From: Escherichia phage vB_EcoM_UP17
DNA length: 64,000 nucleotides
Sequence record: LR746137
Strand: one strand, 5' to 3'
Positions 1 to 64,000 of this stretch are shown here, piece by piece. Position 1 is the first letter of the stretch, and each line of letters begins with the position of its first letter. A program made the translations under genes and the position numbers. The notes below the pieces were generated by a model. The model did no database searches, was not told the DNA's origin, and was given only the letters and a program-made list of their open reading frames with translations.

Positions 1-762
1 CCTGTGGCACGAGTTTGAAGATTAACACCAATACCTGCGTTATTCAACGTATACTCATGAGCTAAGTAATTAGCAATGGCTAAAGACTCTGCCGTATCGT
101 CTGCACGGAACAAACAACAAGACGCACTTCCTTTGATTGGAGTTCGTAGAGTTGTCAGATACGGCGATGGCAGATTAATCTTAAGATCGCTAACATAAGT
201 ATAAAGTTTTTTAATATCTTCTATACGGCGTTCTTTTGGTTGGATCTCCATAACCTTCATTGCGATACCAATGAAAAGAAACTGTGGAGACTCATGCACC
301 ACATCGTTTACTGCATCTCGAATAAGATATTTATCTACCATCTGACGTAAAACAGAATAACCATAAGTTAGATTTTTATTATGCTTTACAATCTTACCGA
401 TTTCTTTGATCTCTTCATCAGTATAATCCATTTTAGCCCAATGTCCACGTTCTACCATATCATGATAAAAGGTATTCAGTGAAGGGATACTGTGGTATCC
501 CCCATGAGCCTGTTTGTAAATCATACCCAGAAGAAGTCTTCCTGCCATATCACTGTAAGCTTGTGTTTTCTTGTCAATACACGCTGCAATCATTGCTTTA
601 TGCAGATCACGTGTAGACACACCGTCATAACACCGCTTCACAGCTTCTAATTCAATTTCAGACCAGTTTAGTTTACCTGCTGCAAATTCAGACCACTTGC
701 GAAGTTTTTCTGGATTAAACTCCTCTGTCTTACCGTTAGATTTAGTTACAAAACGAATCAAC
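1..762 (-). CDS. nrdA: ribonucleotide reductase class Ia large subunit, N-terminal ~254 codons; C-terminus lies beyond window start
   Basis: Minus-strand frame opens at TTG 762-760 behind GGGAGGA; translation FVTKSNGKTEEFNPEKLRKW (ATP-cone) ... KINLPSPYLTTLRTPIKGSASCCLF ... AGIGVNLQTRA aligns with the E. coli NrdA N-terminal region from memory. Confidence 0.8.
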
Positions 763-777
763 TTCTCCTCCCTATTA

Positions 778-1032
778 TTAATGCATATTCAAAACATCTA
801 CATCATAACCGAACTTCATTTCATTAAAAAGTCCATTAGCATATAGAAAACCTTCAAAATGAGTTATGTCATCAAACCCTTTTGCTTTTGCTCGACGGTC
901 TGCTTCTTGTCTTTTAGGAGATAAACGTTTTGAAGTGTCTAGAATTACAGTTACATTACAACCAACAGTTTCATCAAAATAGACTTCGATTTCACAGCCT
1001 TCATATTTATTATCAGTCATTGTCCCTCTCAT
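778..1032 (-). CDS. hypothetical protein (84 aa)
   Basis: ORF from track between nrdA and thyX block; no motif recognised. Confidence 0.4.
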   Translation of the reverse strand: MRGTMTDNKYEGCEIEVYFDETVGCNVTVILDTSKRLSPKRQEADRRAKAKGFDDITHFEGFLYANGLFNEMKFGYDVDVLNMH

Positions 1033-1472
1033 TGATTAGTATCATCTGCTTTCGCAGGATCATAAGAGTTACCGAAATCATCCATCTTAATATGTGACGC
1101 ACCCCAACCTGTAAATTCTTCATCACCAAAATGAAAAATATCATTTTCTTGATAGATTCGTTTAAAACCACAATTAGGTGAAACAGGGAAAGTGAAAAGC
1201 GTTGTATTTGAAAACACTACTCGCTTATCGTTATTGCTTCGGATATTCACATTACGCTCAACAGAATAGTGTGAATCTTCAGCCATACCCAGCATTACAA
1301 GCGACGCTCTAATAACAGCATTTTGTTTCTCGTGTGGGATATTGCCATTGTGTTTATTTGATTCTAGTTTCCAGATAGGGGTAGACATTACAGTAGACAT
1401 GCTTACGGTAGCCCAAGTTGTAGTATTTACTAATGACATATTTTCTCCTTCATTTTGAATGGGAGGACTCAC
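1029..1472 (-). CDS. hypothetical protein (147 aa)
   Basis: ORF from track, start overlaps upstream stop; no motif recognised. Confidence 0.4.
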   Translation of the reverse strand: MSPPIQNEGENMSLVNTTTWATVSMSTVMSTPIWKLESNKHNGNIPHEKQNAVIRASLVMLGMAEDSHYSVERNVNIRSNNDKRVVFSNTTLFTFPVSPNCGFKRIYQENDIFHFGDEEFTGWGASHIKMDDFGNSYDPAKADDTNQ

Positions 1473-1537
1473 CTCCTCCCAGTATTGTGCTATATTATAC
1501 TAAAACTAATACTAAAGTCAATAACTATTTAAACAGA

Positions 1538-2536
1538 TCACCATTTAGTATGATTTGTTAAAAGTTGACGATGTTGAATCCAGCCTTTGAAATTGCCAGA
1601 CCAAAACTTACCATTACGATCTACATGGGTAATACCTGGTTCCCAAGAGTTAAAATCCCAAGGAGCATTGATAAACAAATCTTCAAAACAGTTCTCTCCA
1701 TATTGTTCGCATGTTTCTTGAATTGGAGTGGCTTGATGTTCAAACGGAGAAGCATGAACCTTGCGCCCAGTCAGCAAACGACCATAGATATCTAAAGCTT
1801 TATCTTTAGTTGCATTTAAACGACGATAGCTAACCTGTGCACAACATGAAGCTGAAATAGCTTTGGCTTCTTCCAAAGTAAGCACAACAACTTCTCCAGA
1901 TTCATCTTGAACGTAGTATCCACCAAAAACAAAATGATCGTCACCTTCTGTGCCAATATTATCGTAGAAATGGTCTACATAAGGTGTGTGCCATTGCCCT
2001 GGTTTCAGCACTTCTGGTGTAGATCCTTCATACTCTTTGTGCATCTCTTTAGCCAAAGCTTCGATAGTAGGATCGGCTTCTTTGTCATCACGTAGCCACC
2101 AGAAATTTTCATATTCTGTTGCTGTCAGAACTGTTTTAATTCGTTGGAAAGGTTCCAGAAGACGGTTTGCAACTTGTTTGTGGTACCCTGCCAAAGAGAA
2201 TTCTTCTGCAAAACGTGCTGCACTAAGCGCGGCAAGATCCCACCACTCTTGAGCAGTATAACCTGCATCAATAAGAGCGTCATGATCAACACCTTTATCC
2301 TGCATACCAGGTTGGTTAGCCCCAAAACGATAAGGACGAGCAGGTTGATTTCGCACCATTTCAATCAGTGTTTTAACAGGTATAGCACGGCTAGAAGCAG
2401 CATTACGACTGAACAGGCGGTGAGTCATCAATTCTGAATGAATAATACGTGGATATTCTAGTTCAAAAGTTACAATCTCTTTTCCGTCTTCAGTGATGGA
2501 ATGCGCAATAATACTAGCCGAAATCTGTTTTGTCAT
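1538..2536 (-). CDS. thyX: flavin-dependent thymidylate synthase
   Basis: Contains THRLFSRNAASSRAIP, matching the ThyX signature RHRxxSxxxxSxR; lies among nucleotide-metabolism genes. Confidence 0.7.
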   Translation of the reverse strand: MTKQISASIIAHSITEDGKEIVTFELEYPRIIHSELMTHRLFSRNAASSRAIPVKTLIEMVRNQPARPYRFGANQPGMQDKGVDHDALIDAGYTAQEWWDLAALSAARFAEEFSLAGYHKQVANRLLEPFQRIKTVLTATEYENFWWLRDDKEADPTIEALAKEMHKEYEGSTPEVLKPGQWHTPYVDHFYDNIGTEGDDHFVFGGYYVQDESGEVVVLTLEEAKAISASCCAQVSYRRLNATKDKALDIYGRLLTGRKVHASPFEHQATPIQETCEQYGENCFEDLFINAPWDFNSWEPGITHVDRNGKFWSGNFKGWIQHRQLLTNHTKW

Positions 2537-2545
2537 TTTTTCTCC

Positions 2546-3154
2546 TTAGTTTTTAAAATTGTTCAAAGTGTTAAAAACATCCAAACATGTTAGCCACTGA
2601 TCTTCTAAACCTGTGATCACAACATTTGGTTTTTTCTTTAGTTCTTCTAGATGATTATCTTTATAAGGCGTATTAAAATATATTTTAACCACTTCATCTG
2701 GAAAATATAGTAGGTTATCAGCCCTGTCATCTATTGCTATATCACAAGGCAATAAGTATTTTTCTTTCGTAGCAAAAAAGCCGTTACCAGATCCTTTGCT
2801 AAAATCAATCGTATCTAACGTTCTTAAAACATGCTTATGTTTAGAACTTAAGTGACCACCTTTTGTCACACTTGCGATCAAAAGATTGCTACCTTTCCTT
2901 GAAACATACTTTAAGAAATCTGGCATACCTGGAACAAAACCCATTGTATCATAGAGATGAGGATTATCCAGAAATCCGTAAGGATCTATATTGAACTCCT
3001 CCCTGAAACCAGGAAAGTAGTTGGTAAGATCATAGTCTGCATTTTTTGTGAATGTGTCTATCTTAACACCAAGTCCACTAATCTTATTCAACCATTCTAA
3101 CCAAGCAACATCTAATGGAGCCACAACTAAATCCCAATCACATACTATCTGCAT
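2546..3154 (-). CDS. HAD-superfamily nucleotidase-like protein (possible 5'-deoxynucleotidase)
   Basis: N-terminal CDWDLVV (DxD-type HAD motif I) and later IAIDDRADN (acidic motif); adjacent to thyX. Confidence 0.4.
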   Translation of the reverse strand: MQIVCDWDLVVAPLDVAWLEWLNKISGLGVKIDTFTKNADYDLTNYFPGFREEFNIDPYGFLDNPHLYDTMGFVPGMPDFLKYVSRKGSNLLIASVTKGGHLSSKHKHVLRTLDTIDFSKGSGNGFFATKEKYLLPCDIAIDDRADNLLYFPDEVVKIYFNTPYKDNHLEELKKKPNVVITGLEDQWLTCLDVFNTLNNFKN

Positions 3155-3190
3155 AAAACCTCCTCTCTCTTTTAGTATAGTTATCTTATA

Positions 3191-3766
3191 CTAACTTTCA
3201 ATTTCCTGCAATAGGATTTTGACTATTTGTTTGCGGCGTTTCGCTACTGTGCTTTCAGGTTCTATTTTACGCTTCTTCAACCAAGCTTTATCTTTCTTAG
3301 CTCTACACAAAGCTATTGCTTCTTTTTCAGCTTTCGCTTCTTCAAAAGATATACCTTGTTTATCTGCATAAGCAAGAATAGAGTTGCACAATTTACAAAC
3401 CATTCGCAAATCTTCTTCTTTCACATAGATCAAACGGAAAACAAAAAGGGGAATATCCTCAAAACATTGAAGTTGTTTTGCTGCGTGAATATGATCCACT
3501 TGGAAGTCTTTCATTCCTCCTCTGTGTCCACATATTTCGCACTCACAATTCCAAACTTGTTTTGGTTTTCCAGTTTTCTTGTCTATCATCACATTGCCGT
3601 CTTTATCTACACGATCAACTTTAAAACGCCTTGCATTGATAACCTTAATTTTATTAGGGTGTCTCATCCATGCTTTTCTAAAACATCCCCTAAGATAAGT
3701 ATAAAATTCAGCTTGTGTTTTCCAGGGTGTTCCTTCACCCCACATTATTTTTGGTTCATCTGCCAA
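3191..3766 (-). CDS. HNH endonuclease (free-standing homing-endonuclease-like)
   Basis: CECEICGHRGGMKDFQVDHIHAAK ... CKLCNSIL: Cys pairs flanking a His-rich HNH core. Confidence 0.6.
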   Translation of the reverse strand: MADEPKIMWGEGTPWKTQAEFYTYLRGCFRKAWMRHPNKIKVINARRFKVDRVDKDGNVMIDKKTGKPKQVWNCECEICGHRGGMKDFQVDHIHAAKQLQCFEDIPLFVFRLIYVKEEDLRMVCKLCNSILAYADKQGISFEEAKAEKEAIALCRAKKDKAWLKKRKIEPESTVAKRRKQIVKILLQEIES

Positions 3767-3933
3767 TATTGCTCACCTTTTTAGCTGTATATTCCCCTGG
3801 TGGGATATTGTGTTTAAAAAACAAAAGGCGGTCTAACCCCGCCTTGCACATTGTTTCTGGAATAGTCAAAGTTAGTAAAAGTTTATCACCTTTTCGGTTG
3901 AATATTTTATAAACTTCTCCTGCTCCATATTGT

Positions 3934-4335
3934 TTAGTATTGCTCGCCACTAATACGTTCCTTAAGTTGTTTAATAGCTTCGATTGCATCTACATAAGAA
4001 GAGTTATACATGTGTTTCAGTGCTACTCGTACTAAAGGATCTTTTGTGAAGAAATCAATAAGAAGCATAGCTTGATCATGTTTAGCTGCATTTGTCATAG
4101 ATGGATAATTTTCACGAACCATATACGTGTTATTTTGCATAAGGGTTCTTTCTAGTTCAATACAATGAATAGCTTTATCTAGGTTAATCTGACGTTCACC
4201 TTTAATACGTGTTGCGTATTTTGCCAATTTGCAAAAACAAGGTGTGCCACCAACCAAATAAGCTAGTTCAATAGGTTGCATTGCCATTTTTGTGTAGTGA
4301 TCACCGTCAACCTGATTATCAAAAGCATTAGACAT
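3934..4335 (-). CDS. hypothetical protein (133 aa)
   Basis: ORF from track; no motif recognised. Confidence 0.4.
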   Translation of the reverse strand: MSNAFDNQVDGDHYTKMAMQPIELAYLVGGTPCFCKLAKYATRIKGERQINLDKAIHCIELERTLMQNNTYMVRENYPSMTNAAKHDQAMLLIDFFTKDPLVRVALKHMYNSSYVDAIEAIKQLKERISGEQY

Positions 4336-4600
4336 AATTTTCCTCCTGAATTCCTACTGCGCCTTCTTCTGGGTAGTCTGTATAATAAGCTACCCTACCT
4401 TGATAGATAACATCACCATCATCATTGTAGATTGCTGTATCTTCTTGAATTGTTATTTCAACGTCAAGTAAATCTGGGTCTTTCTCGATGGTATAGTTTA
4501 GACCTAACATTTCAAACAGTTCGAAAATTTCGTTACCTGTTAATGTAATGCTCATATTTCCTCCTTTTATTGTGGTTAGCAGAGTATACACTAATATCAA
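4328..4600 (-). CDS. hypothetical acidic protein (90 aa)
   Basis: ORF from track overlapping the upstream stop by 8 nt. Confidence 0.35.
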   Translation of the reverse strand: MILVYTLLTTIKGGNMSITLTGNEIFELFEMLGLNYTIEKDPDLLDVEITIQEDTAIYNDDGDVIYQGRVAYYTDYPEEGAVGIQEENYV

Positions 4601-4611
4601 ATTTTTGTCAA

Positions 4612-4635
4612 TAAAAAAGGGAGCAATAAGCTCCC
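4612..4635 (-). terminator. putative rho-independent terminator (minus strand)
   Basis: GGGAGC-AATAA-GCTCCC hairpin; on the minus strand it is followed by TTTTTTATT, immediately downstream of the 4642 stop. Confidence 0.45.
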
Positions 4636-4641
4636 TGATTA

Positions 4642-5601
4642 TTAGATTCCAATAATAGTTGCTGCTCGTTTATCTTTGGATCTGGTGTTTGCTCTACTAC
4701 GTGACAAACCTCCACAAGATTCACAACGAATGATATCGAAAGAACTTACCGCAGTGTGGTATTGCTTACCAGTAACAACGTGAACATGATCACTGCCGCA
4801 ACGAGAACAACGGACTTTCTCATCTGGGTAATAAGCGGATAAGTTAGGATGCTGTGGAATCCACGGAAGGATTTTCATATACAAATCACGGAGTGAAACA
4901 ACATCGCCATCATTGTAAATCTGCATACGTTCAAAAGCATCACGATCACCTTCACAACATGCTTTCCATAAAGGGAACCCCTCGTTATCCAGTTTTTCAC
5001 TTTCTGTTTCGAAATATGCTCCCATTTCTTTAAGGGAGTTGGAAGGAAGTGCAAATTGTTTCTTAGCTGCCTTCAATGTATCAACAACTACATAATTAGA
5101 AGGAGGAGCCATATCGTGATATGCAAATCGTTGGTTAATGTATGCACGGTCAAACTTATACCCGTTGTGTGCCACAACTACATCTGCCTCATTCAGAAGG
5201 TTCCACAGATCTTGGCAAAGCTCCCAATCATCTGTATGATCAATATCAAAAAGAGGATAAGAAGACAAGTTCTTACCTTCCACTTCACCAGTATACAGGT
5301 CAGCAGAAGAGTAAGATAACAAATAACCCCTACGAATTACTTGATCTGGAGAAATGAAGGCTTTGAATCGACGGAAAGTATATGCAATCTCTGGTGCAGT
5401 TTCAACATCAATAATTTTAATAACGGGTTGTTTCTTTTTAACTGGCTCTTGTTTACTTGCTCCAAATCGTGCAAGGAAATCGTTCACTGTGCTTTTTCTT
5501 GTTGGACTACCTAAAACAATTGCTGCAATATTGCGAGAAGACATACCCTCTGCACTCATACTAAGGATATCTGCTTTCTGCTCTTCTGTTAATCTGCTCA
5601 C
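4642..5601 (-). CDS. DnaQ-like 3'-5' exonuclease with N-terminal HTH and C-terminal zinc ribbon
   Basis: IKIIDVETAPE (Exo I DxE) and VVAHNGYKFDRAY (Exo II HNxxFD); N-terminal SSRNIAAIVLGSPTRKSTVNDF HTH-like; C-terminal CSRCGSDH...CESCGG. Confidence 0.55.
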   Translation of the reverse strand: MSRLTEEQKADILSMSAEGMSSRNIAAIVLGSPTRKSTVNDFLARFGASKQEPVKKKQPVIKIIDVETAPEIAYTFRRFKAFISPDQVIRRGYLLSYSSADLYTGEVEGKNLSSYPLFDIDHTDDWELCQDLWNLLNEADVVVAHNGYKFDRAYINQRFAYHDMAPPSNYVVVDTLKAAKKQFALPSNSLKEMGAYFETESEKLDNEGFPLWKACCEGDRDAFERMQIYNDGDVVSLRDLYMKILPWIPQHPNLSAYYPDEKVRCSRCGSDHVHVVTGKQYHTAVSSFDIIRCESCGGLSRSRANTRSKDKRAATIIGI

Positions 5602-6287
5602 TCTGCCTCCTGTTGCGAGATGTATGACTGAAGCATACTCTCAAATGTTGTATCGTCATTATCCCAGCGTTTCATGTATACCAACTGGAAAATTGTTTCT
5701 ATCCATTCATCTGTTGTCATATGGACTTCTTCTCCATCCCAAGAAGTAAAATTAACACCATCTGGGAACCACGAGTAGTAAGTATCTTTAACTGTTTGGA
5801 AAAGCTCTGCTTGAGTTTTACAAGCTGAGAGAAGATTAAAACAAGTAATATCTCCAAACTTAATATCAAAATCTTGATAAGGTCGGATACTATCTGTTTT
5901 ATCTCCCATTAGCATCTGATAGGCTAACCAATAACTTCCCCAACCTTTAACTTCTTTCTTTTTACCTTTATCTACGATCCATATGTCGCCAATAGACTCG
6001 TCAATAAGAATTATATCTGGATTTTTAAATACTCCATCCTCTTTGTAGAAATTAAAAAGGATACTAGGAGTATGTAAACTATCTTTATCTATAGACACTA
6101 CAATATAAGAAAATTTACCCGTCCTTTTATAATCTTTATAACCTTGGAAACCATACTTCTCTAACTCATCGTCAGCCTCTATTACAGTAACAACATCGCC
6201 ATTGTGGAATTCCACAAGATAATCTTTGGTTTCTGAAAGCTGAAGTGGTTTGATATCTAATCGTTCAGACTTATATTCTACAGGCAT
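5598..6287 (-). CDS. hypothetical protein; ATG-initiated part of a longer open frame (see findings)
   Basis: 229-aa ORF from ATG 6287; same frame stays open with no ATG/GTG/TTG/CTG for 147 further codons up to the stop of the 6729-6938 ORF. Confidence 0.4.
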   Translation of the reverse strand: MPVEYKSERLDIKPLQLSETKDYLVEFHNGDVVTVIEADDELEKYGFQGYKDYKRTGKFSYIVVSIDKDSLHTPSILFNFYKEDGVFKNPDIILIDESIGDIWIVDKGKKKEVKGWGSYWLAYQMLMGDKTDSIRPYQDFDIKFGDITCFNLLSACKTQAELFQTVKDTYYSWFPDGVNFTSWDGEEVHMTTDEWIETIFQLVYMKRWDNDDTTFESMLQSYISQQEAE

Positions 6288-6728
6288 TTTGAAGGCGTGT
6301 CTGAAAGTTTTTCCTACGCCAATAACTCCGCAATATTTTTCTAAACGTAGATGTTTTAGAATACCTAAGACTTTTGTTTTAGCTGCTTGGAAGGTGTGTC
6401 CGATATCTTCTGGCGGGTATTGCTTATCAATGATTTCGAACTCTTCCTTTGTGAAGGGACGTTTGTTTTTGGAGGCTCTTTCTGCATTTGTATCTCCTAG
6501 CCAACCTCCAATCTTAGTCTTGCTTTTACCCCAAAACTCTGTCTTATTTTTAAATTCCTTTTGAGCACCTGAAGGGATGTGCTTTGCAATGATTGTTCTT
6601 TTCTCTAATGCAGACGCTGCTTGGAAAGCGATCTGATCATAATCAATTGCAGCTATTGTTTCTTCGTTGACATATAAATGAAGATCTTCAGGTTTAATTA
6701 AAATATAACCGCTAATATTTCCCCCTAA

Positions 6729-6938
6729 TTATTCATCGTCATCCTCTGTTGAGGATGTTTTAGTATACGGACATTGACGACTTTTCGGGATTGCTATAAC
6801 TTCATCTTGGTTAGCGTTAGAATAGTAGCAATATTTTGTATTGCCATTAACTTCAGAATCAGACAAGATTAAAGTAATTTGACCTGCTGCTACTGTGAAA
6901 CTAAAAGCTAAAAGAACGACTGTCAGAATCTTTTTCAT
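6729..6938 (-). CDS. small secreted protein or lipoprotein candidate (69 aa)
   Basis: N-terminal MKKILTVVLLAFSFTVAAGQ signal-peptide-like segment, acidic C-terminus EDDDE. Confidence 0.4.
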   Translation of the reverse strand: MKKILTVVLLAFSFTVAAGQITLILSDSEVNGNTKYCYYSNANQDEVIAIPKSRQCPYTKTSSTEDDDE

Positions 6939-7010
6939 AACGCCTCCTAAAAAGCCTACCTCATTAAGTAGGTAGGCATAATATCATAACTAATCCCGCA
7001 AGTCAAGAAC

Positions 7011-7889
7011 TTATTTAAGGATTGTTGCTTTGGTTAAATCTTCCATCAGACCTCGAATCTCATTGAAGCACAGAAGGACTGAAGCTTCAATACTACCTTC
7101 TTCGTCTGCAAAATATTTCGGAAAACGTAGTTTAGAAAGTTTAAACTCTTTATCCACTACAAAATCTACAACACCGTCATATTCAAGACCGATTGCAACC
7201 ACATCTTTACCATCTTCTTTTAGTTCGACAGCTTTAGACTCGTATAGGGATTCTTTACTCCAAACAACAACGCCCTCGCTATCCTCCATTTTGATATAAT
7301 TTCCGAGAGTAATACGATCTGCTTCGTGATTCTCCAGCAATTCACCAAAACCTTTTACAATAGCTTCTTCGTGCACACTAAAACCTACCGAAGGGAAAGT
7401 CCCCAGAACGGAACGGAGGAAAGAAGTAATCTCTTCTGCAACCTTTTTACTTCCATTAAGAACATAAAGAAGATTCGTAGTTTTATCCAAGACAACATAG
7501 TTAAAGAAATCTTCAGGTTCTGTTTCAGGCAATAGTGCAAATTCAATATCTTCCTTCATTGCTTTGACTACTTCTTTATCGACATAAAACTCTTTACCTT
7601 CGCTCTCCATGTCCTGACGCATTTCTTCTAGACGTTCATTCAGAATACGTTTAACTTTCTTTTTATCTACTTTCTTCACAGATTGACCTACATTAAGCAG
7701 TTCAAGATCTGAAAACTCTTTTACAAATTTAGAGTTATCTTCGAAACGAACAAGACCGATAGTGTGTGACTGGGAGCCTTCTGCTGTTACAAATTCCAGA
7801 GGAATATCTGTAATGCTGTTAAGGGATGCTACAGAAGCATTGTCACCAACAACCATAGGTAGAGCGGATTTAAAAGATTTTACAAACAT
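7011..7889 (-). CDS. RdgC-like recombination-associated protein
   Basis: TTNLLYVLNGSKKVAEEITSFLRSVLGTFPSVGFS resembles the RdgC core (VNGLIMVD...KAEDTLALLRKSLGSLPV) recalled from memory; size 292 aa fits. Confidence 0.5.
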   Translation of the reverse strand: MFVKSFKSALPMVVGDNASVASLNSITDIPLEFVTAEGSQSHTIGLVRFEDNSKFVKEFSDLELLNVGQSVKKVDKKKVKRILNERLEEMRQDMESEGKEFYVDKEVVKAMKEDIEFALLPETEPEDFFNYVVLDKTTNLLYVLNGSKKVAEEITSFLRSVLGTFPSVGFSVHEEAIVKGFGELLENHEADRITLGNYIKMEDSEGVVVWSKESLYESKAVELKEDGKDVVAIGLEYDGVVDFVVDKEFKLSKLRFPKYFADEEGSIEASVLLCFNEIRGLMEDLTKATILK

Positions 7890-7919
7890 GTTTCCTCCTA
7901 TTTAATACATCTCACATTA

Positions 7920-7936
7920 CCGCCCGTAAAGGGCGG
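7920..7936 (-). terminator. GC hairpin downstream of the 7946 stop (weak terminator or RNA-stability element)
   Basis: CCGCCC-GTAAA-GGGCGG perfect 6-bp stem; no clear U-tract. Confidence 0.25.
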
Positions 7937-7945
7937 CTTACAATA

Positions 7946-8671
7946 TTACTTGTTAATAATACCTGCAATATTAGGTTTGACAAAGGTTGATGGTTTCATG
8001 ATCTTACCTTTATCATCAAAGAACACATACACTTTCTGTTTTTCATTATAAACAGCATGAACACCAGTGTATGCCCCTTCTGGACGATTGGCATTTCGTT
8101 CTTCAATTGCAGCGCATTCTTGTGCAATGGCTGAATCGATATCCGAAGTTTTCCAAGTTTTCAGCAACTGTTGTTTAGTTGGATACTTGGAATCATTACT
8201 TTTCAATACCTCTTTAATAACTTTCTTTTCTGGATATTTTGAACGGATTAGGGTGTCACGAGACATACGCATAATACCAGCAGCCATTAGTGCCATTTGA
8301 ACTGGCTCTGTAAATGTTTGTTCCAAAGCATCAAAATCAGTATACACAGTTGGAGTAAAAACATCGCCTACAGCATAATCCAAGAAATTCATCGTATGTT
8401 CTTCACCAAAGAACATGTAAGTCAGATAACTTGATACTACAAAAATATCCGCCGCTGCATCCAAGAGTTCTACATGATCGTTTACTTTCGCGGCTGTTTC
8501 ATACTCTTTAAGCTCTTCACGAACGAACCCGATTTGGGACATAAATAGCTCTTGAGTGAATTCAGGTTGTTCACCACCTCGTGCTTTGGCATTCCAATCA
8601 ATTACGTGCTTTGCTGCATTTTTGAAAAATTCAGTATCGAATTTAATATCTTTAAAAAAATTCTCGATCAT
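7946..8671 (-). CDS. hypothetical protein, possible MazG-like NTP pyrophosphohydrolase
   Basis: REELKEYETAAKVNDHVELLDAAADIF gives an EExxE...DxxxD pattern like all-alpha NTP-PPases; weak. Confidence 0.3.
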   Translation of the reverse strand: MIENFFKDIKFDTEFFKNAAKHVIDWNAKARGGEQPEFTQELFMSQIGFVREELKEYETAAKVNDHVELLDAAADIFVVSSYLTYMFFGEEHTMNFLDYAVGDVFTPTVYTDFDALEQTFTEPVQMALMAAGIMRMSRDTLIRSKYPEKKVIKEVLKSNDSKYPTKQQLLKTWKTSDIDSAIAQECAAIEERNANRPEGAYTGVHAVYNEKQKVYVFFDDKGKIMKPSTFVKPNIAGIINK

Positions 8672-8680
8672 TATAACTCC

Positions 8681-8863
8681 TTATTTAAAATAGCTTTCTA
8701 GAAAGTTGCTAATATTTACTACAGACTCACCCATGTAAATCCCTGCGAAACCGAAAACAAGCATACGTGGAATATTGAAATACCATTTATCCGCCGGAAA
8801 AGATGCCAGAATTACAATAGCAATTGCTATCAACATCATAAGAATTGTTGCTAAAATTATCAT
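8681..8863 (-). CDS. small membrane protein (60 aa)
   Basis: Internal ATG at 8863 behind GGAGG; hydrophobic MIILATILMMLIAIAIVILASF; the longer track ORF lacks an RBS. Confidence 0.35.
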   Translation of the reverse strand: MIILATILMMLIAIAIVILASFPADKWYFNIPRMLVFGFAGIYMGESVVNISNFLESYFK

Positions 8864-9054
8864 AAAAATGCCTCCAGGTATTTTGCACAATGATAAGCTA
8901 AGAAACAAGAAACTACCGCATACCCAACTCCAGACATACATGAATCAATCGCAACACATACGGTTCTTTTCTTTGAGTTCTTAGGAAAGTTTTCCGAAGC
9001 ATTCATACAATAAAAAGAAAGCACACTGAAAACGATTAAAATGGCTAAGAACAT
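8860..9054 (-). CDS. small membrane protein (64 aa)
   Basis: Strong RBS TAAGGAGG before ATG; MFLAILIVFSVLSFY transmembrane segment; ATGA overlap with the next gene. Confidence 0.4.
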   Translation of the reverse strand: MFLAILIVFSVLSFYCMNASENFPKNSKKRTVCVAIDSCMSGVGYAVVSCFLAYHCAKYLEAFL

Positions 9055-9063
9055 TTTTCCTCC

Positions 9064-10191
9064 TTACTCTGCTGGTTCCCAAGTGCCTGGGATCATTTCT
9101 CGAATACGAACACCAACAGGTTTTGTTGGAATACCTTCATCTGAAAATTCTTCATACTCTATTTCAACGAACTGATTAATCAAGGTAGAGGCATTCTCTG
9201 CTTTACGATAATTGATAGTCTCATGAGCATCTTTACGCATTAAGAATTCGACTACTTTACCATTTTCCATCTCACCTGTCAACACTCCATCGCCATTTTT
9301 ATCACTTTTTGAATTTGTTACTTTAACTTCAAGCGTATGACGAGGCTTACGTTTAATAACATCATAAGAACGTTTATCAAATTCGTAAACTCCGTGAGCA
9401 TTACGATATACTACACCTTCAGCTTTCTCAAGTAAAGCTTTTTCATAGAAAGCGTCAAACTGTTCTTGGTTTTCAATATACTCTGTATGAACTACACAAA
9501 TAAGCTCGTCAAGACCATAATCTTCAACTACTGCCTTAAGAGCAGTAAGAGCATCAACACGTTTTTCAAACGGTAGACCTGGAACTGGAATATCGTATAC
9601 GTAATAATTCAGCAAAGGTGTATTTGCATTATGCTTCTTCCAGGCACTGTTAATTTGTTGCAGACTAAGGACACCTAACCCAGCAAACACTTCACCATCA
9701 AGAGGATGACCAACAACTTCACTAATAAAGTTTGGAATACCTTTCCAATGAGGTGGCAGGTTATACACTTCCCCAGCTTTTGATAAACACTCCCCTTTCA
9801 TGTTAATCATAGAACGTAACCCGTTCAGTTTGTATTGTGCATAACCAGGGAACACAACCCTTTCAGGATAATCTTTATAATCCTGGCATTTCATTGGTGT
9901 GGAAGGAACATGGTTTTCAGCTTCTTCTTTTGTTTTATAATAGCCATTCTTTAACTGTTTTGTCCATTTGGCAAAAGCTTCAAGTTCAGCTTGTTCTTCC
10001 GGTGTTGTTTCATTGGAACGACCAATGTTTTTTGCTTCTGCTGTATAAGATTTTTCTGTGATCTTTCCACCTACTCTTCCATGAGCTACAGTAACAACTG
10101 CACCATCTGTATATACTGTCCACTGTTTAAGTTTTCCTTTTGAATCTTTACCATACAGTGTTTGATTTGTTTGTTGCATTAGTCCTCCCAT
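9064..10191 (-). CDS. ATP-dependent DNA ligase-like nucleotidyltransferase
   Basis: Ordered motifs YKLNGLR (motif I, KxNG variant), LDGEVF (III), EGVVYR (IV), VIKRK (V) with ligase-like spacing plus C-terminal OB-sized region. Confidence 0.6.
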   Translation of the reverse strand: MGGLMQQTNQTLYGKDSKGKLKQWTVYTDGAVVTVAHGRVGGKITEKSYTAEAKNIGRSNETTPEEQAELEAFAKWTKQLKNGYYKTKEEAENHVPSTPMKCQDYKDYPERVVFPGYAQYKLNGLRSMINMKGECLSKAGEVYNLPPHWKGIPNFISEVVGHPLDGEVFAGLGVLSLQQINSAWKKHNANTPLLNYYVYDIPVPGLPFEKRVDALTALKAVVEDYGLDELICVVHTEYIENQEQFDAFYEKALLEKAEGVVYRNAHGVYEFDKRSYDVIKRKPRHTLEVKVTNSKSDKNGDGVLTGEMENGKVVEFLMRKDAHETINYRKAENASTLINQFVEIEYEEFSDEGIPTKPVGVRIREMIPGTWEPAE

Positions 10192-10400
10192 TTAAAAACT
10201 GAAATTTTCAATCTGTTACACACTTCATCCAAATCTGCGTCGAGTAACGTTGTAGATGTTGCCAACATATAATCAATGCTTGTGAAACCTTGCCCTTTGG
10301 CATAGTCAAGCATATCTTCATACATATCTTCAAGATCACCGTCATCAAAAGTAGCTAGAAAATCCTCGTCCCCGCTACGAACATAAAATGCAGTACTCAT
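10179..10400 (-). CDS. hypothetical acidic protein (73 aa)
   Basis: ORF from track, overlapping neighbours' start/stop. Confidence 0.35.
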   Translation of the reverse strand: MSTAFYVRSGDEDFLATFDDGDLEDMYEDMLDYAKGQGFTSIDYMLATSTTLLDADLDEVCNRLKISVFKWED

Positions 10401-10585
10401 TCATCTTCATCCCAAGATTCAAAAGCACAGCAGTCATCGGTTTCTATAGTACCAGTACGTCCACAAGAAAGGCAAGTGATTTTATCACCGTAGAATACAT
10501 AATTCTCGTCTCCGTTGGTATTCACGGAAATCTGATCACTGCCACAGGGACATTCCAACCAAGGCACAATGATATCTTTCTTCAT
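10397..10585 (-). CDS. zinc-ribbon protein (62 aa)
   Basis: CPCGSD ... CLSCGRTG four-Cys arrangement. Confidence 0.4.
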   Translation of the reverse strand: MKKDIIVPWLECPCGSDQISVNTNGDENYVFYGDKITCLSCGRTGTIETDDCCAFESWDEDE

Positions 10586-10594
10586 GTTTTCTCC

Positions 10595-10747
10595 TTAACC
10601 TTTAGGTGTGCAGAATCCACGATCAAATACATTCTTACGGATGCCTTCTGCTAAAGCCATCTCACAAGCCCCTTGCGATCCGAATTCTTGTGTATAATCA
10701 TTACTACCATGACTCCAAAGAGCAAACAAAATATAGATTGTTGCCAT
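10595..10747 (-). CDS. small ORF (50 aa), not in the >=60 aa track
   Basis: ATG behind GGAGGA; hand translation MATIYILFALWSHGSNDYTQEFGSQGACEMALAEGIRKNVFDRGFCTPKG. Confidence 0.3.
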   Translation of the reverse strand: MATIYILFALWSHGSNDYTQEFGSQGACEMALAEGIRKNVFDRGFCTPKG

Positions 10748-10756
10748 TTTTCCTCC

Positions 10757-11083
10757 TTAAGCATTCAGTTCGTTGTTGAGTTCGTAAATCTCTTCTTGAA
10801 GAGAATCGATCTCTTCCTCCAAACGGGAGATCTCTTCTTTTAGATATACCATTTCAGATTCTTTCTCTTCTAACTCATTTTCAAATTTTACTTTATTCGC
10901 CTCATTTTCATAATGGAGTTCAGCGTAATCATCGCGCATTTGTTCAATAAGATGAATCAGAGACAAGATGTAATTATCTCCCGTTTCATCACGCCACTCT
11001 TCACCGTGGCGGAGAACGGTAATTCGTCCAGTATCTTCATCTAAAATTGTCTCATATTTACGATCATCTGTATAAATCTGCAT
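10757..11083 (-). CDS. hypothetical protein with C-terminal coiled coil (108 aa)
   Basis: C-terminal EEISRLEEEIDSLQEEIYELNNEL heptad-like acidic repeats. Confidence 0.4.
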   Translation of the reverse strand: MQIYTDDRKYETILDEDTGRITVLRHGEEWRDETGDNYILSLIHLIEQMRDDYAELHYENEANKVKFENELEEKESEMVYLKEEISRLEEEIDSLQEEIYELNNELNA

Positions 11084-11092
11084 TATTTCTCC

Positions 11093-11497
11093 TTATTGAA
11101 GTTTAAGTGAACCACGAAGACGCTTCTCTTGCTGATCACGAATATATTGTGGAACCTCGTGAATTGAATCATTACCGTGCCTATTTTCAACAACTAAAGA
11201 GATAACTTGATAACCAAACTCTTCAGCAAGAGCTAGATAAGGTTTAAGTTCTTTCTCTGTGGTTGAAGTGTTAGAAACAATAATCTTGTTAAGATTAGAT
11301 GCCATAGCATCACGAACAATACTCTGACACCATGCGTGTGCTTTACCTACATTTTCTGGCTTCCAATCGTAAACACCACTTTCTGTGTAATGATATTGAT
11401 CTGCCTCACAGATAGGCCAATAACCTTCAGAAATAATTTCTGCTACTGTAGATTTACCAGCACCTGAAACGCCACGTAAAATGATAAGTTGTTTCAT
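11093..11497 (-). CDS. P-loop kinase, polynucleotide 5'-kinase-like
   Basis: ILRGVSGAGKSTVAE Walker A; small 134-aa kinase abutting the ligase-like gene (stop/start 11498/11497). Confidence 0.5.
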   Translation of the reverse strand: MKQLIILRGVSGAGKSTVAEIISEGYWPICEADQYHYTESGVYDWKPENVGKAHAWCQSIVRDAMASNLNKIIVSNTSTTEKELKPYLALAEEFGYQVISLVVENRHGNDSIHEVPQYIRDQQEKRLRGSLKLQ

Positions 11498-12430
11498 TTA
11501 TCCTCCAAAGAAGTTTTCGATTTTTTCACGTCGCTCTTGCTGATTTAAAGCAGCCCATTGAGTCTTCGTAAAATTATTTCGAATCCATTCTAACAAAGCG
11601 TAATATTCTTCGTCAACAATTTGTTTGGCATTTTTTGGATTATCCCAAATCAGATCCCACTTTTTATCTCCACCGCGCATAAGAAACTTCTTAGTAAGAT
11701 AGTATGGTGACTTAATCTTTAAGAGTAAGTTAAACGGATAGTTTGTTTCACGAACTACAAACCCTTCGTGTTTACAATCTTTAGACATTTCAACAACATC
11801 TGAAAACTTAACCATTGGATGAACTTCAGGACGCTTAAATTTGGTGACAGAAGCAATTCCATCAAGAGCACCTTCAGGTAACATAAAACTTGTCCCATCA
11901 GGGTTTTGAATTCTGGCACCAATTAAGTATGCACCTGGTTCTTCTTCGACAATATGCGGATCAGAAGGATCACAGATTTCAAAAAGGAAAGTTGCTTTTG
12001 CACTCTCTGTCCATTTGATGAAGTGTTCTATGTCATCACACTCTGAAACAATATGATTCTTTGCAATACTTGCAAAATCTGATTCAAGGCTTCCTGTTGT
12101 CGATACAATAAGTTGACCTTTATATACACCTACAGAGGCCATAAAACCATTTACTTTACGAACCACATCTACAAATTCATCCGCTGGTAGATCTGTGCCA
12201 TTCTCAAAACGATTAAAAATCTTAGTGAAAGGCCAAATAACAACATTATCATCAGCGTCAACAACGATTCCGCGACATTCTAGAAGACGAGAATCAATGT
12301 TCCATAAGTTATCCCAGAAAACTTTGTTCTTATACTTAAGAACAGATAGACCAGAATACTCTCCTTCTTTATATGTTTTCTTATGAACTAAACCTTTTTC
12401 AACCAAATCGTCGCAATTAAATTTAGCCAC
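11498..12430 (-). CDS. RNA ligase-like covalent nucleotidyltransferase
   Basis: RKVNGF (motif I, KxNG), FEICDP (III-like), EGFVVRE (IV), LLKIKSPYY (V) in order; flanked by a phosphoesterase and a kinase. Confidence 0.5.
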   Translation of the reverse strand: MAKFNCDDLVEKGLVHKKTYKEGEYSGLSVLKYKNKVFWDNLWNIDSRLLECRGIVVDADDNVVIWPFTKIFNRFENGTDLPADEFVDVVRKVNGFMASVGVYKGQLIVSTTGSLESDFASIAKNHIVSECDDIEHFIKWTESAKATFLFEICDPSDPHIVEEEPGAYLIGARIQNPDGTSFMLPEGALDGIASVTKFKRPEVHPMVKFSDVVEMSKDCKHEGFVVRETNYPFNLLLKIKSPYYLTKKFLMRGGDKKWDLIWDNPKNAKQIVDEEYYALLEWIRNNFTKTQWAALNQQERREKIENFFGG

Positions 12431-12431
12431 A

Positions 12432-12983
12432 TTACTCTCCTTTGATTATTTTGTGATGGTCTACAGTCACGATATCTCGTTTACTCATCATAGAAATTAT
12501 CTCATCAAAATGCAAGATTTTTCCGTGTGCATCCCAACCCACATCTAACATTTTGCCATAAGCTTCATCAGGGAAAGATCCGTGGGAATGCCCGTGTAGC
12601 ATGATTGATCCACGACCTTGTTTATTCCAGGAGGCCATAGGGTAATGACTTAAGACGAAGAACAGCTTCTGATATTTCACTTCATCATAATAAACCACTT
12701 CGCCATACTCTGCAAGCACTTCTCGGTGTTTGCTGTAATCATGGTTCCCAACACAGTAAGTAATATCTCCTTGGAGACGGGAAGCAATCTTACGGGTATC
12801 TTCTTCAGTCCCGAAACAGAAGTCGCCCAAATGCCACATCTTGACACCTGGACTCGTAGCGCATTTATTCCATGCTTCGATCAGTGCTTCTGTCATGTGG
12901 TCCATATCTTCCCACGGTCGATATTCAGGAGCAAACTCTCGTATACGTTTGTGCATAAAATGCAAATCACTTGTAATAAACAT
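12432..12983 (-). CDS. calcineurin-like metallophosphoesterase
   Basis: SDLHF (DxH), GDFCFG (GD), GNHDY (GNHD/E), HGHSH (GHxH) in canonical order. Confidence 0.6.
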   Translation of the reverse strand: MFITSDLHFMHKRIREFAPEYRPWEDMDHMTEALIEAWNKCATSPGVKMWHLGDFCFGTEEDTRKIASRLQGDITYCVGNHDYSKHREVLAEYGEVVYYDEVKYQKLFFVLSHYPMASWNKQGRGSIMLHGHSHGSFPDEAYGKMLDVGWDAHGKILHFDEIISMMSKRDIVTVDHHKIIKGE

Positions 12984-13339
12984 TAGTATAATCCCTCGCT
13001 AAATAGGTCACGATCATGACCATTACGTTCGTAGTCAATCTGGTCTGCGTGTTTTGCAATAATGTATGCATCTTCACGACTCCACCAATTGTAGTATTGA
13101 TCAATAAAACCTTGATTGTTTGGAAGACAATGCACTTTATCAAGCACACCTGCTTCTTTCAATATATTCAATTGTGCTGATAATACAGGATTTGCATGTC
13201 GAACACAAGGAATAATTAACTCTTCACCATTATTCAAAATATATTTATTCGCAGCACAGACGATAACACGTTGCGCATAATGACCCTCACCAATCCAGGC
13301 AAGAGGTTGGTAACAAATATTGTTTTCAATACCACTCAT
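12983..13339 (-). CDS. hypothetical protein (118 aa)
   Basis: ORF with GGAGG RBS, first gene of the phosphoesterase-ligase-kinase run; no motif recognised. Confidence 0.4.
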   Translation of the reverse strand: MSGIENNICYQPLAWIGEGHYAQRVIVCAANKYILNNGEELIIPCVRHANPVLSAQLNILKEAGVLDKVHCLPNNQGFIDQYYNWWSREDAYIIAKHADQIDYERNGHDRDLFSEGLY

Positions 13340-13359
13340 TGTTTCCTAATCCTCCTCTC

Positions 13360-13491
13360 TTAAGTTATCCTCGAAAAAAAACTAGTATCTGGAAGTAAAA
13401 GATCATTACTTGTGTCGGGCCAATCCTCTTCTTCTCGGTAGATAAAGTAACCTTCGTCCTCTTCTTGTTCCGACCAAACCGAATGATGCAT
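13360..13491 (-). CDS. small acidic ORF (43 aa), not in track
   Basis: ATG behind GGAGAG; hand translation MHHSVWSEQEEDEGYFIYREEEDWPDTSNDLLLPDTSFFSRIT. Confidence 0.25.
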   Translation of the reverse strand: MHHSVWSEQEEDEGYFIYREEEDWPDTSNDLLLPDTSFFSRIT

Positions 13492-13500
13492 GTTCTCTCC

Positions 13501-13857
13501 TTAATAGTGCACACGAATCATTTTAATACCATAACGCAGCATGGATTCTTTTGCAAGCATGAATTTATCCCCAGCGGAGGGATTAGAAGTATGCACGAAA
13601 ATGGTAGGTGAACCAAAGCAAGGTTTACCAAACGCCAGAAGTTCTTCCAGGCACAGGAAAACATCATACCCATCTTGGTCAGAATATTCACCCAAATCGT
13701 TGTCAAAATGCCACTCGTCTACAAAACGATAACCCTTCTGCACCTCATTCATGTAGCGAGAGGCAAGAAGTTCCTGTGATGTTTTAAACCAGATTGCATC
13801 TGGACAACCATAATCTTTTGGATCACGTAAATCATCAAGCCAAATAATAGTACCCAT
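13501..13857 (-). CDS. hypothetical protein with receiver-like pattern (118 aa)
   Basis: MGTIIWLDDLRDP ... DGYDVFLCLEEL ... PTIFVHTSNP loosely recalls a CheY-like alternation; unverified. Confidence 0.35.
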   Translation of the reverse strand: MGTIIWLDDLRDPKDYGCPDAIWFKTSQELLASRYMNEVQKGYRFVDEWHFDNDLGEYSDQDGYDVFLCLEELLAFGKPCFGSPTIFVHTSNPSAGDKFMLAKESMLRYGIKMIRVHY

Positions 13858-13867
13858 ATAACCTCCT

Positions 13868-14338
13868 CTAAGCTGGCATGATTAAAAAAGAACTCTCCAC
13901 TTCAAAATGCCAATCATCTACAAGCCCTGATTCCCAATCCTTCTCTTCATGGAAAGAGCAAATCCAACGGTACATACCTGGCGGTGTATTCTCCACATCT
14001 TCCGGCAACCCATAATCCAAGGCTGTCTTGCCATTCTCTGTAAAACCAGGGTGGAGATTAGGAGCTTTCAGTACAGAAACCATACCTCCAACATCCACAG
14101 CTACGATCCACTCTGTCATGTATGGGCTGTCATATTGAGGCTCATCAGAACCTACCTCAACAGCCTCTGTGCGTAAGATGATAATAGGCTGCTCTGTGAT
14201 TGGGGCTTTGACAATATAACCGTGGTCCTCAAAAAGATCGATAACCTCGAACTCATCGCCGTTTTCGACACCATAGCTCTTATTCAAAGAGATAAACTTC
14301 GGGTTATCATCGTAAGCTTTAGTTACTTTAATTCTCAT
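13868..14338 (-). CDS. hypothetical protein (156 aa)
   Basis: ORF from track; no motif recognised. Confidence 0.4.
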   Translation of the reverse strand: MRIKVTKAYDDNPKFISLNKSYGVENGDEFEVIDLFEDHGYIVKAPITEQPIIILRTEAVEVGSDEPQYDSPYMTEWIVAVDVGGMVSVLKAPNLHPGFTENGKTALDYGLPEDVENTPPGMYRWICSFHEEKDWESGLVDDWHFEVESSFLIMPA

Positions 14339-14559
14339 TTTCCCTCCTTCACTTTAACCTCAAATTCTACAGGCTTACCCTCAATGTAAAAACACTGATA
14401 CTCTGCCTTATCATCCTCATCACGAGGCCAAGTTACCAAGGAGTTATAGCAATCTTCTGGTGCTTTGAAGATGGTTTTAGTCTCCATAGTAACATTCCCA
14501 TTAAGTGTTGCCAATACCACCCACCCAGCTACAGGGATCATAGTGCCTCCACTTTCCAC
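14335..14559 (-). CDS. hypothetical protein (74 aa)
   Basis: ORF from track in a tightly packed early operon. Confidence 0.3.
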   Translation of the reverse strand: MESGGTMIPVAGWVVLATLNGNVTMETKTIFKAPEDCYNSLVTWPRDEDDKAEYQCFYIEGKPVEFEVKVKEGK

Positions 14560-14720
14560 GTTTTACCCTTATCAACCAAGGTCTTTGCTACAGCATACTC
14601 CTTCCCATTAACAATGAAATAATAAACTATAAAAGATTTTCCGATTGTTACTGTCTTAGTAACCTCTACGCGTTTAACACCTTGCATGTATTTTGCCTTA
14701 CCGGAATAGAGTAAAATCAT
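14538..14720 (-). CDS. hypothetical protein (60 aa)
   Basis: ORF from track. Confidence 0.3.
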   Translation of the reverse strand: MILLYSGKAKYMQGVKRVEVTKTVTIGKSFIVYYFIVNGKEYAVAKTLVDKGKTWKVEAL

Positions 14721-14998
14721 TTTGCATTCCTCTTGTTGTTGATAACATCCATAGCAGTATATGGTTTATTAGTGCCATGATACTCTAGAATCATTGGAGA
14801 GCCTTCTTGCACTACTTCAAAAATACCATAAACAGAACTTTCAGCAAATACCATTTGCTTCGTTCCTTCATCGTTTACAACAAGAGAAAACTTCTTGCCT
14901 GTTCCGTTGAGGATCTCGTATTTCTTGCCAACAGTGAATAATCCAGAGTACCACTCATTCTCTGTTGCTTTTACACACTTCAGGAAAGTCTTGATCAT
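14717..14998 (-). CDS. hypothetical protein (93 aa)
   Basis: ORF from track. Confidence 0.35.
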   Translation of the reverse strand: MIKTFLKCVKATENEWYSGLFTVGKKYEILNGTGKKFSLVVNDEGTKQMVFAESSVYGIFEVVQEGSPMILEYHGTNKPYTAMDVINNKRNAK

Positions 14999-15348
14999 TT
15001 CTTTTTGCTCCTCTTTTTAGATTTCTCATACAAACCTAACACAGCAGCTTCTTTTGCACAAGTAGGAACTGAAGTCATTCCTCTTCTTTTTGCTTCTGGT
15101 AGTTGCAAAGTCCATATTCCCCACCAATAAATTTGGTCTGCCGTGAGTGGTTCAGCCATTGGATCTGCCTCCTGCTCCTCAAGACGTTGCAACGCTTCTT
15201 CAATCTTCTCGATTGGTGTGTCAAAGACGAATGCCTCCGTATCAAACTTATTTTTCTTAGGAACTGATTTGGCTACTTTGAGAACCTCGTTTTTCGGTTT
15301 CTTAGTAACGTTCTTTGGCTTTGATAACTTCTTCGGTGTTTTCGCCAC
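14995..15348 (-). CDS. lysine-rich basic protein, possible nucleic-acid binder (117 aa)
   Basis: N-terminal MAKTPKKLSKPKNVTKKPKNEVLKVAKSVPKK and C-terminal KSKKRSKKK basic tracts. Confidence 0.35.
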   Translation of the reverse strand: MAKTPKKLSKPKNVTKKPKNEVLKVAKSVPKKNKFDTEAFVFDTPIEKIEEALQRLEEQEADPMAEPLTADQIYWWGIWTLQLPEAKRRGMTSVPTCAKEAAVLGLYEKSKKRSKKK

Positions 15349-15541
15349 TTACTACCTCCATACGATCTAAAAAGTCATTCACAAATCTCCAGTAACGTTG
15401 ACCTGTCCTAAGATCTTCATAAATAACTACAGGATCAAACACTTTAGATATTCCGGCAGGTTTTGGAAATTCCACTACCGTATATAAGCCACCTTTTGCT
15501 ACACAAGAATAGGTTACGCCTGTAATTGGATAGTTGCTCAT
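15302..15541 (-). CDS. hypothetical protein (79 aa)
   Basis: ORF from track; overlaps the downstream gene in another frame. Confidence 0.3.
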   Translation of the reverse strand: MSNYPITGVTYSCVAKGGLYTVVEFPKPAGISKVFDPVVIYEDLRTGQRYWRFVNDFLDRMEVVSGENTEEVIKAKERY

Positions 15542-15732
15542 TTCTTTACGTACTCCATGATTGGGGTATGGTCGCCAGTAAGCGTAACACGGCTGTAGGA
15601 CACATCTTGTGTCTTCAATGTATCAATCCACTCTAAGAAGTGTTCTTTCGCTTCTGTGTAGTTCTGCGTGCCTTTAACAACGTGTATACCATCTAGTGTT
15701 ACACGGAATACCATTTGAATAACGTCTTTCAT
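15538..15732 (-). CDS. hypothetical protein (64 aa)
   Basis: ORF from track. Confidence 0.3.
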   Translation of the reverse strand: MKDVIQMVFRVTLDGIHVVKGTQNYTEAKEHFLEWIDTLKTQDVSYSRVTLTGDHTPIMEYVKK

Positions 15733-15845
15733 TTCTTACCTCCTTTATTGTCAAAATAGCTTACCAGAACATCGTGAACCACACATATGGCAAAAATCAG
15801 AACAATTGTTGCCAGGACTGGATTCTCACTAATTAGTGCTATCAT
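15729..15845 (-). CDS. small membrane protein (38 aa; shortened from track ORF)
   Basis: Internal ATG behind GGAGGTGG; MIALISENPVLATIVLIFAICVV hydrophobic core. Confidence 0.3.
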   Translation of the reverse strand: MIALISENPVLATIVLIFAICVVHDVLVSYFDNKGGKK

Positions 15846-16152
15846 CTTTAACCACCTCCAATTGCCTTTCGAGTTTGACTCTGTTTGAGAACTGATAATG
15901 GCACAACTTACATTGCATGTCAACAATCTGATCGTGATTTAACCCTACAATTTTAACTTCCTTTGCACCATCCCACTCCAAATACTCAAAGCCATCCAAA
16001 TGATTACTCTTGTCCAACAGGAATGCTATCTGCTTCCATTCAATCTGAATGTCATTTAAATGATATGCTGCACAGAAGATATCCTCATAGTAAAAGACGA
16101 TCATTGTCATTGCTTCGTCCAGCACAACTACTTCTTGTCTTGTAAATCTCAT
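15829..16152 (-). CDS. hypothetical protein (107 aa), first gene of the minus-strand early unit
   Basis: ATG behind TAGGAGG, adjacent to the AT-rich control region. Confidence 0.4.
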   Translation of the reverse strand: MRFTRQEVVVLDEAMTMIVFYYEDIFCAAYHLNDIQIEWKQIAFLLDKSNHLDGFEYLEWDGAKEVKIVGLNHDQIVDMQCKLCHYQFSNRVKLERQLEVVKDDSTN

Positions 16153-16380
16153 TCTAGCCTCCTAAACGCGTCTCTGACGCACTTTTTATATATAAGATGA
16201 TAAATCACCTTACCTAGTAAGTAAGCTTGCTCTACGAGTCTCTTATGAAGCTTATGTTATAGGCTATACTATTGCTACCTGTTTAAGCAAGGTTTTTGCA
16301 CACAGAAAATAATTTTAATAAAACTCTTGACTTTTGTGTTCGAAGTATGCTACCCTAGAAATCTATTAACGAGCGCAGCG

Positions 16381-16405
16381 AGTTAAGGTTTAAGGTTTAA
16401 GGTTG
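16381..16405. repeat. short tandem repeat (TAAGGTT x3)
   Basis: GTTAAGGTTTAAGGTTTAAGGTTG read directly; followed by TGTACTC repeated three times (16419-16445). Confidence 0.6.
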
Positions 16406-16445
16406 TTGATGTAGTACTCTGTACTCAAGTACTGTACTCCGTACT

Positions 16446-16491
16446 AGATCTAATAATTATTAAATATTAATAATAAATAATTATTAGATCT
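16446..16491. repeat. perfect 16-bp inverted repeat with 14-bp AT spacer
   Basis: AGATCTAATAATTATT (16446-16461) and its exact reverse complement AATAATTATTAGATCT (16476-16491). Confidence 0.75.
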
Positions 16492-16640
16492 AACAGACAG
16501 GTACAGTGTATCAGAACTGGTACGTACAGATCAACTTCTATCAATTAAAAATAAAATAATAAATTATTATAAATAATACTTGATCTATAGATTAGTATGA
16601 AGTACAGTACGGAACATCTTAACAAGAATGGAGGTGTGCA

Positions 16641-16826
16641 ATGATTAGTGAGAATCCGTGCAAATGGCATCATGTGCCTATTAAAGATTGTATGTCTTGT
16701 AATCCACGTTCTATTTATAACATTGCATCTTATGACGATGACAATGTGTTAGACGATGATGAAGGCTGGGAGGATTTAGATTGGACTGGTTATGAAACCA
16801 AAAAGGATAAAATTATTCCTAGTTGA
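16641..16826 (+). CDS. small Cys-rich protein (61 aa)
   Basis: ATG behind GGAGGTG; PCKWHH...CMSCNP Cys/His cluster. Confidence 0.4.
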   Translation: MISENPCKWHHVPIKDCMSCNPRSIYNIASYDDDNVLDDDEGWEDLDWTGYETKKDKIIPS

Positions 16827-16863
16827 CTTAAGATATCCTTCGTGCTAAACTAGAAGTGAGGAG

Positions 16864-17115
16864 ATGCCGATCACTCCCCATTTGGGGTTCGAAGGATATA
16901 TGCAAAATAGTTTTTATTTTAGGTGCCGTGCTTGTAATAGGCATTTGACAAACCACTCCAGACGTGATAAAAATGGAGTCATCAAGGAATCAGACCTTTG
17001 TTCTATCTGCACAGGTTTGGCTTTTGATGATAGTCCCGAAAGGGTTTATCAGCATCAATATATAACAGACGTTCTCGTGTCAAACTTGGTAGAGGACGAA
17101 CAACTAACAGATTAG
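16864..17115 (+). CDS. small zinc-finger-like protein (83 aa)
   Basis: ATG behind GAGGAG; CRACNRH ... CSICTG. Confidence 0.4.
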   Translation: MPITPHLGFEGYMQNSFYFRCRACNRHLTNHSRRDKNGVIKESDLCSICTGLAFDDSPERVYQHQYITDVLVSNLVEDEQLTD

Positions 17116-17123
17116 GAGGAACA

Positions 17124-17372
17124 ATGTCTCTATTAGAAAAACACGTGTTTGAAGATGGTAACGGCAATGCAGTTTTTCTTTTCCATCCAGAAAAATACAC
17201 ATCTGAAAACAATGGTACAACTTCTATTGTAATCACTAAAGATGTTAAAGTTATTGATTTCTTGGCTCTGATGAGAGAAATGGATCTTGAAATTAATACT
17301 TTTAACGCAGAAGCTTTGGTTGTTGCTCTTCTGGAAAAGAAAGACAGTGAAGAAGTAGCAGAATATGCTTAA
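17124..17372 (+). CDS. hypothetical protein (82 aa)
   Basis: ATG behind TAGGAGGA. Confidence 0.4.
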   Translation: MSLLEKHVFEDGNGNAVFLFHPEKYTSENNGTTSIVITKDVKVIDFLALMREMDLEINTFNAEALVVALLEKKDSEEVAEYA

Positions 17373-17379
17373 ATAACTA

Positions 17380-17409
17380 TTGACAAACGTATCCTTCATA
17401 TGTTAGGAT
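17380..17409 (+). promoter_or_regulatory. sigma70-like promoter (TTGACA, TATGTTAGGAT)
   Basis: ACTATTGACAA followed 13 nt later by TATGTTAGGAT; same composite motif recurs upstream of other tRNA groups. Confidence 0.4.
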
Positions 17410-17619
17410 ACGTTCATCAAGTGTGGTAACAGGGTCGTTGACTTTTGTTAAGAGGGGCTTGCACTGCGGATAGTGTTAGAGACTACTTCTTCAGAGGTTA
17501 GCTACCAAAGAGGAAAAGGAATAGTCTCGGCTCAAGAACTTTTACGCTGAAAGTTGGGCTTGGTCTTAGAGAATGTAGCGGTTCTCTACAATCGTTAGCG
17601 TCTCTGTTACCACATTTAC

Positions 17620-17691
17620 GGCCCTGTAGCTCAATGGGAGAGCTGTCGGCTCATAACCGATAGGTAGCTGGATCGAAACCAGCCAGGGCCA
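17620..17691 (+). tRNA. tRNA-Met (anticodon CAT)
   Basis: Hand-folded cloverleaf: acceptor GGCCCTG/CAGGGCC, anticodon loop CTCATAA, T-arm GCTGG-ATCGAAA-CCAGC, encoded CCA. Confidence 0.7.
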
Positions 17692-17696
17692 CCAAC

Positions 17697-17768
17697 GTCT
17701 TTATGGTGTAATGGATAGCACAGGAGTCTTCTAAACTCTTAGTCAAGGTTCGATTCCTTGTAAAGACA
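17697..17768 (+). tRNA. tRNA-Arg (anticodon TCT)
   Basis: Acceptor GTCTTTA/TAAAGAC, anticodon stem GGAGT/ACTCT with loop CTTCTAA, T-arm CAAGG-TTCGATT-CCTTG, CCA encoded. Confidence 0.7.
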
Positions 17769-17967
17769 CCAGAACATTTTAACATGAATTAGCTCAAGTG
17801 ATTTGAACCCACTACTGATCATAGTGGCAGAGAATGAGGCAAGTATGTCAGACATTGTAAACAAAGGCCACGGTTACATTAGAAGATATAAATGCTCGAA
17901 GAGCACCGTTCGCTGAGAACGGGGGTTGGTGGAGTCACCATTCATGGTAAAATGTTTTAAAAAACTA

Positions 17968-17996
17968 TTGACAACTAACATTATTTTATGTTAGAT
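17968..17996 (+). promoter_or_regulatory. sigma70-like promoter (TTGACA, TATGTTAGAT)
   Basis: AAAACTATTGACAAC followed 13 nt later by TATGTTAGATTATAAG, 10 nt before tRNA-Ser. Confidence 0.45.
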
Positions 17997-18005
17997 TATA
18001 AGTAT

Positions 18006-18093
18006 GGAAGGGCAAATCGACGTGGTGACGAAAACGGTCTTGAAAACCGCCGAGCTTGAAAGAGCCTTGGGAGTTCGACTCTCCCTCCTTCCG
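18006..18093 (+). tRNA. tRNA-Ser (anticodon TGA), class II
   Basis: Acceptor GGAAGGG/TCCTTCC, anticodon loop CTTGAAA, long variable arm, T-arm GGGAG-TTCGACT-CTCCC, CCA encoded. Confidence 0.7.
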
Positions 18094-18101
18094 CCAGATT
18101 A

Positions 18102-18184
18102 GGTAGATTGGTGAAATGGTAGCCACGACAGTTTGCTAAACTGTAGTCGGAAACGGCGTGTAGGTTCGAGTCCTACATCTACCG
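18102..18184 (+). tRNA. tRNA-Ser (anticodon GCT), class II
   Basis: Acceptor GGTAGAT/ATCTACC, anticodon stem ACAGT/ACTGT with loop TTGCTAA, long variable arm, T-arm GTAGG-TTCGAGT-CCTAC. Confidence 0.7.
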
Positions 18185-18314
18185 CCAAGTTGTTTTTAAT
18201 GTAGCGTTGCGGCTACTTACTTTAGCAGAGTAAATCTTCGGCAAGTGGCGGTAACCACTTTACCGATACCGCATAGTCAGTAAGGCGAATACTGGCTACT
18301 TTAAAAACAATTTT

Positions 18315-18395
18315 GTGAGATTGGCAGAGTGGTCGATTGCGGGGGACTGTAAATCCCTTCTGAAAGGCGCGGTGGTTCGAATCCATCATCTCACA
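18315..18395 (+). tRNA. tRNA-Tyr (anticodon GTA), class II
   Basis: Acceptor GTGAGAT/ATCTCAC, anticodon stem GGGGA/TCCCT with loop CTGTAAA, long variable arm, T-arm GGTGG-TTCGAAT-CCATC. Confidence 0.7.
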
Positions 18396-18404
18396 CCAAA
18401 TTAA

Positions 18405-18487
18405 GATGAGTTGGCTGAATGGTTTAAGCGGCGGACTGTTAATCCGTGTTCGAAAGAACGATATAGGTTCAAATCCTATACTCATCG
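18405..18487 (+). tRNA. atypical class II tRNA, anticodon loop CTGTTAA (reads as GTT, Asn) with 15-nt variable arm
   Basis: Acceptor GATGAGT/ACTCATC, anticodon stem GCGGA/TCCGT, variable region GTTCGAAAGAACGAT, T-arm ATAGG-TTCAAAT-CCTAT; isotype assignment uncertain. Confidence 0.5.
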
Positions 18488-18497
18488 CCAGAATTAT

Positions 18498-18575
18498 GGA
18501 CTTGTAGAGTTAAGGTAAAACCTCCAGTCGCCAAGAGGCTTCTGGAATTGCAGGTATCGAATCCTGCCGAGTCCC
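18498..18575 (+). pseudogene. degenerate tRNA-like element
   Basis: Good 7-bp acceptor GGACTTG/CGAGTCC and T-arm GCAGG...CCTGC, but T-loop is 8 nt (TATCGAAT) and no canonical anticodon arm or CCA could be folded. Confidence 0.3.
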
Positions 18576-18581
18576 AGATTT

Positions 18582-18653
18582 GCTCCTATAGTATAATGGC
18601 TATTACAACGGTTTTGTAATCCGTGGATCTCTGTTCGATTCAGAGTGGGAGCA
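18582..18653 (+). tRNA. tRNA-Thr (anticodon TGT)
   Basis: Acceptor GCTCCTA/TGGGAGC, anticodon loop TTTGTAA, T-arm CTCTG-TTCGATT-CAGAG, CCA encoded. Confidence 0.7.
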
Positions 18654-18929
18654 CCAACACAACATTAAGAGCACTGTGATTGATCGTCGTATCCTGTGCA
18701 CAAGGTCTGTTCGAAAGACAGTGTTCTTAGTATTGTGTTGATCACACAAAGAGTCACCTGAAACTTGACCGGAGTAGGGTTGGATGGGGCAAAAGAAGAA
18801 GCGGCTCTCCCATCGACAGCAACGAAGAATAATATTTGACTTTAGTTTTGTATTATTTTAAGTTAGCTTACCGAACGTAGGGCTAGTCACCCAACGGGAT
18901 ACTCGTCACTGTCCCACTCAATAAAACTA

Positions 18930-18959
18930 TTGACAACCAATAGTAAAATGTAGTATAGT
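18930..18959 (+). promoter_or_regulatory. sigma70-like promoter with extended -10 (TTGACA, TGTAGTATAGT)
   Basis: AAAACTATTGACAACC followed 13 nt later by TGTAGTATAGT, 11 nt before tRNA-Gly. Confidence 0.45.
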
Positions 18960-18970
18960 AAAGATGTAGG

Positions 18971-19041
18971 GCGTTCTTGGTGTAGCGGTAGCATTCCGTC
19001 CTTCCAAGTCGGCGGCACGAGTTCGATCCTCGTAGGACGCT
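18971..19041 (+). tRNA. tRNA-Gly (anticodon TCC)
   Basis: Acceptor GCGTTCT/AGGACGC, anticodon loop CTTCCAA, T-arm ACGAG-TTCGATC-CTCGT, CCA encoded. Confidence 0.65.
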
Positions 19042-19142
19042 CCAAATTATTTAATAAAGGGTTGCCAGAAAACTTTCTCTTTTACTCATGGTTTTCTCCT
19101 TCTCTCACACCTCTTCTGGTTGCCCTTCATTAAATGATTTAT

Positions 19143-19215
19143 TGGTTTGTAGTGTAGTCAGGTAGCACACGACACTTTGACTGTCGTAGGTTTGGTTCAA
19201 ATCCAGACAGACCAG
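19143..19215 (+). tRNA. tRNA-Gln (anticodon TTG)
   Basis: U1-A72 acceptor TGGTTTG/CAGACCA (as in enterobacterial tRNA-Gln), anticodon stem CGACA/TGTCG with loop CTTTGAC, T-arm TTTGG-TTCAAAT-CCAGA, CCA encoded. Confidence 0.65.
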
Positions 19216-19223
19216 CCATATAA

Positions 19224-19297
19224 CGGAATTTAGCTCAGTTTGGTAGAGCATACGCTTTGGGAGCGTAGGGTCGCAGGTTCGAATCCTGCAATTCCGA
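19224..19297 (+). tRNA. tRNA-Pro (anticodon TGG)
   Basis: Acceptor CGGAATT/AATTCCG, anticodon stem TACGC/GCGTA with loop TTTGGGA, T-arm GCAGG-TTCGAAT-CCTGC, CCA encoded. Confidence 0.7.
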
Positions 19298-19306
19298 CCA
19301 ATTTAA

Positions 19307-19377
19307 TGTTTCGTAGTTCAATGGTAGAACCCACGACTGATAATCGTGAGACACAAGTTCGATTCTTGTCGAAACAA
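19307..19377 (+). tRNA. tRNA-Ile (anticodon GAT)
   Basis: Acceptor TGTTTCG/CGAAACA, D-stem GTTC/GAAC, anticodon stem CACGA/TCGTG with loop CTGATAA, T-arm ACAAG-TTCGATT-CTTGT, CCA encoded. Confidence 0.65.
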
Positions 19378-19382
19378 CCAGT

Positions 19383-19452
19383 TTCCCGTTAGACTTACAG
19401 GATAAGAGTTCCACAGCTTATTGTGATGCTGGTTCGAATCCAGCACGGGATA
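19383..19452 (+). pseudogene. degenerate tRNA-like element
   Basis: Canonical T-arm GCTGG-TTCGAAT-CCAGC and 6-bp acceptor, but the anticodon region folds as CACAG-CTTA-TTGTG (4-nt loop) and no CCA is encoded. Confidence 0.3.
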
Positions 19453-19458
19453 CATAAT

Positions 19459-19534
19459 AGCGGGATAGAGGAGTCTGGTCGTCCTCGCCAGTTTCATATG
19501 CTGGAGATCATTGGTTCAAATCCAATTCCCGCCT
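19459..19534 (+). tRNA. tRNA with anticodon CAT (Met or lysidine-type Ile2)
   Basis: Acceptor AGCGGGA/TCCCGCC with mismatched 1:72, D-stem GAGG/CCTC, anticodon stem CCAGT/GCTGG with loop TTCATAT, T-arm ATTGG-TTCAAAT-CCAAT, CCA encoded. Confidence 0.6.
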
Positions 19535-19652
19535 CCAAATATCGCTTGCCAGCGGTATCTTTGAAGAACTTGCCTGGTTCCTTCTAAGATGGAGGGGTGC
19601 GACTCCTTAACGCACAATCATAATAAAGCATTTCAAATTAACAGTATTTATT

Positions 19653-19676
19653 GGCCTCCTTATTGGAGGCTTTTTG
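19653..19676 (+). terminator. rho-independent terminator closing the tRNA cluster
   Basis: GGCCTCC-TTATT-GGAGGC hairpin followed by TTTTTGC. Confidence 0.5.
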
Positions 19677-19684
19677 CTATCTAT

Positions 19685-19713
19685 TGAATAAAACTTGACT
19701 TATTATTTTTTAT
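19685..19713 (+). promoter_or_regulatory. sigma70-like promoter (TTGACT, TATGTTAAGAT)
   Basis: CTTGACTTATTATTTTTTATATGTTAAGAT about 30 nt upstream of the 19745 ORF. Confidence 0.4.
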
Positions 19714-19744
19714 ATGTTAAGATAAAGTTTAGGAGGATTTTATT

Positions 19745-20041
19745 ATGCCTAAACTAAAACGTGGTCGTGGAAGACCAACAGCCGAAATGCAACAGATTTA
19801 CGCAATGGATGCGGCGCAAGCAAGTGTAAAAGAATTATTTGCAGAGCATTATTTAGAAGCTATGCGGTATATTGTTGAACTTGTTAATGATAAGGATGCA
19901 GCAAAACCTCTCCGCTTCCAAGCAGCTAAAGCTATTAAAGAGCAAGTAGAAGAATGGTTAGAAGAACATTATGAAGCTATGGAAGAAGAAACCCCTGCCG
20001 TGCAGAATACAGATGACGTTCCTAAAAAGATCGTAATCTAA
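19745..20041 (+). CDS. small DNA-binding protein; possible terminase small subunit (98 aa)
   Basis: ATG behind TAGGAGGA; N-terminal AT-hook-like KRGRGRP; position upstream of spanins and large terminase; function not established. Confidence 0.3.
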   Translation: MPKLKRGRGRPTAEMQQIYAMDAAQASVKELFAEHYLEAMRYIVELVNDKDAAKPLRFQAAKAIKEQVEEWLEEHYEAMEEETPAVQNTDDVPKKIVI

Positions 20042-20090
20042 TCCCTCTCCTCTCTTGGGGCTTTGCCCCTCCTCCTTGTTATTTTTAACA

Positions 20091-20125
20091 CCCCTCTCCG
20101 AAAGGTTAGGGGCTTTTTTATTTTT
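20091..20125 (+). terminator. putative terminator
   Basis: CCCCT...AGGGG stem with 12-nt loop followed by CTTTTTTATTTTT. Confidence 0.35.
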
Positions 20126-20181
20126 AATGCTTGCAATTGTATATCCTTTTGTGATAAGATCAGATATGAGGAGGATAAAAT

Positions 20182-20352
20182 ATGCGCAATTTTGTAGTTA
20201 AAAATGATTTTAACCGTTCTTCTTATCATAAAGATAAAAAGAATGATTACACACGGGTTTGGAACTTGGAGGAAGAACTTTATGATGACAGAGAAGACGT
20301 GGGAAGAGATCCTAGCGGAGGCTCAACCAATGGAAGTGAAGAAGATAGTTAA
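20182..20352 (+). CDS. small acidic ORF (56 aa), not in track
   Basis: ATG 6 nt after GAGGAGGA; competes with the 20204 and 20282 frames, so the real gene here is unresolved. Confidence 0.2.
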   Translation: MRNFVVKNDFNRSSYHKDKKNDYTRVWNLEEELYDDREDVGRDPSGGSTNGSEEDS

Positions 20353-20402
20353 TAATGCCCCTTCTCTTCCTAAAATAAAATTTTATGAGGAAGCAGAAGA
20401 TA

Positions 20403-20795
20403 ATGAATCTAAAGACTAAAACTGTATTAGGTTTTGTTTTAATTGTTGTTCTTATTCTTACCGGAATGTTTGCTTATAACAAGATACGTGAGTCTGGCTA
20501 CAAAGATGGTGTTGCCTATCAAACGCAATTATATCAAGCAGCCCAAGCAAAAGCAAAACAAGATTTTGATGTTCTTCAAAAAAGAGCAGATGAAGAAAGA
20601 GCATTATTAAATACTCAAATAAACAACTTGTCTAAAAACAATGCACAATTAAAAGCAGATTTAGAGAAGAAGAAACAAACGATCAATGAGGATACAACGA
20701 ATTATGCAAAAACTAATTCTGGCAGTATGTCTTGCTTTGCCCCTAATGATGACGGGTTGTTCATCATCAACAAAAGTTTCCCCAGTTCTTATTGA
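20403..20795 (+). CDS. i-spanin (Rz-like inner-membrane spanin)
   Basis: Start taken at the internal ATG behind GAGGA; N-terminal TM VLGFVLIVVLILTGMFAY then coiled-coil periplasmic region; the o-spanin frame is embedded at its 3' end. Confidence 0.55.
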   Translation: MNLKTKTVLGFVLIVVLILTGMFAYNKIRESGYKDGVAYQTQLYQAAQAKAKQDFDVLQKRADEERALLNTQINNLSKNNAQLKADLEKKKQTINEDTTNYAKTNSGSMSCFAPNDDGLFIINKSFPSSY

Positions 20796-21030
20796 TGAGT
20801 GTAAGGCTGTAGCCATAGAAAAGGTTAAAGGTCCAGATTCGGACTTGATGGATAAAGTATCGACACCTGTGCCATACACTAAAAATCAAATTGCAAAAGG
20901 GGTTAGTAGATCTGAAGTTGTTAACAACCAAACTCAAAACAATGCTCTTTGGGAGCAAGATAGACGGAAGGTTTTAGGTTTACAAACATATATTAAAACA
21001 CTGCAAGAAAAAGGTATTATTGCTGAATAA
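20704..21030 (+). CDS. o-spanin (Rz1-like outer-membrane lipoprotein)
   Basis: Signal peptide with lipobox LMMTGC; starts inside the i-spanin gene in a different frame and extends past its stop. Confidence 0.55.
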   Translation: MQKLILAVCLALPLMMTGCSSSTKVSPVLIDECKAVAIEKVKGPDSDLMDKVSTPVPYTKNQIAKGVSRSEVVNNQTQNNALWEQDRRKVLGLQTYIKTLQEKGIIAE

Positions 21031-21039
21031 GGAGGGAAT

Positions 21040-23115
21040 GTGGCAAAGAAAAAGGCAGCAGGTAGTTTAGCTGGAGTAGATATTGAAGTAAAGGCTCAAC
21101 CAGGTAAACAGACTCTTGCAATGGATTTAATGCCAGAAGTTATGATTTATGGTGGTGCCGCTGGATGTGTTTCTGCTGAAACGGAATATCTTACAAAAGA
21201 TGGTTGGAGACAGATTAGTGAATATTCGGGAGAGGATATTTACCAATACAACCCTAAGAATAAGCGTTTAGAATTGGTAACACCTTATTTTGTAGAATAC
21301 GATTTAAATGGAGATAACCTATACAGAATAACAAATGGTGTAGGATTGTTCCAAGAACTTAGTATGGAACACCGTTTTGTATTCTATAAGAAAAAGAAAT
21401 CAAAGAAACATTTCGAGATTCTTGTAGGAGATCTTATTGCATTACAGCAAATAGGAAAACCCCTTCAAGGTTATGTAGAAAATCCATTTGGTAAACGTGT
21501 TCCTTTTAACATACCTGGTAAAAAGAGCACTTACTTAAAAATACACGAGGTTATTTCAACAGATGATAAGAAATATTGTTTTGAGACTCCAAGCAGCTAT
21601 ATTGTCTTTAGACGTGGCGATCACTGCTTCGTTACTGGGAATAGCGGCAAGTCTCGTCTGCTATTGCTGAAAGCTTTAAAATACGCCTACAAAGACCCTT
21701 TGTTTGGTGGAATACTTTTCCGTAAGAACACCACTGCTCACCGTAAACCAGGTGGTCTGTTTACAGAAGCAAAACGTTTGTATCTTCCTTTACAACCGCA
21801 CGTAAAAGAAAGTACAATGGATATCATTTTTGAAGCCACTGGTGGTGGAACTCTCAAATTTGACCATTTGGAAAATGATAACGTAACAGCAGAAACAAAC
21901 CATCAGGGTACACAGTATTCAATGGTAGGCTTTGACGAGTTAACCCACTTCACGCAATATGAAATGCTCTATCTTCTGGGACGTATGCGTTCAGAATCAG
22001 AAACAAGTTTCATGTTGTGCACATGTAACCCCGATGCAGATAGTTGGGTTTTGAATTGGGTGTTACCTTATCTTGATGAGGGTGGTTATCCTAGGGAAGA
22101 TATGTGTGGTAAACAAAAATATTTCATCATTGTTAACGATGAACCTGTTTTTGCTGACACGCCTGAAGAACTGAAAGAAAAATATCCAGAAAACTGTTTC
22201 ATGGAAAACCCTAATACAGGGGAGACAGTTGTTATTGAACCACAGACTTTCGTATTTATTGGTGGGACAATATTTGATAACCCAGAACTCATTAGGCTTA
22301 ACCCTAATTACTTAGCACAGCTTAAATCACAAACAGCGATCAAAAGAGCACAGCTTCTGGACGGTTGTTGGTTTGCACGTATCCAGAAAGAATCTTTCTT
22401 TCAACGTGAATGGTTACATAAAATATCTTATAAAGATGTTCCTAATAATCTTAAACTAATGCGAGCATGGGATAAAGCTGTTTCAGTTCCTACAGAAACC
22501 TACCGTTATCCAGACTATACAACATCTGTCAAAATGGGTAAAGACCAAGATGGTAATATCTACATCTTTGGCGACTATGATTATGATGCTGTGGATGAGA
22601 AAAGTAAAATTTTCGGAAGGTTTAGAAGACTACCTGGAGAAAGGGATAATCTGATTCTTAACCAATGCAAGATTGATGGACCAGAAGTTACAGTAGTGCT
22701 TCCTAAAGACCCATCTGGTGCTGGGACAATAGAATACACAGAGTCTGCAAAGAAACTTATTCTAGAGGGTTTTGTTGTTAAACCAGATGCTATGCCAGGT
22801 AACAAGAAAAAGCTTCAGCGTTTTATGCCTTTTAGTAGTGCGTGTCAAAACGGTTTTGTTTATATTGTTGAAGATTCTTTCCCTAATGTGGAAACTTTAA
22901 CCCACTTTTATAAAGAATTGGAATCTTTCAATGGTGAAAGATCTACAGCCACTATTAAAGATGACATTCCCGATGCTGCTGCTTCTTGTTTTAATACTCT
23001 GTCAAAAGAAAATACTTTCAAGGCAGTAGCTATCCCTGCAACAACAAATGCTCCTACAGGATACAGTAGAATGAACAGTGGATTTCACCAACCGTATAGT
23101 GTCCGTAAAAGATAA
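21040..23115 (+). CDS. terminase large subunit, with mini-intein in the Walker A motif
   Basis: GTG start behind AAGGAGGG; Walker A split as YGGAAG / intein / SGKS; Walker B MVGFDELTHF; CTCNP motif. Confidence 0.8.
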   Translation: MAKKKAAGSLAGVDIEVKAQPGKQTLAMDLMPEVMIYGGAAGCVSAETEYLTKDGWRQISEYSGEDIYQYNPKNKRLELVTPYFVEYDLNGDNLYRITNGVGLFQELSMEHRFVFYKKKKSKKHFEILVGDLIALQQIGKPLQGYVENPFGKRVPFNIPGKKSTYLKIHEVISTDDKKYCFETPSSYIVFRRGDHCFVTGNSGKSRLLLLKALKYAYKDPLFGGILFRKNTTAHRKPGGLFTEAKRLYLPLQPHVKESTMDIIFEATGGGTLKFDHLENDNVTAETNHQGTQYSMVGFDELTHFTQYEMLYLLGRMRSESETSFMLCTCNPDADSWVLNWVLPYLDEGGYPREDMCGKQKYFIIVNDEPVFADTPEELKEKYPENCFMENPNTGETVVIEPQTFVFIGGTIFDNPELIRLNPNYLAQLKSQTAIKRAQLLDGCWFARIQKESFFQREWLHKISYKDVPNNLKLMRAWDKAVSVPTETYRYPDYTTSVKMGKDQDGNIYIFGDYDYDAVDEKSKIFGRFRRLPGERDNLILNQCKIDGPEVTVVLPKDPSGAGTIEYTESAKKLILEGFVVKPDAMPGNKKKLQRFMPFSSACQNGFVYIVEDSFPNVETLTHFYKELESFNGERSTATIKDDIPDAAASCFNTLSKENTFKAVAIPATTNAPTGYSRMNSGFHQPYSVRKR
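21166..21642 (+). mobile_element. mini-intein (159 aa, no endonuclease domain) inside the terminase P-loop
   Basis: Starts CVSAET (Cys1, block A-like), internal SMEH (TxxH-like), ends DHCFVTGN followed by Ser; removal restores GGAAGSGKS. Confidence 0.55.
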
Positions 23116-23117
23116 TT

Positions 23118-23148
23118 GTTGACAAAAGTCACTTTAAAGTGTATTATA
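23118..23148 (+). promoter_or_regulatory. sigma70-like promoter upstream of portal
   Basis: TTGACA, 17-bp spacer, GTGTATTAT (TG-extended TATTAT). Confidence 0.45.
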
Positions 23149-23216
23149 ACTAGATAGGTGAGGTTGTATATAATACAGCCTTGCCTTAACGATTTTATAC
23201 CTGACTGGAGGAACAA

Positions 23217-24782
23217 GTGTCAACAGGAAAAAGAACGTACACTAAAAAGTCAGAATACTGGGACAAAGGTGCTGCAAATAAAGCTGCTCTCTCTCCAACA
23301 AAAGAGGCAGAGAAAGAGAAAACGTTACTCCTGTCACCTGAAATAGGAACGATCGGATTAAACTCAATCAAAGCATTTACGAATTTCATGCAACCTTATG
23401 AGACTCGTTTCCCAGAATGTATTCGCACTTTTAAAGAGATGGGTGAAGACCCTGATGTAGCTACTGCTCTTGACGCTACATATATCTTTGTAGATAGAGC
23501 ATTCTTTGATTTCAAGATAAAATACAATGTAAACTCGGCAAAGTCAAGAAAAGCTGCCAAGTTTATTGATTACATGTTACGCAATATGCAAGCCCCTCTA
23601 CGTCAATATGTTAGATCACTTTTGACATATAAGCAATATGGTTTTGCATTCGCAGAGAAAGTTTATGAGTTGGATGAAGATCCTAAAAGTCCTTACTTTG
23701 GGTATTGGCGATTGACCAAATTGGCTTTTAGACCACAAGACACTCTTCACATAGCTCAACCTTTTACATATTCGGCAGACGGACGTTCTATTCTATCTGT
23801 TAACCAGAATATCACCAATACGATGTTAGCTCCAGGTAATACAACTTTAGAAACTGGTATCAAAGAAATTCCTTTCAGTAAAGTTTTATTTGTTGGTAGC
23901 AACATTACAGAGAATAACCCACTAGGAGTTAGTCCGCTTTTAGCTGTATATCGTAGCTGGCGTGAAAAATCTCTTATTCAGGAATTTGAGGTTATTGGGG
24001 TATCTAAAGATTTAGGCGGTATGCCAGTTCTCAAGGTTCCAAGTGACATTCTAAACAGGGCATCTTTAGATCCTGCTGGGGATGAAGCACAATCTCTTCG
24101 AGTTCTCCAAGCCAACATCGCTAACCTGCACTCTGGTGAGCAAGCCTACATGGTATTGCCTTCAGACGTTTATGAAGGTACAGTGATGCGTCAATACGAT
24201 CTTGTATTCCAAGGTGTTGATGGCACGGGTAAACAGTTTGACACTCAAGCACTAATCAAACAACGCAAACTGGATATTTATAACCGTTTTGGTGCGGGTG
24301 TGTTGATTATGGGTGATGGTGATGCAGGAAGTTTTGCGCTTTCTGACAACAAACAAACACTATTGTCTCATTTTATTGAGCGAGATGTAGATATTGTTGT
24401 AGAAGCTATAAACTCTCAACTGATCCCTCAAACACTACGACTAAACAATATCTTCCTCTCTGATGAAGATATGCCTAAGTTTGTCAGTGGTGAAATGGGT
24501 GATCCTGATATTGAAGTAAATGCTAAAGCTATTCAGCAGTTGGTAGCCTCTGGTGCAATACCTTTAACCCCAGAAGTTATTAACGAGTTCCTTGAAAAAA
24601 TTGGTTTTGAATATCGCATCCCTGATGATATTGTTGCCAACAAAGAGAAATTCTTTGAATTCATGGATAACTATATGCCTGACAAAACTTCACGATCAGG
24701 AGATGGTTTAGCTACAGCAGGAACTGGAACATCTGATAGCATTTCTGCTTTAGATCCTTCAGCACAAAACCTGTCGAATTAA
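23217..24782 (+). CDS. portal protein
   Basis: 521-aa ORF directly after the large terminase; GTG start behind CTGGAGG; size and position typical of portal. Confidence 0.65.
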   Translation: MSTGKRTYTKKSEYWDKGAANKAALSPTKEAEKEKTLLLSPEIGTIGLNSIKAFTNFMQPYETRFPECIRTFKEMGEDPDVATALDATYIFVDRAFFDFKIKYNVNSAKSRKAAKFIDYMLRNMQAPLRQYVRSLLTYKQYGFAFAEKVYELDEDPKSPYFGYWRLTKLAFRPQDTLHIAQPFTYSADGRSILSVNQNITNTMLAPGNTTLETGIKEIPFSKVLFVGSNITENNPLGVSPLLAVYRSWREKSLIQEFEVIGVSKDLGGMPVLKVPSDILNRASLDPAGDEAQSLRVLQANIANLHSGEQAYMVLPSDVYEGTVMRQYDLVFQGVDGTGKQFDTQALIKQRKLDIYNRFGAGVLIMGDGDAGSFALSDNKQTLLSHFIERDVDIVVEAINSQLIPQTLRLNNIFLSDEDMPKFVSGEMGDPDIEVNAKAIQQLVASGAIPLTPEVINEFLEKIGFEYRIPDDIVANKEKFFEFMDNYMPDKTSRSGDGLATAGTGTSDSISALDPSAQNLSN

Positions 24783-24810
24783 AAATATTTAATATTTTTT
24801 AATTTTTCTA

Positions 24811-24839
24811 TTGACAAAACAACAAATATCCTGTAGACT
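24811..24839 (+). promoter_or_regulatory. sigma70-like promoter with extended -10
   Basis: TCTATTGACAAAAC followed by CCTGTAGACTA, same architecture as the 18930 promoter. Confidence 0.4.
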
Positions 24840-24875
24840 AAGATTTATGGGATATCTGTTTTTAAGAGGTTTCAA

Positions 24876-25355
24876 ATGGAACTCAATAAAGATACACTGT
24901 GGGAACTCTTCAAAACCTTCGCTGGTTTTAAAGAGAATTCTGAATCCCAACAAGATTCTATACCATCTCAAAAACCTGAAACTCTAGTCAAACAAAATAA
25001 ATTTGATGAAGAAAAGATGCAGGTTATTGAGGTCTTGTATTGTCCACCTGAAGAAGACGATCTCCACGGAGAGCGCATGTCTGATTTGGAAATCAGGAAG
25101 ATGGTTGACAACTTCAATGAGAATATTACCAACATTAGTGGTAATCTTGGTCACATGAAGAACACCGATAAGTTTTCTCCAATTAAAGCTTGGGTAAATG
25201 AAGTCGATTGTTACATTGGTGACGAACTCGTTGTGGAAGGAACTCCCCTCGTTAAAATCCAATTCAACGACCCTGAATTATATCAAGCTCGTAAAGACGG
25301 CGTTCTTAAAGGTTTGAGTATAGGCGCAATGGGCGTTAAAGTCAAGAAGGACTAA
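24876..25355 (+). CDS. head morphogenesis protein, function unknown (159 aa)
   Basis: ATG behind AAGAGG; lies between portal and scaffold; no catalytic motif recognised. Confidence 0.35.
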   Translation: MELNKDTLWELFKTFAGFKENSESQQDSIPSQKPETLVKQNKFDEEKMQVIEVLYCPPEEDDLHGERMSDLEIRKMVDNFNENITNISGNLGHMKNTDKFSPIKAWVNEVDCYIGDELVVEGTPLVKIQFNDPELYQARKDGVLKGLSIGAMGVKVKKD

Positions 25356-25357
25356 TC

Positions 25358-26473
25358 GTGGCAAATACATATTTAACTAACGTAGACTTTTCAGGAAAAG
25401 CTACGGAAGAGTCACTAGGTGCTCATATTGCTTACACTTTTGATTTTCAAGGTGGAGCGGCATCTGGTTATAATACCCCCCTTTTATTTAAGTCAGACGG
25501 ATCTCCAGACATAACTTTTGAAAAGTTAGAAGCTCTCACTAAAATGGGAGAAGATGTTACAGAGTTACGTAAAAGCTATATTCAACAAGTGATGGATCGC
25601 ATTTCTGAAAAAGTGCGTGAAAAATTTGAAGCTGGTTGGGATTGGGTTTACGTTATTGATGCTGACTTCGATGCGAACGTTGCAATTTTCTGTTCAGATA
25701 ACGGTATGTTCTCTGTTGGCTTTAAAGTTGACGGACTGAATGTTGAAGTTGAAGAGGTTGCTAAACCTGTTGTTCGTGTTACTGATTATCAAGTTGTTGA
25801 TGGTGATGTAATGATCTCCATTGATTTCTTTGAGGACGTTTTAGACGATGCTTTGAGTAATCTCGTTAAGAGTTCCTTGAAACAAAGTCAAGTTAAAGAT
25901 TATTTAGTGAAAGCTCACGCTAAAGCTAATACAAACTCTGTGGATGCAGAGGCTAACCCCGCAGGTGATAAATCTGCAAACACAACTGGAATCAATAAAG
26001 GAGAAACCCCTTTGGAAAATATCAACAAAGAAGAATTCCTGAAATCTGCTGAATTCCAAGAACTGATGAAAGCACAGATCGCTGAAGCTGTAGAAAAAGC
26101 AGCCGCAGATGCACGTGCAGCCGCAGAACTTGAAGCACAGGAAAAAATCGCTAAGGCAGAACAGGAAGCAGAAGAACTTCGTAAAGCTGAACAAGCTCGT
26201 ATCGAAGAAGAATATACAACTGTTGTTAAATCCTATTCTTTCGTAGAAGAAGACAAAGTTGAAGCTCTCGTTAAATATCTGGTAGACAATAAAGATATCG
26301 CTGAAACTATCGTCAAAGCATTCGAAAAAGCACGTGCAGAAGTGGACGCAGTTAAGAAAGAATTTGGAACAGAACGTGGTGTTGACGTGATCAATACTCA
26401 ACCTGTAGCTAAATCTTCTTCTGAACTGATTAGTCAGAAAGCTGCTGAACTTAAAAAAGCCCAGAAACAATAA
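25358..26473 (+). CDS. scaffolding protein (possibly with an N-terminal domain of other function)
   Basis: GTG start; C-terminal half is an Ala/Glu/Lys-rich coiled coil (AAADARAAAELEAQEKIAKAEQEAEELRKAEQARIEEE). Confidence 0.5.
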   Translation: MANTYLTNVDFSGKATEESLGAHIAYTFDFQGGAASGYNTPLLFKSDGSPDITFEKLEALTKMGEDVTELRKSYIQQVMDRISEKVREKFEAGWDWVYVIDADFDANVAIFCSDNGMFSVGFKVDGLNVEVEEVAKPVVRVTDYQVVDGDVMISIDFFEDVLDDALSNLVKSSLKQSQVKDYLVKAHAKANTNSVDAEANPAGDKSANTTGINKGETPLENINKEEFLKSAEFQELMKAQIAEAVEKAAADARAAAELEAQEKIAKAEQEAEELRKAEQARIEEEYTTVVKSYSFVEEDKVEALVKYLVDNKDIAETIVKAFEKARAEVDAVKKEFGTERGVDVINTQPVAKSSSELISQKAAELKKAQKQ

Positions 26474-26492
26474 TCTTAGGAGATTAAATTAA

Positions 26493-26891
26493 ATGGCTAA
26501 AGGAATTACTTTATCTAACTCTCGCCAGGAATTCGGACACCTGGTTCTGGGTGGAGTGTTTAGCTCTGACCTTGGACACTGTGTACGTGAAGTTAACCTG
26601 GTTAAAACAGCAACCATGAAAATTGGTTCTATCCTGAAAGCTGACAACACTGAAGCTGCTAAAGCTGAAGCTGCCGATGCTGCTAAAGTTCTGATTTGGA
26701 CTGATGCTCTGTTCGGTATTGACGATGTAGCAGTAGGTGACACTTTCACCGCAGTTGTTGGCGTACGTGATCTTACTCTGAACCGCTTTGCAGTATACTA
26801 CAAAGATGGCTCCCTGGTAGATGACGCTGGCGTAGCAGCACTGGAAACACATGATCTGAAACTGACCGAAAAAGTCGTTTTCACTTCTTAA
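26493..26891 (+). CDS. head decoration or accessory capsid protein candidate (132 aa)
   Basis: Small gene between scaffold and major capsid (lambda D position); RBS TAGGAGATTAA nearly identical to the capsid gene RBS. Confidence 0.3.
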   Translation: MAKGITLSNSRQEFGHLVLGGVFSSDLGHCVREVNLVKTATMKIGSILKADNTEAAKAEAADAAKVLIWTDALFGIDDVAVGDTFTAVVGVRDLTLNRFAVYYKDGSLVDDAGVAALETHDLKLTEKVVFTS

Positions 26892-26912
26892 TTTTAATAG
26901 GAGATTAATATA

Positions 26913-27914
26913 ATGCCAGCAGTAATTTTAGATCAGGTTGTAGATTTCAGCCCTATGATCGAACTTCAGGATTCCCCTGATACACTGATTGCCAGCCTGA
27001 ATCTGTTCAGTGTTGACTATCATTCAACTACCGCTATTGAAATCGGTAAAGAAAAAGCTGAAGATGCTCTGATCTCCGCTCGTGAGCGTGGTGGTGAGCG
27101 TAACTTCCTGACCATGAAAAATCCAGAACTGAAAGCGTTCCGCATTCCGTTCTTCCCTCTGGATAAAAACATCAAAGCTCAAGATATTCAATCTTTCCGT
27201 AGCTTTGCGATGGCAGGAATCAATGACTCTCTGCGCACAGACGCTGAAGTTGTTAACCGCTATATGTCCCAGATTCTGCGTGACGTAGCAAAAACCAAAG
27301 AGAAAATCTTTGCAGAAGCAGTTATGGGTCGTGCCTATAACGGCGTAGGTGGTGCAGCTAACTCTGCATACAACTGGTATACCGAATGGGGTGCTACCCA
27401 GAAATCTGTTGCTGTAGACTTTGCTTCTACCACTGTTTCTCCAGCAGCCACTATCGAACAAGAAGCTCGTGCTTACATCATCGATACTAAACAAGATGGC
27501 TCTACCGCTACCCGTATCGTAGCTCTGTGTTCTCGTGAATTTTTCGCATCTCTGGTTAACTCTCCGTTTGTTCGCCAGGCGTATCAGTATTTCCAGGGAA
27601 CTCCTAACCTTCTGCGTGACCGCCTTAGCGGTAACATGGATGTTCAGGTGTTCGAATGGAATGGTGTAACTTACATTGAAGATATCCACGGTAACATCCC
27701 TGCTGGTGAAGCATATGTTCTGCCTATGGGTATCGAAGGTATGTTCCAGGCGCACTACGCTCCTGCGGATACTCCAGAACTGGCTAACACCCAGGCTCGT
27801 GAACTGTATACCTTCATGATCAGCCAGCACCGCACTATTCAGCTTCAGTCTGAATTCTCGCTGCTCGCAGTTAACACCCGTCCAGAACTGGTAGTTAAAC
27901 TGACTACGGCTTAA
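26913..27914 (+). CDS. major capsid protein, lambda gpE-like
   Basis: 333 aa; C-terminal ELANTQARELYTF resembles lambda E GNTQARGLRTYG; followed by a strong terminator. Confidence 0.7.
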   Translation: MPAVILDQVVDFSPMIELQDSPDTLIASLNLFSVDYHSTTAIEIGKEKAEDALISARERGGERNFLTMKNPELKAFRIPFFPLDKNIKAQDIQSFRSFAMAGINDSLRTDAEVVNRYMSQILRDVAKTKEKIFAEAVMGRAYNGVGGAANSAYNWYTEWGATQKSVAVDFASTTVSPAATIEQEARAYIIDTKQDGSTATRIVALCSREFFASLVNSPFVRQAYQYFQGTPNLLRDRLSGNMDVQVFEWNGVTYIEDIHGNIPAGEAYVLPMGIEGMFQAHYAPADTPELANTQARELYTFMISQHRTIQLQSEFSLLAVNTRPELVVKLTTA

Positions 27915-27935
27915 CAGAACTCTGTTAATATTAGA

Positions 27936-27968
27936 GGCTCGTCCGTGATGGGCGAGCCTTTTCTGTTT
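27936..27968 (+). terminator. rho-independent terminator after the capsid gene
   Basis: AGGCTCG...CGAGCCT hairpin followed by TTTTCTGTTT. Confidence 0.5.
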
Positions 27969-27998
27969 ACAATAAGAGTTTACAATGAGGAGATTGAT

Positions 27999-28343
27999 AT
28001 GTCAAACCCAGAATTGAAACGTTACTTTAGTTATCACGAAATGATTCGTGATTTCGAATCGCTTTCACCACTGATTGATGCTGATAAAACATTAGTATCT
28101 GCGCCACCAATGTCTTTCTATCTGAAAGATGGTCGTATTGCATTAGGTGGAAACTTCATTCACTTCCTCACGCGTTTGAGAGAAGAAACAGGTATTCTTG
28201 TGCATCCTTTTGCAAGTGAAGAACACATGGGTTACTATCTTGTAAGTTACGAAGACTATGCACCTGTAAAAATCAAAGAAGAAGTTTTAAAAGTAGAAGC
28301 GGTAGACACTCCAGCTAAAAAACGTTCCCTTCGTAAAAAATAA
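27999..28343 (+). CDS. head-tail connector/completion protein candidate (114 aa)
   Basis: Start moved to ATG 27999 behind GAGGAG, because the track start lies inside the terminator hairpin. Confidence 0.35.
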   Translation: MSNPELKRYFSYHEMIRDFESLSPLIDADKTLVSAPPMSFYLKDGRIALGGNFIHFLTRLREETGILVHPFASEEHMGYYLVSYEDYAPVKIKEEVLKVEAVDTPAKKRSLRKK

Positions 28344-28352
28344 GGTGGGCTT

Positions 28353-28901
28353 ATGCTGAATGCGGTAGAGTTGGCACCACTGATCCGAATTCTTGTTTAT
28401 AACCCTTCTCAAGAAGTATTGCCAGATGCAATGCTGATTCAGATCATCCAAACTTGGATTGATATTATAGGGAATGAAGATAAGGATAAGTGTGCAGTAT
28501 TGTGGAACAGCTTGATTTCTGTTTTAGAGTATTTATGGAACAACGATGTTCTTAACAACAGTACTCAAACAGGGGGAGCTATGTCCCGCAGAGAAAAGAT
28601 GGGTGAAGTCGAAGTTGAAGTTAAATTTAACAACGGTCAAGTCACTTATAAGTCTCCGTGGGAAGATATCTATCATAACTATTTAAATGGTCTTATGGTC
28701 ATTCCTGGGTGCACGGCAGGACGAGGAGCAACCAGTAAAGTTCTTATTGGTGGTGTTGATGCTCGTGAGATTGACCGAGTAAACAGCGATCCTAACTCTG
28801 TAAATGGCCTTGGTAATGTTGCAAGTGTTGATCGTAATACACGCAACGTTAATTATTTGCGAAATTACGGACCTGTTTCTTTTTATCGTAGGGACAAATA
28901 A
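28353..28901 (+). CDS. head/tail completion protein candidate (182 aa)
   Basis: ORF in the morphogenesis operon between capsid and sheath. Confidence 0.35.
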   Translation: MLNAVELAPLIRILVYNPSQEVLPDAMLIQIIQTWIDIIGNEDKDKCAVLWNSLISVLEYLWNNDVLNNSTQTGGAMSRREKMGEVEVEVKFNNGQVTYKSPWEDIYHNYLNGLMVIPGCTAGRGATSKVLIGGVDAREIDRVNSDPNSVNGLGNVASVDRNTRNVNYLRNYGPVSFYRRDK

Positions 28902-29389
28902 TGGAAAGTGAGATCTTACCAGGTGACGATACAGATTGGGAAACCATTATCAAAAAGATGATGGACCTTGAACAAGTTCAAATCGAAGCTGGTTTTTTAA
29001 CAAACAGAAGGCATCCTGAATCAGATCTCACTATTCCTGCAATAGCAGCTATTCAACAATATGGTAATGAAACAAATAACATACCTGCTCGCCCTTTTAT
29101 AACAGATGGTGCTGTTATCTCACAGAACAATATCGCTAAAAAGATGAAACAGGTGTTTGCAAATTACTTAATGAATAATGTTGGGTTAGCTGTTTTTGAG
29201 CCTATAGCGAGAGCCTCTAGAGAAGGAATAGCTCAAGCGATTGCAATGCAACGTTATCGTCCTTTATCTCCTGTGACAATTAAGATACGACAAGATAAAG
29301 GCAACTATTCTAATCATATCTTAATAGATACGGCACACATGATAAATGCAATCGAAACAAAAATCACAAAAAGCAAGTCTAAAAAATAA
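28901..29389 (+). CDS. head/tail completion protein candidate (162 aa)
   Basis: ATGA-overlapped with the upstream gene. Confidence 0.35.
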   Translation: MESEILPGDDTDWETIIKKMMDLEQVQIEAGFLTNRRHPESDLTIPAIAAIQQYGNETNNIPARPFITDGAVISQNNIAKKMKQVFANYLMNNVGLAVFEPIARASREGIAQAIAMQRYRPLSPVTIKIRQDKGNYSNHILIDTAHMINAIETKITKSKSKK

Positions 29390-29434
29390 CTTGCATAAAC
29401 TTTGTTTTTGATGTATACTAAAAAGGAGATACAA

Positions 29435-29851
29435 GTGTTACTAGATCAATTTACTCTCCTTGATCTAACTGAATACCAAGGTCGTAGACGAGTCTACAAA
29501 GAGGCCGTTGGTTCAGTTATTGCTAACTTAGAAAGTAGTGTAGAATATGAACCATTTACTATTGAAGCTGCAAGCTTACAACCGATATCTGGTAAAACAC
29601 TGAATGCACTACCTGAAGGTTACAGATCTAAGGCTCAATATAGTTTCTGGACTAAAACAGAAATGAAGGGGTTACAACAAGGAACAGAACAGTTATCAGA
29701 TCAGATATTGATAGATGGTAAATGGTATTCTGTTTATTCCCTTAAAGATTGGACCAGAACATCTTTCTTAGTCCATCATCACTGTGTTGCAATATTAGAT
29801 GATCAAAACAACTCCTGGTCTTATGGAACAGAAGGAGGAAATTTTGGCTAA
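29435..29851 (+). CDS. tail completion protein candidate (about 138 aa)
   Basis: Start moved to in-frame GTG 29435, 6 nt after AAAAGGAG; the track ATG at 29402 has no RBS. Confidence 0.35.
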   Translation: MLLDQFTLLDLTEYQGRRRVYKEAVGSVIANLESSVEYEPFTIEAASLQPISGKTLNALPEGYRSKAQYSFWTKTEMKGLQQGTEQLSDQILIDGKWYSVYSLKDWTRTSFLVHHHCVAILDDQNNSWSYGTEGGNFG

Positions 29852-30482
29852 TATTTACCAACAAATAGAAGCATACGAAAATGCCATCTACTTAAATATA
29901 GGTGGCTTCCTTCAAGAATTAGTGGGGTTGCCAGTCTATGTTATGGATAAGCCATTCATTAAACCGGATACTCCTTACCTAGCACTACGTATTATCACTT
30001 CCAGCGATTCTGGAGGTTGGTCTTACCGAAGCTCTATTCAAAATGATATGTATTCCTACGAGATGGATAATACCTACGAGATTGAACTTGTAGCCTATCG
30101 TGGAAGACCTACCACTTTGATGAGCTATGTTCTGGCTGCTCTCCGTGGTGCAGAGGAATTAAAATACAAACATCTCTATTCTAAAGGTCTTGGTTTTTTA
30201 GGAGCCTCTAATATAGCTCAAGCCAATACAATTGTAGACGGAGATAAGACTGAATTAAGAGCGCGTATGGTTATGACGTTCAACACTCGTATGAGTATTG
30301 AAGATATTGCTACTACACCAATAGAAGCAATCAACATGCACATCCGTTCATTCAGAGATAGTTACAATGATCCTATCCCTTTAGATTTAATTCTAAACAG
30401 GGTTTATGCAATTACTTTGGTTCCAGGCGAATACTCGTCAGTTAATCAAAATGGATCATTATTTAACAACCCTACCGAATAA
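29799..30482 (+). CDS. tail protein candidate (up to 227 aa)
   Basis: Overlaps the upstream gene; alternative starts ATG 29823 or TTG 29844 behind AAGGAGGA. Confidence 0.35.
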   Translation: MIKTTPGLMEQKEEILANIYQQIEAYENAIYLNIGGFLQELVGLPVYVMDKPFIKPDTPYLALRIITSSDSGGWSYRSSIQNDMYSYEMDNTYEIELVAYRGRPTTLMSYVLAALRGAEELKYKHLYSKGLGFLGASNIAQANTIVDGDKTELRARMVMTFNTRMSIEDIATTPIEAINMHIRSFRDSYNDPIPLDLILNRVYAITLVPGEYSSVNQNGSLFNNPTE

Positions 30483-30516
30483 ACTCATTGGAATTAAGTT
30501 TCTAACAGGAGCATAA

Positions 30517-31890
30517 ATGGCAACTTTTCGTGAAAAGGTAGCAACCGTAACTTTACTGTATGGTGCTACATCAATTCGTGAAACCCAGTTCGATATTCCC
30601 CTGATCCTTACAGGTCAGAACGTAACTGGCGAAGCGATTCAATATTACTCTTCTTCCGATGCACTTTTGGAAGCAGGTTATGGATTAAATGATCCAGCGT
30701 ATATTATGGCAGTCAAACTGTTTAACGGTTTGTTCCCACCAGATCAAGTCATGGTTGGTAAGCGTGAAGTTACAAACTTTACTCTAACTCCAATTGTAGA
30801 AGATAGTGCAACTTACACAATTACCATCAAAAATGGTACCAAGAAAAAAGAATTTAAATTCATTGCTGATGACACTGCAACTGCACAAGAGATTGTAGTT
30901 GGTCTGACTGAAATGATCAATGCAGATCTTGTTTATGGCCCACTGTTTACAGTAGCTAACAACGGCGCTGCAATGACTTTCACTCCAGTAGAAGGTAAGT
31001 TTGGTTCTATTGACAGCACAGGTTTCACTCAAGAAACTGTCTATGCTAATGCTATTACGGAAGATATTGCTGCTCTGCATGATATTGATAGTAGCTGGTT
31101 CTGGACCCTTTCAGATTCCCATGAAACAGAAGATGTTCTAGCTTTGGCTGCATGGGTAGAAGAGAATGATAAAGTTTACTTCTTCTCTAGCTCTGAACCT
31201 GGAATTAAAACGAAAGCAGAAGATAACGTTCTGGAACGACTGAATGACCTCGGTTATAATAACACTTGCTTTGCTTTGTGGATGACCGATGCAGATTCTG
31301 TATTCCCAGAAGCAGCAGTTGTTGGTGCAATCTGTTCTCGTCAACCTGGTTTAACTACTCTTCACGGTAAAACACTGGTAGGTGTAGAGATCGAGAAACT
31401 GGATCAGACTTCGGAAAACAATATTGTTCAACAGAACGGTAACATCTATCGTAAAGAGCATGGAACTCTGTTCTATCGTGATGGATTGATGGTTAGCGGT
31501 TTCTTTGTTGACTATGTTGTTCATGCTTTGTGGTTTAAAGCTCGCACAGAAGAATCACTGTTTACACTGTTTAAACAACAATCTATGCTGGGTGGTGGTG
31601 TTCGTGCTACTTCAAATGGTCTAGCTTTGATTCGACAAGCTGTTCTGGCTAACCCGATCCAAGTAGGTATCCTCAACGGTTCCATCGCTAATGAAGTTGT
31701 TACTTCTGAAGAGACTGGTTTGCGTGTCGATCTGAAACCTATTGTTTATATTCCTTCTCGTGCCGATATGACTGATGCGCAAATCAATGCTCGTCTGGTC
31801 GATGGGATGAAGATTGAATATGTTTACGCTGGCTTCTTCCATTACGTTAAAGTTCAGGTCAACGTCCTGACTAACCGTACTGCAAACTAA
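30517..31890 (+). CDS. tail sheath protein
   Basis: 457-aa gene immediately before a 159-aa tube-like gene, a frameshifted chaperone and the tape measure, the canonical contractile-tail order. Confidence 0.6.
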   Translation: MATFREKVATVTLLYGATSIRETQFDIPLILTGQNVTGEAIQYYSSSDALLEAGYGLNDPAYIMAVKLFNGLFPPDQVMVGKREVTNFTLTPIVEDSATYTITIKNGTKKKEFKFIADDTATAQEIVVGLTEMINADLVYGPLFTVANNGAAMTFTPVEGKFGSIDSTGFTQETVYANAITEDIAALHDIDSSWFWTLSDSHETEDVLALAAWVEENDKVYFFSSSEPGIKTKAEDNVLERLNDLGYNNTCFALWMTDADSVFPEAAVVGAICSRQPGLTTLHGKTLVGVEIEKLDQTSENNIVQQNGNIYRKEHGTLFYRDGLMVSGFFVDYVVHALWFKARTEESLFTLFKQQSMLGGGVRATSNGLALIRQAVLANPIQVGILNGSIANEVVTSEETGLRVDLKPIVYIPSRADMTDAQINARLVDGMKIEYVYAGFFHYVKVQVNVLTNRTAN

Positions 31891-31936
31891 TACGGCGGGG
31901 GTTAAGCCCCCGTTATCAAAATAAAGAGGATCTATA

Positions 31937-32416
31937 ATGGATAAAATGCTTACTGGCGTAATGGCCTACGACCCATCTCAAGTTATCCTTTCATTAGGTG
32001 GTTGGGAACCGTGGGGTTTTGCGGCTGATACTAAAATCGTTATTGCTAAATCTAACGATATTATCAACCCTTATTCAGGGACTGATGGCGACGTTTCACT
32101 AGCTTTGAGTCGTAACCGTTTGGGAACACTCACAATGTCTTTGCAACGTACATCTCCAGCTAACGAAGTACTTGCAACATATGCACAAACAATGTATTCT
32201 ACTCGTCAAGTAGCGTTCAGTGTTTATTTAGAAGACCCACGTGGCTATTACATTAGCACGATTGGATGGATTCAAAGTCAGCCTGAAGATACTATTGGCG
32301 AAATGATTACAGAGAACCAATGGGTTATTGGTCTTAAAGATGCAAGCCTTCTGCGTAATGAAGTTGGTGTAGGTTTGAGCACCCTTAACTCAATCTCTGC
32401 TCTGACAATTCAATAA
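31937..32416 (+). CDS. tail tube protein
   Basis: 159-aa gene between sheath and chaperone; followed by a terminator. Confidence 0.55.
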   Translation: MDKMLTGVMAYDPSQVILSLGGWEPWGFAADTKIVIAKSNDIINPYSGTDGDVSLALSRNRLGTLTMSLQRTSPANEVLATYAQTMYSTRQVAFSVYLEDPRGYYISTIGWIQSQPEDTIGEMITENQWVIGLKDASLLRNEVGVGLSTLNSISALTIQ

Positions 32417-32422
32417 TAAATA

Positions 32423-32445
32423 AAGGGCAGAAATGCCCTTTTTAT
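32423..32445 (+). terminator. rho-independent terminator after the tube gene
   Basis: AGGGCA-GAAA-TGCCCT followed by TTTTTATCATT. Confidence 0.5.
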
Positions 32446-32461
32446 CATTAGAGAGGAAAAT

Positions 32462-32944
32462 ATGTCACAAGAACAAGATAACACAATTCAAAAATATGCT
32501 CGACCAGAAGAAGTAGTTGAGATTCCGTTAGATGGAAACAGATCTGTTACTTTCCGTATTATGAAGTGGAGTCCATCTAAAGTGTTTGACAGGATTCCAG
32601 AATTAGGTAGTGTTCTGGTTGTTCCTATGACTATGTATAGCACAGCAACAATGTCCGCAGACGAAGACCTTGAGTCACGTATTGCTATGGCACTGATCCA
32701 ACTTTTTGCAGGTTTGGAAGAAAAGAATTTAACTGTCTTTTTGCGTAAAATTTTAGATGAGGTTTATACTCAAGACGGTTATAACGTTGCAGAAAATTTT
32801 GATGAATTATTTATGGCTCACCCAGAACTAGTGTTAGATCTTACTGCTAAAGTTCTGGAGGTAAACTACGGCCCTTTTTTCAAACGAGGTTTCGGAAAAC
32901 TGTTCACACAGCTTCAGGCGATGACGAGTTTAGCAGCAAATTAA
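32462..32944 (+). CDS. tail assembly chaperone, in-frame product
   Basis: 160-aa ORF between tube and tape measure; contains the slippery heptamer T_TTT_TTC at 32875-32881. Confidence 0.5.
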   Translation: MSQEQDNTIQKYARPEEVVEIPLDGNRSVTFRIMKWSPSKVFDRIPELGSVLVVPMTMYSTATMSADEDLESRIAMALIQLFAGLEEKNLTVFLRKILDEVYTQDGYNVAENFDELFMAHPELVLDLTAKVLEVNYGPFFKRGFGKLFTQLQAMTSLAAN

Positions 32945-33210
32945 CACCTGCGATTGAACATGCTATCGACATAGCAACGAAAACCCTTACTTTGAAGTGG
33001 TATGAGGTTATTCTTTGCAAAGTCGTTAAAGATACCTCGGAAACACTGAAAACATTGGATAACTACGGTGTAGATTATCTTTTAAAACTATATGAGTATT
33101 TAACATACGAAGAGTATGTTGAAGCCATGTATGTTAAAGACACTTCAATAAAGAGAAAACATCAAAACCAGACAAATAAAATGTCAGATTTGTTTAAGAA
33201 ACTTGTTTAA
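32462..33210 (+). CDS. tail assembly chaperone, predicted -1 frameshift fusion product
   Basis: -1 frame opens 7 codons before the slippery site (after TAA 32848-32850) and runs to 33210, covering the 32992-33210 track ORF. Confidence 0.45.
32875..32881 (+). other. -1 programmed ribosomal frameshift slippery site (T TTT TTC)
   Basis: Zero-frame codons CCT TTT TTC give the X_XXY_YYZ heptamer; position and frame geometry match lambda G/GT-type chaperones. Confidence 0.5.
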
Positions 33211-33230
33211 TCCAACACGAGGAACATACT

Positions 33231-35219
33231 TTGTTAGAAATTAACGCCTCCAAAATTAGTAACGTGGTTACGTTTAAGGTGGACAAGAACAGTCTCAAGG
33301 AAGCAAAAGATGCCGTGTTGAGTGTTCAGAAGTTTGCAAATAAAATGCAACCCACTATGAACATGACCAAGTTTAGACAACAAATGAAAGAGATTGAGCG
33401 TGAACTTAAGAAAGCTCAAACTCAAAGTCAAAAACCTATGCGAGCACCTACTCCCGCTGGAGCGGGTGCTCCTGTAGGAGGATCTGGTAGACCTAGAACT
33501 CCTAAAACCCCGCAAGGAAGAGAAGAAGAAAAAGCTCGTAAAGCTGCTGAACGCGAAGCTAAAGCAGCAGCACGTAGGGAAGATTTAGGTAATCTTCGTT
33601 TGCAGAACTTTAACTACAGAGCAAGAGCATTTAGTAAAGCCAGTCCAGGCGCTATGCAAGAAGCTAGGGACGTTATGGGTAAAGCTGTAGAGCAATACAA
33701 AAAGGGTGAAATAACTCTTCAACGTATGAACCAAGCTCTTGCTCACCAGTTAGATGCCTTACGCAGATCTCATCGTGAAAAGAATGCTGAAATAGAAGAC
33801 GAGGTTCGCGGTCGTCGCCGTATTCGTAGAGAGCTAGAAGCAGAAGCTAAAATGCGTATACGTATGCGAAATCGTGAACTTAGAGATATAGAACGCAACC
33901 GTAAGCGTGAATTAGCTCAACAAAAACGTGATCGTGATCGTCGATATGGACAATTAAAAGAAGGTGCGGCAGGTCTTAATCCACGCATGATTGCATCCTC
34001 TTTGATAGGTGCTGGGCTGTTTGCAGGTGGTTCTGTAGTTGGTAACACGTTGATGAATACTAATGAAAGAATTAAACTTGTAAGTCGTGGTGCTGAAAAC
34101 GTTCAGACAAACGCCAACGCTATTTTGGCAATGACAGCTTGGGGTGAACAGAACGGTGTGGACTCTGCAAATATTATTAAATCAATAGATAATATTAAAG
34201 ACGTTCGTGAACGTCTTGGTAATACAGTTTTAGCTGCAAAGTGGAATGAGAAAGAAGGGAAGTGGAAAGGCGGTGATAATGGCATAACTGACATTATGAA
34301 CTTGTTTGGATGGAATCCAGAACAGCTTAAACCTTTACAGAACGATCCTTTAGCTTTTATTCAGGCTACTGTTAATGAAGGTGAGCGTCGAGGTATGAAC
34401 TCTGCTCAAATCGGGCGACTTCTTGAAAACCTTGGTGATGACCTTATGCACTACCAACGTATGTTTAGTAAAAACGGCGAAGGGTATAATGAAGTATTGA
34501 AAATGCTTCAAAGAACAGGTGCAACATTAACTCAAGAACAAATAGATGCTTCTAAAGAGTTTACTCGTTTTGCTGCAACAGTTCAGCTTGTAGGTCAAGG
34601 TATGCAGAACCATTTCTTAGAGGGTTTTGTAAAAGCTTTACCTAAAGATGATTCTTGGTTGGATAACGTTAAAGTGCTAGATCAGTTCGCCAAAGATTTA
34701 GGTGAAGAACTTGGTAAAACAACAGTTCAACTTGGTGGTTTTGCTAAAGAATTAGGAGATGGTTTCGGATCTTTTACCAATTGGCTTAAAGAAACATTCC
34801 CAGATACCTTCGGAGACAACACAGATCCTAATAAATCTTTGGCACAAAAAGCATACGAGGCAACGCAAAGTGGAGACAGCAATCCTGTAGCAGATTGGTT
34901 GTACAATTTAACAGGTATTGATACACAAGATATTGGTCGTATGTGGAGAGGAGAACAAACAAGGACACGTGCTTTTGGATTTGGTAATCCTCTTGAAGAT
35001 TTACGTGAATCAGCCTATACACCTAACGTAAGTTTGGCTCGTAATCAACCTGTTGTTGAGAATACGGTAGCAATACCAAGTGATCTTATCAAAGTTACGA
35101 TCAGCCCTTCTTCCGAGTTTGGAAATATTCTTGATGCAAGAATTCAAAATAGCGGAAATAGTATTTTCCAACGTTTGTCTCTTTCAACTCTAAGTGGACA
35201 ATCTAACACTGGTGGTTAA
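33231..35219 (+). CDS. tail tape measure protein
   Basis: 662 aa; TTG start behind GAGGA; Arg/Glu-rich coiled-coil N-terminal half; lies after the frameshifted chaperone. Confidence 0.6.
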   Translation: MLEINASKISNVVTFKVDKNSLKEAKDAVLSVQKFANKMQPTMNMTKFRQQMKEIERELKKAQTQSQKPMRAPTPAGAGAPVGGSGRPRTPKTPQGREEEKARKAAEREAKAAARREDLGNLRLQNFNYRARAFSKASPGAMQEARDVMGKAVEQYKKGEITLQRMNQALAHQLDALRRSHREKNAEIEDEVRGRRRIRRELEAEAKMRIRMRNRELRDIERNRKRELAQQKRDRDRRYGQLKEGAAGLNPRMIASSLIGAGLFAGGSVVGNTLMNTNERIKLVSRGAENVQTNANAILAMTAWGEQNGVDSANIIKSIDNIKDVRERLGNTVLAAKWNEKEGKWKGGDNGITDIMNLFGWNPEQLKPLQNDPLAFIQATVNEGERRGMNSAQIGRLLENLGDDLMHYQRMFSKNGEGYNEVLKMLQRTGATLTQEQIDASKEFTRFAATVQLVGQGMQNHFLEGFVKALPKDDSWLDNVKVLDQFAKDLGEELGKTTVQLGGFAKELGDGFGSFTNWLKETFPDTFGDNTDPNKSLAQKAYEATQSGDSNPVADWLYNLTGIDTQDIGRMWRGEQTRTRAFGFGNPLEDLRESAYTPNVSLARNQPVVENTVAIPSDLIKVTISPSSEFGNILDARIQNSGNSIFQRLSLSTLSGQSNTGG

Positions 35220-35226
35220 TAAAATA

Positions 35227-35248
35227 CCTCGCTTCGGCGGGGTTTTTT
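35227..35248 (+). terminator. rho-independent terminator after the tape measure gene
   Basis: CCTCGC-TTCG-GCGGGG hairpin followed by TTTTTTCGTTT. Confidence 0.5.
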
Positions 35249-35345
35249 CGTTTCCCTTGACACGAAGTTTCTATATGTGTTACAATAATCAATATGGGAA
35301 GATCTTGCATCTTCCTTTTGGCATTATCATTACTACGAGGTTATC

Positions 35346-36047
35346 ATGGCAGCAATGACTCCACAACAGTCGGTGAGAGCCGTCTATAAGGCAGAACAGG
35401 AAATCAACTCTACCGAGAATAAAAATACCTCGGCATCTACTGTAAAGGGTGATAATGGTTTCTGCATTTTAGCAAGTGTTTATAATAGTTCAAGTGATCA
35501 ATACATTCAAAACTTTAAAGCAATTACTTTCGATTCGGTCCCTGAAGTAGGTGTAACTCGTGAGGCAGATGTTACAAGTTTTCCAGTAGAATCAGGATCG
35601 GATGTAAGTGACCACGTTCAAATAAAAAACAACAGATTTAAACTTTCAGGTATAATTACCGAAACACCAATTCGGCTTATGCGGGATCAATTATACAGTG
35701 CAGGTGTAAATGGGGCAAGGATTTCTCAAGCAATAGAATATCTAGATCAAATATTTGAGTCAAGACAACCAATAGTTCTTTTGACAGAACACAGGACTTT
35801 TGAAAATGTTATTCTCAAAGGCTACTCTTATGATTATAAATCTGAATTTGCTATGCAATTTGATTTAGAGTTTGAACAAATCCGTCTCGTTTCTAAGGCC
35901 ACTACTAATGCTATTGCTGTAAAAACAGCACCAAATAAATCGACTGGTGGTGATGTGAAAGGTCAAGTTGCTTCGAATGGTCCTAAGTCAGATATTACAG
36001 TAAGAACTGCTGAAGCTACTAATACCCCAACAAACAACGGAGGTTAA
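35346..36047 (+). CDS. baseplate/tail protein candidate (233 aa)
   Basis: First gene after the tape measure; no motif recognised. Confidence 0.35.
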   Translation: MAAMTPQQSVRAVYKAEQEINSTENKNTSASTVKGDNGFCILASVYNSSSDQYIQNFKAITFDSVPEVGVTREADVTSFPVESGSDVSDHVQIKNNRFKLSGIITETPIRLMRDQLYSAGVNGARISQAIEYLDQIFESRQPIVLLTEHRTFENVILKGYSYDYKSEFAMQFDLEFEQIRLVSKATTNAIAVKTAPNKSTGGDVKGQVASNGPKSDITVRTAEATNTPTNNGG

Positions 36048-36049
36048 TA

Positions 36050-36463
36050 GTGACAACTTATTCTAAAACAACAAGGTCTACAAGTAATACAGGCTACAGT
36101 GCAGTTTATCTAGAGGACCATTCTACTTATTTTGCATGGTATCTGAAAACTGAAGAGTATCCTGATCAAACATATACAGTTACATTGGATGGAGTTGATT
36201 ATGACATTCGTTTAAGGTGGAACACTAGGGACGAGTCTTGGCAATGTCAGATTGGATTATCTGGAGATGATCCAAGTATAAGTTTCAAAGTTACAAATGG
36301 TTTAGATCTTCTTAAACCTTATAAATATCTTGAAAGTGTGCCAGATGGTCAATTGTATATAGTAGATACAGTTAAGATTAATGGTCGTCCTGGGTATACA
36401 ACTACAGGTCGAGATAAACGTTTTGTATTGGTTTATATTGATAACAAACCTAATCAGGCGTAA
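36050..36463 (+). CDS. baseplate/tail protein candidate (137 aa)
   Basis: Operon context. Confidence 0.35.
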   Translation: MTTYSKTTRSTSNTGYSAVYLEDHSTYFAWYLKTEEYPDQTYTVTLDGVDYDIRLRWNTRDESWQCQIGLSGDDPSISFKVTNGLDLLKPYKYLESVPDGQLYIVDTVKINGRPGYTTTGRDKRFVLVYIDNKPNQA

Positions 36464-36472
36464 GGAGATAAT

Positions 36473-37483
36473 ATGGCAGAAAGAGAGTATACAAAAGCTC
36501 CTGCCCCTAATTTAAACAGGGCATACAAATTATTAATTGGTTCTGCCACAAACACAATACAGAAGAGAACTAAGAACTCGGCATTTAAATCTACAGTAGA
36601 TTTGGATACCAAGTTAGGAACAACAGAAAAATCCTCTTCTAATTTGTATTTGTTGCAAGACCATCAAATAACCTTCAGTATTAAGAAAGATAATAACAAA
36701 GATCCTAACCAAGCAGAGATTGTAGTTTATAACCTTTCGGATGATACTGTTAACTATATAAACCGTGGTATCCGAAATAACTTGGCTGTTGCTTTAGCGG
36801 TAGGATACGAAGGTGAAGAGTTGGTTATGGTCTTCAAAGGAACTATCCAGTGGGTTAGTGATACTTTTGACTCGGTAGACAGGAAAACCACTTTACACTG
36901 TTTGGATGGCGGTATTAACATTGCAGAAGCAAGAACAAGCCGCAGTTATCCAAAAGGAACTAAAATCAAACGTGTTGTGACAGATTTGGTAAAGGATTTA
37001 GGAACTACAGAAGGTAATATACACGTAGATAATGATCAAACCTTATCCTCAGCAACAGCTATGTGTGGAAACACTTCACATTACCTAGAACATATTTGTA
37101 AAAGTATTGATCACAATGTGTCAATACAAGATGGATCTGTTTATGTCACTCCTCGTTCACAAATGTCTAGTGCACGTAGCGCCTACATTAGCCCTGAAAC
37201 TGGTCTGATAGGAAGTCCAGAACCATTCCACAACGATATAAAACCTACTAAAAAAGTTACCAAGTCATCTAAGAAGGCAAAGAAACCTACAGATGGTGTT
37301 AAATTCAAATGCCAAATGAATGGTGCAATATTACCAGAAAAAACAATCTGGTTAAAAAGCCGAGATTATGATGGTCCATTTAAAGTTGTTTCTGTTTCTC
37401 ACAATGGTGATAAAGAGGGTAAAGAGTGGGTTACTGAAGTGGAGTGTGTATCCGTGTCTGAAATAATGACTAAGGAGAAATAA
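36473..37483 (+). CDS. baseplate protein candidate (336 aa)
   Basis: Operon context; Lys-rich linker KKVTKSSKKAKKP. Confidence 0.35.
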   Translation: MAEREYTKAPAPNLNRAYKLLIGSATNTIQKRTKNSAFKSTVDLDTKLGTTEKSSSNLYLLQDHQITFSIKKDNNKDPNQAEIVVYNLSDDTVNYINRGIRNNLAVALAVGYEGEELVMVFKGTIQWVSDTFDSVDRKTTLHCLDGGINIAEARTSRSYPKGTKIKRVVTDLVKDLGTTEGNIHVDNDQTLSSATAMCGNTSHYLEHICKSIDHNVSIQDGSVYVTPRSQMSSARSAYISPETGLIGSPEPFHNDIKPTKKVTKSSKKAKKPTDGVKFKCQMNGAILPEKTIWLKSRDYDGPFKVVSVSHNGDKEGKEWVTEVECVSVSEIMTKEK

Positions 37484-38217
37484 TGGATGCATTAAATTTT
37501 GTCACAGCAATGCGTGGCTTAATGACAGAACAATTAGCAGAAGTCCATACAGCCCTGCCAGTCCGTGTGACTGGCGTTAATTATGGTGCTAAAACTGTCA
37601 CTTTAGAATCTATTGTTAAAAACACACGATCTAGTGAAGATGAAATAGATTACCCTACTTTTGAAGATGTTCCTTTTATGGTTAATGGAGGTGGGACAGG
37701 AAGAATCTCATTCCCTATTAAAGCTGGCGATTTAGGAACTGTTATATTTTCTGAAAGAGATCCTTCTAATGCACTGCAAACTAGTGGAGAAACCTCTTCA
37801 TCATCCACTTTTATGCAGCCTTGTGGATTATACCCTATTTGTTTTATTCCCAAAATAGCTACAGGAACAGATTCAACAGAAGCTGTAGATTCTGAAAAGG
37901 TAGTTATTTCTAATAACAAAAACACGTACGCTTCTTTCGACCCTACAGGTAATATTTCAATATGGAATAGTCAAGGGATGAAAATAGATATTACTACCTC
38001 CGGTATTACTATTACAGATGGCACAGGAACTTTGGATCTAAAAGGTGGTAATTTAACTTTCAAAGGCGGCGTGGCAGATATCAATGGTCTTAAAATAGAC
38101 CAGAACGGTTTGATGACAGATGGTAATGGCATCGGATTCCATACTCACACGCACACGGTTCGTAACATTCAGAGCGGTAACTCAAGTGCCGAGTCCTTAA
38201 AACCAACAGGAGCCTAA
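37483..38217 (+). CDS. baseplate spike/assembly protein candidate (gpV-like position)
   Basis: 244-aa gene immediately before the gpW/gp25-like gene; Gly-rich repeats. Confidence 0.35.
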   Translation: MDALNFVTAMRGLMTEQLAEVHTALPVRVTGVNYGAKTVTLESIVKNTRSSEDEIDYPTFEDVPFMVNGGGTGRISFPIKAGDLGTVIFSERDPSNALQTSGETSSSSTFMQPCGLYPICFIPKIATGTDSTEAVDSEKVVISNNKNTYASFDPTGNISIWNSQGMKIDITTSGITITDGTGTLDLKGGNLTFKGGVADINGLKIDQNGLMTDGNGIGFHTHTHTVRNIQSGNSSAESLKPTGA

Positions 38218-38218
38218 C

Positions 38219-38842
38219 ATGGGAATCCCTTTTGACTTAAAACTTGGGCCAAACAACGACCTCATCATGGATGATGGGGATTTGGTCCTCACTACAACCA
38301 GAACAGAAATTGCAGCACAAACTCTTGGGATAACTCTGAACACGTATCGTGGGGAGTGGTTTTTAAATACTAACTTCGGTGTTCCTTACTTACAAGAGAT
38401 TATTGGTGTTGCTAGAAAGAAAGATATTGTAGACAGAATATTTTTAGCAGAGATTGCCAAAAACGTTTACATAGATACAATAAACAGTTATAAATCTGCT
38501 TATGATATGGATCAACGTTATTACTCAATGACAGTTATGGTCACAGTTGGAGCAGATACAGTAACATCTATATTCAATACTCAACCTTCTGAAGAGTTTA
38601 TTTACCCTGAAGCTGGTGAAGACAATGCAGCGATCATTTGTGAAGCTTACAGTATTGTTGAGAATTCGAATAGACTTTATCGCTTTATCAACTTTGTTGG
38701 TTTGCCACGTGATACCTACTCTACTTGGTGGAATGAATGGTCTACAGAGTCAGCAGGGGAAAGAATCATGGTTAACGAAAAAGGTGATGCATTAGCTACA
38801 AACAATAATTTCGGTATAACAGCTATGACAGGAGTAGAATAA
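38219..38842 (+). CDS. baseplate wedge protein, gpW/gp25-like
   Basis: LNTYRGEWFLNTNFGVPY matches the GpW/gp25 family pattern (GE.F..P.FG) recalled from memory. Confidence 0.5.
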   Translation: MGIPFDLKLGPNNDLIMDDGDLVLTTTRTEIAAQTLGITLNTYRGEWFLNTNFGVPYLQEIIGVARKKDIVDRIFLAEIAKNVYIDTINSYKSAYDMDQRYYSMTVMVTVGADTVTSIFNTQPSEEFIYPEAGEDNAAIICEAYSIVENSNRLYRFINFVGLPRDTYSTWWNEWSTESAGERIMVNEKGDALATNNNFGITAMTGVE

Positions 38843-39315
38843 TGGCAGATTTAACTACGATCAAAGTTTCTGATCTTACACAAACAACCTCTGTATCTGA
38901 TACAGATTTCTTTGTAACAGATCAGGCTGGAATAACAAAGAAGACTTCTTTGAAAGTGCTGTTGAGTGGTGCAGGGGTAACTAGAAACCGTTTAAATGCA
39001 CGTGGAACAGTAACTAGCACCTTGGCATTAGATATTAGTTCAGCAGAATATTTTTCGGCAACTTTATCTTCTGCAACATGCACAATTAGTTTTACTAATA
39101 TTCCAGTAGCAACGAATGCAGTTTTAAACTTTACTTTAGCTTTGCGTCAAGGAAGTGGCGCAAATAAAGTCGTATGGCCTTCTTCTGTAAAATGGAGTTT
39201 TGGTCGTTCCCCAGTTTTGAGTTATCGTCAAGGTGCAACAGACACTTTTGAGTTTATCAGTTATGATAATGGTGCAACTTGGACAGGTAGCTTAGTTTTA
39301 GCAGGAGTTATTTAA
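38842..39315 (+). CDS. tail/baseplate protein candidate (157 aa)
   Basis: ATGA-overlapped; Ser/Thr-rich. Confidence 0.3.
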   Translation: MADLTTIKVSDLTQTTSVSDTDFFVTDQAGITKKTSLKVLLSGAGVTRNRLNARGTVTSTLALDISSAEYFSATLSSATCTISFTNIPVATNAVLNFTLALRQGSGANKVVWPSSVKWSFGRSPVLSYRQGATDTFEFISYDNGATWTGSLVLAGVI

Positions 39316-42191
39316 TGTCAAGAGTTAAGCACAATATTGACAACACGTTTCAGTTGATTGAAGGGTTGGTTCAGTTTTTGGAAAGAAATACTGGGCTTAC
39401 CATAGATCCTACGGTTCAGCATTACATTATCAACCCACAAAACGTATTGGCGAACAACAGACACTTTATTAACTGGACAGCGCAGGAAGGGCAACCAAAC
39501 GGTGACGCTACTACCGAAGGTCAATCTGTGCTTATCACTGGTTTTGCTTATGCATATTTGGCTACAGGGGATAAAAAATATCTTGAATCTGCCGAGAAGT
39601 ATTGGCAAGCCTATATAGATCACTTCTTCGGGGGCCAACCTATTCCTGATCCTCCGGCTAAGTATCGTCCCAACTGGATCATCAATGGTAAAGAACCACG
39701 TTTAGCACATTACCCTCTCACAGATGATGGGTATCCTACGCACGGTGGGTTCAAAGGTAGCATGATGACTTGGATTAACGGAAGGACTGTTATTCCTAAA
39801 GGTGCACCGCATTGGGGGGAATACTTAGATAAAGCTTGGTTTGCTTTCAATGGCAATCTTGGTTGGAACTCCGTTAACGCAACAGTTTATGCAACTAATC
39901 CAGATGGTTCAACCAACTGGAAAGAATATGGAGATCAGTGGGACGTTGAATGGATTATAGATCGTCTAGGACGTAAAGTTGATTGGGATGGTAACATTTT
40001 ATCTACAGGTCACAGCTTCGCAGAATATGGAACAGTGCAACTTAAAAATGCTTCTGTGAACGGTGATTATAAATTCAACTACGCTACATGCAACCCTGTA
40101 GAACACGGTGGATATCTGCTTAAGCGTAATGAGATGTGGCATAACCGTCCTGTAAACGTTCCGGTAGAGTTAGGTTATCAAGATAATGCTTCCGATGCTG
40201 AAACGTGGTGGTGTGATGCAAACTACTTGATGTATCAGATCACAGGAGAGAGAAAATACTGGCTTTGCTGGCAATCTTCTTTATTGTTGTGTCAAGACTA
40301 CTCAAACATCGATATGTTTGATAAATTCTTCCGTAGATCTACGACAGCAATAATTCCTTTTACAGATGGTATCTCGTATGATTACTCATACCCATCTACA
40401 GCAATACCTAAATATTCTCGTGACGAATTAGGATACACAGTAATTCGCCAAGATGTTTCAGCACAAACAACTCTAGAACAACAGGCAGTTTGGTTCAGAG
40501 TAGATCAGAATTCAAAACTGCGTATTGAGTTTCAAGGTGTAGATGATGCAGGGGAAGGTGTTCTTTTCCGTCCAGAGCTAGAATTAAGCAAAACTAAGAG
40601 TGAAACAGACACAGTGACATATCGTTGTGGCTTACCTCTTGGTGCAGCTAATATGACTAAGATGGATATACCTTTATCTAGTTTTATGCGCACCGAACCT
40701 CCTGGAGGTGGTGTATATATTATTGCTGAACCCAGAATTATTGTTGACTGGGGAAGCAATACTGTGATACAATATAAATATGCAACTGGTATTGCTGGGA
40801 CAAATAGTGATCAGATAGTTTCTGCTAATATGGATTCAGATGGTGGTTTTACTGTTGGGTTTTGGTTAACACCAACTAAAACAGCCAATTTAAAATCTAT
40901 TACATATCGTTCATACGCAGATGATTTTAACATCACTATTACGGATTCCGCAGGTTGGAGATGGTGGGCCATGTTAGAAAAAACAAATTCTGCATGGGTT
41001 ACTAAAGCTTTAAGTCCTGCTGATTTCAAATTAAGCACTTGGCAACCCAATCATAACGACACAGAGACAAAACCTTCGTCAATAAACCTGACTGCTGTTG
41101 ATCAGATCAGCATTGCATTGGATTCTGAACCTGCAAATGGCTTGACAGGGGCAATCGATTTTTATTGTGTTAACGATATCCCATCTTTGTATTCTTCAGC
41201 CGCTGGTGATGATTACACAATGTATTTCAGGGTTACAGTTTCATCTGAAAATCCTTATACAGCAAAACTTGGAGATTGTACAATACTGGACTATAAACTT
41301 GACAGTTTGAATTATACTCCAGGAATCATTCCATTTTCCAATATTAGTGATCCTAACACAGCATTATATGACGGTTGGCGTGGTATTCCTTACCCAGGTT
41401 ATCAATACCCATCCTTATATTGTTTTAAAGGGAGAGATATTGACTGGGTTCGTATGAACAACAGTATAGACTTTTTATATGATTCACAAATGTGGTTTTA
41501 TAATAAGTTTGCCCCTGTGATGCCTGGGCCAATGGCACAAGCTTATGTTTGGGATCGTTGGGATGCTCATAAATATGGAAACAAGAATGAGTTCACAATG
41601 TATCATTGGAACGATAAAGCTTGGGATGGTTATGAAGCACGAGCATTCTTCTGTGCGTGTCATACAGTATACGAACTGAAACAACGAGGAGCAGAAGTTC
41701 CTGAAAAACTTTTAACAGTTTGTAAAAACTGGATCAATTATCTGAAGTGGTTCCAAGATAACAACGAAGGAAGAACACCAACAATATTTTATCCCAACGG
41801 AGAAGTGGCTGCGCCTGTAGATGACTTTACAAGTCACATGTCTGCGCTCTTTATGGCGGGATGTGCTATAATGGGGATGGCTGGATATGATTCAGAAATT
41901 CCTAACATTAAAATAGTAGCAGATCGCTGTTTTGAACTTATTCAGGAAAATTATATTGTTCTTGGTCCTAATCACGTTATGAATGGTTGTTGGAGTGCTG
42001 CCCCTAGACCAGACAGTGATAACGGAGTCTTCTTTGGCTTCCACGCCGGAGAGTTGTTACGTGGTTTTGGGTTGTATGCCTTATACAAAAAACTTAATCC
42101 CCAAAATGCATTACCTGTTTTGGATTCGAGCAATATTCCTGCACTTACTGTTTTGACAATGGCAAACATTAGTGTGGACGTTACCGAGTAA
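39315..42191 (+). CDS. large virion structural protein (958 aa)
   Basis: Large Trp/Tyr-rich ORF inserted between the gpW-like and gpJ-like genes. Confidence 0.4.
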   Translation: MSRVKHNIDNTFQLIEGLVQFLERNTGLTIDPTVQHYIINPQNVLANNRHFINWTAQEGQPNGDATTEGQSVLITGFAYAYLATGDKKYLESAEKYWQAYIDHFFGGQPIPDPPAKYRPNWIINGKEPRLAHYPLTDDGYPTHGGFKGSMMTWINGRTVIPKGAPHWGEYLDKAWFAFNGNLGWNSVNATVYATNPDGSTNWKEYGDQWDVEWIIDRLGRKVDWDGNILSTGHSFAEYGTVQLKNASVNGDYKFNYATCNPVEHGGYLLKRNEMWHNRPVNVPVELGYQDNASDAETWWCDANYLMYQITGERKYWLCWQSSLLLCQDYSNIDMFDKFFRRSTTAIIPFTDGISYDYSYPSTAIPKYSRDELGYTVIRQDVSAQTTLEQQAVWFRVDQNSKLRIEFQGVDDAGEGVLFRPELELSKTKSETDTVTYRCGLPLGAANMTKMDIPLSSFMRTEPPGGGVYIIAEPRIIVDWGSNTVIQYKYATGIAGTNSDQIVSANMDSDGGFTVGFWLTPTKTANLKSITYRSYADDFNITITDSAGWRWWAMLEKTNSAWVTKALSPADFKLSTWQPNHNDTETKPSSINLTAVDQISIALDSEPANGLTGAIDFYCVNDIPSLYSSAAGDDYTMYFRVTVSSENPYTAKLGDCTILDYKLDSLNYTPGIIPFSNISDPNTALYDGWRGIPYPGYQYPSLYCFKGRDIDWVRMNNSIDFLYDSQMWFYNKFAPVMPGPMAQAYVWDRWDAHKYGNKNEFTMYHWNDKAWDGYEARAFFCACHTVYELKQRGAEVPEKLLTVCKNWINYLKWFQDNNEGRTPTIFYPNGEVAAPVDDFTSHMSALFMAGCAIMGMAGYDSEIPNIKIVADRCFELIQENYIVLGPNHVMNGCWSAAPRPDSDNGVFFGFHAGELLRGFGLYALYKKLNPQNALPVLDSSNIPALTVLTMANISVDVTE

Positions 42192-42199
42192 GGGGTAAA

Positions 42200-44353
42200 A
42201 TGAAACAAGCTATATTTACTGTCACGCGAGACAAGAGAGTAAATGCGAGTTCATTTAACTACACGACTGTTGATGGAACAGCAGTCGCTGGTAGAGATTA
42301 TATTGCAAAATCGGGAACACTTGTGTTCCCTGATGATGCTGATTCTGCTACCATTGTGGTTGAAGTATTTGAACGACCAAAGAACTCAATAGATCTTAAC
42401 TTCTCCCTCCAAGTTTCAGGGATTAGTCAAAATAATATGATGGTTGAAACAACCATCAATTGTATTATAACTACTATCCAAGAAAATACCACTCCAATAA
42501 CTTGGACTACAAAAGACGTTAAAATGTTCTCTCCTATGTATTGGACAATAGATTCTCAAGCAACGGAAAGTTGTTCTATTGTATCTCATGGAGACTCTTT
42601 TACTGCAAGATTTGTAAACAGAACAACAGCAGGTTTGGCAGGGGTTATCTGGAGCACAGTTGACAAATATGACCATAAAGGTGTTGGGTATTTACCCCAC
42701 ACAGATTTAAGTTCAGAGAAACTTTGGTTTAAAATGGAAATTAGTCAAAACATGCCAGGTTTTAAAGAAGAACCTTTGGTGCCGACTTTGACTGTAACTC
42801 TCCTGGATAAAAGTGTTCATTATGTCAGTTTAGGATTCTACGCTTCAGATATTTCAGAAGATGGTAAAACAGCTACAATCAAGTTAGATTTTGGTAATAT
42901 CTTTTCTGGCCCTAATAATGATATTCCTTTGGATATGAGTGCTGTAGATAATATTTTCTTCTCTTTGATTACAGCAAGGTATGAAGAAATAGAAGAGGTT
43001 GTACCTATTGACAGTCAAGAGGCTTGGTTTACTTTCACTCTTCTTGAACCTACTTCTGGTTACAGTATGATGAAAGTCAGCAACCTTGTCCAGCCTGAAC
43101 ATGATATTCGCATGTGCACATCTTATGATGATATGTATAACCTGACTCCAGAGAGAGTTATTTATAATACATATGCACTAGGTTATCGTGGAATGATTAA
43201 CCATTACAACGGAATGTCTCACTATTATGAGTTCTCATGGAACGGAACATCTTGGGCTTTAAATAGATCTGTTTTCCTGAATCCGGCTACAGAAGCTTGG
43301 CTTAACAGTTTCCATTCTATAGCTAATGAAAATGGCTACACAATAATGAACTCTTTGAGTTTTGAGTTGATGAGCACAGTTTGTCCTGTAGAATGGGTTC
43401 AACATGATTGGAACGATGCTCTTGCAGCAACAGGTTATGAGCCGCCTAGTTATGTGTTATCTCCAACTATTGACGAAGGTATGGAATATTTGCAAAATGT
43501 TATTAATAAAATAGCATCTATTTCGCAAGCTAATAATATTCCAGTTGTCATTCAAATTGGTGAGCCTTGGTGGTGGTATAATACAGCAAGTAAAATGCCT
43601 TGCATATATGATTACACTACCAAACTGGCATTCAACACAGAAACAGGTTTATTTGCACAAGATGCAGGAACAATAGATAATTATAAAACAGGAACGCCGT
43701 TTGACGAATACTATGCATTTTTGTCTCGTAAACTAGGATTAAGAGTTACAAAGTTTGCAACAGATACTAGAGCAACTTACCCAGGAGCCAAGGTAACATT
43801 GCTTCCGTTCTTGCCATCAATTATCGGCAACGGTTTGATGGAGAAAGTTAACTTCCCGTCTGATTACTACATTCCTGAAGCTTTTGATTTTTATTGTTCA
43901 GAGTGTTACGACTGGCTTCTGGAAGGTAAAATGATGAAAGCATTCGATGCAATTACCATACCACATGAAAAATTAGGTTTTGAATATTCTGATATTCACT
44001 ATCTTTCGGGTTTTGTTCCAGATGCTACTCTTGCACCTTTGTATGGCTTCGATCCTGAATCAAACTACCGCACGTATCTTTGGAAAATGATTATAGGTAA
44101 TATAGTGTTGAACGCCAATAAGTTCAATGGGCTTACACAATATATATGGGCCTATCCTCAAATAATGCATGATTCCATCACGGTAGTTAATTCTCAATCC
44201 CAAGTTTTCTATATGGGTAATGTGCCTTTGAATTGTTATTTGCAAGATATCACTCTTAAACAGGTAAATGTTGAGATTGCCACTATAAGTGGAATTACAT
44301 TAGCCACTAAATCTGGAGAAGATTTAGTAACAACACAAAAATTTTATATATAG
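42200..44353 (+). CDS. tail fibre/baseplate protein with N-terminal Calx-beta-like segment (717 aa)
   Basis: N-terminal AVAGRDYIAKSGTLVFPDDADSATIVVEVF resembles the Calx-beta motif. Confidence 0.4.
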   Translation: MKQAIFTVTRDKRVNASSFNYTTVDGTAVAGRDYIAKSGTLVFPDDADSATIVVEVFERPKNSIDLNFSLQVSGISQNNMMVETTINCIITTIQENTTPITWTTKDVKMFSPMYWTIDSQATESCSIVSHGDSFTARFVNRTTAGLAGVIWSTVDKYDHKGVGYLPHTDLSSEKLWFKMEISQNMPGFKEEPLVPTLTVTLLDKSVHYVSLGFYASDISEDGKTATIKLDFGNIFSGPNNDIPLDMSAVDNIFFSLITARYEEIEEVVPIDSQEAWFTFTLLEPTSGYSMMKVSNLVQPEHDIRMCTSYDDMYNLTPERVIYNTYALGYRGMINHYNGMSHYYEFSWNGTSWALNRSVFLNPATEAWLNSFHSIANENGYTIMNSLSFELMSTVCPVEWVQHDWNDALAATGYEPPSYVLSPTIDEGMEYLQNVINKIASISQANNIPVVIQIGEPWWWYNTASKMPCIYDYTTKLAFNTETGLFAQDAGTIDNYKTGTPFDEYYAFLSRKLGLRVTKFATDTRATYPGAKVTLLPFLPSIIGNGLMEKVNFPSDYYIPEAFDFYCSECYDWLLEGKMMKAFDAITIPHEKLGFEYSDIHYLSGFVPDATLAPLYGFDPESNYRTYLWKMIIGNIVLNANKFNGLTQYIWAYPQIMHDSITVVNSQSQVFYMGNVPLNCYLQDITLKQVNVEIATISGITLATKSGEDLVTTQKFYI

Positions 44354-44361
44354 GAGTAAAA

Positions 44362-46428
44362 ATGTCAACTACAATTACTAATTTACCCGAAACATCAAAA
44401 GTTAATGGTTCTGATTACCTGGTTTTAGATCAACCTGATAAGACTGTTAAAAGCACAGTTTCCAACTTTCTTACTGATACTGGGGTGGTTTTAGCCACCC
44501 AGTTGAAAGATACAAATGGAGCAGATTTAATACAATCCTCAAATGGTAATACTGTTCAGGAAGAGTTGAATAACAATCTTCTTAATGATCGTGAACAGTG
44601 GCGGCGTAGTCTTGCCGAGGCTGGGTTAACTCTTGTTGATGGTAGTTTTGAAGAAGGGGCTACAGTGGGCAGTGTAACTGATGCTGTTTGGCACATTGCT
44701 GGTGGACAGTGTTATACATGGGACGGTGCTCTCCCTAAAACTGTTCCTGCTGACTCAACCCCTGAATCATCTGGTGGGGTTGGTGGCAGGAAGTGGGTTA
44801 GTGTTGGTGATGCGTCTTTAAAGACCATGCTTTATGGGTGGCAGGGCTATTCATTCATTGACGGTGGCAACTTATCATTATACAAAAAGAAAGGTATCTT
44901 TGGTGATTCAGGAGCAATTCAAGATAAATACGAAGTAATTAAATATTCTGATGGGTTCTGGTATAAATATAACAACTCATTGCCATTCTCTTATGGTTCA
45001 GCCCCTGATTCCACTTGGACTAACGTAGGTAAGCTGAATGGTTTTGACGAGAATACCCCAGAGAATTTCGGGGCGGTTGTAAATAACAGTACGTATGACT
45101 GCCTGGATGCCATCAACAAGGCAATGGCGACTGGATTTTTACGACTCACTGCTGGTGCTACTTATTTTGTTAGCGATGAAGTTGTTATCCCATCGAATTT
45201 AGTGATGGAAACAAACGGCGCAACCATTAAAGCGATGAGTGGATATTCATGGGGCGGAAAGGCTGTAGTTCGAGCCAGCAAAAAACCAGTAGGAACATCC
45301 CCGGATCTTTCATTGCCTGAACAACAAGTTCGTGGAATTAGGCACATTGGTACATTAAATATTGATGCTAACAATGTTGCGCCTTACGGTTTTTATGGTT
45401 TTGGTGTAGTTGCAGAATCTACCACAGACATTATATATGCTTATAATGCCACAGAAGTTGGAATTGTACTTCTTGGGAGTTGGTATCATAAAGTAAATCA
45501 ATATATGGCAATTGATTGTGCACGAGGTGTATCTTTGGCACATGGTTTCTCCGGTGAAACCGGAGACGTAAACGTTAATGGTGTTGAATTTGGTGTCGTC
45601 GCTGCGTATAACACATCAAAATCTTTGTCCTATGGGTATGATCCGTATTCATCATCTTTAACCCCACAGCTCATAGGTGCCGGTGTCACTCTCGGACAAG
45701 GATTGGCATCAAGAATAGGAACATTAATAGCTGAAACCACAGCAGGCGCTGGTTTAGCTACTGTTAACGCCGTTAGTTGGTCTGTTGGTTCTATGTACTT
45801 CGGAAAATGCAGTGAAGCGCTTGAAGATAGTGCAGAGCCTGATATTGCGATATTATCAACTACAGGAAATGTTGAGGACCACGTATTTGACGTCGGTAAT
45901 ATCCATTTTGGCATAGGGACTGGTATACTGCAAAGAGCAACGGCAAGTGAGTTTCTCAACATCCAATCCATATACCGTATAGACAATAAAAAAACATGGC
46001 ATAGTTCTTCAAAAGCGTCTTCAAGTTTTGTAAATTTCGTAAACTATTACGTTCTCAATCCTTATGATTACGTTAAACCTGCCCAACTGACTACTGACGT
46101 TGGCAAAGAGGTTGTCAGTTCATCGTCAATGCTTAACTTTAAGGATTTTTCAAATACACCAAGTATACCTTTTGTATACACTGGAGGTGAGATAGCGATT
46201 CACGTTTCCATCTCTTCCGGTAGTGTAGTATCTACTGAATTCCAGGTGACTTCTGATTCAGGAATAGAATACATCACATGCACTGGCTCGCCTTTTCAGT
46301 TTAACCTTACGCAGCCGAGGACGGTAGGTAATACCTATACCGTGACGCTAGCAACTGCGCAATCGGCAGCTTCCGGTCAAGGGGCGATACATATACTGAA
46401 ACAAAAACCAAGCCAATGGCTTAGGTAA
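44362..46428 (+). CDS. tailspike with pectate-lyase-like (beta-helix) domain
   Basis: NTPENFGAVVNNSTYDCLDAINKAMA resembles the tailspike Pectate_lyase_3 entry motif; N-terminal region shares the anchor motif YxWxGxxPKxVPAxSTP with two other fibre genes. Confidence 0.45.
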   Translation: MSTTITNLPETSKVNGSDYLVLDQPDKTVKSTVSNFLTDTGVVLATQLKDTNGADLIQSSNGNTVQEELNNNLLNDREQWRRSLAEAGLTLVDGSFEEGATVGSVTDAVWHIAGGQCYTWDGALPKTVPADSTPESSGGVGGRKWVSVGDASLKTMLYGWQGYSFIDGGNLSLYKKKGIFGDSGAIQDKYEVIKYSDGFWYKYNNSLPFSYGSAPDSTWTNVGKLNGFDENTPENFGAVVNNSTYDCLDAINKAMATGFLRLTAGATYFVSDEVVIPSNLVMETNGATIKAMSGYSWGGKAVVRASKKPVGTSPDLSLPEQQVRGIRHIGTLNIDANNVAPYGFYGFGVVAESTTDIIYAYNATEVGIVLLGSWYHKVNQYMAIDCARGVSLAHGFSGETGDVNVNGVEFGVVAAYNTSKSLSYGYDPYSSSLTPQLIGAGVTLGQGLASRIGTLIAETTAGAGLATVNAVSWSVGSMYFGKCSEALEDSAEPDIAILSTTGNVEDHVFDVGNIHFGIGTGILQRATASEFLNIQSIYRIDNKKTWHSSSKASSSFVNFVNYYVLNPYDYVKPAQLTTDVGKEVVSSSSMLNFKDFSNTPSIPFVYTGGEIAIHVSISSGSVVSTEFQVTSDSGIEYITCTGSPFQFNLTQPRTVGNTYTVTLATAQSAASGQGAIHILKQKPSQWLR

Positions 46429-46661
46429 AACAAAACCCCGCTTCGGCGGGGAAATTATAAAGGTACGATCAGGGACTTCATTACGATTCACACAAACTAT
46501 GTCCTGCAAGCGCATGTCATCGCCATGTGATAAAATGATGAAAACATATCGTAGCAGGGTTAATCTTGTCTTTAGTTACTATCGTACTAACTCAAAGTGT
46601 TGTCACTACCACTGCAAGCCCCTCCAAAGAGGGGCTTACTTAGAAAAACAAAGAGGTTGTT

Positions 46662-46811
46662 ATGAATGAAATGTTCTCCCAAGGCGGTATTGCCCCAGGT
46701 ATTACTGCCATTAGTTTTAGTGCTGCTGTACTTGTGCATTCAGCGGGTTCTGTAGACCTTGGGGAATTAACTGTATCTCGTGATTTAAAAAGTAATGAGA
46801 ACGCACTATGA
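46662..46811 (+). CDS. small ORF (49 aa), not in track
   Basis: ATG behind AAAGAGG; ATGA-coupled to the next ORF; mildly hydrophobic core GIAPGITAISFSAAVLV. Confidence 0.25.
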   Translation: MNEMFSQGGIAPGITAISFSAAVLVHSAGSVDLGELTVSRDLKSNENAL

Positions 46812-47050
46812 GAAAGTTTTTAATCGGAATGTTTTGTACTTATCCAAACAACAAAATCAGTTCTACTAAAGTGTGGAACGCACTGGGAATGCTAACCATG
46901 ACAGGCATGTTTATCTTTTTAGGAATAGAAAAAGAAATTCCTGAATGGATGGGTTGGGCTTTTGTTTTCATGATAACTCCTTCTCGCCTCATGAAAAATC
47001 TTATTGATTTACGCTGGGGCAGATCACAATCTACCAAAGAGGATGACTAA
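46808..47050 (+). CDS. small two-TM membrane protein (80 aa)
   Basis: Hydrophobic segments FLIGMFCTY and MTGMFIFLGI...WMGWAFVFMI; stop overlaps the start of the gpJ-like gene. Confidence 0.35.
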   Translation: MRKFLIGMFCTYPNNKISSTKVWNALGMLTMTGMFIFLGIEKEIPEWMGWAFVFMITPSRLMKNLIDLRWGRSQSTKEDD

Positions 47051-48537
47051 TGGACGAATATGGTTTGACAGATGCGGGATTTGTAATCCCGACTTTTGAC
47101 GATGTTTTAAACAATTATATGACAGCAGTAAAAAACACATTTGGTGCAGATGCAGCCACTTCGGAAGATACTGTGATCGGACAACTGTTTAGAATAATTG
47201 CATACACAGATTACACATTGTGGGAAGGTATGCAAGGTGTTTATAATACTCAAACACTGGATGGTGCAGAAGGTATTTATCTTGACGAAATCTTTTCTAA
47301 ACGCGGTTTCTATCGAGCAGGGGCAGCAGCAAGTACAGGTTATGCCTATGTTAAGAGTAATAACAAAGCAGCTTGGACTTATGAGCTAGGCACGGATATT
47401 TACTTCAACTCTGACAGTGATATGAACTACTATGTTAGCACACCAACTATGTTGAATGCTAAGATTGCAGCTTATCAAATCTCTCGTGCTAATGCAACTG
47501 CTACAGGTGTTCCAAATATTACTTTTTATGCACAAAGTGCGGTGGATGGAGGACTAAACAGTAAAACACTTGCACCTGGTTCTTCTACATTTATAACAGA
47601 TCTTGAAACTTTTATCAAGGCAAATTTAACAGAAGCTGATCGTAGTCTTGTATTTTCTGATTCAGGTAACTTATCAATTGGTTTTACTTCTTTAACCAGT
47701 GATACTCCAGTGGGACTAGTAACTCCTATCAAATTTTATGCCAGTGTTCCAGTTGGAACCAAATGGAGTGAAATTCCAGTAGTTGCAGCAGAGAAAGGAT
47801 ACAATCCTGTTGGTGTGGAGTCTATTACAGGGATATCTTCTACCTTTACAGGTTATCTTGACAGTGGTAACTTTTATTCATTTTCTCCTGGTCGGGATGT
47901 TGAGACAGACGCAGAATTCCGCTCTCGTTTCAATGACAACGTTGATGAAGCTAACGCAGGGACACGAGCAGCTATTGTGAAAGCTCTGCTACTTACAGAT
48001 GGTGTTACTAAGGTGAAGATTTATGATAACCCTACATTACATGATCAAGAACATGCTCCAGCTATGACTTTCCAGACTATAGTTTATGGTGGCAGTGCAG
48101 AAGAAATTGCAAATGTTATCTATAAAACCAAACCAATCAACACTTTGACGCACGGAACAACTAACATAACAGTTACAACAGAAGATGGAGGACAAGAAAT
48201 TATTCGCTTCTCTCCTGGTGCTTCTGCTATGTATTCCGTAAAACTTGTTTATCAAACTGTCAACGGAACAACTTTAAGTGGAACAGAAAAACAAAACATC
48301 GTAGAAGCTTTACAAAACCTGCAAGCTTACTTTGAGTTAGGTTCTTCAGTAACGAACGATCAAATCAAAGGTGTTATTTATGCAGCACTTGCTTTTGGAC
48401 GCTTGACTTCTCTTCGTGTTTATGTTAAACTTAATACTGAGGATGACAGTAAATACACAGAGAATAATATAGTTCCTGCTTATAATGTTGTCCCTTCTTT
48501 TGACCTTGATAACATTTCTTACGAGTATGGAGTGTAA
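47050..48537 (+). CDS. baseplate J-like protein
   Basis: GRDVETDAEFRSRF matches the conserved Baseplate_J G.D.E.D...R.R pattern; followed by gpI/H/G-like genes. Confidence 0.5.
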   Translation: MDEYGLTDAGFVIPTFDDVLNNYMTAVKNTFGADAATSEDTVIGQLFRIIAYTDYTLWEGMQGVYNTQTLDGAEGIYLDEIFSKRGFYRAGAAASTGYAYVKSNNKAAWTYELGTDIYFNSDSDMNYYVSTPTMLNAKIAAYQISRANATATGVPNITFYAQSAVDGGLNSKTLAPGSSTFITDLETFIKANLTEADRSLVFSDSGNLSIGFTSLTSDTPVGLVTPIKFYASVPVGTKWSEIPVVAAEKGYNPVGVESITGISSTFTGYLDSGNFYSFSPGRDVETDAEFRSRFNDNVDEANAGTRAAIVKALLLTDGVTKVKIYDNPTLHDQEHAPAMTFQTIVYGGSAEEIANVIYKTKPINTLTHGTTNITVTTEDGGQEIIRFSPGASAMYSVKLVYQTVNGTTLSGTEKQNIVEALQNLQAYFELGSSVTNDQIKGVIYAALAFGRLTSLRVYVKLNTEDDSKYTENNIVPAYNVVPSFDLDNISYEYGV

Positions 48538-48539
48538 AA

Positions 48540-49169
48540 ATGGCAGTGAGTGTTGACCATGTAACAACTTGGGCCAGTATCAATGAAGATGTTAAAAACC
48601 TTCTGATTGAAGATTTTAAATCTTCTCCTAACATTGTCAAGCTCCTCTACATCGTATCCAGTGAAAAGCAAAAGATAGATCAGGCAATGATCTATCTTGC
48701 TAAACACCGCTTGATCTCCACAGCCACAGGCAAATACCTAGATATCTTAGGAGAAGAAATGGGGATCGAACGTAATGGCTCTGATGATGAAGAGTATAGA
48801 ACAATATTAAAAATCAGGGCTTACCGCGTAGCCTCATCGGGGACTCGTGGTGACATAATTGATATCTTCGCCCGTTTCACAGGAACAGAGCGTGAAACGC
48901 TTAATACTTACGTAGGTTTGAATAAAACCTTTGATGTGTTTTTCTACAACCTGTGTCTTCAATCTGATCAAGCTTTAGAGCAGTTGCTAAGTGTTTTCCC
49001 TATTATTAGTAGCTACCGTCTTGGAGCAAAAGCAGGATCAGCTTTTGGTTTTAGTTCTTATTATGCTACCAAACCGCCTCATGGTATTGGTGGTTTAGGT
49101 TCCCTGTACATGGAATCTACTGGGGATGAAACAGGACGCATGTGTACGCTTCTCAAGCAAATAGATTAA
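48540..49169 (+). CDS. baseplate protein, gpI-like position (209 aa)
   Basis: Immediately downstream of the J-like gene. Confidence 0.35.
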   Translation: MAVSVDHVTTWASINEDVKNLLIEDFKSSPNIVKLLYIVSSEKQKIDQAMIYLAKHRLISTATGKYLDILGEEMGIERNGSDDEEYRTILKIRAYRVASSGTRGDIIDIFARFTGTERETLNTYVGLNKTFDVFFYNLCLQSDQALEQLLSVFPIISSYRLGAKAGSAFGFSSYYATKPPHGIGGLGSLYMESTGDETGRMCTLLKQID

Positions 49170-49178
49170 GGAGTTTAA

Positions 49179-50240
49179 ATGGCGAAGCCAATATATTATC
49201 CTGACTGGGCTACACAAACTGTAACGCTCCCAGGAACTTTAAACACAAACAAAATTAGACCTAAAGAAACCATCCGCACAGTTGGTATGGATTATGGTCA
49301 AATCATGACTTGCGAAGAAATGAACTGGATTCTTAATAATATCGGTTTATGGATTCGCTATTTGGTGGATGATTTTCTTCCAACTTTACCTAATACCTAC
49401 TTGCCTTTAGTGGGAACTAAGATTACAATGGCAGGTGATGCTACTGGTGAGGCCACTTGGAACGGTAACAAAGAAGTTACTTTATCTATCCAAGTTCAAG
49501 ATAACAGTCATAATCACTTGTCAGCAAACATTACAGATGCTACTAGTTCAACAGTAACACCAAACGTGTTGGTAAAACGTGATGCGGGTGGTGCTATTTA
49601 TGGTGGCGATGTTTATGTTAACGGTACTTCCACAACAGATCCTGCAACACTGTTCTTCAAAAACTTTGCAGGACAAACAAATGGTGAGATTTCTGCCGAG
49701 TATCAAAGCGGAGGTCAGCTTTACATCTATCGTAGAAATCCTAGCACAGGTAGTGTATCGGCAGGTGTTCGTTTATATGATGCAGGTTATGTTCTAATAG
49801 ATAATCCAAGATCGAACAGTGGACAAGATACTTCTAACGGAAATGCTTTAGTTCGTTTAGATTATCTGAACTCTCGTTTGACTTCCCTTCAGAACACATT
49901 GCAGACGAATATTAACACTGTTCAAAACAACTTGAATAATGTTAACAACAACCTCTCTTCTCGTATAAACAATGTAGAAAGTAATCATCAAAGCCAGATT
50001 ACAAATAACTACAACTATGCTAACGGAACCTTTGTAAGAGATATTCGTTATACTAGCCAAGGTGTGTATTATCCACCAGGGAACGAGGTTTCTTGGACTT
50101 ATATCTGTTCTTCTGGTTATGTTCTTTCTGGTATTATCGTACAGGAAACAGGACGTAGCTCTGCGGATAACATCGGTGGGGTTTACTTCAAACGCCTCCA
50201 GCGCAACGTTAACGGAAACTGGTACGATATTGGAGGCTAA
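49179..50240 (+). CDS. tail fibre protein, gpH-like position (353 aa)
   Basis: Asn/Gln/Thr-rich repetitive shaft (NSRLTSLQNTLQTNINTVQNNLNNVNNNL). Confidence 0.45.
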   Translation: MAKPIYYPDWATQTVTLPGTLNTNKIRPKETIRTVGMDYGQIMTCEEMNWILNNIGLWIRYLVDDFLPTLPNTYLPLVGTKITMAGDATGEATWNGNKEVTLSIQVQDNSHNHLSANITDATSSTVTPNVLVKRDAGGAIYGGDVYVNGTSTTDPATLFFKNFAGQTNGEISAEYQSGGQLYIYRRNPSTGSVSAGVRLYDAGYVLIDNPRSNSGQDTSNGNALVRLDYLNSRLTSLQNTLQTNINTVQNNLNNVNNNLSSRINNVESNHQSQITNNYNYANGTFVRDIRYTSQGVYYPPGNEVSWTYICSSGYVLSGIIVQETGRSSADNIGGVYFKRLQRNVNGNWYDIGG

Positions 50241-50786
50241 ATGATATTTACAAACTTTAAAAAATATATTCCTGAAGACCCTGAACTAAAAGAATTGGTA
50301 GAAGCAGAGAACATTCTTTTTCTTCGTTGCGATCAAGGTTACGATTGGTATGATTTACGTAGCACAGAATTCAATAACGATAAAATGAAAGTCGTTTTTG
50401 ATGATCAAAATCGTATTGTGTTTTGGAATACTGATCCTACACTACTTTGCCCTGAAGATCTTTCTATAGCACAAGTAGACTTTAATATAGATACTTTTGA
50501 GGATATTAGGAACAAGGTTCTGGATTTAGAAACCTTAACTCTTAAGGATAAAGAGTATTCCTGTGAAGAGTTGATGACACAAGCTAGTGCAAAAATTCGC
50601 TCTTTACAAGAAACAGCGGTAGCACTTATAACACCTTTACAGTATGCTAAAGATTTAGAAATGGCTACTGAAGACGAATTAGCTTATCTTAAAAATCTTC
50701 AAGTTTATGTAGTTAAACTAAATCGTGTTCCGCTTCAAAAAGACTATCCTTACGCTATAGATTGGCCTACATTACCGACAGAATAA
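50241..50786 (+). CDS. tail fibre assembly protein candidate (181 aa)
   Basis: Follows the fibre gene as gpG does in P2-like modules. Confidence 0.3.
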   Translation: MIFTNFKKYIPEDPELKELVEAENILFLRCDQGYDWYDLRSTEFNNDKMKVVFDDQNRIVFWNTDPTLLCPEDLSIAQVDFNIDTFEDIRNKVLDLETLTLKDKEYSCEELMTQASAKIRSLQETAVALITPLQYAKDLEMATEDELAYLKNLQVYVVKLNRVPLQKDYPYAIDWPTLPTE

Positions 50787-50795
50787 GGGATCACT

Positions 50796-51131
50796 ATGGA
50801 ATTTCAAGAAGCATGGGGACTTGCAAAGGATGCAATAATCCCTTTAATCGGAGTCATCTGGTTCTTTTTCAAACAAAAAATGGATAAATTCGGCTCTGAT
50901 CTTGAGGAAATGGAGGAGAAAAGTCGAGAGCTAGAGAAGAAGTTGGTCTTTGTTGAATCAACTTATGCAACTAAAGCCGAACTTACCCAGATGCTAAATC
51001 AAATTAACTCTACATTAATGGCAAATAATAACACTCTTGAGCAAAAAATTGAAAAGATTATGGACCTCAAGAATGCGACTATCCAAATGATGCTAGATGA
51101 CATAGTTAAACGTACACAGAATAAGGGGTAA
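50796..51131 (+). CDS. small membrane-anchored coiled-coil protein (111 aa)
   Basis: One N-terminal TM (AIIPLIGVIWFFF) then a charged coiled coil. Confidence 0.3.
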   Translation: MEFQEAWGLAKDAIIPLIGVIWFFFKQKMDKFGSDLEEMEEKSRELEKKLVFVESTYATKAELTQMLNQINSTLMANNNTLEQKIEKIMDLKNATIQMMLDDIVKRTQNKG

Positions 51132-51134
51132 TTA

Positions 51135-54100
51135 ATGGCAACATTCCCAACGTATCCAGCAACGTCTCTTGAACAGGGCGTAGATCTGGTTATTTTCTCG
51201 TCCAATCAACTTCATGATGTTATTAATGGAAGTGCGACAGAAAGTATTGAGACAGAATCAGGGTTGATACCAACCCTGAGAAAAGCCCTTGTTGATAACT
51301 TTTTCTTTAAAAGCCCATTGGATTGGGCGCAAGGCACAAATGAAACGGTTTTTAACCAACTACGTTATTTTCAGAATGGGGTATTGAGCGGTTATTATTA
51401 TGCTCCTAATGCTACATTGGTAAACCCAATCCCTATGCAAGGTACTCCAGTAGGAGATAACAACTGGGTATTGTGGGGATTGAAGACAGAACAATTGGCA
51501 ACAGAAGTCACACCTTGGGTATATTCTGGTGCAACTGGTTATGAAACAGTAATCAGTCCTCCTTACATCTTTGATAGTGCTATTGTTACGATCAATGGTG
51601 TTATTCAGGTTCTGGGGGAAGCTTTCCGTATAGAAGATAGTAAGATCATCTTATCTGAACCTTTGGGACACGATCCTGCAACAGGACTGCCAAACAAGCT
51701 TTTCGCTTATATTGGTAAAATCGTAGCTTCAGCAGATACAGATCCTAATCTAGAGAACCGTCTTGTTAGTTTAGAAACAAAAACGGAAGAACTAACAGAA
51801 AGCATGGATAAAGTCCCTCTGCAAACTATTGCTCGTAAATATGGTTTGTTAGATGGTGAGGTGGCTTACGCAACAGCAGGTCAATCGTTAACAGGGATTA
51901 AAGCTCTGTATGATCCGGTAGCACAGTCTTCCTACACATTACCTCCTAACATCACAGGAACTTTAACATCTTTGTCTGTTTCTGGAGTAATGACTTATTC
52001 TGGAGGGTCTGTAGATCTTTCTGCACTAGCTGTTGAACGTGGACAGTTTGTCCATTTGCCTACAAGCTTTGGTAATAATGTAACTCTGACAGCTAAAAAT
52101 CAGACGATTGGACGTGGTGCTGGTCGTTATCGTTGGGCTGGAAGTTTACCAAAAAGTATTTTGGCCTCTGACACATTAGAGACAAGCGGTGGATTAGGTC
52201 CAAACGCATGGGTTCTAACTAATACGGAAGGACTGTTAACCCCTCGTGGTGGAACATACAACGATTTATTCGATGTTGTCTACTTGTCAGAATTTGCTAA
52301 CAATACAACTACCTATACCACACCAGAAGCAGCTTTCCAGGCGGCACTGTTAGCAGCAAAAGCTTCGAAAAGTAAGATTCTCGATGCTTACGGTTGCGAT
52401 ATGACTTTCACGACAAGCTCTTTTGATATTCAAGGTATCACTTTGCGTGGTGGTGTGTTCCGTGGTCAACGCGACTATCGTGTGCAGAATGCTACAGTAG
52501 AAGGCACAACTTTCCGTAACTCTCGTGTTATGTATTGGGGTGGTGCTGTGCGCATGTTCGATTGTTTGTGGGACGGTGCTCCTCGCGCAGGTCAAGTTGG
52601 TAGCTTGGTATTCCAAGGCAACCCAATATCAGGTACTTTTGAAATTGATAATTGTACTTTTAAAAACGGGTTATATGGCATCCTTCAACAAGGGACAGGA
52701 GAACCAGTAACACGCGGTGTCTTCCGTAACCTTACCTTCATGGACATGCAAGGTGATGCGATAGAACTGAACGTCATCAATAAACATTATGATGATGGTT
52801 GTGTGATTGAGAATATTTACCTGTCTAATATCGATGGGACTAACGCTCCTATTCCTCTGTCCAACTGGGGTATCGGTATCGGTGTAGCTGGTAAAGGACC
52901 ATATGGTTACGGAATCCCTGATGATCAATATTGCAAGAATATTACAATTCGTAACGTTTTTGCAAAACGTTGCCGTCAGATTGTCCACGTAGAAGTTGGT
53001 CGTAATATTTCTATCGAAAACATTCATGGCGATCCAGATCAAACCGTATCTGTTGGGACAGGTTTGGCAACTGGCGCAGTTGTAATGTATGGAAGTAAAG
53101 ATTTTACGATTGACGGTGTTTATGGAGAGCCTAAAACAGACGGTAGCACACTTGCAAGTAATATCCGTATGATTTATTTGGAGTGGGGAACTAACGCAGT
53201 TCTGGACGAAGAGGGTAATCCGGTAGTTCCGGCACAGGGTAGACCTTCAAACCCATGCTTTAACTATTCTGTTCGTAACATTCACACCAAAACTGGGCGT
53301 GTTTTTGCGGGAGTTTCCGCTGGGCCAGGTTATGAAAACAGAGTTAGCTTTGAAAATATTCGTTGCGCTGCATTGCAGTTGTTCGGTATAGCTTCTTGGC
53401 TTTCAATGTCTAACATCACCTGTAATATCTTCGATTGTGTTGGTCAACCTGAATCTGGTCCAGGGACATTTTATGATGGATTCTTCCGTAGAGAAAAATC
53501 TGTTCTTGAAATGGTTAACGTAAACTGTTACCCAGATGGCAAGACGATGGTTACTGGTCGTCCACAGTGGAGCCGTTGCCGTTACTCGGATATTCATCGT
53601 GTCAACTGTAATGTTGAAGCTAATATGTATACCAATATCGCAGGTGGTATTGGAGCTATTGTAGGGACAACGGGCAAAGTTTATTACTTAGAGCCTAATC
53701 CTAGTCGAAACATTGATGGAATGCATTTCCCAACAGGGAAAGAGTTTGACAAAGGTGATATGATAGTCAAGGCGGATAATACGTTCTTCCTTGTAACAAC
53801 AAGTGGGGCATATATTCCAGATATCCCAGCTTTCGGTATTCGAGCTACACAAGCAGGAGATACCTTCCTGACACAGAACTTGACTCCTAACGGGACAGCA
53901 ACAAATGCTTCTTGGTTGTATCATTACCCTCTGTCAGCAGGGACACGTATCCGTATTCCTGGTGCTGGCGTAGGTGGAGCAGATTTGGACACAGTTATTA
54001 CTCGTGCACCTTATCAAGATAATGATACGTGGACTAACCCAGTTAAAATAGACATTGCAGATCCAATTGTAACGCCTACAAGTGCTGGAGTTAGAATTAA

Positions 54101-54188
54101 AACCATACCTAATGATTCCAGTAATGTTTCTGTAGGTAATACTGCGGTTATTCGCCCAACGCCAGTAGTAGATGTGCCAACAACCTAA
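51135..54188 (+). CDS. tailspike with parallel beta-helix-like repeats (1017 aa)
   Basis: Short Asn/Gly-rich repeats (NCTFKNG, FRNLTFMDMQGDAIELN, IENIYLSNIDG); internal anchor motif YRWAGSLPKSILASDTLETSGG. Confidence 0.45.
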   Translation: MATFPTYPATSLEQGVDLVIFSSNQLHDVINGSATESIETESGLIPTLRKALVDNFFFKSPLDWAQGTNETVFNQLRYFQNGVLSGYYYAPNATLVNPIPMQGTPVGDNNWVLWGLKTEQLATEVTPWVYSGATGYETVISPPYIFDSAIVTINGVIQVLGEAFRIEDSKIILSEPLGHDPATGLPNKLFAYIGKIVASADTDPNLENRLVSLETKTEELTESMDKVPLQTIARKYGLLDGEVAYATAGQSLTGIKALYDPVAQSSYTLPPNITGTLTSLSVSGVMTYSGGSVDLSALAVERGQFVHLPTSFGNNVTLTAKNQTIGRGAGRYRWAGSLPKSILASDTLETSGGLGPNAWVLTNTEGLLTPRGGTYNDLFDVVYLSEFANNTTTYTTPEAAFQAALLAAKASKSKILDAYGCDMTFTTSSFDIQGITLRGGVFRGQRDYRVQNATVEGTTFRNSRVMYWGGAVRMFDCLWDGAPRAGQVGSLVFQGNPISGTFEIDNCTFKNGLYGILQQGTGEPVTRGVFRNLTFMDMQGDAIELNVINKHYDDGCVIENIYLSNIDGTNAPIPLSNWGIGIGVAGKGPYGYGIPDDQYCKNITIRNVFAKRCRQIVHVEVGRNISIENIHGDPDQTVSVGTGLATGAVVMYGSKDFTIDGVYGEPKTDGSTLASNIRMIYLEWGTNAVLDEEGNPVVPAQGRPSNPCFNYSVRNIHTKTGRVFAGVSAGPGYENRVSFENIRCAALQLFGIASWLSMSNITCNIFDCVGQPESGPGTFYDGFFRREKSVLEMVNVNCYPDGKTMVTGRPQWSRCRYSDIHRVNCNVEANMYTNIAGGIGAIVGTTGKVYYLEPNPSRNIDGMHFPTGKEFDKGDMIVKADNTFFLVTTSGAYIPDIPAFGIRATQAGDTFLTQNLTPNGTATNASWLYHYPLSAGTRIRIPGAGVGGADLDTVITRAPYQDNDTWTNPVKIDIADPIVTPTSAGVRIKTIPNDSSNVSVGNTAVIRPTPVVDVPTT

Positions 54189-54193
54189 TGGAA

Positions 54194-54212
54194 TAGAGGG
54201 GGAATCCCCCTC
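54194..54212 (+). terminator. hairpin terminator after the tailspike gene
   Basis: AGAGGGGG-AAT-CCCCCTCT followed by a T-rich tract. Confidence 0.4.
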
Positions 54213-54249
54213 TTCTTCCAATAGAATGGTCTAATGATAGGAGAGATAA

Positions 54250-56274
54250 ATGAATTTAACAAGACCTAATAGTGCGATAGCCGATCTGGTAGAAGCTACT
54301 TATCGAAAACGTCGCAGCTTTGAGGCAGGTTTTACATTACGTAATTCCCGTGAAGTTTTGCTGTTAGCAGCAGAAGGGAATTATTACCAATGGAAAGGAA
54401 CTTTTCCTAAAGTAGTTCCAGCAAACTCTACGCCAGCCACCACAGGTGGTATTTCTTCCCTTGCATGGCAAAGTGTTGGGACCGCTGATGATATAGCAAT
54501 TATCAATGCCAAGTTTACGGCAATGCAGCAACAAATTGATGATCTGTCGGAAACAATACCTGAAGCTGGTAAATCGGCTTATCAGATCGCACTTGATAAT
54601 GGTTTTGTTGGAACAGAAGCACAATGGCTTGCCTCTTTGAAAGGGGATACTGGTGCTCAACTTAATATTAAAGGATCGTTAGCAAGCACTAGTGAACTAC
54701 CATCCACAGGTAACGTTGCAGGGGATGGTTATATCGTAGGTGATGTAATCTACGCTTGGGATGGTTCTGTTTGGAAACTTATTTCTTCTCTTGGGCCAGA
54801 AGGTAAATCAGCTTACGAGGTATGGTTGGCAGATGGTAATACAGGATCTGTTTATGATTTTCTTACCTCTATAAAAGGTGATAAAGGTGATGTTGGTCCT
54901 ACAGGGCCACAGGGAGCACCTGGTGTTAACGCCAACGGTTTTGATTATCGTGGGGATTTGCCTTCTACAAGTAACTTACCACAACCTAACTCTGAAAACG
55001 TAAGCCAAGCTTATTCTATCAATGGTAATCTTTATGTCTCTAACGGGACAGCTTGGGTCAACATGGGTAATATTGTTGGTCCTCAAGGTCCACAAGGTGA
55101 GGCAGGTAAAGACGGTCTTGATGGAACAGATGGAGATGAAGGGAAATCTGCATATCAAAGTTGGCTGGATGCTGGTAATGAAGGGACAGAAGTGGATTTT
55201 ATTGCCTCACTTAAAGGTCCAAAAGGAGACAAGGGTGATCAAGGAGAGCGAGGTCCACAAGGTGAACTAGGTCCACAAGGACCAGTGGGTGCAACAGGAT
55301 CAGGCTTAGAGATTATCGGGGTTCTGAACAGTGAAGCTGAACTTCCTCCTACTGGAGAAGTAGGTGATGCATATAAAATTAATAATGATTTGTATGTTTG
55401 GGTTCAAGATGCTACGGAATGGATGAATGTTGGCAGTCTTGGAGGAACATCAATTACAGCTAAAGGTCATGTTCCGAACAGTGAAGCTCTCCCTGTTTAT
55501 AATAACTATGGCGATGCCTACTTAACTGAAGACACCAGTAATCTTTACATCTATACCTACGATCAAGACACCAATTCCGCATCTTTTGTTGACATGGGAA
55601 GTATTAAAGGCGACAAAGGTGAAAAAGGGGATAAAGGGGATAAGGGTGATCCTGGAACAAATGGAACCAACGGTACTGATGGGACCAACGGTAAGGACGG
55701 CGCACAGTGGTTTGTAGCAACAACTAATCCAGTCGCAGGAGACGGTGTTATCAATGATTACGCCTTCAATACTACCACTGGAGCAGTGTTTAAGAAAACA
55801 GATTCTTCTACGTGGACACTTATAGGAACTCTTCCTAGTATACCAGAAGCCCCTCAAGACGGCTTGACGTATGGTCGTTCTGATGGAAACTGGATCGAAA
55901 TATCAGGATCAGATCCTACAGAAGCTATAACACCAACTAGAGTTACAGCAGGTTTCATGGAACTTGAAACAACTACTGCCAACTCTGGAGCATCTTGGAC
56001 TCCTTCTGGAACTTCCAATATGTATGTTGTTACAGTAACTGATGCTCTGACAGTTGGAGCATGGCCTGGTGTCACTGGCTCTACAAAACCTAAAGCGTTT
56101 TCAGCAATGATTTATTTGATTCAAGATACAACGGGACACACGGTTACACTAGATGCGTCTTATGGAGCACTAAATGATACAGAAATAGCAACTACTGCTA
56201 ACGCAGTAACAATTTTGCAATTAACGTATCCTGGTGTGGGTGATATCGTGGACATGGTTGTTGTAACACGATAA
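54250..56274 (+). CDS. collagen-like tail fibre protein (674 aa)
   Basis: Gly-X-Y tracts (GDKGDVGPTGPQGAPG, GPQGPQGEAGKDGLDGTDGDEG, GERGPQGELGPQGPVG); three tandem GKSAYxxWLxxGNxGT modules; N-terminal anchor motif YYQWKGTFPKVVPANSTPATTGG. Confidence 0.55.
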   Translation: MNLTRPNSAIADLVEATYRKRRSFEAGFTLRNSREVLLLAAEGNYYQWKGTFPKVVPANSTPATTGGISSLAWQSVGTADDIAIINAKFTAMQQQIDDLSETIPEAGKSAYQIALDNGFVGTEAQWLASLKGDTGAQLNIKGSLASTSELPSTGNVAGDGYIVGDVIYAWDGSVWKLISSLGPEGKSAYEVWLADGNTGSVYDFLTSIKGDKGDVGPTGPQGAPGVNANGFDYRGDLPSTSNLPQPNSENVSQAYSINGNLYVSNGTAWVNMGNIVGPQGPQGEAGKDGLDGTDGDEGKSAYQSWLDAGNEGTEVDFIASLKGPKGDKGDQGERGPQGELGPQGPVGATGSGLEIIGVLNSEAELPPTGEVGDAYKINNDLYVWVQDATEWMNVGSLGGTSITAKGHVPNSEALPVYNNYGDAYLTEDTSNLYIYTYDQDTNSASFVDMGSIKGDKGEKGDKGDKGDPGTNGTNGTDGTNGKDGAQWFVATTNPVAGDGVINDYAFNTTTGAVFKKTDSSTWTLIGTLPSIPEAPQDGLTYGRSDGNWIEISGSDPTEAITPTRVTAGFMELETTTANSGASWTPSGTSNMYVVTVTDALTVGAWPGVTGSTKPKAFSAMIYLIQDTTGHTVTLDASYGALNDTEIATTANAVTILQLTYPGVGDIVDMVVVTR

Positions 56275-56278
56275 CAGA

Positions 56279-56303
56279 AGCCCCGAAAGGGGCTTTCTTT
56301 TTA
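56279..56303 (+). terminator. rho-independent terminator
   Basis: AGCCCC-GAAA-GGGGCT followed by TTCTTTTTAT. Confidence 0.5.
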
Positions 56304-56315
56304 TGGAGGGTTTAA

Positions 56316-58991
56316 ATGTTTCCAATTCCAATATTTACTATTATGACCAGCACTGGTGTCGTTCCTCTGCCAGCAGGTATTGTTAAAAAAGTAATCACTT
56401 TAGATTACCCAGATAATGCTGGTAATTCTAACAGCAGTTTAGCAATTTTGCTTAATGATGGTAGATTGTTTACTCAAGGCGCAAACCTTTTTGGTGAGAT
56501 TGCAGATGGAACTCGTAGTGCACGATTCAATAATTTCCACTTAGCTTCTACTGTAGTAGCGGATGTGTTTACCGCAGATCGTTGTTTTGTTATTAAAACT
56601 AACAGTGGGGGATGGCAATATTCAGGATTGACAGCAGGATTGGTAGGATCTATAGCAGCAGGTGGTACGGACGCATGTGTAACTACTTGGACCAGCTTTC
56701 CATCTGTAATAACAGGGACTATCTCTTTAGCCAATCTTAAAGAGGTTAAGGGAGGATATAACAACACTCTCTGGTTAATGAATAGTGGTGTTCTTTACGG
56801 ATCTGGTCAAAACACAGTAGGCAGTTTAGGTGCAAGTACTACTAACGAAGTTTCTACTCCTCGTCAGATAACAAGTGCAGCAGTTGCTTTTGATGCAGGT
56901 TACAACCAATGCTCTTATGTCAACAATGTGGGAACCTTGCGTGTTTGTGGAGCTAGTAAAGGTTTAGCAGGTAATAATAACACAACAACAGCTTTTGTCA
57001 ATGCCAAGATATCCGCTACTGAAACAGTGTATGTCAAAGATTACATCAATACAGTTTCCCAGACAATAGTTGTAGGAGATACCTCCGGTGGCACGGGTGC
57101 AGTAAACTACTTATATGTTAGATCTAATACAGAAACAACCTACACTAAACTGGATACCTTTGCAGCAGGTTTCTCAACATGGAAATTTCCACCAAGCCGC
57201 CACTCTTTTTTCGTTGGGATCAATAATTCCTTGTGGGCTATTGGTAAGAACTACACTGCAAACTTAGGTTTGGGGTATGATTCTGCGAGCGGAGATCCAC
57301 TTCAAGTGGGAAAACCAGTTAAACCTGAAGGAGTGGGTTCCTGGGATATAAACAAGCTCACAAGCGTTCATACGCTGAATATGGATGTTACTAACCAATT
57401 AGGTTATCAAGGAACCTTTTTCGTTTATAATGGAGATATGTATTATTCCGGTATTTGGAAAGATGGAAAAGCCTCGTATCTGTTCAATAGTGGTCTAAAC
57501 TATAATAAATTCACACCAATAGCAAGCTCCGTGATTACGGGTGATATTCTGGCAACTGGCTTAACTACGGATTCTTTAGGAATTTGTATTGTAGGTGGAA
57601 CTAAACAGTTGACACATTCTGTTAGCCCAGAAGGAGGTAAACTTTTCAATATTAAATATACTTCTTCTGCCCCTGCAAACATGACAATATCGTCTACTGG
57701 TTTAATGACTTTCCATGCAGAAGGTGGTTTTGATGCAGGTATGACAGCCTTAAACGCTGAAGGAACAACTTTATCAGATACCTCTGGAGGATATGCTTCA
57801 ACATTGAGTGTTTACACCCCTAGCTTATCTGCGATGGATGTAGGAACAACACAAACAATGGTAGCAGAAATAACGCCAACAGGAGCAGCAAGCTTACCTG
57901 GCATGGTTGTTGAGTATTTCTCTAATGACCCTACGGTAGCAACAGTTGACCCCGTTACAGGCGTTATTACAGCGGTTGCTGATGGAGGTTGTCGTATCGG
58001 TTGTAGAGCAACTTATCAAGGTGTGGTAACTGCCGAAGATAGTTCTTATCTCACAGTGAATGCTGTGGTGATTGTGATGGATTATGATTTGACGCAAGAA
58101 ACTATTCCGGCGGATGTAAAGGTCAACAGGAGTAACCGTTATGCCAGGGCTTCTGGAGATATCCTTGTACCTACAGAGAGTTCTGCTCCCGTAGCACCTT
58201 TAGAATATGTTGGTACAACTCCACAAGGTAGACGTGTTGTAGCAGCCAACCGTACACATATCTTTATCAACAATAACTTGACAACAGCTTCCCCGTGGTT
58301 GAAGACGAACTTGACAGTCACAGCATCAACAATCAACTCTCCGGTTGGAACTACGGCTAACACTTACAAGTTAACACCTTCTACAACTTCAGGACAACAT
58401 ATTTTATCAGCAGTGAATACAGCTTCTGATATTACAGCAGGTAAGCACTGGGCGGCATCCGTATTCTTGAAGCCAGATGGGATCACTAAAGTGAAACTCA
58501 AATTGACTTCAGGAGATGAGATTAACGAAGGGACTTATGATCTTGTAGCTGGAACATTTACAGGTGCAGATGCAAACATAATCGATATGGGGAATGGTTG
58601 GTATCGTGTAATTCTACACAAAGTGACAGTTGCCAAACAAGCATCTATAACCTATGAGATTATAGCTTTGAATGCAAGTGGATCAGACACTTTCGCAGGA
58701 GATGGTACGGCAGGTCTTATTGCTTGGGTTCCACAGCTTGAGATGGGGGATATGACAAATCCAGTTTGGGCGGGGACACCATTTGTTTGTTCTTATGCAC
58801 GAGACACTACCAGTGCTGTTACCTTCACTATTCCTAAGAATGGACATACTGGCGTGGACATTTACCACACTGATGGTACTGTGCAACGAGAGGTCTTCAC
58901 TGGTACAGCTACAACTTGGATGTTGACGTTCACCGCCGCAAGTGCGGATTGGGGATCGAAGTTCATTACAGGTTTGAAATATTACGACTAA
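56316..58991 (+). CDS. tail fibre/adhesin with Ig-like (Big_2-type) domain (891 aa)
   Basis: TQTMVAEITPTGAASLPGMVVEYFSNDPTVATVDPVTGVITAVADGG resembles bacterial Ig-like domain group 2; last gene of the plus-strand structural block. Confidence 0.45.
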   Translation: MFPIPIFTIMTSTGVVPLPAGIVKKVITLDYPDNAGNSNSSLAILLNDGRLFTQGANLFGEIADGTRSARFNNFHLASTVVADVFTADRCFVIKTNSGGWQYSGLTAGLVGSIAAGGTDACVTTWTSFPSVITGTISLANLKEVKGGYNNTLWLMNSGVLYGSGQNTVGSLGASTTNEVSTPRQITSAAVAFDAGYNQCSYVNNVGTLRVCGASKGLAGNNNTTTAFVNAKISATETVYVKDYINTVSQTIVVGDTSGGTGAVNYLYVRSNTETTYTKLDTFAAGFSTWKFPPSRHSFFVGINNSLWAIGKNYTANLGLGYDSASGDPLQVGKPVKPEGVGSWDINKLTSVHTLNMDVTNQLGYQGTFFVYNGDMYYSGIWKDGKASYLFNSGLNYNKFTPIASSVITGDILATGLTTDSLGICIVGGTKQLTHSVSPEGGKLFNIKYTSSAPANMTISSTGLMTFHAEGGFDAGMTALNAEGTTLSDTSGGYASTLSVYTPSLSAMDVGTTQTMVAEITPTGAASLPGMVVEYFSNDPTVATVDPVTGVITAVADGGCRIGCRATYQGVVTAEDSSYLTVNAVVIVMDYDLTQETIPADVKVNRSNRYARASGDILVPTESSAPVAPLEYVGTTPQGRRVVAANRTHIFINNNLTTASPWLKTNLTVTASTINSPVGTTANTYKLTPSTTSGQHILSAVNTASDITAGKHWAASVFLKPDGITKVKLKLTSGDEINEGTYDLVAGTFTGADANIIDMGNGWYRVILHKVTVAKQASITYEIIALNASGSDTFAGDGTAGLIAWVPQLEMGDMTNPVWAGTPFVCSYARDTTSAVTFTIPKNGHTGVDIYHTDGTVQREVFTGTATTWMLTFTAASADWGSKFITGLKYYD

Positions 58992-58998
58992 TAAAAAA

Positions 58999-59026
58999 GG
59001 GAACCCGCAAAGGTTCCCTTTTCTTT
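58999..59026. terminator. bidirectional terminator between convergent fibre and ssb genes
   Basis: GGGAACC-CGCAAA-GGTTCCC hairpin flanked by AAAAAA and TTTTCTTTT. Confidence 0.55.
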
Positions 59027-59054
59027 TATAAAAACTCTTTATAAATCAATAAGA

Positions 59055-59942
59055 TTAGAATGGGATATCATCGTCGAAGTCCATTGGAGGTTCTTCTTGA
59101 TTGCTTGGAGTTGGTTCTGGTTGTGGTTCAGGTTTCTTCTCTTCTTTCTTCTCTTCTTTCTTAGGTTGTTCTGCGGAACCACGAATGGCAGCAGCAACTT
59201 TATCAGACAGAGCCAGAACTTTACGAGCAGAGTCAATCAGATCTTCTACAGATACAGTCTTAATGGTATGGTCTTTACAAGCATTGAGAATAGCGTGACC
59301 AACAGATGCCCCAAGATCATAATCATTAATATCAACGCCACGAGATTCAGCAATTTCAGATTTCAGCGTGACAGTTGCAGATTGAACAACCCCAGCGATA
59401 TCGAAAGCATCGCCTTTAACACCATTACGAATCAGTTCCAGTGCACCATTTACTGCGTGACCAGTTTCCAGACCTACAGTATCACGTTTTTTATAGGACT
59501 GCTTAGGAGCAGCATCGTTGGAACCTTTATTGCCAGAAGATTTGTTAGACTTCTGAACACCATCGGTAGACAATACTGTAATACGAGATTTTTTAGTATT
59601 GTAGTAAGTCTTACCGCCTTTATTATCAACGCGATCAATATCAATACTTACTTCTACACCTTTTTCAATAGTGATCCAATTATCACCTTCTTTGACTTGC
59701 AGGTTTTCATAACCTTCTTTCAGTTCAATGTCACCAAGAGAAATCCAAACACCTTTCTCATCTGGTTTAGCACCTTTCTCTTTCAGAACAAGAGAAGCTC
59801 GGTGAGTTGAAACAATCGTTTTCCCTTCCCAATGAAAAGTTTTAGGTTCAGCGAATTTATCCAGTTTAACGTAGTCTACGATACCAGTTGCATAAGTTAC
59901 GGTTTTGCCTTTACGATCAGTTTCAGTATTAATTACGGACAT
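59055..59942 (-). CDS. ssb: single-stranded DNA-binding protein
   Basis: C-terminus PPMDFDDDIPF is the canonical bacterial-type SSB acidic tip; Gly/Lys/Pro-rich linker precedes it. Confidence 0.75.
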   Translation of the reverse strand: MSVINTETDRKGKTVTYATGIVDYVKLDKFAEPKTFHWEGKTIVSTHRASLVLKEKGAKPDEKGVWISLGDIELKEGYENLQVKEGDNWITIEKGVEVSIDIDRVDNKGGKTYYNTKKSRITVLSTDGVQKSNKSSGNKGSNDAAPKQSYKKRDTVGLETGHAVNGALELIRNGVKGDAFDIAGVVQSATVTLKSEIAESRGVDINDYDLGASVGHAILNACKDHTIKTVSVEDLIDSARKVLALSDKVAAAIRGSAEQPKKEEKKEEKKPEPQPEPTPSNQEEPPMDFDDDIPF

Positions 59943-59958
59943 TATTATCTCCTCTACA

Positions 59959-60351
59959 TTACATTAATTTTGCACAGAAAGAGCGGAGTCTTTCCATATC
60001 ATCTTGCTCTAACAGGTATTTACCTTTACCTATTCCAACTCCAATTTCACCATTAGGAAAATGAACTATTTGCACTGGGAAACCTCCGAGTTTAATTGTG
60101 GCAGCTTTGCCTTCTTCGTCTATAACGTTTCGGATTGTATCTTGCAGTGAAATGAATTCTTTGTTTGTAACAGTGGTTTCAATTATTTCAGATGTTTCGA
60201 CACGAGCAGTTAGCTTCTTGTTTCCACCTTGAATAACCAAAATTTGAAAATAAAAAGAGTTGTCAAGACCTACAACATTTTTCTCAACTAGTGTCAAACT
60301 GGTATAGTTTCCATAAACAGTTTCAACAGCTATCTTAGAACGTTCAGTCAT
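59959..60351 (-). CDS. hypothetical protein (130 aa)
   Basis: ORF from track between ssb and the nucleotidyltransferase. Confidence 0.35.
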   Translation of the reverse strand: MTERSKIAVETVYGNYTSLTLVEKNVVGLDNSFYFQILVIQGGNKKLTARVETSEIIETTVTNKEFISLQDTIRNVIDEEGKAATIKLGGFPVQIVHFPNGEIGVGIGKGKYLLEQDDMERLRSFCAKLM

Positions 60352-60396
60352 TGAATGCTATCCTATCATAAAATGTTTAATATTGTCAAGCTTTAA

Positions 60397-60990
60397 TTAC
60401 CAAGGAATATCATCTTCTTCCAATCTGGTATCTACTTGAGGTGGACGTGGAACCTTAACCTCTTTCACAAAACGAAGATATGGGAAACGTGTAGCAATTT
60501 TAATAACATGTTTGGCATCTTCTCTAACATCTTTGTGCAAGAAGCAGATCCCTGTTTCCAAGGTTGTTTCAAAATCTTTAGAATAATAACAGTCCTTCCC
60601 ATCAAATGCAGCCTGGCAGATGGAAAGATCAAACTCATTTAGAAAGGTTGTCATTACATTTGGGTCCATGATCATAAGGTTGCAAAGCTGACCGTCACGT
60701 TCAAACTCAAAAACGTGTTTAAGACCAGTGCCACCTTCATAACTATCAGAAGCCTCTTTGTTTCCTAGTTTACGAATATTGGTTCCCATTAAAGCAGATG
60801 CAATTAATCCTTGTATTTGTTCTTCAGTCCGATGTGCAGGAAGGGATGTATAGAAATCCAGATCACGTCCAGCAATATCAAGAATACGCCAATCACGAAC
60901 AGCACCGCCAGCCAAGACAGAATTAGGATCAGCGATCTTTAATACGGTAAGAATTTCTTTGGCAATATTGATTTGTTTTGATTTAGTCAT
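60397..60990 (-). CDS. minimal nucleotidyltransferase with CCA-adding/poly(A) polymerase head-domain signature
   Basis: VLAGGAVRDWRILDIAGRDLDFY matches GGxVRD...D.D of class II CCA-adding enzymes; only 197 aa; C-terminus EEDDIPW. Confidence 0.5.
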   Translation of the reverse strand: MTKSKQINIAKEILTVLKIADPNSVLAGGAVRDWRILDIAGRDLDFYTSLPAHRTEEQIQGLIASALMGTNIRKLGNKEASDSYEGGTGLKHVFEFERDGQLCNLMIMDPNVMTTFLNEFDLSICQAAFDGKDCYYSKDFETTLETGICFLHKDVREDAKHVIKIATRFPYLRFVKEVKVPRPPQVDTRLEEDDIPW

Positions 60991-61201
60991 TGATACGCTC
61001 CACAGTTACTTTTACAACATCGTCCATATTAATCTCATCCCCCAAGACCTCAATAACACCTTCCTCATAAAGTCGAGCACATTCTTCCCACACTTCAGCT
61101 TCCGTCATTCCACCTGCAATCTTATTTGCAAGACCTTTAATAACATCTTCATTTTGTTCATCAACAAGAATTGAAACATTAAAGCTCACTAATTTACGCA
61201 T
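60983..61201 (-). CDS. hypothetical acidic protein (72 aa)
   Basis: ATG behind AAGGAGAAAACA. Confidence 0.35.
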   Translation of the reverse strand: MRKLVSFNVSILVDEQNEDVIKGLANKIAGGMTEAEVWEECARLYEEGVIEVLGDEINMDDVVKVTVERIND

Positions 61202-61211
61202 TGTTTTCTCC

Positions 61212-61379
61212 TTATACTTCTAAACGGAAAGTTTCTTTAGATACAAAATCGTATCCACCTTTTTCAAGCCAGTCATTATAAACCTCATCGGCTTGAGACT
61301 CTATCATAAAATACCGAGTGGTAATTTCGTCTCCGACAATACGCACAATTTTATAGCAAATCATGATACCATTTCCCAT
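61212..61379 (-). CDS. small ORF (55 aa), not in track
   Basis: ATG overlaps the upstream stop (TAATG) behind GGAGGA; hand translation MGNGIMICYKIVRIVGDEITTRYFMIESQADEVYNDWLEKGGYDFVSKETFRLEV. Confidence 0.3.
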   Translation of the reverse strand: MGNGIMICYKIVRIVGDEITTRYFMIESQADEVYNDWLEKGGYDFVSKETFRLEV

Positions 61380-61591
61380 TAATCTTCCTCCAGATCAATT
61401 TCATTATAACAATGTATGCAGAAACCATCATTGTGCATATGTTGTTCATAAGACATATCTTTACCACAAGACCAACAACGGATATCCCCATCGTCCCATT
61501 CACGTTCTTCTTCGCCTTCAAATTCATCTGGTAGGTAAGGCATACCAAAGTAGTCTAAATCGTAACTCATATCTTCTCCTACCGAGTCCAC
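61379..61591 (-). CDS. small zinc-ribbon protein (70 aa)
   Basis: CWSCGKD ... CIHCYNE four-Cys pattern. Confidence 0.4.
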   Translation of the reverse strand: MDSVGEDMSYDLDYFGMPYLPDEFEGEEEREWDDGDIRCWSCGKDMSYEQHMHNDGFCIHCYNEIDLEED

Positions 61592-62157
61592 TCCTTACGT
61601 TGTTCAATATGTTCGAGCATATCGTTATACAATGTTTTAAGATGTGGAACAACTCTTTGATCTTCTGTTTCAAAAAACTTTGTAAGCTGTTCTGCTTTAG
61701 CTTTCAACCAACAAAGATGTGCTTGGAGTTCCGTATCGAAACGACCGAGTGTTATGATACGTCCTCCGATTTTAATATGGGCCTTATACTTCTTACGATC
61801 CTTCTCATAATTACATCCTACCATTTGACCTGACTTTTTTCTGTAGGCTAAAAACTTATTAAGATTTCCAGAAATCATTAAGCAAGTATCAGGGGAGTAG
61901 ACTCCCCCTCCCATAAGATCCTTATCAAGTTCCGAGTTTTCCCAGTCGTCCCAAGTTTCCAACCAAGAGTAGAAGTTGGAAAACAGCTTCCACTCTTCAC
62001 AAACCGTCACTCCATGGTAAACGACATCTCTTGCCTGTTGGCAAGATGAATAACACCTTCCCAACATTGCCATCCATTTCATATAAGCAGGGTGCATAAC
62101 CCCTTCAGGAGATCTTGCAGTAATGCTCCCATCAAAAACACCGTGACCATAAACCAT
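61579..62157 (-). CDS. AP2-domain protein, homing-endonuclease-like
   Basis: N-terminal HPAYMKWMAMLGRCY and KYKAHIKIGGRIITLGRFDTELQAHLCW resemble the AP2 DNA-binding motif seen in phage HNH-AP2 endonuclease genes; sits next to the DNA polymerase gene. Confidence 0.4.
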   Translation of the reverse strand: MVYGHGVFDGSITARSPEGVMHPAYMKWMAMLGRCYSSCQQARDVVYHGVTVCEEWKLFSNFYSWLETWDDWENSELDKDLMGGGVYSPDTCLMISGNLNKFLAYRKKSGQMVGCNYEKDRKKYKAHIKIGGRIITLGRFDTELQAHLCWLKAKAEQLTKFFETEDQRVVPHLKTLYNDMLEHIEQRKEWTR

Positions 62158-62186
62158 AAAAACTCCTTAATAAGTAATAGGTTAGA

Positions 62187-64000
62187 CTAATGGCAACTCG
62201 CCCAGGAATTACCCACATCATATCCAGCAGTAAGCTGAACATTAAGATTGTAAAATTCTCCAGCCTTAGTAACAGCTAAGGCAGCAAGTTCACCTGCCCG
62301 ACTATAGGCTGTAAACCATCCACCTTTGGGAGATTCATGAATGTTAGCCCAAATTTGTCCCGTCTCTTTTTCCTTATTATGCTTCCATTCTTCAACTTTA
62401 GCAAGGCATTCTTTATCAATTTTCTTTTGTTCTTCAGGATCGTCTACTTTCTTCCAACCTAATGATTCAGGTGAAAACCATTTGAATTCTACAAGGTTAC
62501 GAGAAACTTCAAGCTGGGCTTCATCGTGATATGCAATCATTTGTTGCACGAAGTCTTTATTCTTCCAGTCATCTTTAAAGAAGTCAACACTTAGCCCTTC
62601 TTCTTCGATCATGTCATCATAAATAACCATTGCACGTTTAGCACAGATAACCCCACCACTTTGGAACAGAGAGTTAAGAATCGCGTGAGCAGAACGAGTA
62701 GGAACCTTACGACCGTCAATACCCAAAACATATTGTTTACCAGTCTTAACCCAAAAATCGTTTAAACGTTCTTTAAGACGCGCCAATGGGAATGCAGCTT
62801 CCCAGAAAGCATCGAACACCAATTGACCTGTAAACTTGTCGCTACCAATTGTTTTAGCAACCTTGTCGGCTTGTGCACCATAGGTAATACCATACTTAAC
62901 AGATTTAGCAGGACTACGTTCAAATTTACGTCCAATAGTTTCAGTGATACGTTTTGCCATCATTGTGTGAACATCGTTAGGTTTCTCTAACAACAGAGCG
63001 TTACAATATTCGTGTGGCTCCGGCTCGTACCGCCAACAGTAGTGTGATTCAATTTTTGCTTCCAAAGAGTCGAAGTCGTAGCCGATCTGGAAGTATTTAG
63101 GAACCTCTACACCAAACAAGTTACGCATCTCCCACCCAAACAAAGATGTGACACGAGGAATATTAGCTACAGATCTATGCTTCATACGAGAGGTTGCAGC
63201 ATCACATGTAGCGGCTGGGGTAGGAATACGCCCATCCGCCCTTACTGCGGCTAAGAAACCTTTATCGTATTCTTGATCTTCTTCATCTTCTTCCCAATCA
63301 GCACCGCCACCTAAAATAGAGTTCCTACGATGCTTATACGTTAAGTATTCTACAATCTGTGTAGCATAAGGGAATTTCTCACCTAAAGCTTGCAGGTTAG
63401 GACAGATTTCTTTTTCCTGACCTTTGGTAAAACATGGGTTAGTCAATACTTTAAGACCGCGACCTTTACCTTTTGCTATACGCTCTTGAATCTTCCTTTC
63501 CAGGGTTTCCGGTGTGCACTCCAGATGATCACAACGATCCTGACAAAAATTAGAAGATAGGGTTTGCTCAACGTAAGCTCGAATACCTTTCTGAAGTTCT
63601 TCCTCGCTCTTTTTAATCTTGGTGCCAGATTTAAGAGTCAAGTCTTTATCTTTATATTCAGACGGTACCCAACCTAATCCTACAAGCCAGTTTTTAATAT
63701 GGGTTGTATCGTTCAATGTTGCAGGAATGTTAGGATCACATAGAGGCTCATCTGCTGCAACTGGCAGTTTCCACTCTTTCCCCAACATAACTAACCACCA
63801 ATCGCCATCCCTCTCTTCCAAATGACCATCATGTTTCTTAGCAAAATTGATCATATGGTTAGTTGGCTCTAAGTTCTTTTTAATTTGCAACTTAGGTGGA
63901 ATAAAAGCCTTAAGATAACCTTTTGTTGCTGGTTTAGGTGGCAAAATAGGCTCAACAAGTAAACGAAGACGCTCCATTTCTGCATCCAAAAAAGCAAGGT
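62187..64000 (-). CDS. DNA polymerase family A, C-terminal polymerase domain; N-terminus beyond window end
   Basis: Motif A-like IGYDFDSLEAKI, motif B RSPAKSVKYGITYGAQ (RxxxKxxxYGxxYG), motif C IAYHDEAQLEV; frame is open to the window edge. Confidence 0.75.
   Translation of the reverse strand, partial: LAFLDAEMERLRLLVEPILPPKPATKGYLKAFIPPKLQIKKNLEPTNHMINFAKKHDGHLEERDGDWWLVMLGKEWKLPVAADEPLCDPNIPATLNDTTHIKNWLVGLGWVPSEYKDKDLTLKSGTKIKKSEEELQKGIRAYVEQTLSSNFCQDRCDHLECTPETLERKIQERIAKGKGRGLKVLTNPCFTKGQEKEICPNLQALGEKFPYATQIVEYLTYKHRRNSILGGGADWEEDEEDQEYDKGFLAAVRADGRIPTPAATCDAATSRMKHRSVANIPRVTSLFGWEMRNLFGVEVPKYFQIGYDFDSLEAKIESHYCWRYEPEPHEYCNALLLEKPNDVHTMMAKRITETIGRKFERSPAKSVKYGITYGAQADKVAKTIGSDKFTGQLVFDAFWEAAFPLARLKERLNDFWVKTGKQYVLGIDGRKVPTRSAHAILNSLFQSGGVICAKRAMVIYDDMIEEEGLSVDFFKDDWKNKDFVQQMIAYHDEAQLEVSRNLVEFKWFSPESLGWKKVDDPEEQKKIDKECLAKVEEWKHNKEKETGQIWANIHESPKGGWFTAYSRAGELAALAVTKAGEFYNLNVQLTAGYDVGNSWASCH

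Follow-up and report, generated by a model that had tools for sequence, protein, structure and literature searches.

A mini-nucleotidyltransferase of Phapecoctavirus with an SSB-type C-terminal tip: a putative accessory enzyme of the phage DNA replication machinery

Class II CCA- and A-adding enzymes and poly(A) polymerase I possess a nucleotidyltransferase (NTase) head domain (PF01743), whose motif A is shared by a small protein encoded by Escherichia phage vB_EcoM_UP17. However, the class II enzymes are 400–470 aa long, comprise body and tail domains and exhibit the motifs RRD and EDxxR, whereas the phage protein has only 197 aa, lacks all these elements and exhibits a signature of its own. 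A stand-alone protein described as "CCA-adding enzyme head domain", NP_344798.1 from Streptococcus pneumoniae (2la3, 191 aa), has to our knowledge no assigned function, and it gave no match to the profile of the phage NTase family at E-values up to 10. Small phage NTases (phrog_1614/10174) exhibit the same fold and size as the protein from vB_EcoM_UP17 and are often encoded beside a DNA polymerase (DNAP) or a DNA ligase. In a survey of Pectobacterium Autographiviridae such NTase genes were found to adjoin the DNAP gene, and their distribution was found to be sporadic and host-linked (PMC7693777).

The C-terminus of the phage NTase resembles a peptide known from an altogether different context. 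The C-terminal tip of the E. coli SSB (SSB-Ct, DDDIPF) combines an acidic run with I-P-aromatic at a free C-terminus, following a disordered linker, and these features are common to the tail of the NTase; the differences are that in the NTase the tip is carried by an enzyme without an OB-fold ssDNA-binding core and that Trp invariantly takes the place of Phe. A passage in PMC10018359 puts the number of partner proteins recruited by the SSB tip at 17 or more. In phage T7, the family A DNA polymerase, gp5, has basic patches to which the helicase-primase gp4 docks by its acidic C-terminal tails. T7 gp2.5 possesses a similar acidic tail, which ends in Phe. The gene sets of T7 and phAPEC8 are alike, as both include a primase/helicase, PolA and an SSB-like protein; however, it is the helicase that is tailed in T7, whereas here it is the NTase that is tailed and the primase/helicase that is tipless, and the tip is of the E. 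coli type and not of the T7 type. Another E. coli phage encodes the SSB-like protein Bas52_0087, which has an FDDDIPF tip and triggers DRT10, with an action via host tip readers such as ExoI having been proposed (bioRxiv 10.64898/2026.04.29.721553). Bas52_0087 resembles an SSB-like protein encoded near the NTase (295 aa, see below), and not the NTase itself, in its SSB-like predicted architecture and E. coli-type tip; it exhibits two OB folds in the model, is larger than the 295-aa protein, and we infer that it belongs to a branch of 410–415-aa SSB-like homologues.

The window analyzed here, i.e. the whole stretch of 64,000 nucleotides (LR746137), is assigned to a ~148-kb genome of an E. coli myophage, a phAPEC8-like Phapecoctavirus (Stephanstirmvirinae), and the region shows 95–99% identity to the genomes of phAPEC8, SF1-1, 536P1 and other members of this genus. 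The NTase gene and its neighborhood comprise the following features:

62187..64000, minus strand: C-terminal part of the gene for a family A DNA polymerase (PolA), which continues beyond the window
61579..62157, minus strand: HNH endonuclease gene, an insertion relative to phAPEC8
60983..61591, minus strand: three small ORFs (72, 55 and 70 aa) upstream of the NTase gene and co-oriented with it
60397..60990, minus strand: coding sequence of the mini-nucleotidyltransferase, 197 aa, phrog_10174 (based on the phrog match and on orthologues)
59959..60351, minus strand: conserved 130-aa ORF, phrog_16560, between the NTase and SSB-like genes
59055..59942, minus strand: SSB-like protein, 295 aa, ending in DFDDDIPF
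58995..59022, no strand assigned: hairpin resembling a terminator, immediately following the SSB-like gene; the phAPEC8 annotation lists it as a terminator

The operon thus reads PolA, small ORFs, NTase, 130-aa ORF, SSB-like protein and terminator, the hairpin being taken as the operon end. The start codon of the NTase gene lies in an 8-nt overlap with the upstream 72-aa ORF and is preceded by a GGAG Shine-Dalgarno sequence, which, together with the match to phrog_10174 (E-value 4.5e-61) and the presence of orthologues with 58–96% identity, argues that the gene is real. Translation of the minus strand agrees with the description given in the original prediction (a 197-aa ORF with GGAVRD...DLD and a C-terminal EEDDIPW, less than half as long as the cellular class II enzymes). 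The SSB-like gene lies 455 bp downstream of the NTase stop codon, with the 130-aa ORF as the single ORF between them; searches of Pfam, PDB and PADLOC with this ORF returned zero matches. The phages of the genus Justusliebigvirus are syntenic (PolA, small ORF(s), NTase, 130-aa ORF, SSB-like protein) and retain the 130-aa ORF at the same position. The phage possesses 11 tRNA genes, located at 17620–19537, i.e. 41 kb from the NTase gene, and CCA is encoded in all 11 of them. In the GenBank records of Phapecoctavirus the NTase gene is labeled either "nucleotidyltransferase" or "putative tRNA nucleotidyl transferase / poly(A) polymerase".

The SSB-like protein is predicted to comprise an OB-like β domain (aa 1–125), a linker, a four-helix bundle (aa 156–255) and a disordered acidic tail, and the SSB models match its last ~40 residues alone. 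Hence, of the earlier statement that the phage SSB is encoded about 450 bp away, the distance, the DFDDDIPF ending and an OB-like predicted fold have held up, but by sequence the protein is not a canonical SSB. Its tail maps as follows:

59058..59093, minus strand: tail of the SSB-like protein, EPPMDFDDDIPF, identical to the last 12 residues of E. coli SSB

Recent capture of the tail of the host ssb gene at the DNA level was considered and ruled out, as the phage sequence and E. coli ssb agree at only 4 of 12 third codon positions in this segment. This disagreement, and the retention of a D-D-D-I-P-F-type tip in nearly all of 120 SSB-like homologues, argue that the identity of the tails is held by selection at the protein level, which in turn would imply that the phage depends on proteins reading the host-type SSB tip.

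The AlphaFold2 model of the NTase, calculated from 55 sequences and of good confidence (pLDDT 86.5, pTM 0.80), exhibits the Pol-β fold, and the fold search revealed that its head domain is closest to the class II enzymes. Class II CCA/A-adding enzymes and poly(A) polymerase I are the nearest structures and also the sole sequence matches, while none of the MenT/AbiEii toxins, CD-NTases or antibiotic NTases was the closest fold or profile match; the comparison of predicted structures thus sides with the class II relationship proposed originally, and not with a CD-NTase or an antibiotic NTase. At the sequence level the similarity is restricted to a short segment. The search of the PDB with the family profile identified CCA-adding enzymes with an E-value of 0.0025, and motif A could be aligned to 6ibp, 1miv, 3aqk, Cca and PcnB; however, the alignment to class II enzymes is confined to the first ~50 residues (the helix, GGAVRD and DLD), and in the hhalign comparison of the family profile with E. 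coli Cca and PcnB motif A alone aligns. The Pfam model PF01743 (PolyA_pol head) was matched with 13.8 bits, short of the cut-off of 23 (E-value 0.077), with weak matches to the same model in 38 of 55 relatives (best E-value 4.3e-5), and searches of Pfam, NCBIfam and PADLOC with the NTase and its neighbors yielded sub-threshold matches or none. The following elements were delineated in the globular part of the NTase:

60850..60915, minus strand: motif A (residues 26–47), LAGGAVRDWRILDIAGRDLDFY, with the GG turn and the catalytic aspartates D43 and D45
60706..60714, minus strand: V93-F94-E95 on a β-strand, with a candidate third carboxylate
60604..60639, minus strand: motif-B-like segment NEFDLSICQAAF, aligned by MAFFT with RRDLTINALAQ of E. 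coli Cca
60481..60525, minus strand: first neck helix REDAKHVIKIATRFP, aligned by MAFFT with motif D of Cca, GEDPLRVLRVARF

The motifs in the NTase read G28-G29-A30-V31-R32-D33 and D43-L44-D45, while the C-terminus reads E191-E-D-D-I-P-W197. Among 196 family members, G28, G29, D43 and D45 are conserved in 100%, W34 in 99% and R32 in 97%. Since the metal-binding carboxylates are invariant, the NTase probably still transfers nucleotides. E95 may provide a further catalytic carboxylate, an assignment that follows the topology of the Pol-β superfamily; in the same 196 sequences this position is occupied by E or D in 71% of cases and by N, Q, S or T in the remainder.

The counterparts of motifs B and D are defined by a MAFFT alignment with E. 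coli Cca and PcnB and not by structural superposition. Addition of these two sequences to the family alignment placed NEFDLSICQAAF opposite KRRDLTINALAQ (motif B) and REDAKHVIKIATRF opposite GEDPLRVLRVARF (motif D). According to this alignment, the ribose-recognition triad RRD of motif B is lost, with E119-F120-D121 at the corresponding position of the NTase; across the 196 family members F120 is conserved in 89% and C125 in 81%, while positions 119 and 121 are variable. The region of motif D (EDxxR) reads E157-D158-A-K-H161, with H161 replacing the templating Arg; in the family the ED pair is not conserved, position 161 is H in 53% and Y in 43% of the 196 members, and K164 is present in 97%. 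The resulting family signature is GGA[PV]RDW, Y84, F120, S-I-C125, F140, [HY]161-x-x-K164 and [KR]-F-P170. The NTase consists of the head and one neck helix, with the structured part ending around residue 175–178 and without tRNA-binding body or tail domains, and its globular part is acidic (pI 5.6). Derivation from the head and the first neck helix of class II CCA-adding enzymes/poly(A) polymerases is the best explanation of this architecture. Nevertheless, since RRD, ED and the templating Arg are not conserved in the family and the body and tail domains are missing, we do not class the protein as a CCA-adding enzyme, and its nucleotide and acceptor specificity are not readable from homology.

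Apart from phrog_10174, the NTase also matches phrog_1614 (E-value 7.5e-12). It is 95–99% identical to its counterparts in more than 60 Phapecoctavirus genomes and 58–65% identical to those in phiWec-like phages. An exhaustive profile search identified 1053 representatives clustered at 50% identity (E-value ≤ 1e-3), nearly all of them 175–235 aa long; the N-terminal extensions of the longer homologues showed no match in Pfam. The structural neighbors of viral origin in BFVD (E-values from 7e-17 for the best to about 1e-5 among the 50 matches listed) are small phage proteins named "nucleotidyltransferase / poly A polymerase head domain", of the same fold and size, and they come from T7-like phages of Pectobacterium, Dickeya, Aeromonas and Pseudomonas, from ICP1 (ORF223) and from giant viruses. 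The phiAS7 homologue is encoded between the DNA ligase and DNAP genes, while the ICP1 and VnaP homologues are encoded 1–3 kb from a DNA ligase gene. These neighborhoods point weakly to DNA metabolism, since accessory and anti-defense genes also sit beside the DNAP gene in small phages. The gene contexts of the distant tip-bearing or acidic-tailed homologues P0018 and P0031 were uninformative.

The part of the NTase that follows the neck helix is composed of two segments:

60421..60465, minus strand: Pro-rich variable linker, residues 176–190, in which the pLDDT falls to 63 and then to 45
60400..60420, minus strand: tip EEDDIPW, of the SSB type with Trp; 9 of 10 orthologues, with identities as low as 58%, retain DDIPW

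In the AlphaFold2 model the pLDDT is low from about residue 180 onwards and below 50 at residues 191–197, i.e. the tail is predicted to be disordered. Among ten orthologues (58–96% identity) the mean pairwise identity drops from 0.71 in the core to 0.37 in the linker, whose length differs between them as well, and reaches 0.92 over the last five residues. All endings were scanned for the 243 ORFs of at least 50 aa in the window and for ~650 ORFs of 40 aa or more in the remainder of the phAPEC8 genome, and an acidic run followed by terminal IP[FW] was found in the NTase and the SSB-like protein alone. The resemblance of the tail to the SSB tip thus exceeds chance. The primase/helicase (ending in ...PTDSNY), PolA and the DNA helicase of phAPEC8 have no such tail, and the small subunit of RNR has an unrelated tail of its own, DDEELDF. 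Based on the predicted disorder, the conservation of the tip as compared with the linker and its uniqueness in the genome, the tail of the NTase looks like a real short linear motif on a flexible tether. The C-terminal peptide of FtsZ contains DIPAF, and mimicry of this peptide was considered as well; it was discarded, as the tail is more similar to the SSB tip and DDIPW is found at the end of real SSBs.

In the family as a whole, a tip of the IP[FWY] type is present in 5 of 147 representatives. Acidic-aromatic endings of several kinds occur in separate clades near the protein encoded in the window, for example DDIPW (P0062), NDFPW (P0018), NDIPW and SDDDF (P0161, P0171), as well as EEFEF, EEIEF and PIPF (P0029-31, P0149). 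Unlike the NTase from the window, those of phiAS7 and Justusliebigvirus are without the IPW tip; the endings in the Justusliebigvirus branch are PWDEEF, WDDDKI and EEFKI, while the SSB there keeps DDDIPF. Since most of the family and Justusliebigvirus dispense with the tip even where the SSB retains it, the tail is not essential to the core function of the family. The last residue is Trp in all tip-bearing NTase orthologues and Phe in all SSB-like homologues; this consistent difference suggests that the two tips are not simply redundant, and the NTase and the SSB-like protein may have different partners.

To place the Trp variant in a broader context, IMG/VR was scanned with a DNA pattern for [DE]-D-D-I-P-W-stop, which retrieved at least 120 loci. 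Among the matches listed, all 117 that were parsed close an ORF of at least 53 aa, as chance hits in random frames would not do. The ORFs fall into at least 23 clusters, whose representatives were scanned with PHROG and Pfam. SSBs of at least six PHROG families end in [DE]DDIPW, viz. phrog_44 (the canonical OB SSB, with a match to the OB core of the E. coli protein as well), 18154, 9002/378, 743, 224 and the gp2.5-like phrog_112. As the same ending closes real SSBs of six families, the Trp variant can be regarded as a genuine phage SSB tip. The proteins other than SSBs include DNA helicases (phrog_16), a gp4-like primase-helicase (phrog_239), DUF6511/phrog_21342, phrog_862, phrog_3284 and several unclassified families, and the NTase itself accounts for at least 2 loci among the matches listed; to judge from these endings, SSB-type tips are common on phage replication proteins that are not SSBs. 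A second tip-bearing ORF was found in 3 of the 120 DDIPW loci, among the matches listed, and in 2 of these 3 it makes up the same pair of NTase and SSB-like protein.

We propose that the NTase is probably delivered to the DNA replication/repair machinery and is not an ordinary tRNA repair enzyme. It would be an accessory, probably active and template-independent nucleotidyltransferase, devoid of the parts that confer tRNA/CCA specificity, and in the Phapecoctavirus lineage its disordered Pro-rich linker would present E/D-D-D-I-P-W-COOH as a docking tip. The predicted partners are readers of the SSB tail, either host SSB-interacting proteins or, as in T7, the family A polymerase of the phage. 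Docking would bring the NTase to ssDNA and to the 3' ends of phage replication and recombination intermediates, where it would add nucleotides to the putative substrate, a 3'-OH. We give this proposal, in which a docked template-independent enzyme extends 3' ends, roughly even chances of being correct. Two observations count against it: nucleic-acid enzymes that act without a partner do not usually have an acidic globular part such as this one, and most of the ~1000-representative family as well as the sister genus are without the tip. Or perhaps a terminal NTase tethered to the replisome or the SSB hub tails or caps the 3' ends of phage ssDNA or of primers, thereby shielding them from tip-recruited exonucleases (ExoI) or blunting defenses that rely on ssDNA or cDNA, with [DE]DDIP[FW] serving as a portable address label on unrelated phage enzymes? 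This more specific scenario we regard as unlikely.

The function implied by the GenBank labels, repair or tailing of tRNA 3' ends, was also favored by the original prediction. The CCA ends of host or phage tRNAs would be restored or extended, e.g. after the attack of toxins that target the acceptor end, and the tail would be incidental or would tether the enzyme elsewhere. This explanation draws on the class II enzymes and poly(A) polymerase I being the nearest structures and the sole sequence matches, on the 11 tRNA genes of the phage and on the presence of E157-D158 at the ED position of motif D. However, the tRNA-binding body and tail domains are missing, with the structure stopping at about residue 175, xF[D/S] stands where the class II enzymes have RRD, and H or Y takes the position of the templating Arg. 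The globular domain is acidic, and the gene is located among those of DNA replication, far from the tRNA cluster; moreover, CCA is encoded by every tRNA gene of the phage, and E. coli has its own cca. We found no evidence for a tRNA repair function and consider it unlikely. The chemistry could also be directed elsewhere: the NTase might modify a protein side chain or a small molecule, or make a nucleotide product, with the tail serving for localization or regulation. Fold matches to families with such activities score below the class II RNA enzymes, no match to such enzymes was obtained from PADLOC or other family searches, and no candidate substrate can be named, which renders a target other than nucleic acid quite improbable.

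Two further explanations concern the tail itself. If it acted as a decoy, it would fill the SSB-tail pocket of one host protein (ExoI, RecQ, RecJ or PriA) and keep that protein off the phage ssDNA, while the NTase domain would serve as a scaffold or modify the bound protein by nucleotidylylation. An SSB-type motif in which Phe consistently gives way to Trp could be adapted to a single pocket, direct binding of nucleic acid is disfavored by the acidic globular domain, and a related SSB-like protein with FDDDIPF, Bas52_0087, has been proposed to interfere with ExoI and triggers DRT10; on the other hand, the invariance of motif A across the family indicates that catalysis matters, the abundant SSB-like protein of the phage, with its perfect host tip, would compete for the same pockets, and most family members have no tip. 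We find inhibition of a host protein by the tail very doubtful. The least probable of the readings weighed here is that the tail has no docking role at all, being either an acidic ending of chance or neutral origin or an element for intramolecular autoinhibition. That most of the family and the sister genus lack it would fit, and a passage in PMC3936761 describes acidic SSB tails that also fold back on their own DNA-binding site. It is difficult to reconcile with the conservation of the tip (0.92) beside a linker that is free to vary (0.37), with the ~0.004 further endings of this kind expected per genome by chance (a rough estimate from typical amino-acid frequencies), and with the use of the same peptide at the ends of many real SSBs and helicases; besides, no basic groove onto which the tail could fold back is obvious on the acidic globular domain. 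The proposal of an NTase docked at the replication machinery by its tail is thus the one we prefer.

The gene, its family and the NTase annotation were already known, and so were SSB-type tails on phage replication proteins other than SSBs, as in T7. No relevant publication emerged when the literature was searched for phage NTases with a tip like that of SSB, for "DDIPW" or for phage proteins that mimic SSB-Ct, nor was a description found of a mini class II NTase that carries an SSB-type tip. The original prediction had not recognized this combination as described, which holds for the combination but not for its components, as the NTase is annotated and tipped non-SSB proteins are common. If the tail is a docking peptide, it provides a 7-residue handle for the pull-down of partners and for activity tests of the family. 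It would also widen the idea of the SSB interactome, with the tip found on helicases, a primase-helicase, the NTase and several further families, and it bears on the way phages take over or assemble hubs of replication and repair, and on defenses that sense SSB-like proteins. The label "tRNA nucleotidyltransferase", present in dozens of E. coli phages that are candidates for therapy, is probably wrong, and our analysis argues for dropping it. The gene belongs to a large family of phage enzymes, with ~1000 clusters at 50% identity, and for about 17 of the homologues the Pfam accession PF26128.2 is precomputed.

The SSB-like protein encoded in the same operon as the mini-nucleotidyltransferase (NTase) carries the tail of the host protein:

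59058-59093, minus strand: tail of the SSB-like protein, EPPMDFDDDIPF, its last 12 residues identical to those of E. coli SSB

All 12 of these residues are shared with E. coli SSB but the third codon positions agree at only 4 of 12, which rules out recent capture of host DNA by the SSB-like gene and shows that the tail is a copy made at the protein level. In the window, the gene has its stop codon directly behind DDDIPF, and a terminator comes next. Some homologues continue for 15-17 additional residues (consensus APIGLQYGRNFLHCF), so that their tip is internal and its carboxylate masked:

L002:5026-5973: SSB-like homologue of phage Eryne with an extension past DDDIPF
P0201, P0213, P0214, P0229, P0241, P0254, P0296 and others: database homologues bearing the extension

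Apart from the extension, P0201 is 99% identical to the SSB-like protein of the window.

The NTase type of ending is found in many other viral proteins. On viral contigs from IMG/VR (loci L018-L137), at least 23 unrelated protein clusters end in [DE]DDIPW followed by a stop, including SSBs from six PHROG families as well as DNA helicases, a gp4-like primase-helicase, DUF6511 (phrog_21342), phrog_862, phrog_3284 and several unmatched families. Examples of such ORFs are:

L105:2801-4561
L022:34-975
L038:7888-8352
L020:3758-4480
L018:4-642

The [DE]DDIPW tip looks like a portable module. Two neighbouring tip-bearing ORFs were observed on viral contig L064, the sole such pair besides the NTase and the SSB-like protein among the matches listed (120 loci):

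L064:2265-2720, minus strand: 151-aa protein ending in DDDIPW
L064:626-1357, minus strand: 243-aa protein ending in LDEIPF

Proteins in general use acidic-aromatic C-termini for docking, and such ends are not always related to SSB; the acidic-aromatic R2 tail of ribonucleotide reductase (RNR) is the classical R1-binding end. The phAPEC8 NrdB, the RNR small subunit (L004:41244-42329), has this tail, with the sequence DDEELDF, at its C-terminus.

The small ORFs that accompany the NTase and SSB-like genes in the operon include:

59959-60351, minus strand: 130-aa ORF (phrog_16560) between the NTase and SSB-like genes
61379-61591, minus strand: 70-aa acidic ORF with CxxC...CxxC spacing (CWSCGKD...CIHC)

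The former always occupies this position in Phapecoctavirus and Justusliebigvirus, and searches of Pfam, PDB and PADLOC gave no matches to it; its product is a candidate partner of the NTase or of the SSB-like protein. The latter probably encodes a small zinc-ribbon protein. About 17 NTase homologues in the protein database (P0009, P0015, P0017, P0028, P0029 and others) carry the Pfam accession PF26128.2, which may stand for a recently curated family of such mini-NTases.

Elsewhere in the window lies a tRNA cluster, with the 3' CCA genomically encoded in all 11 genes:

17620-19537, plus strand: 11 tRNA genes (Met x2, Arg, Ser, Tyr, Asn, Thr, Gly, Gln, Pro, Ile)

Upstream of the small ORFs is a further gene:

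61579-62157, minus strand: HNH endonuclease gene, flanked by the DNA polymerase gene on one side and the small ORFs on the other

It is absent from phAPEC8 and most relatives, whose match ends at about window position 61581, and present in SF1-1, 536P1 and nieznany; it is probably a homing-endonuclease insertion.
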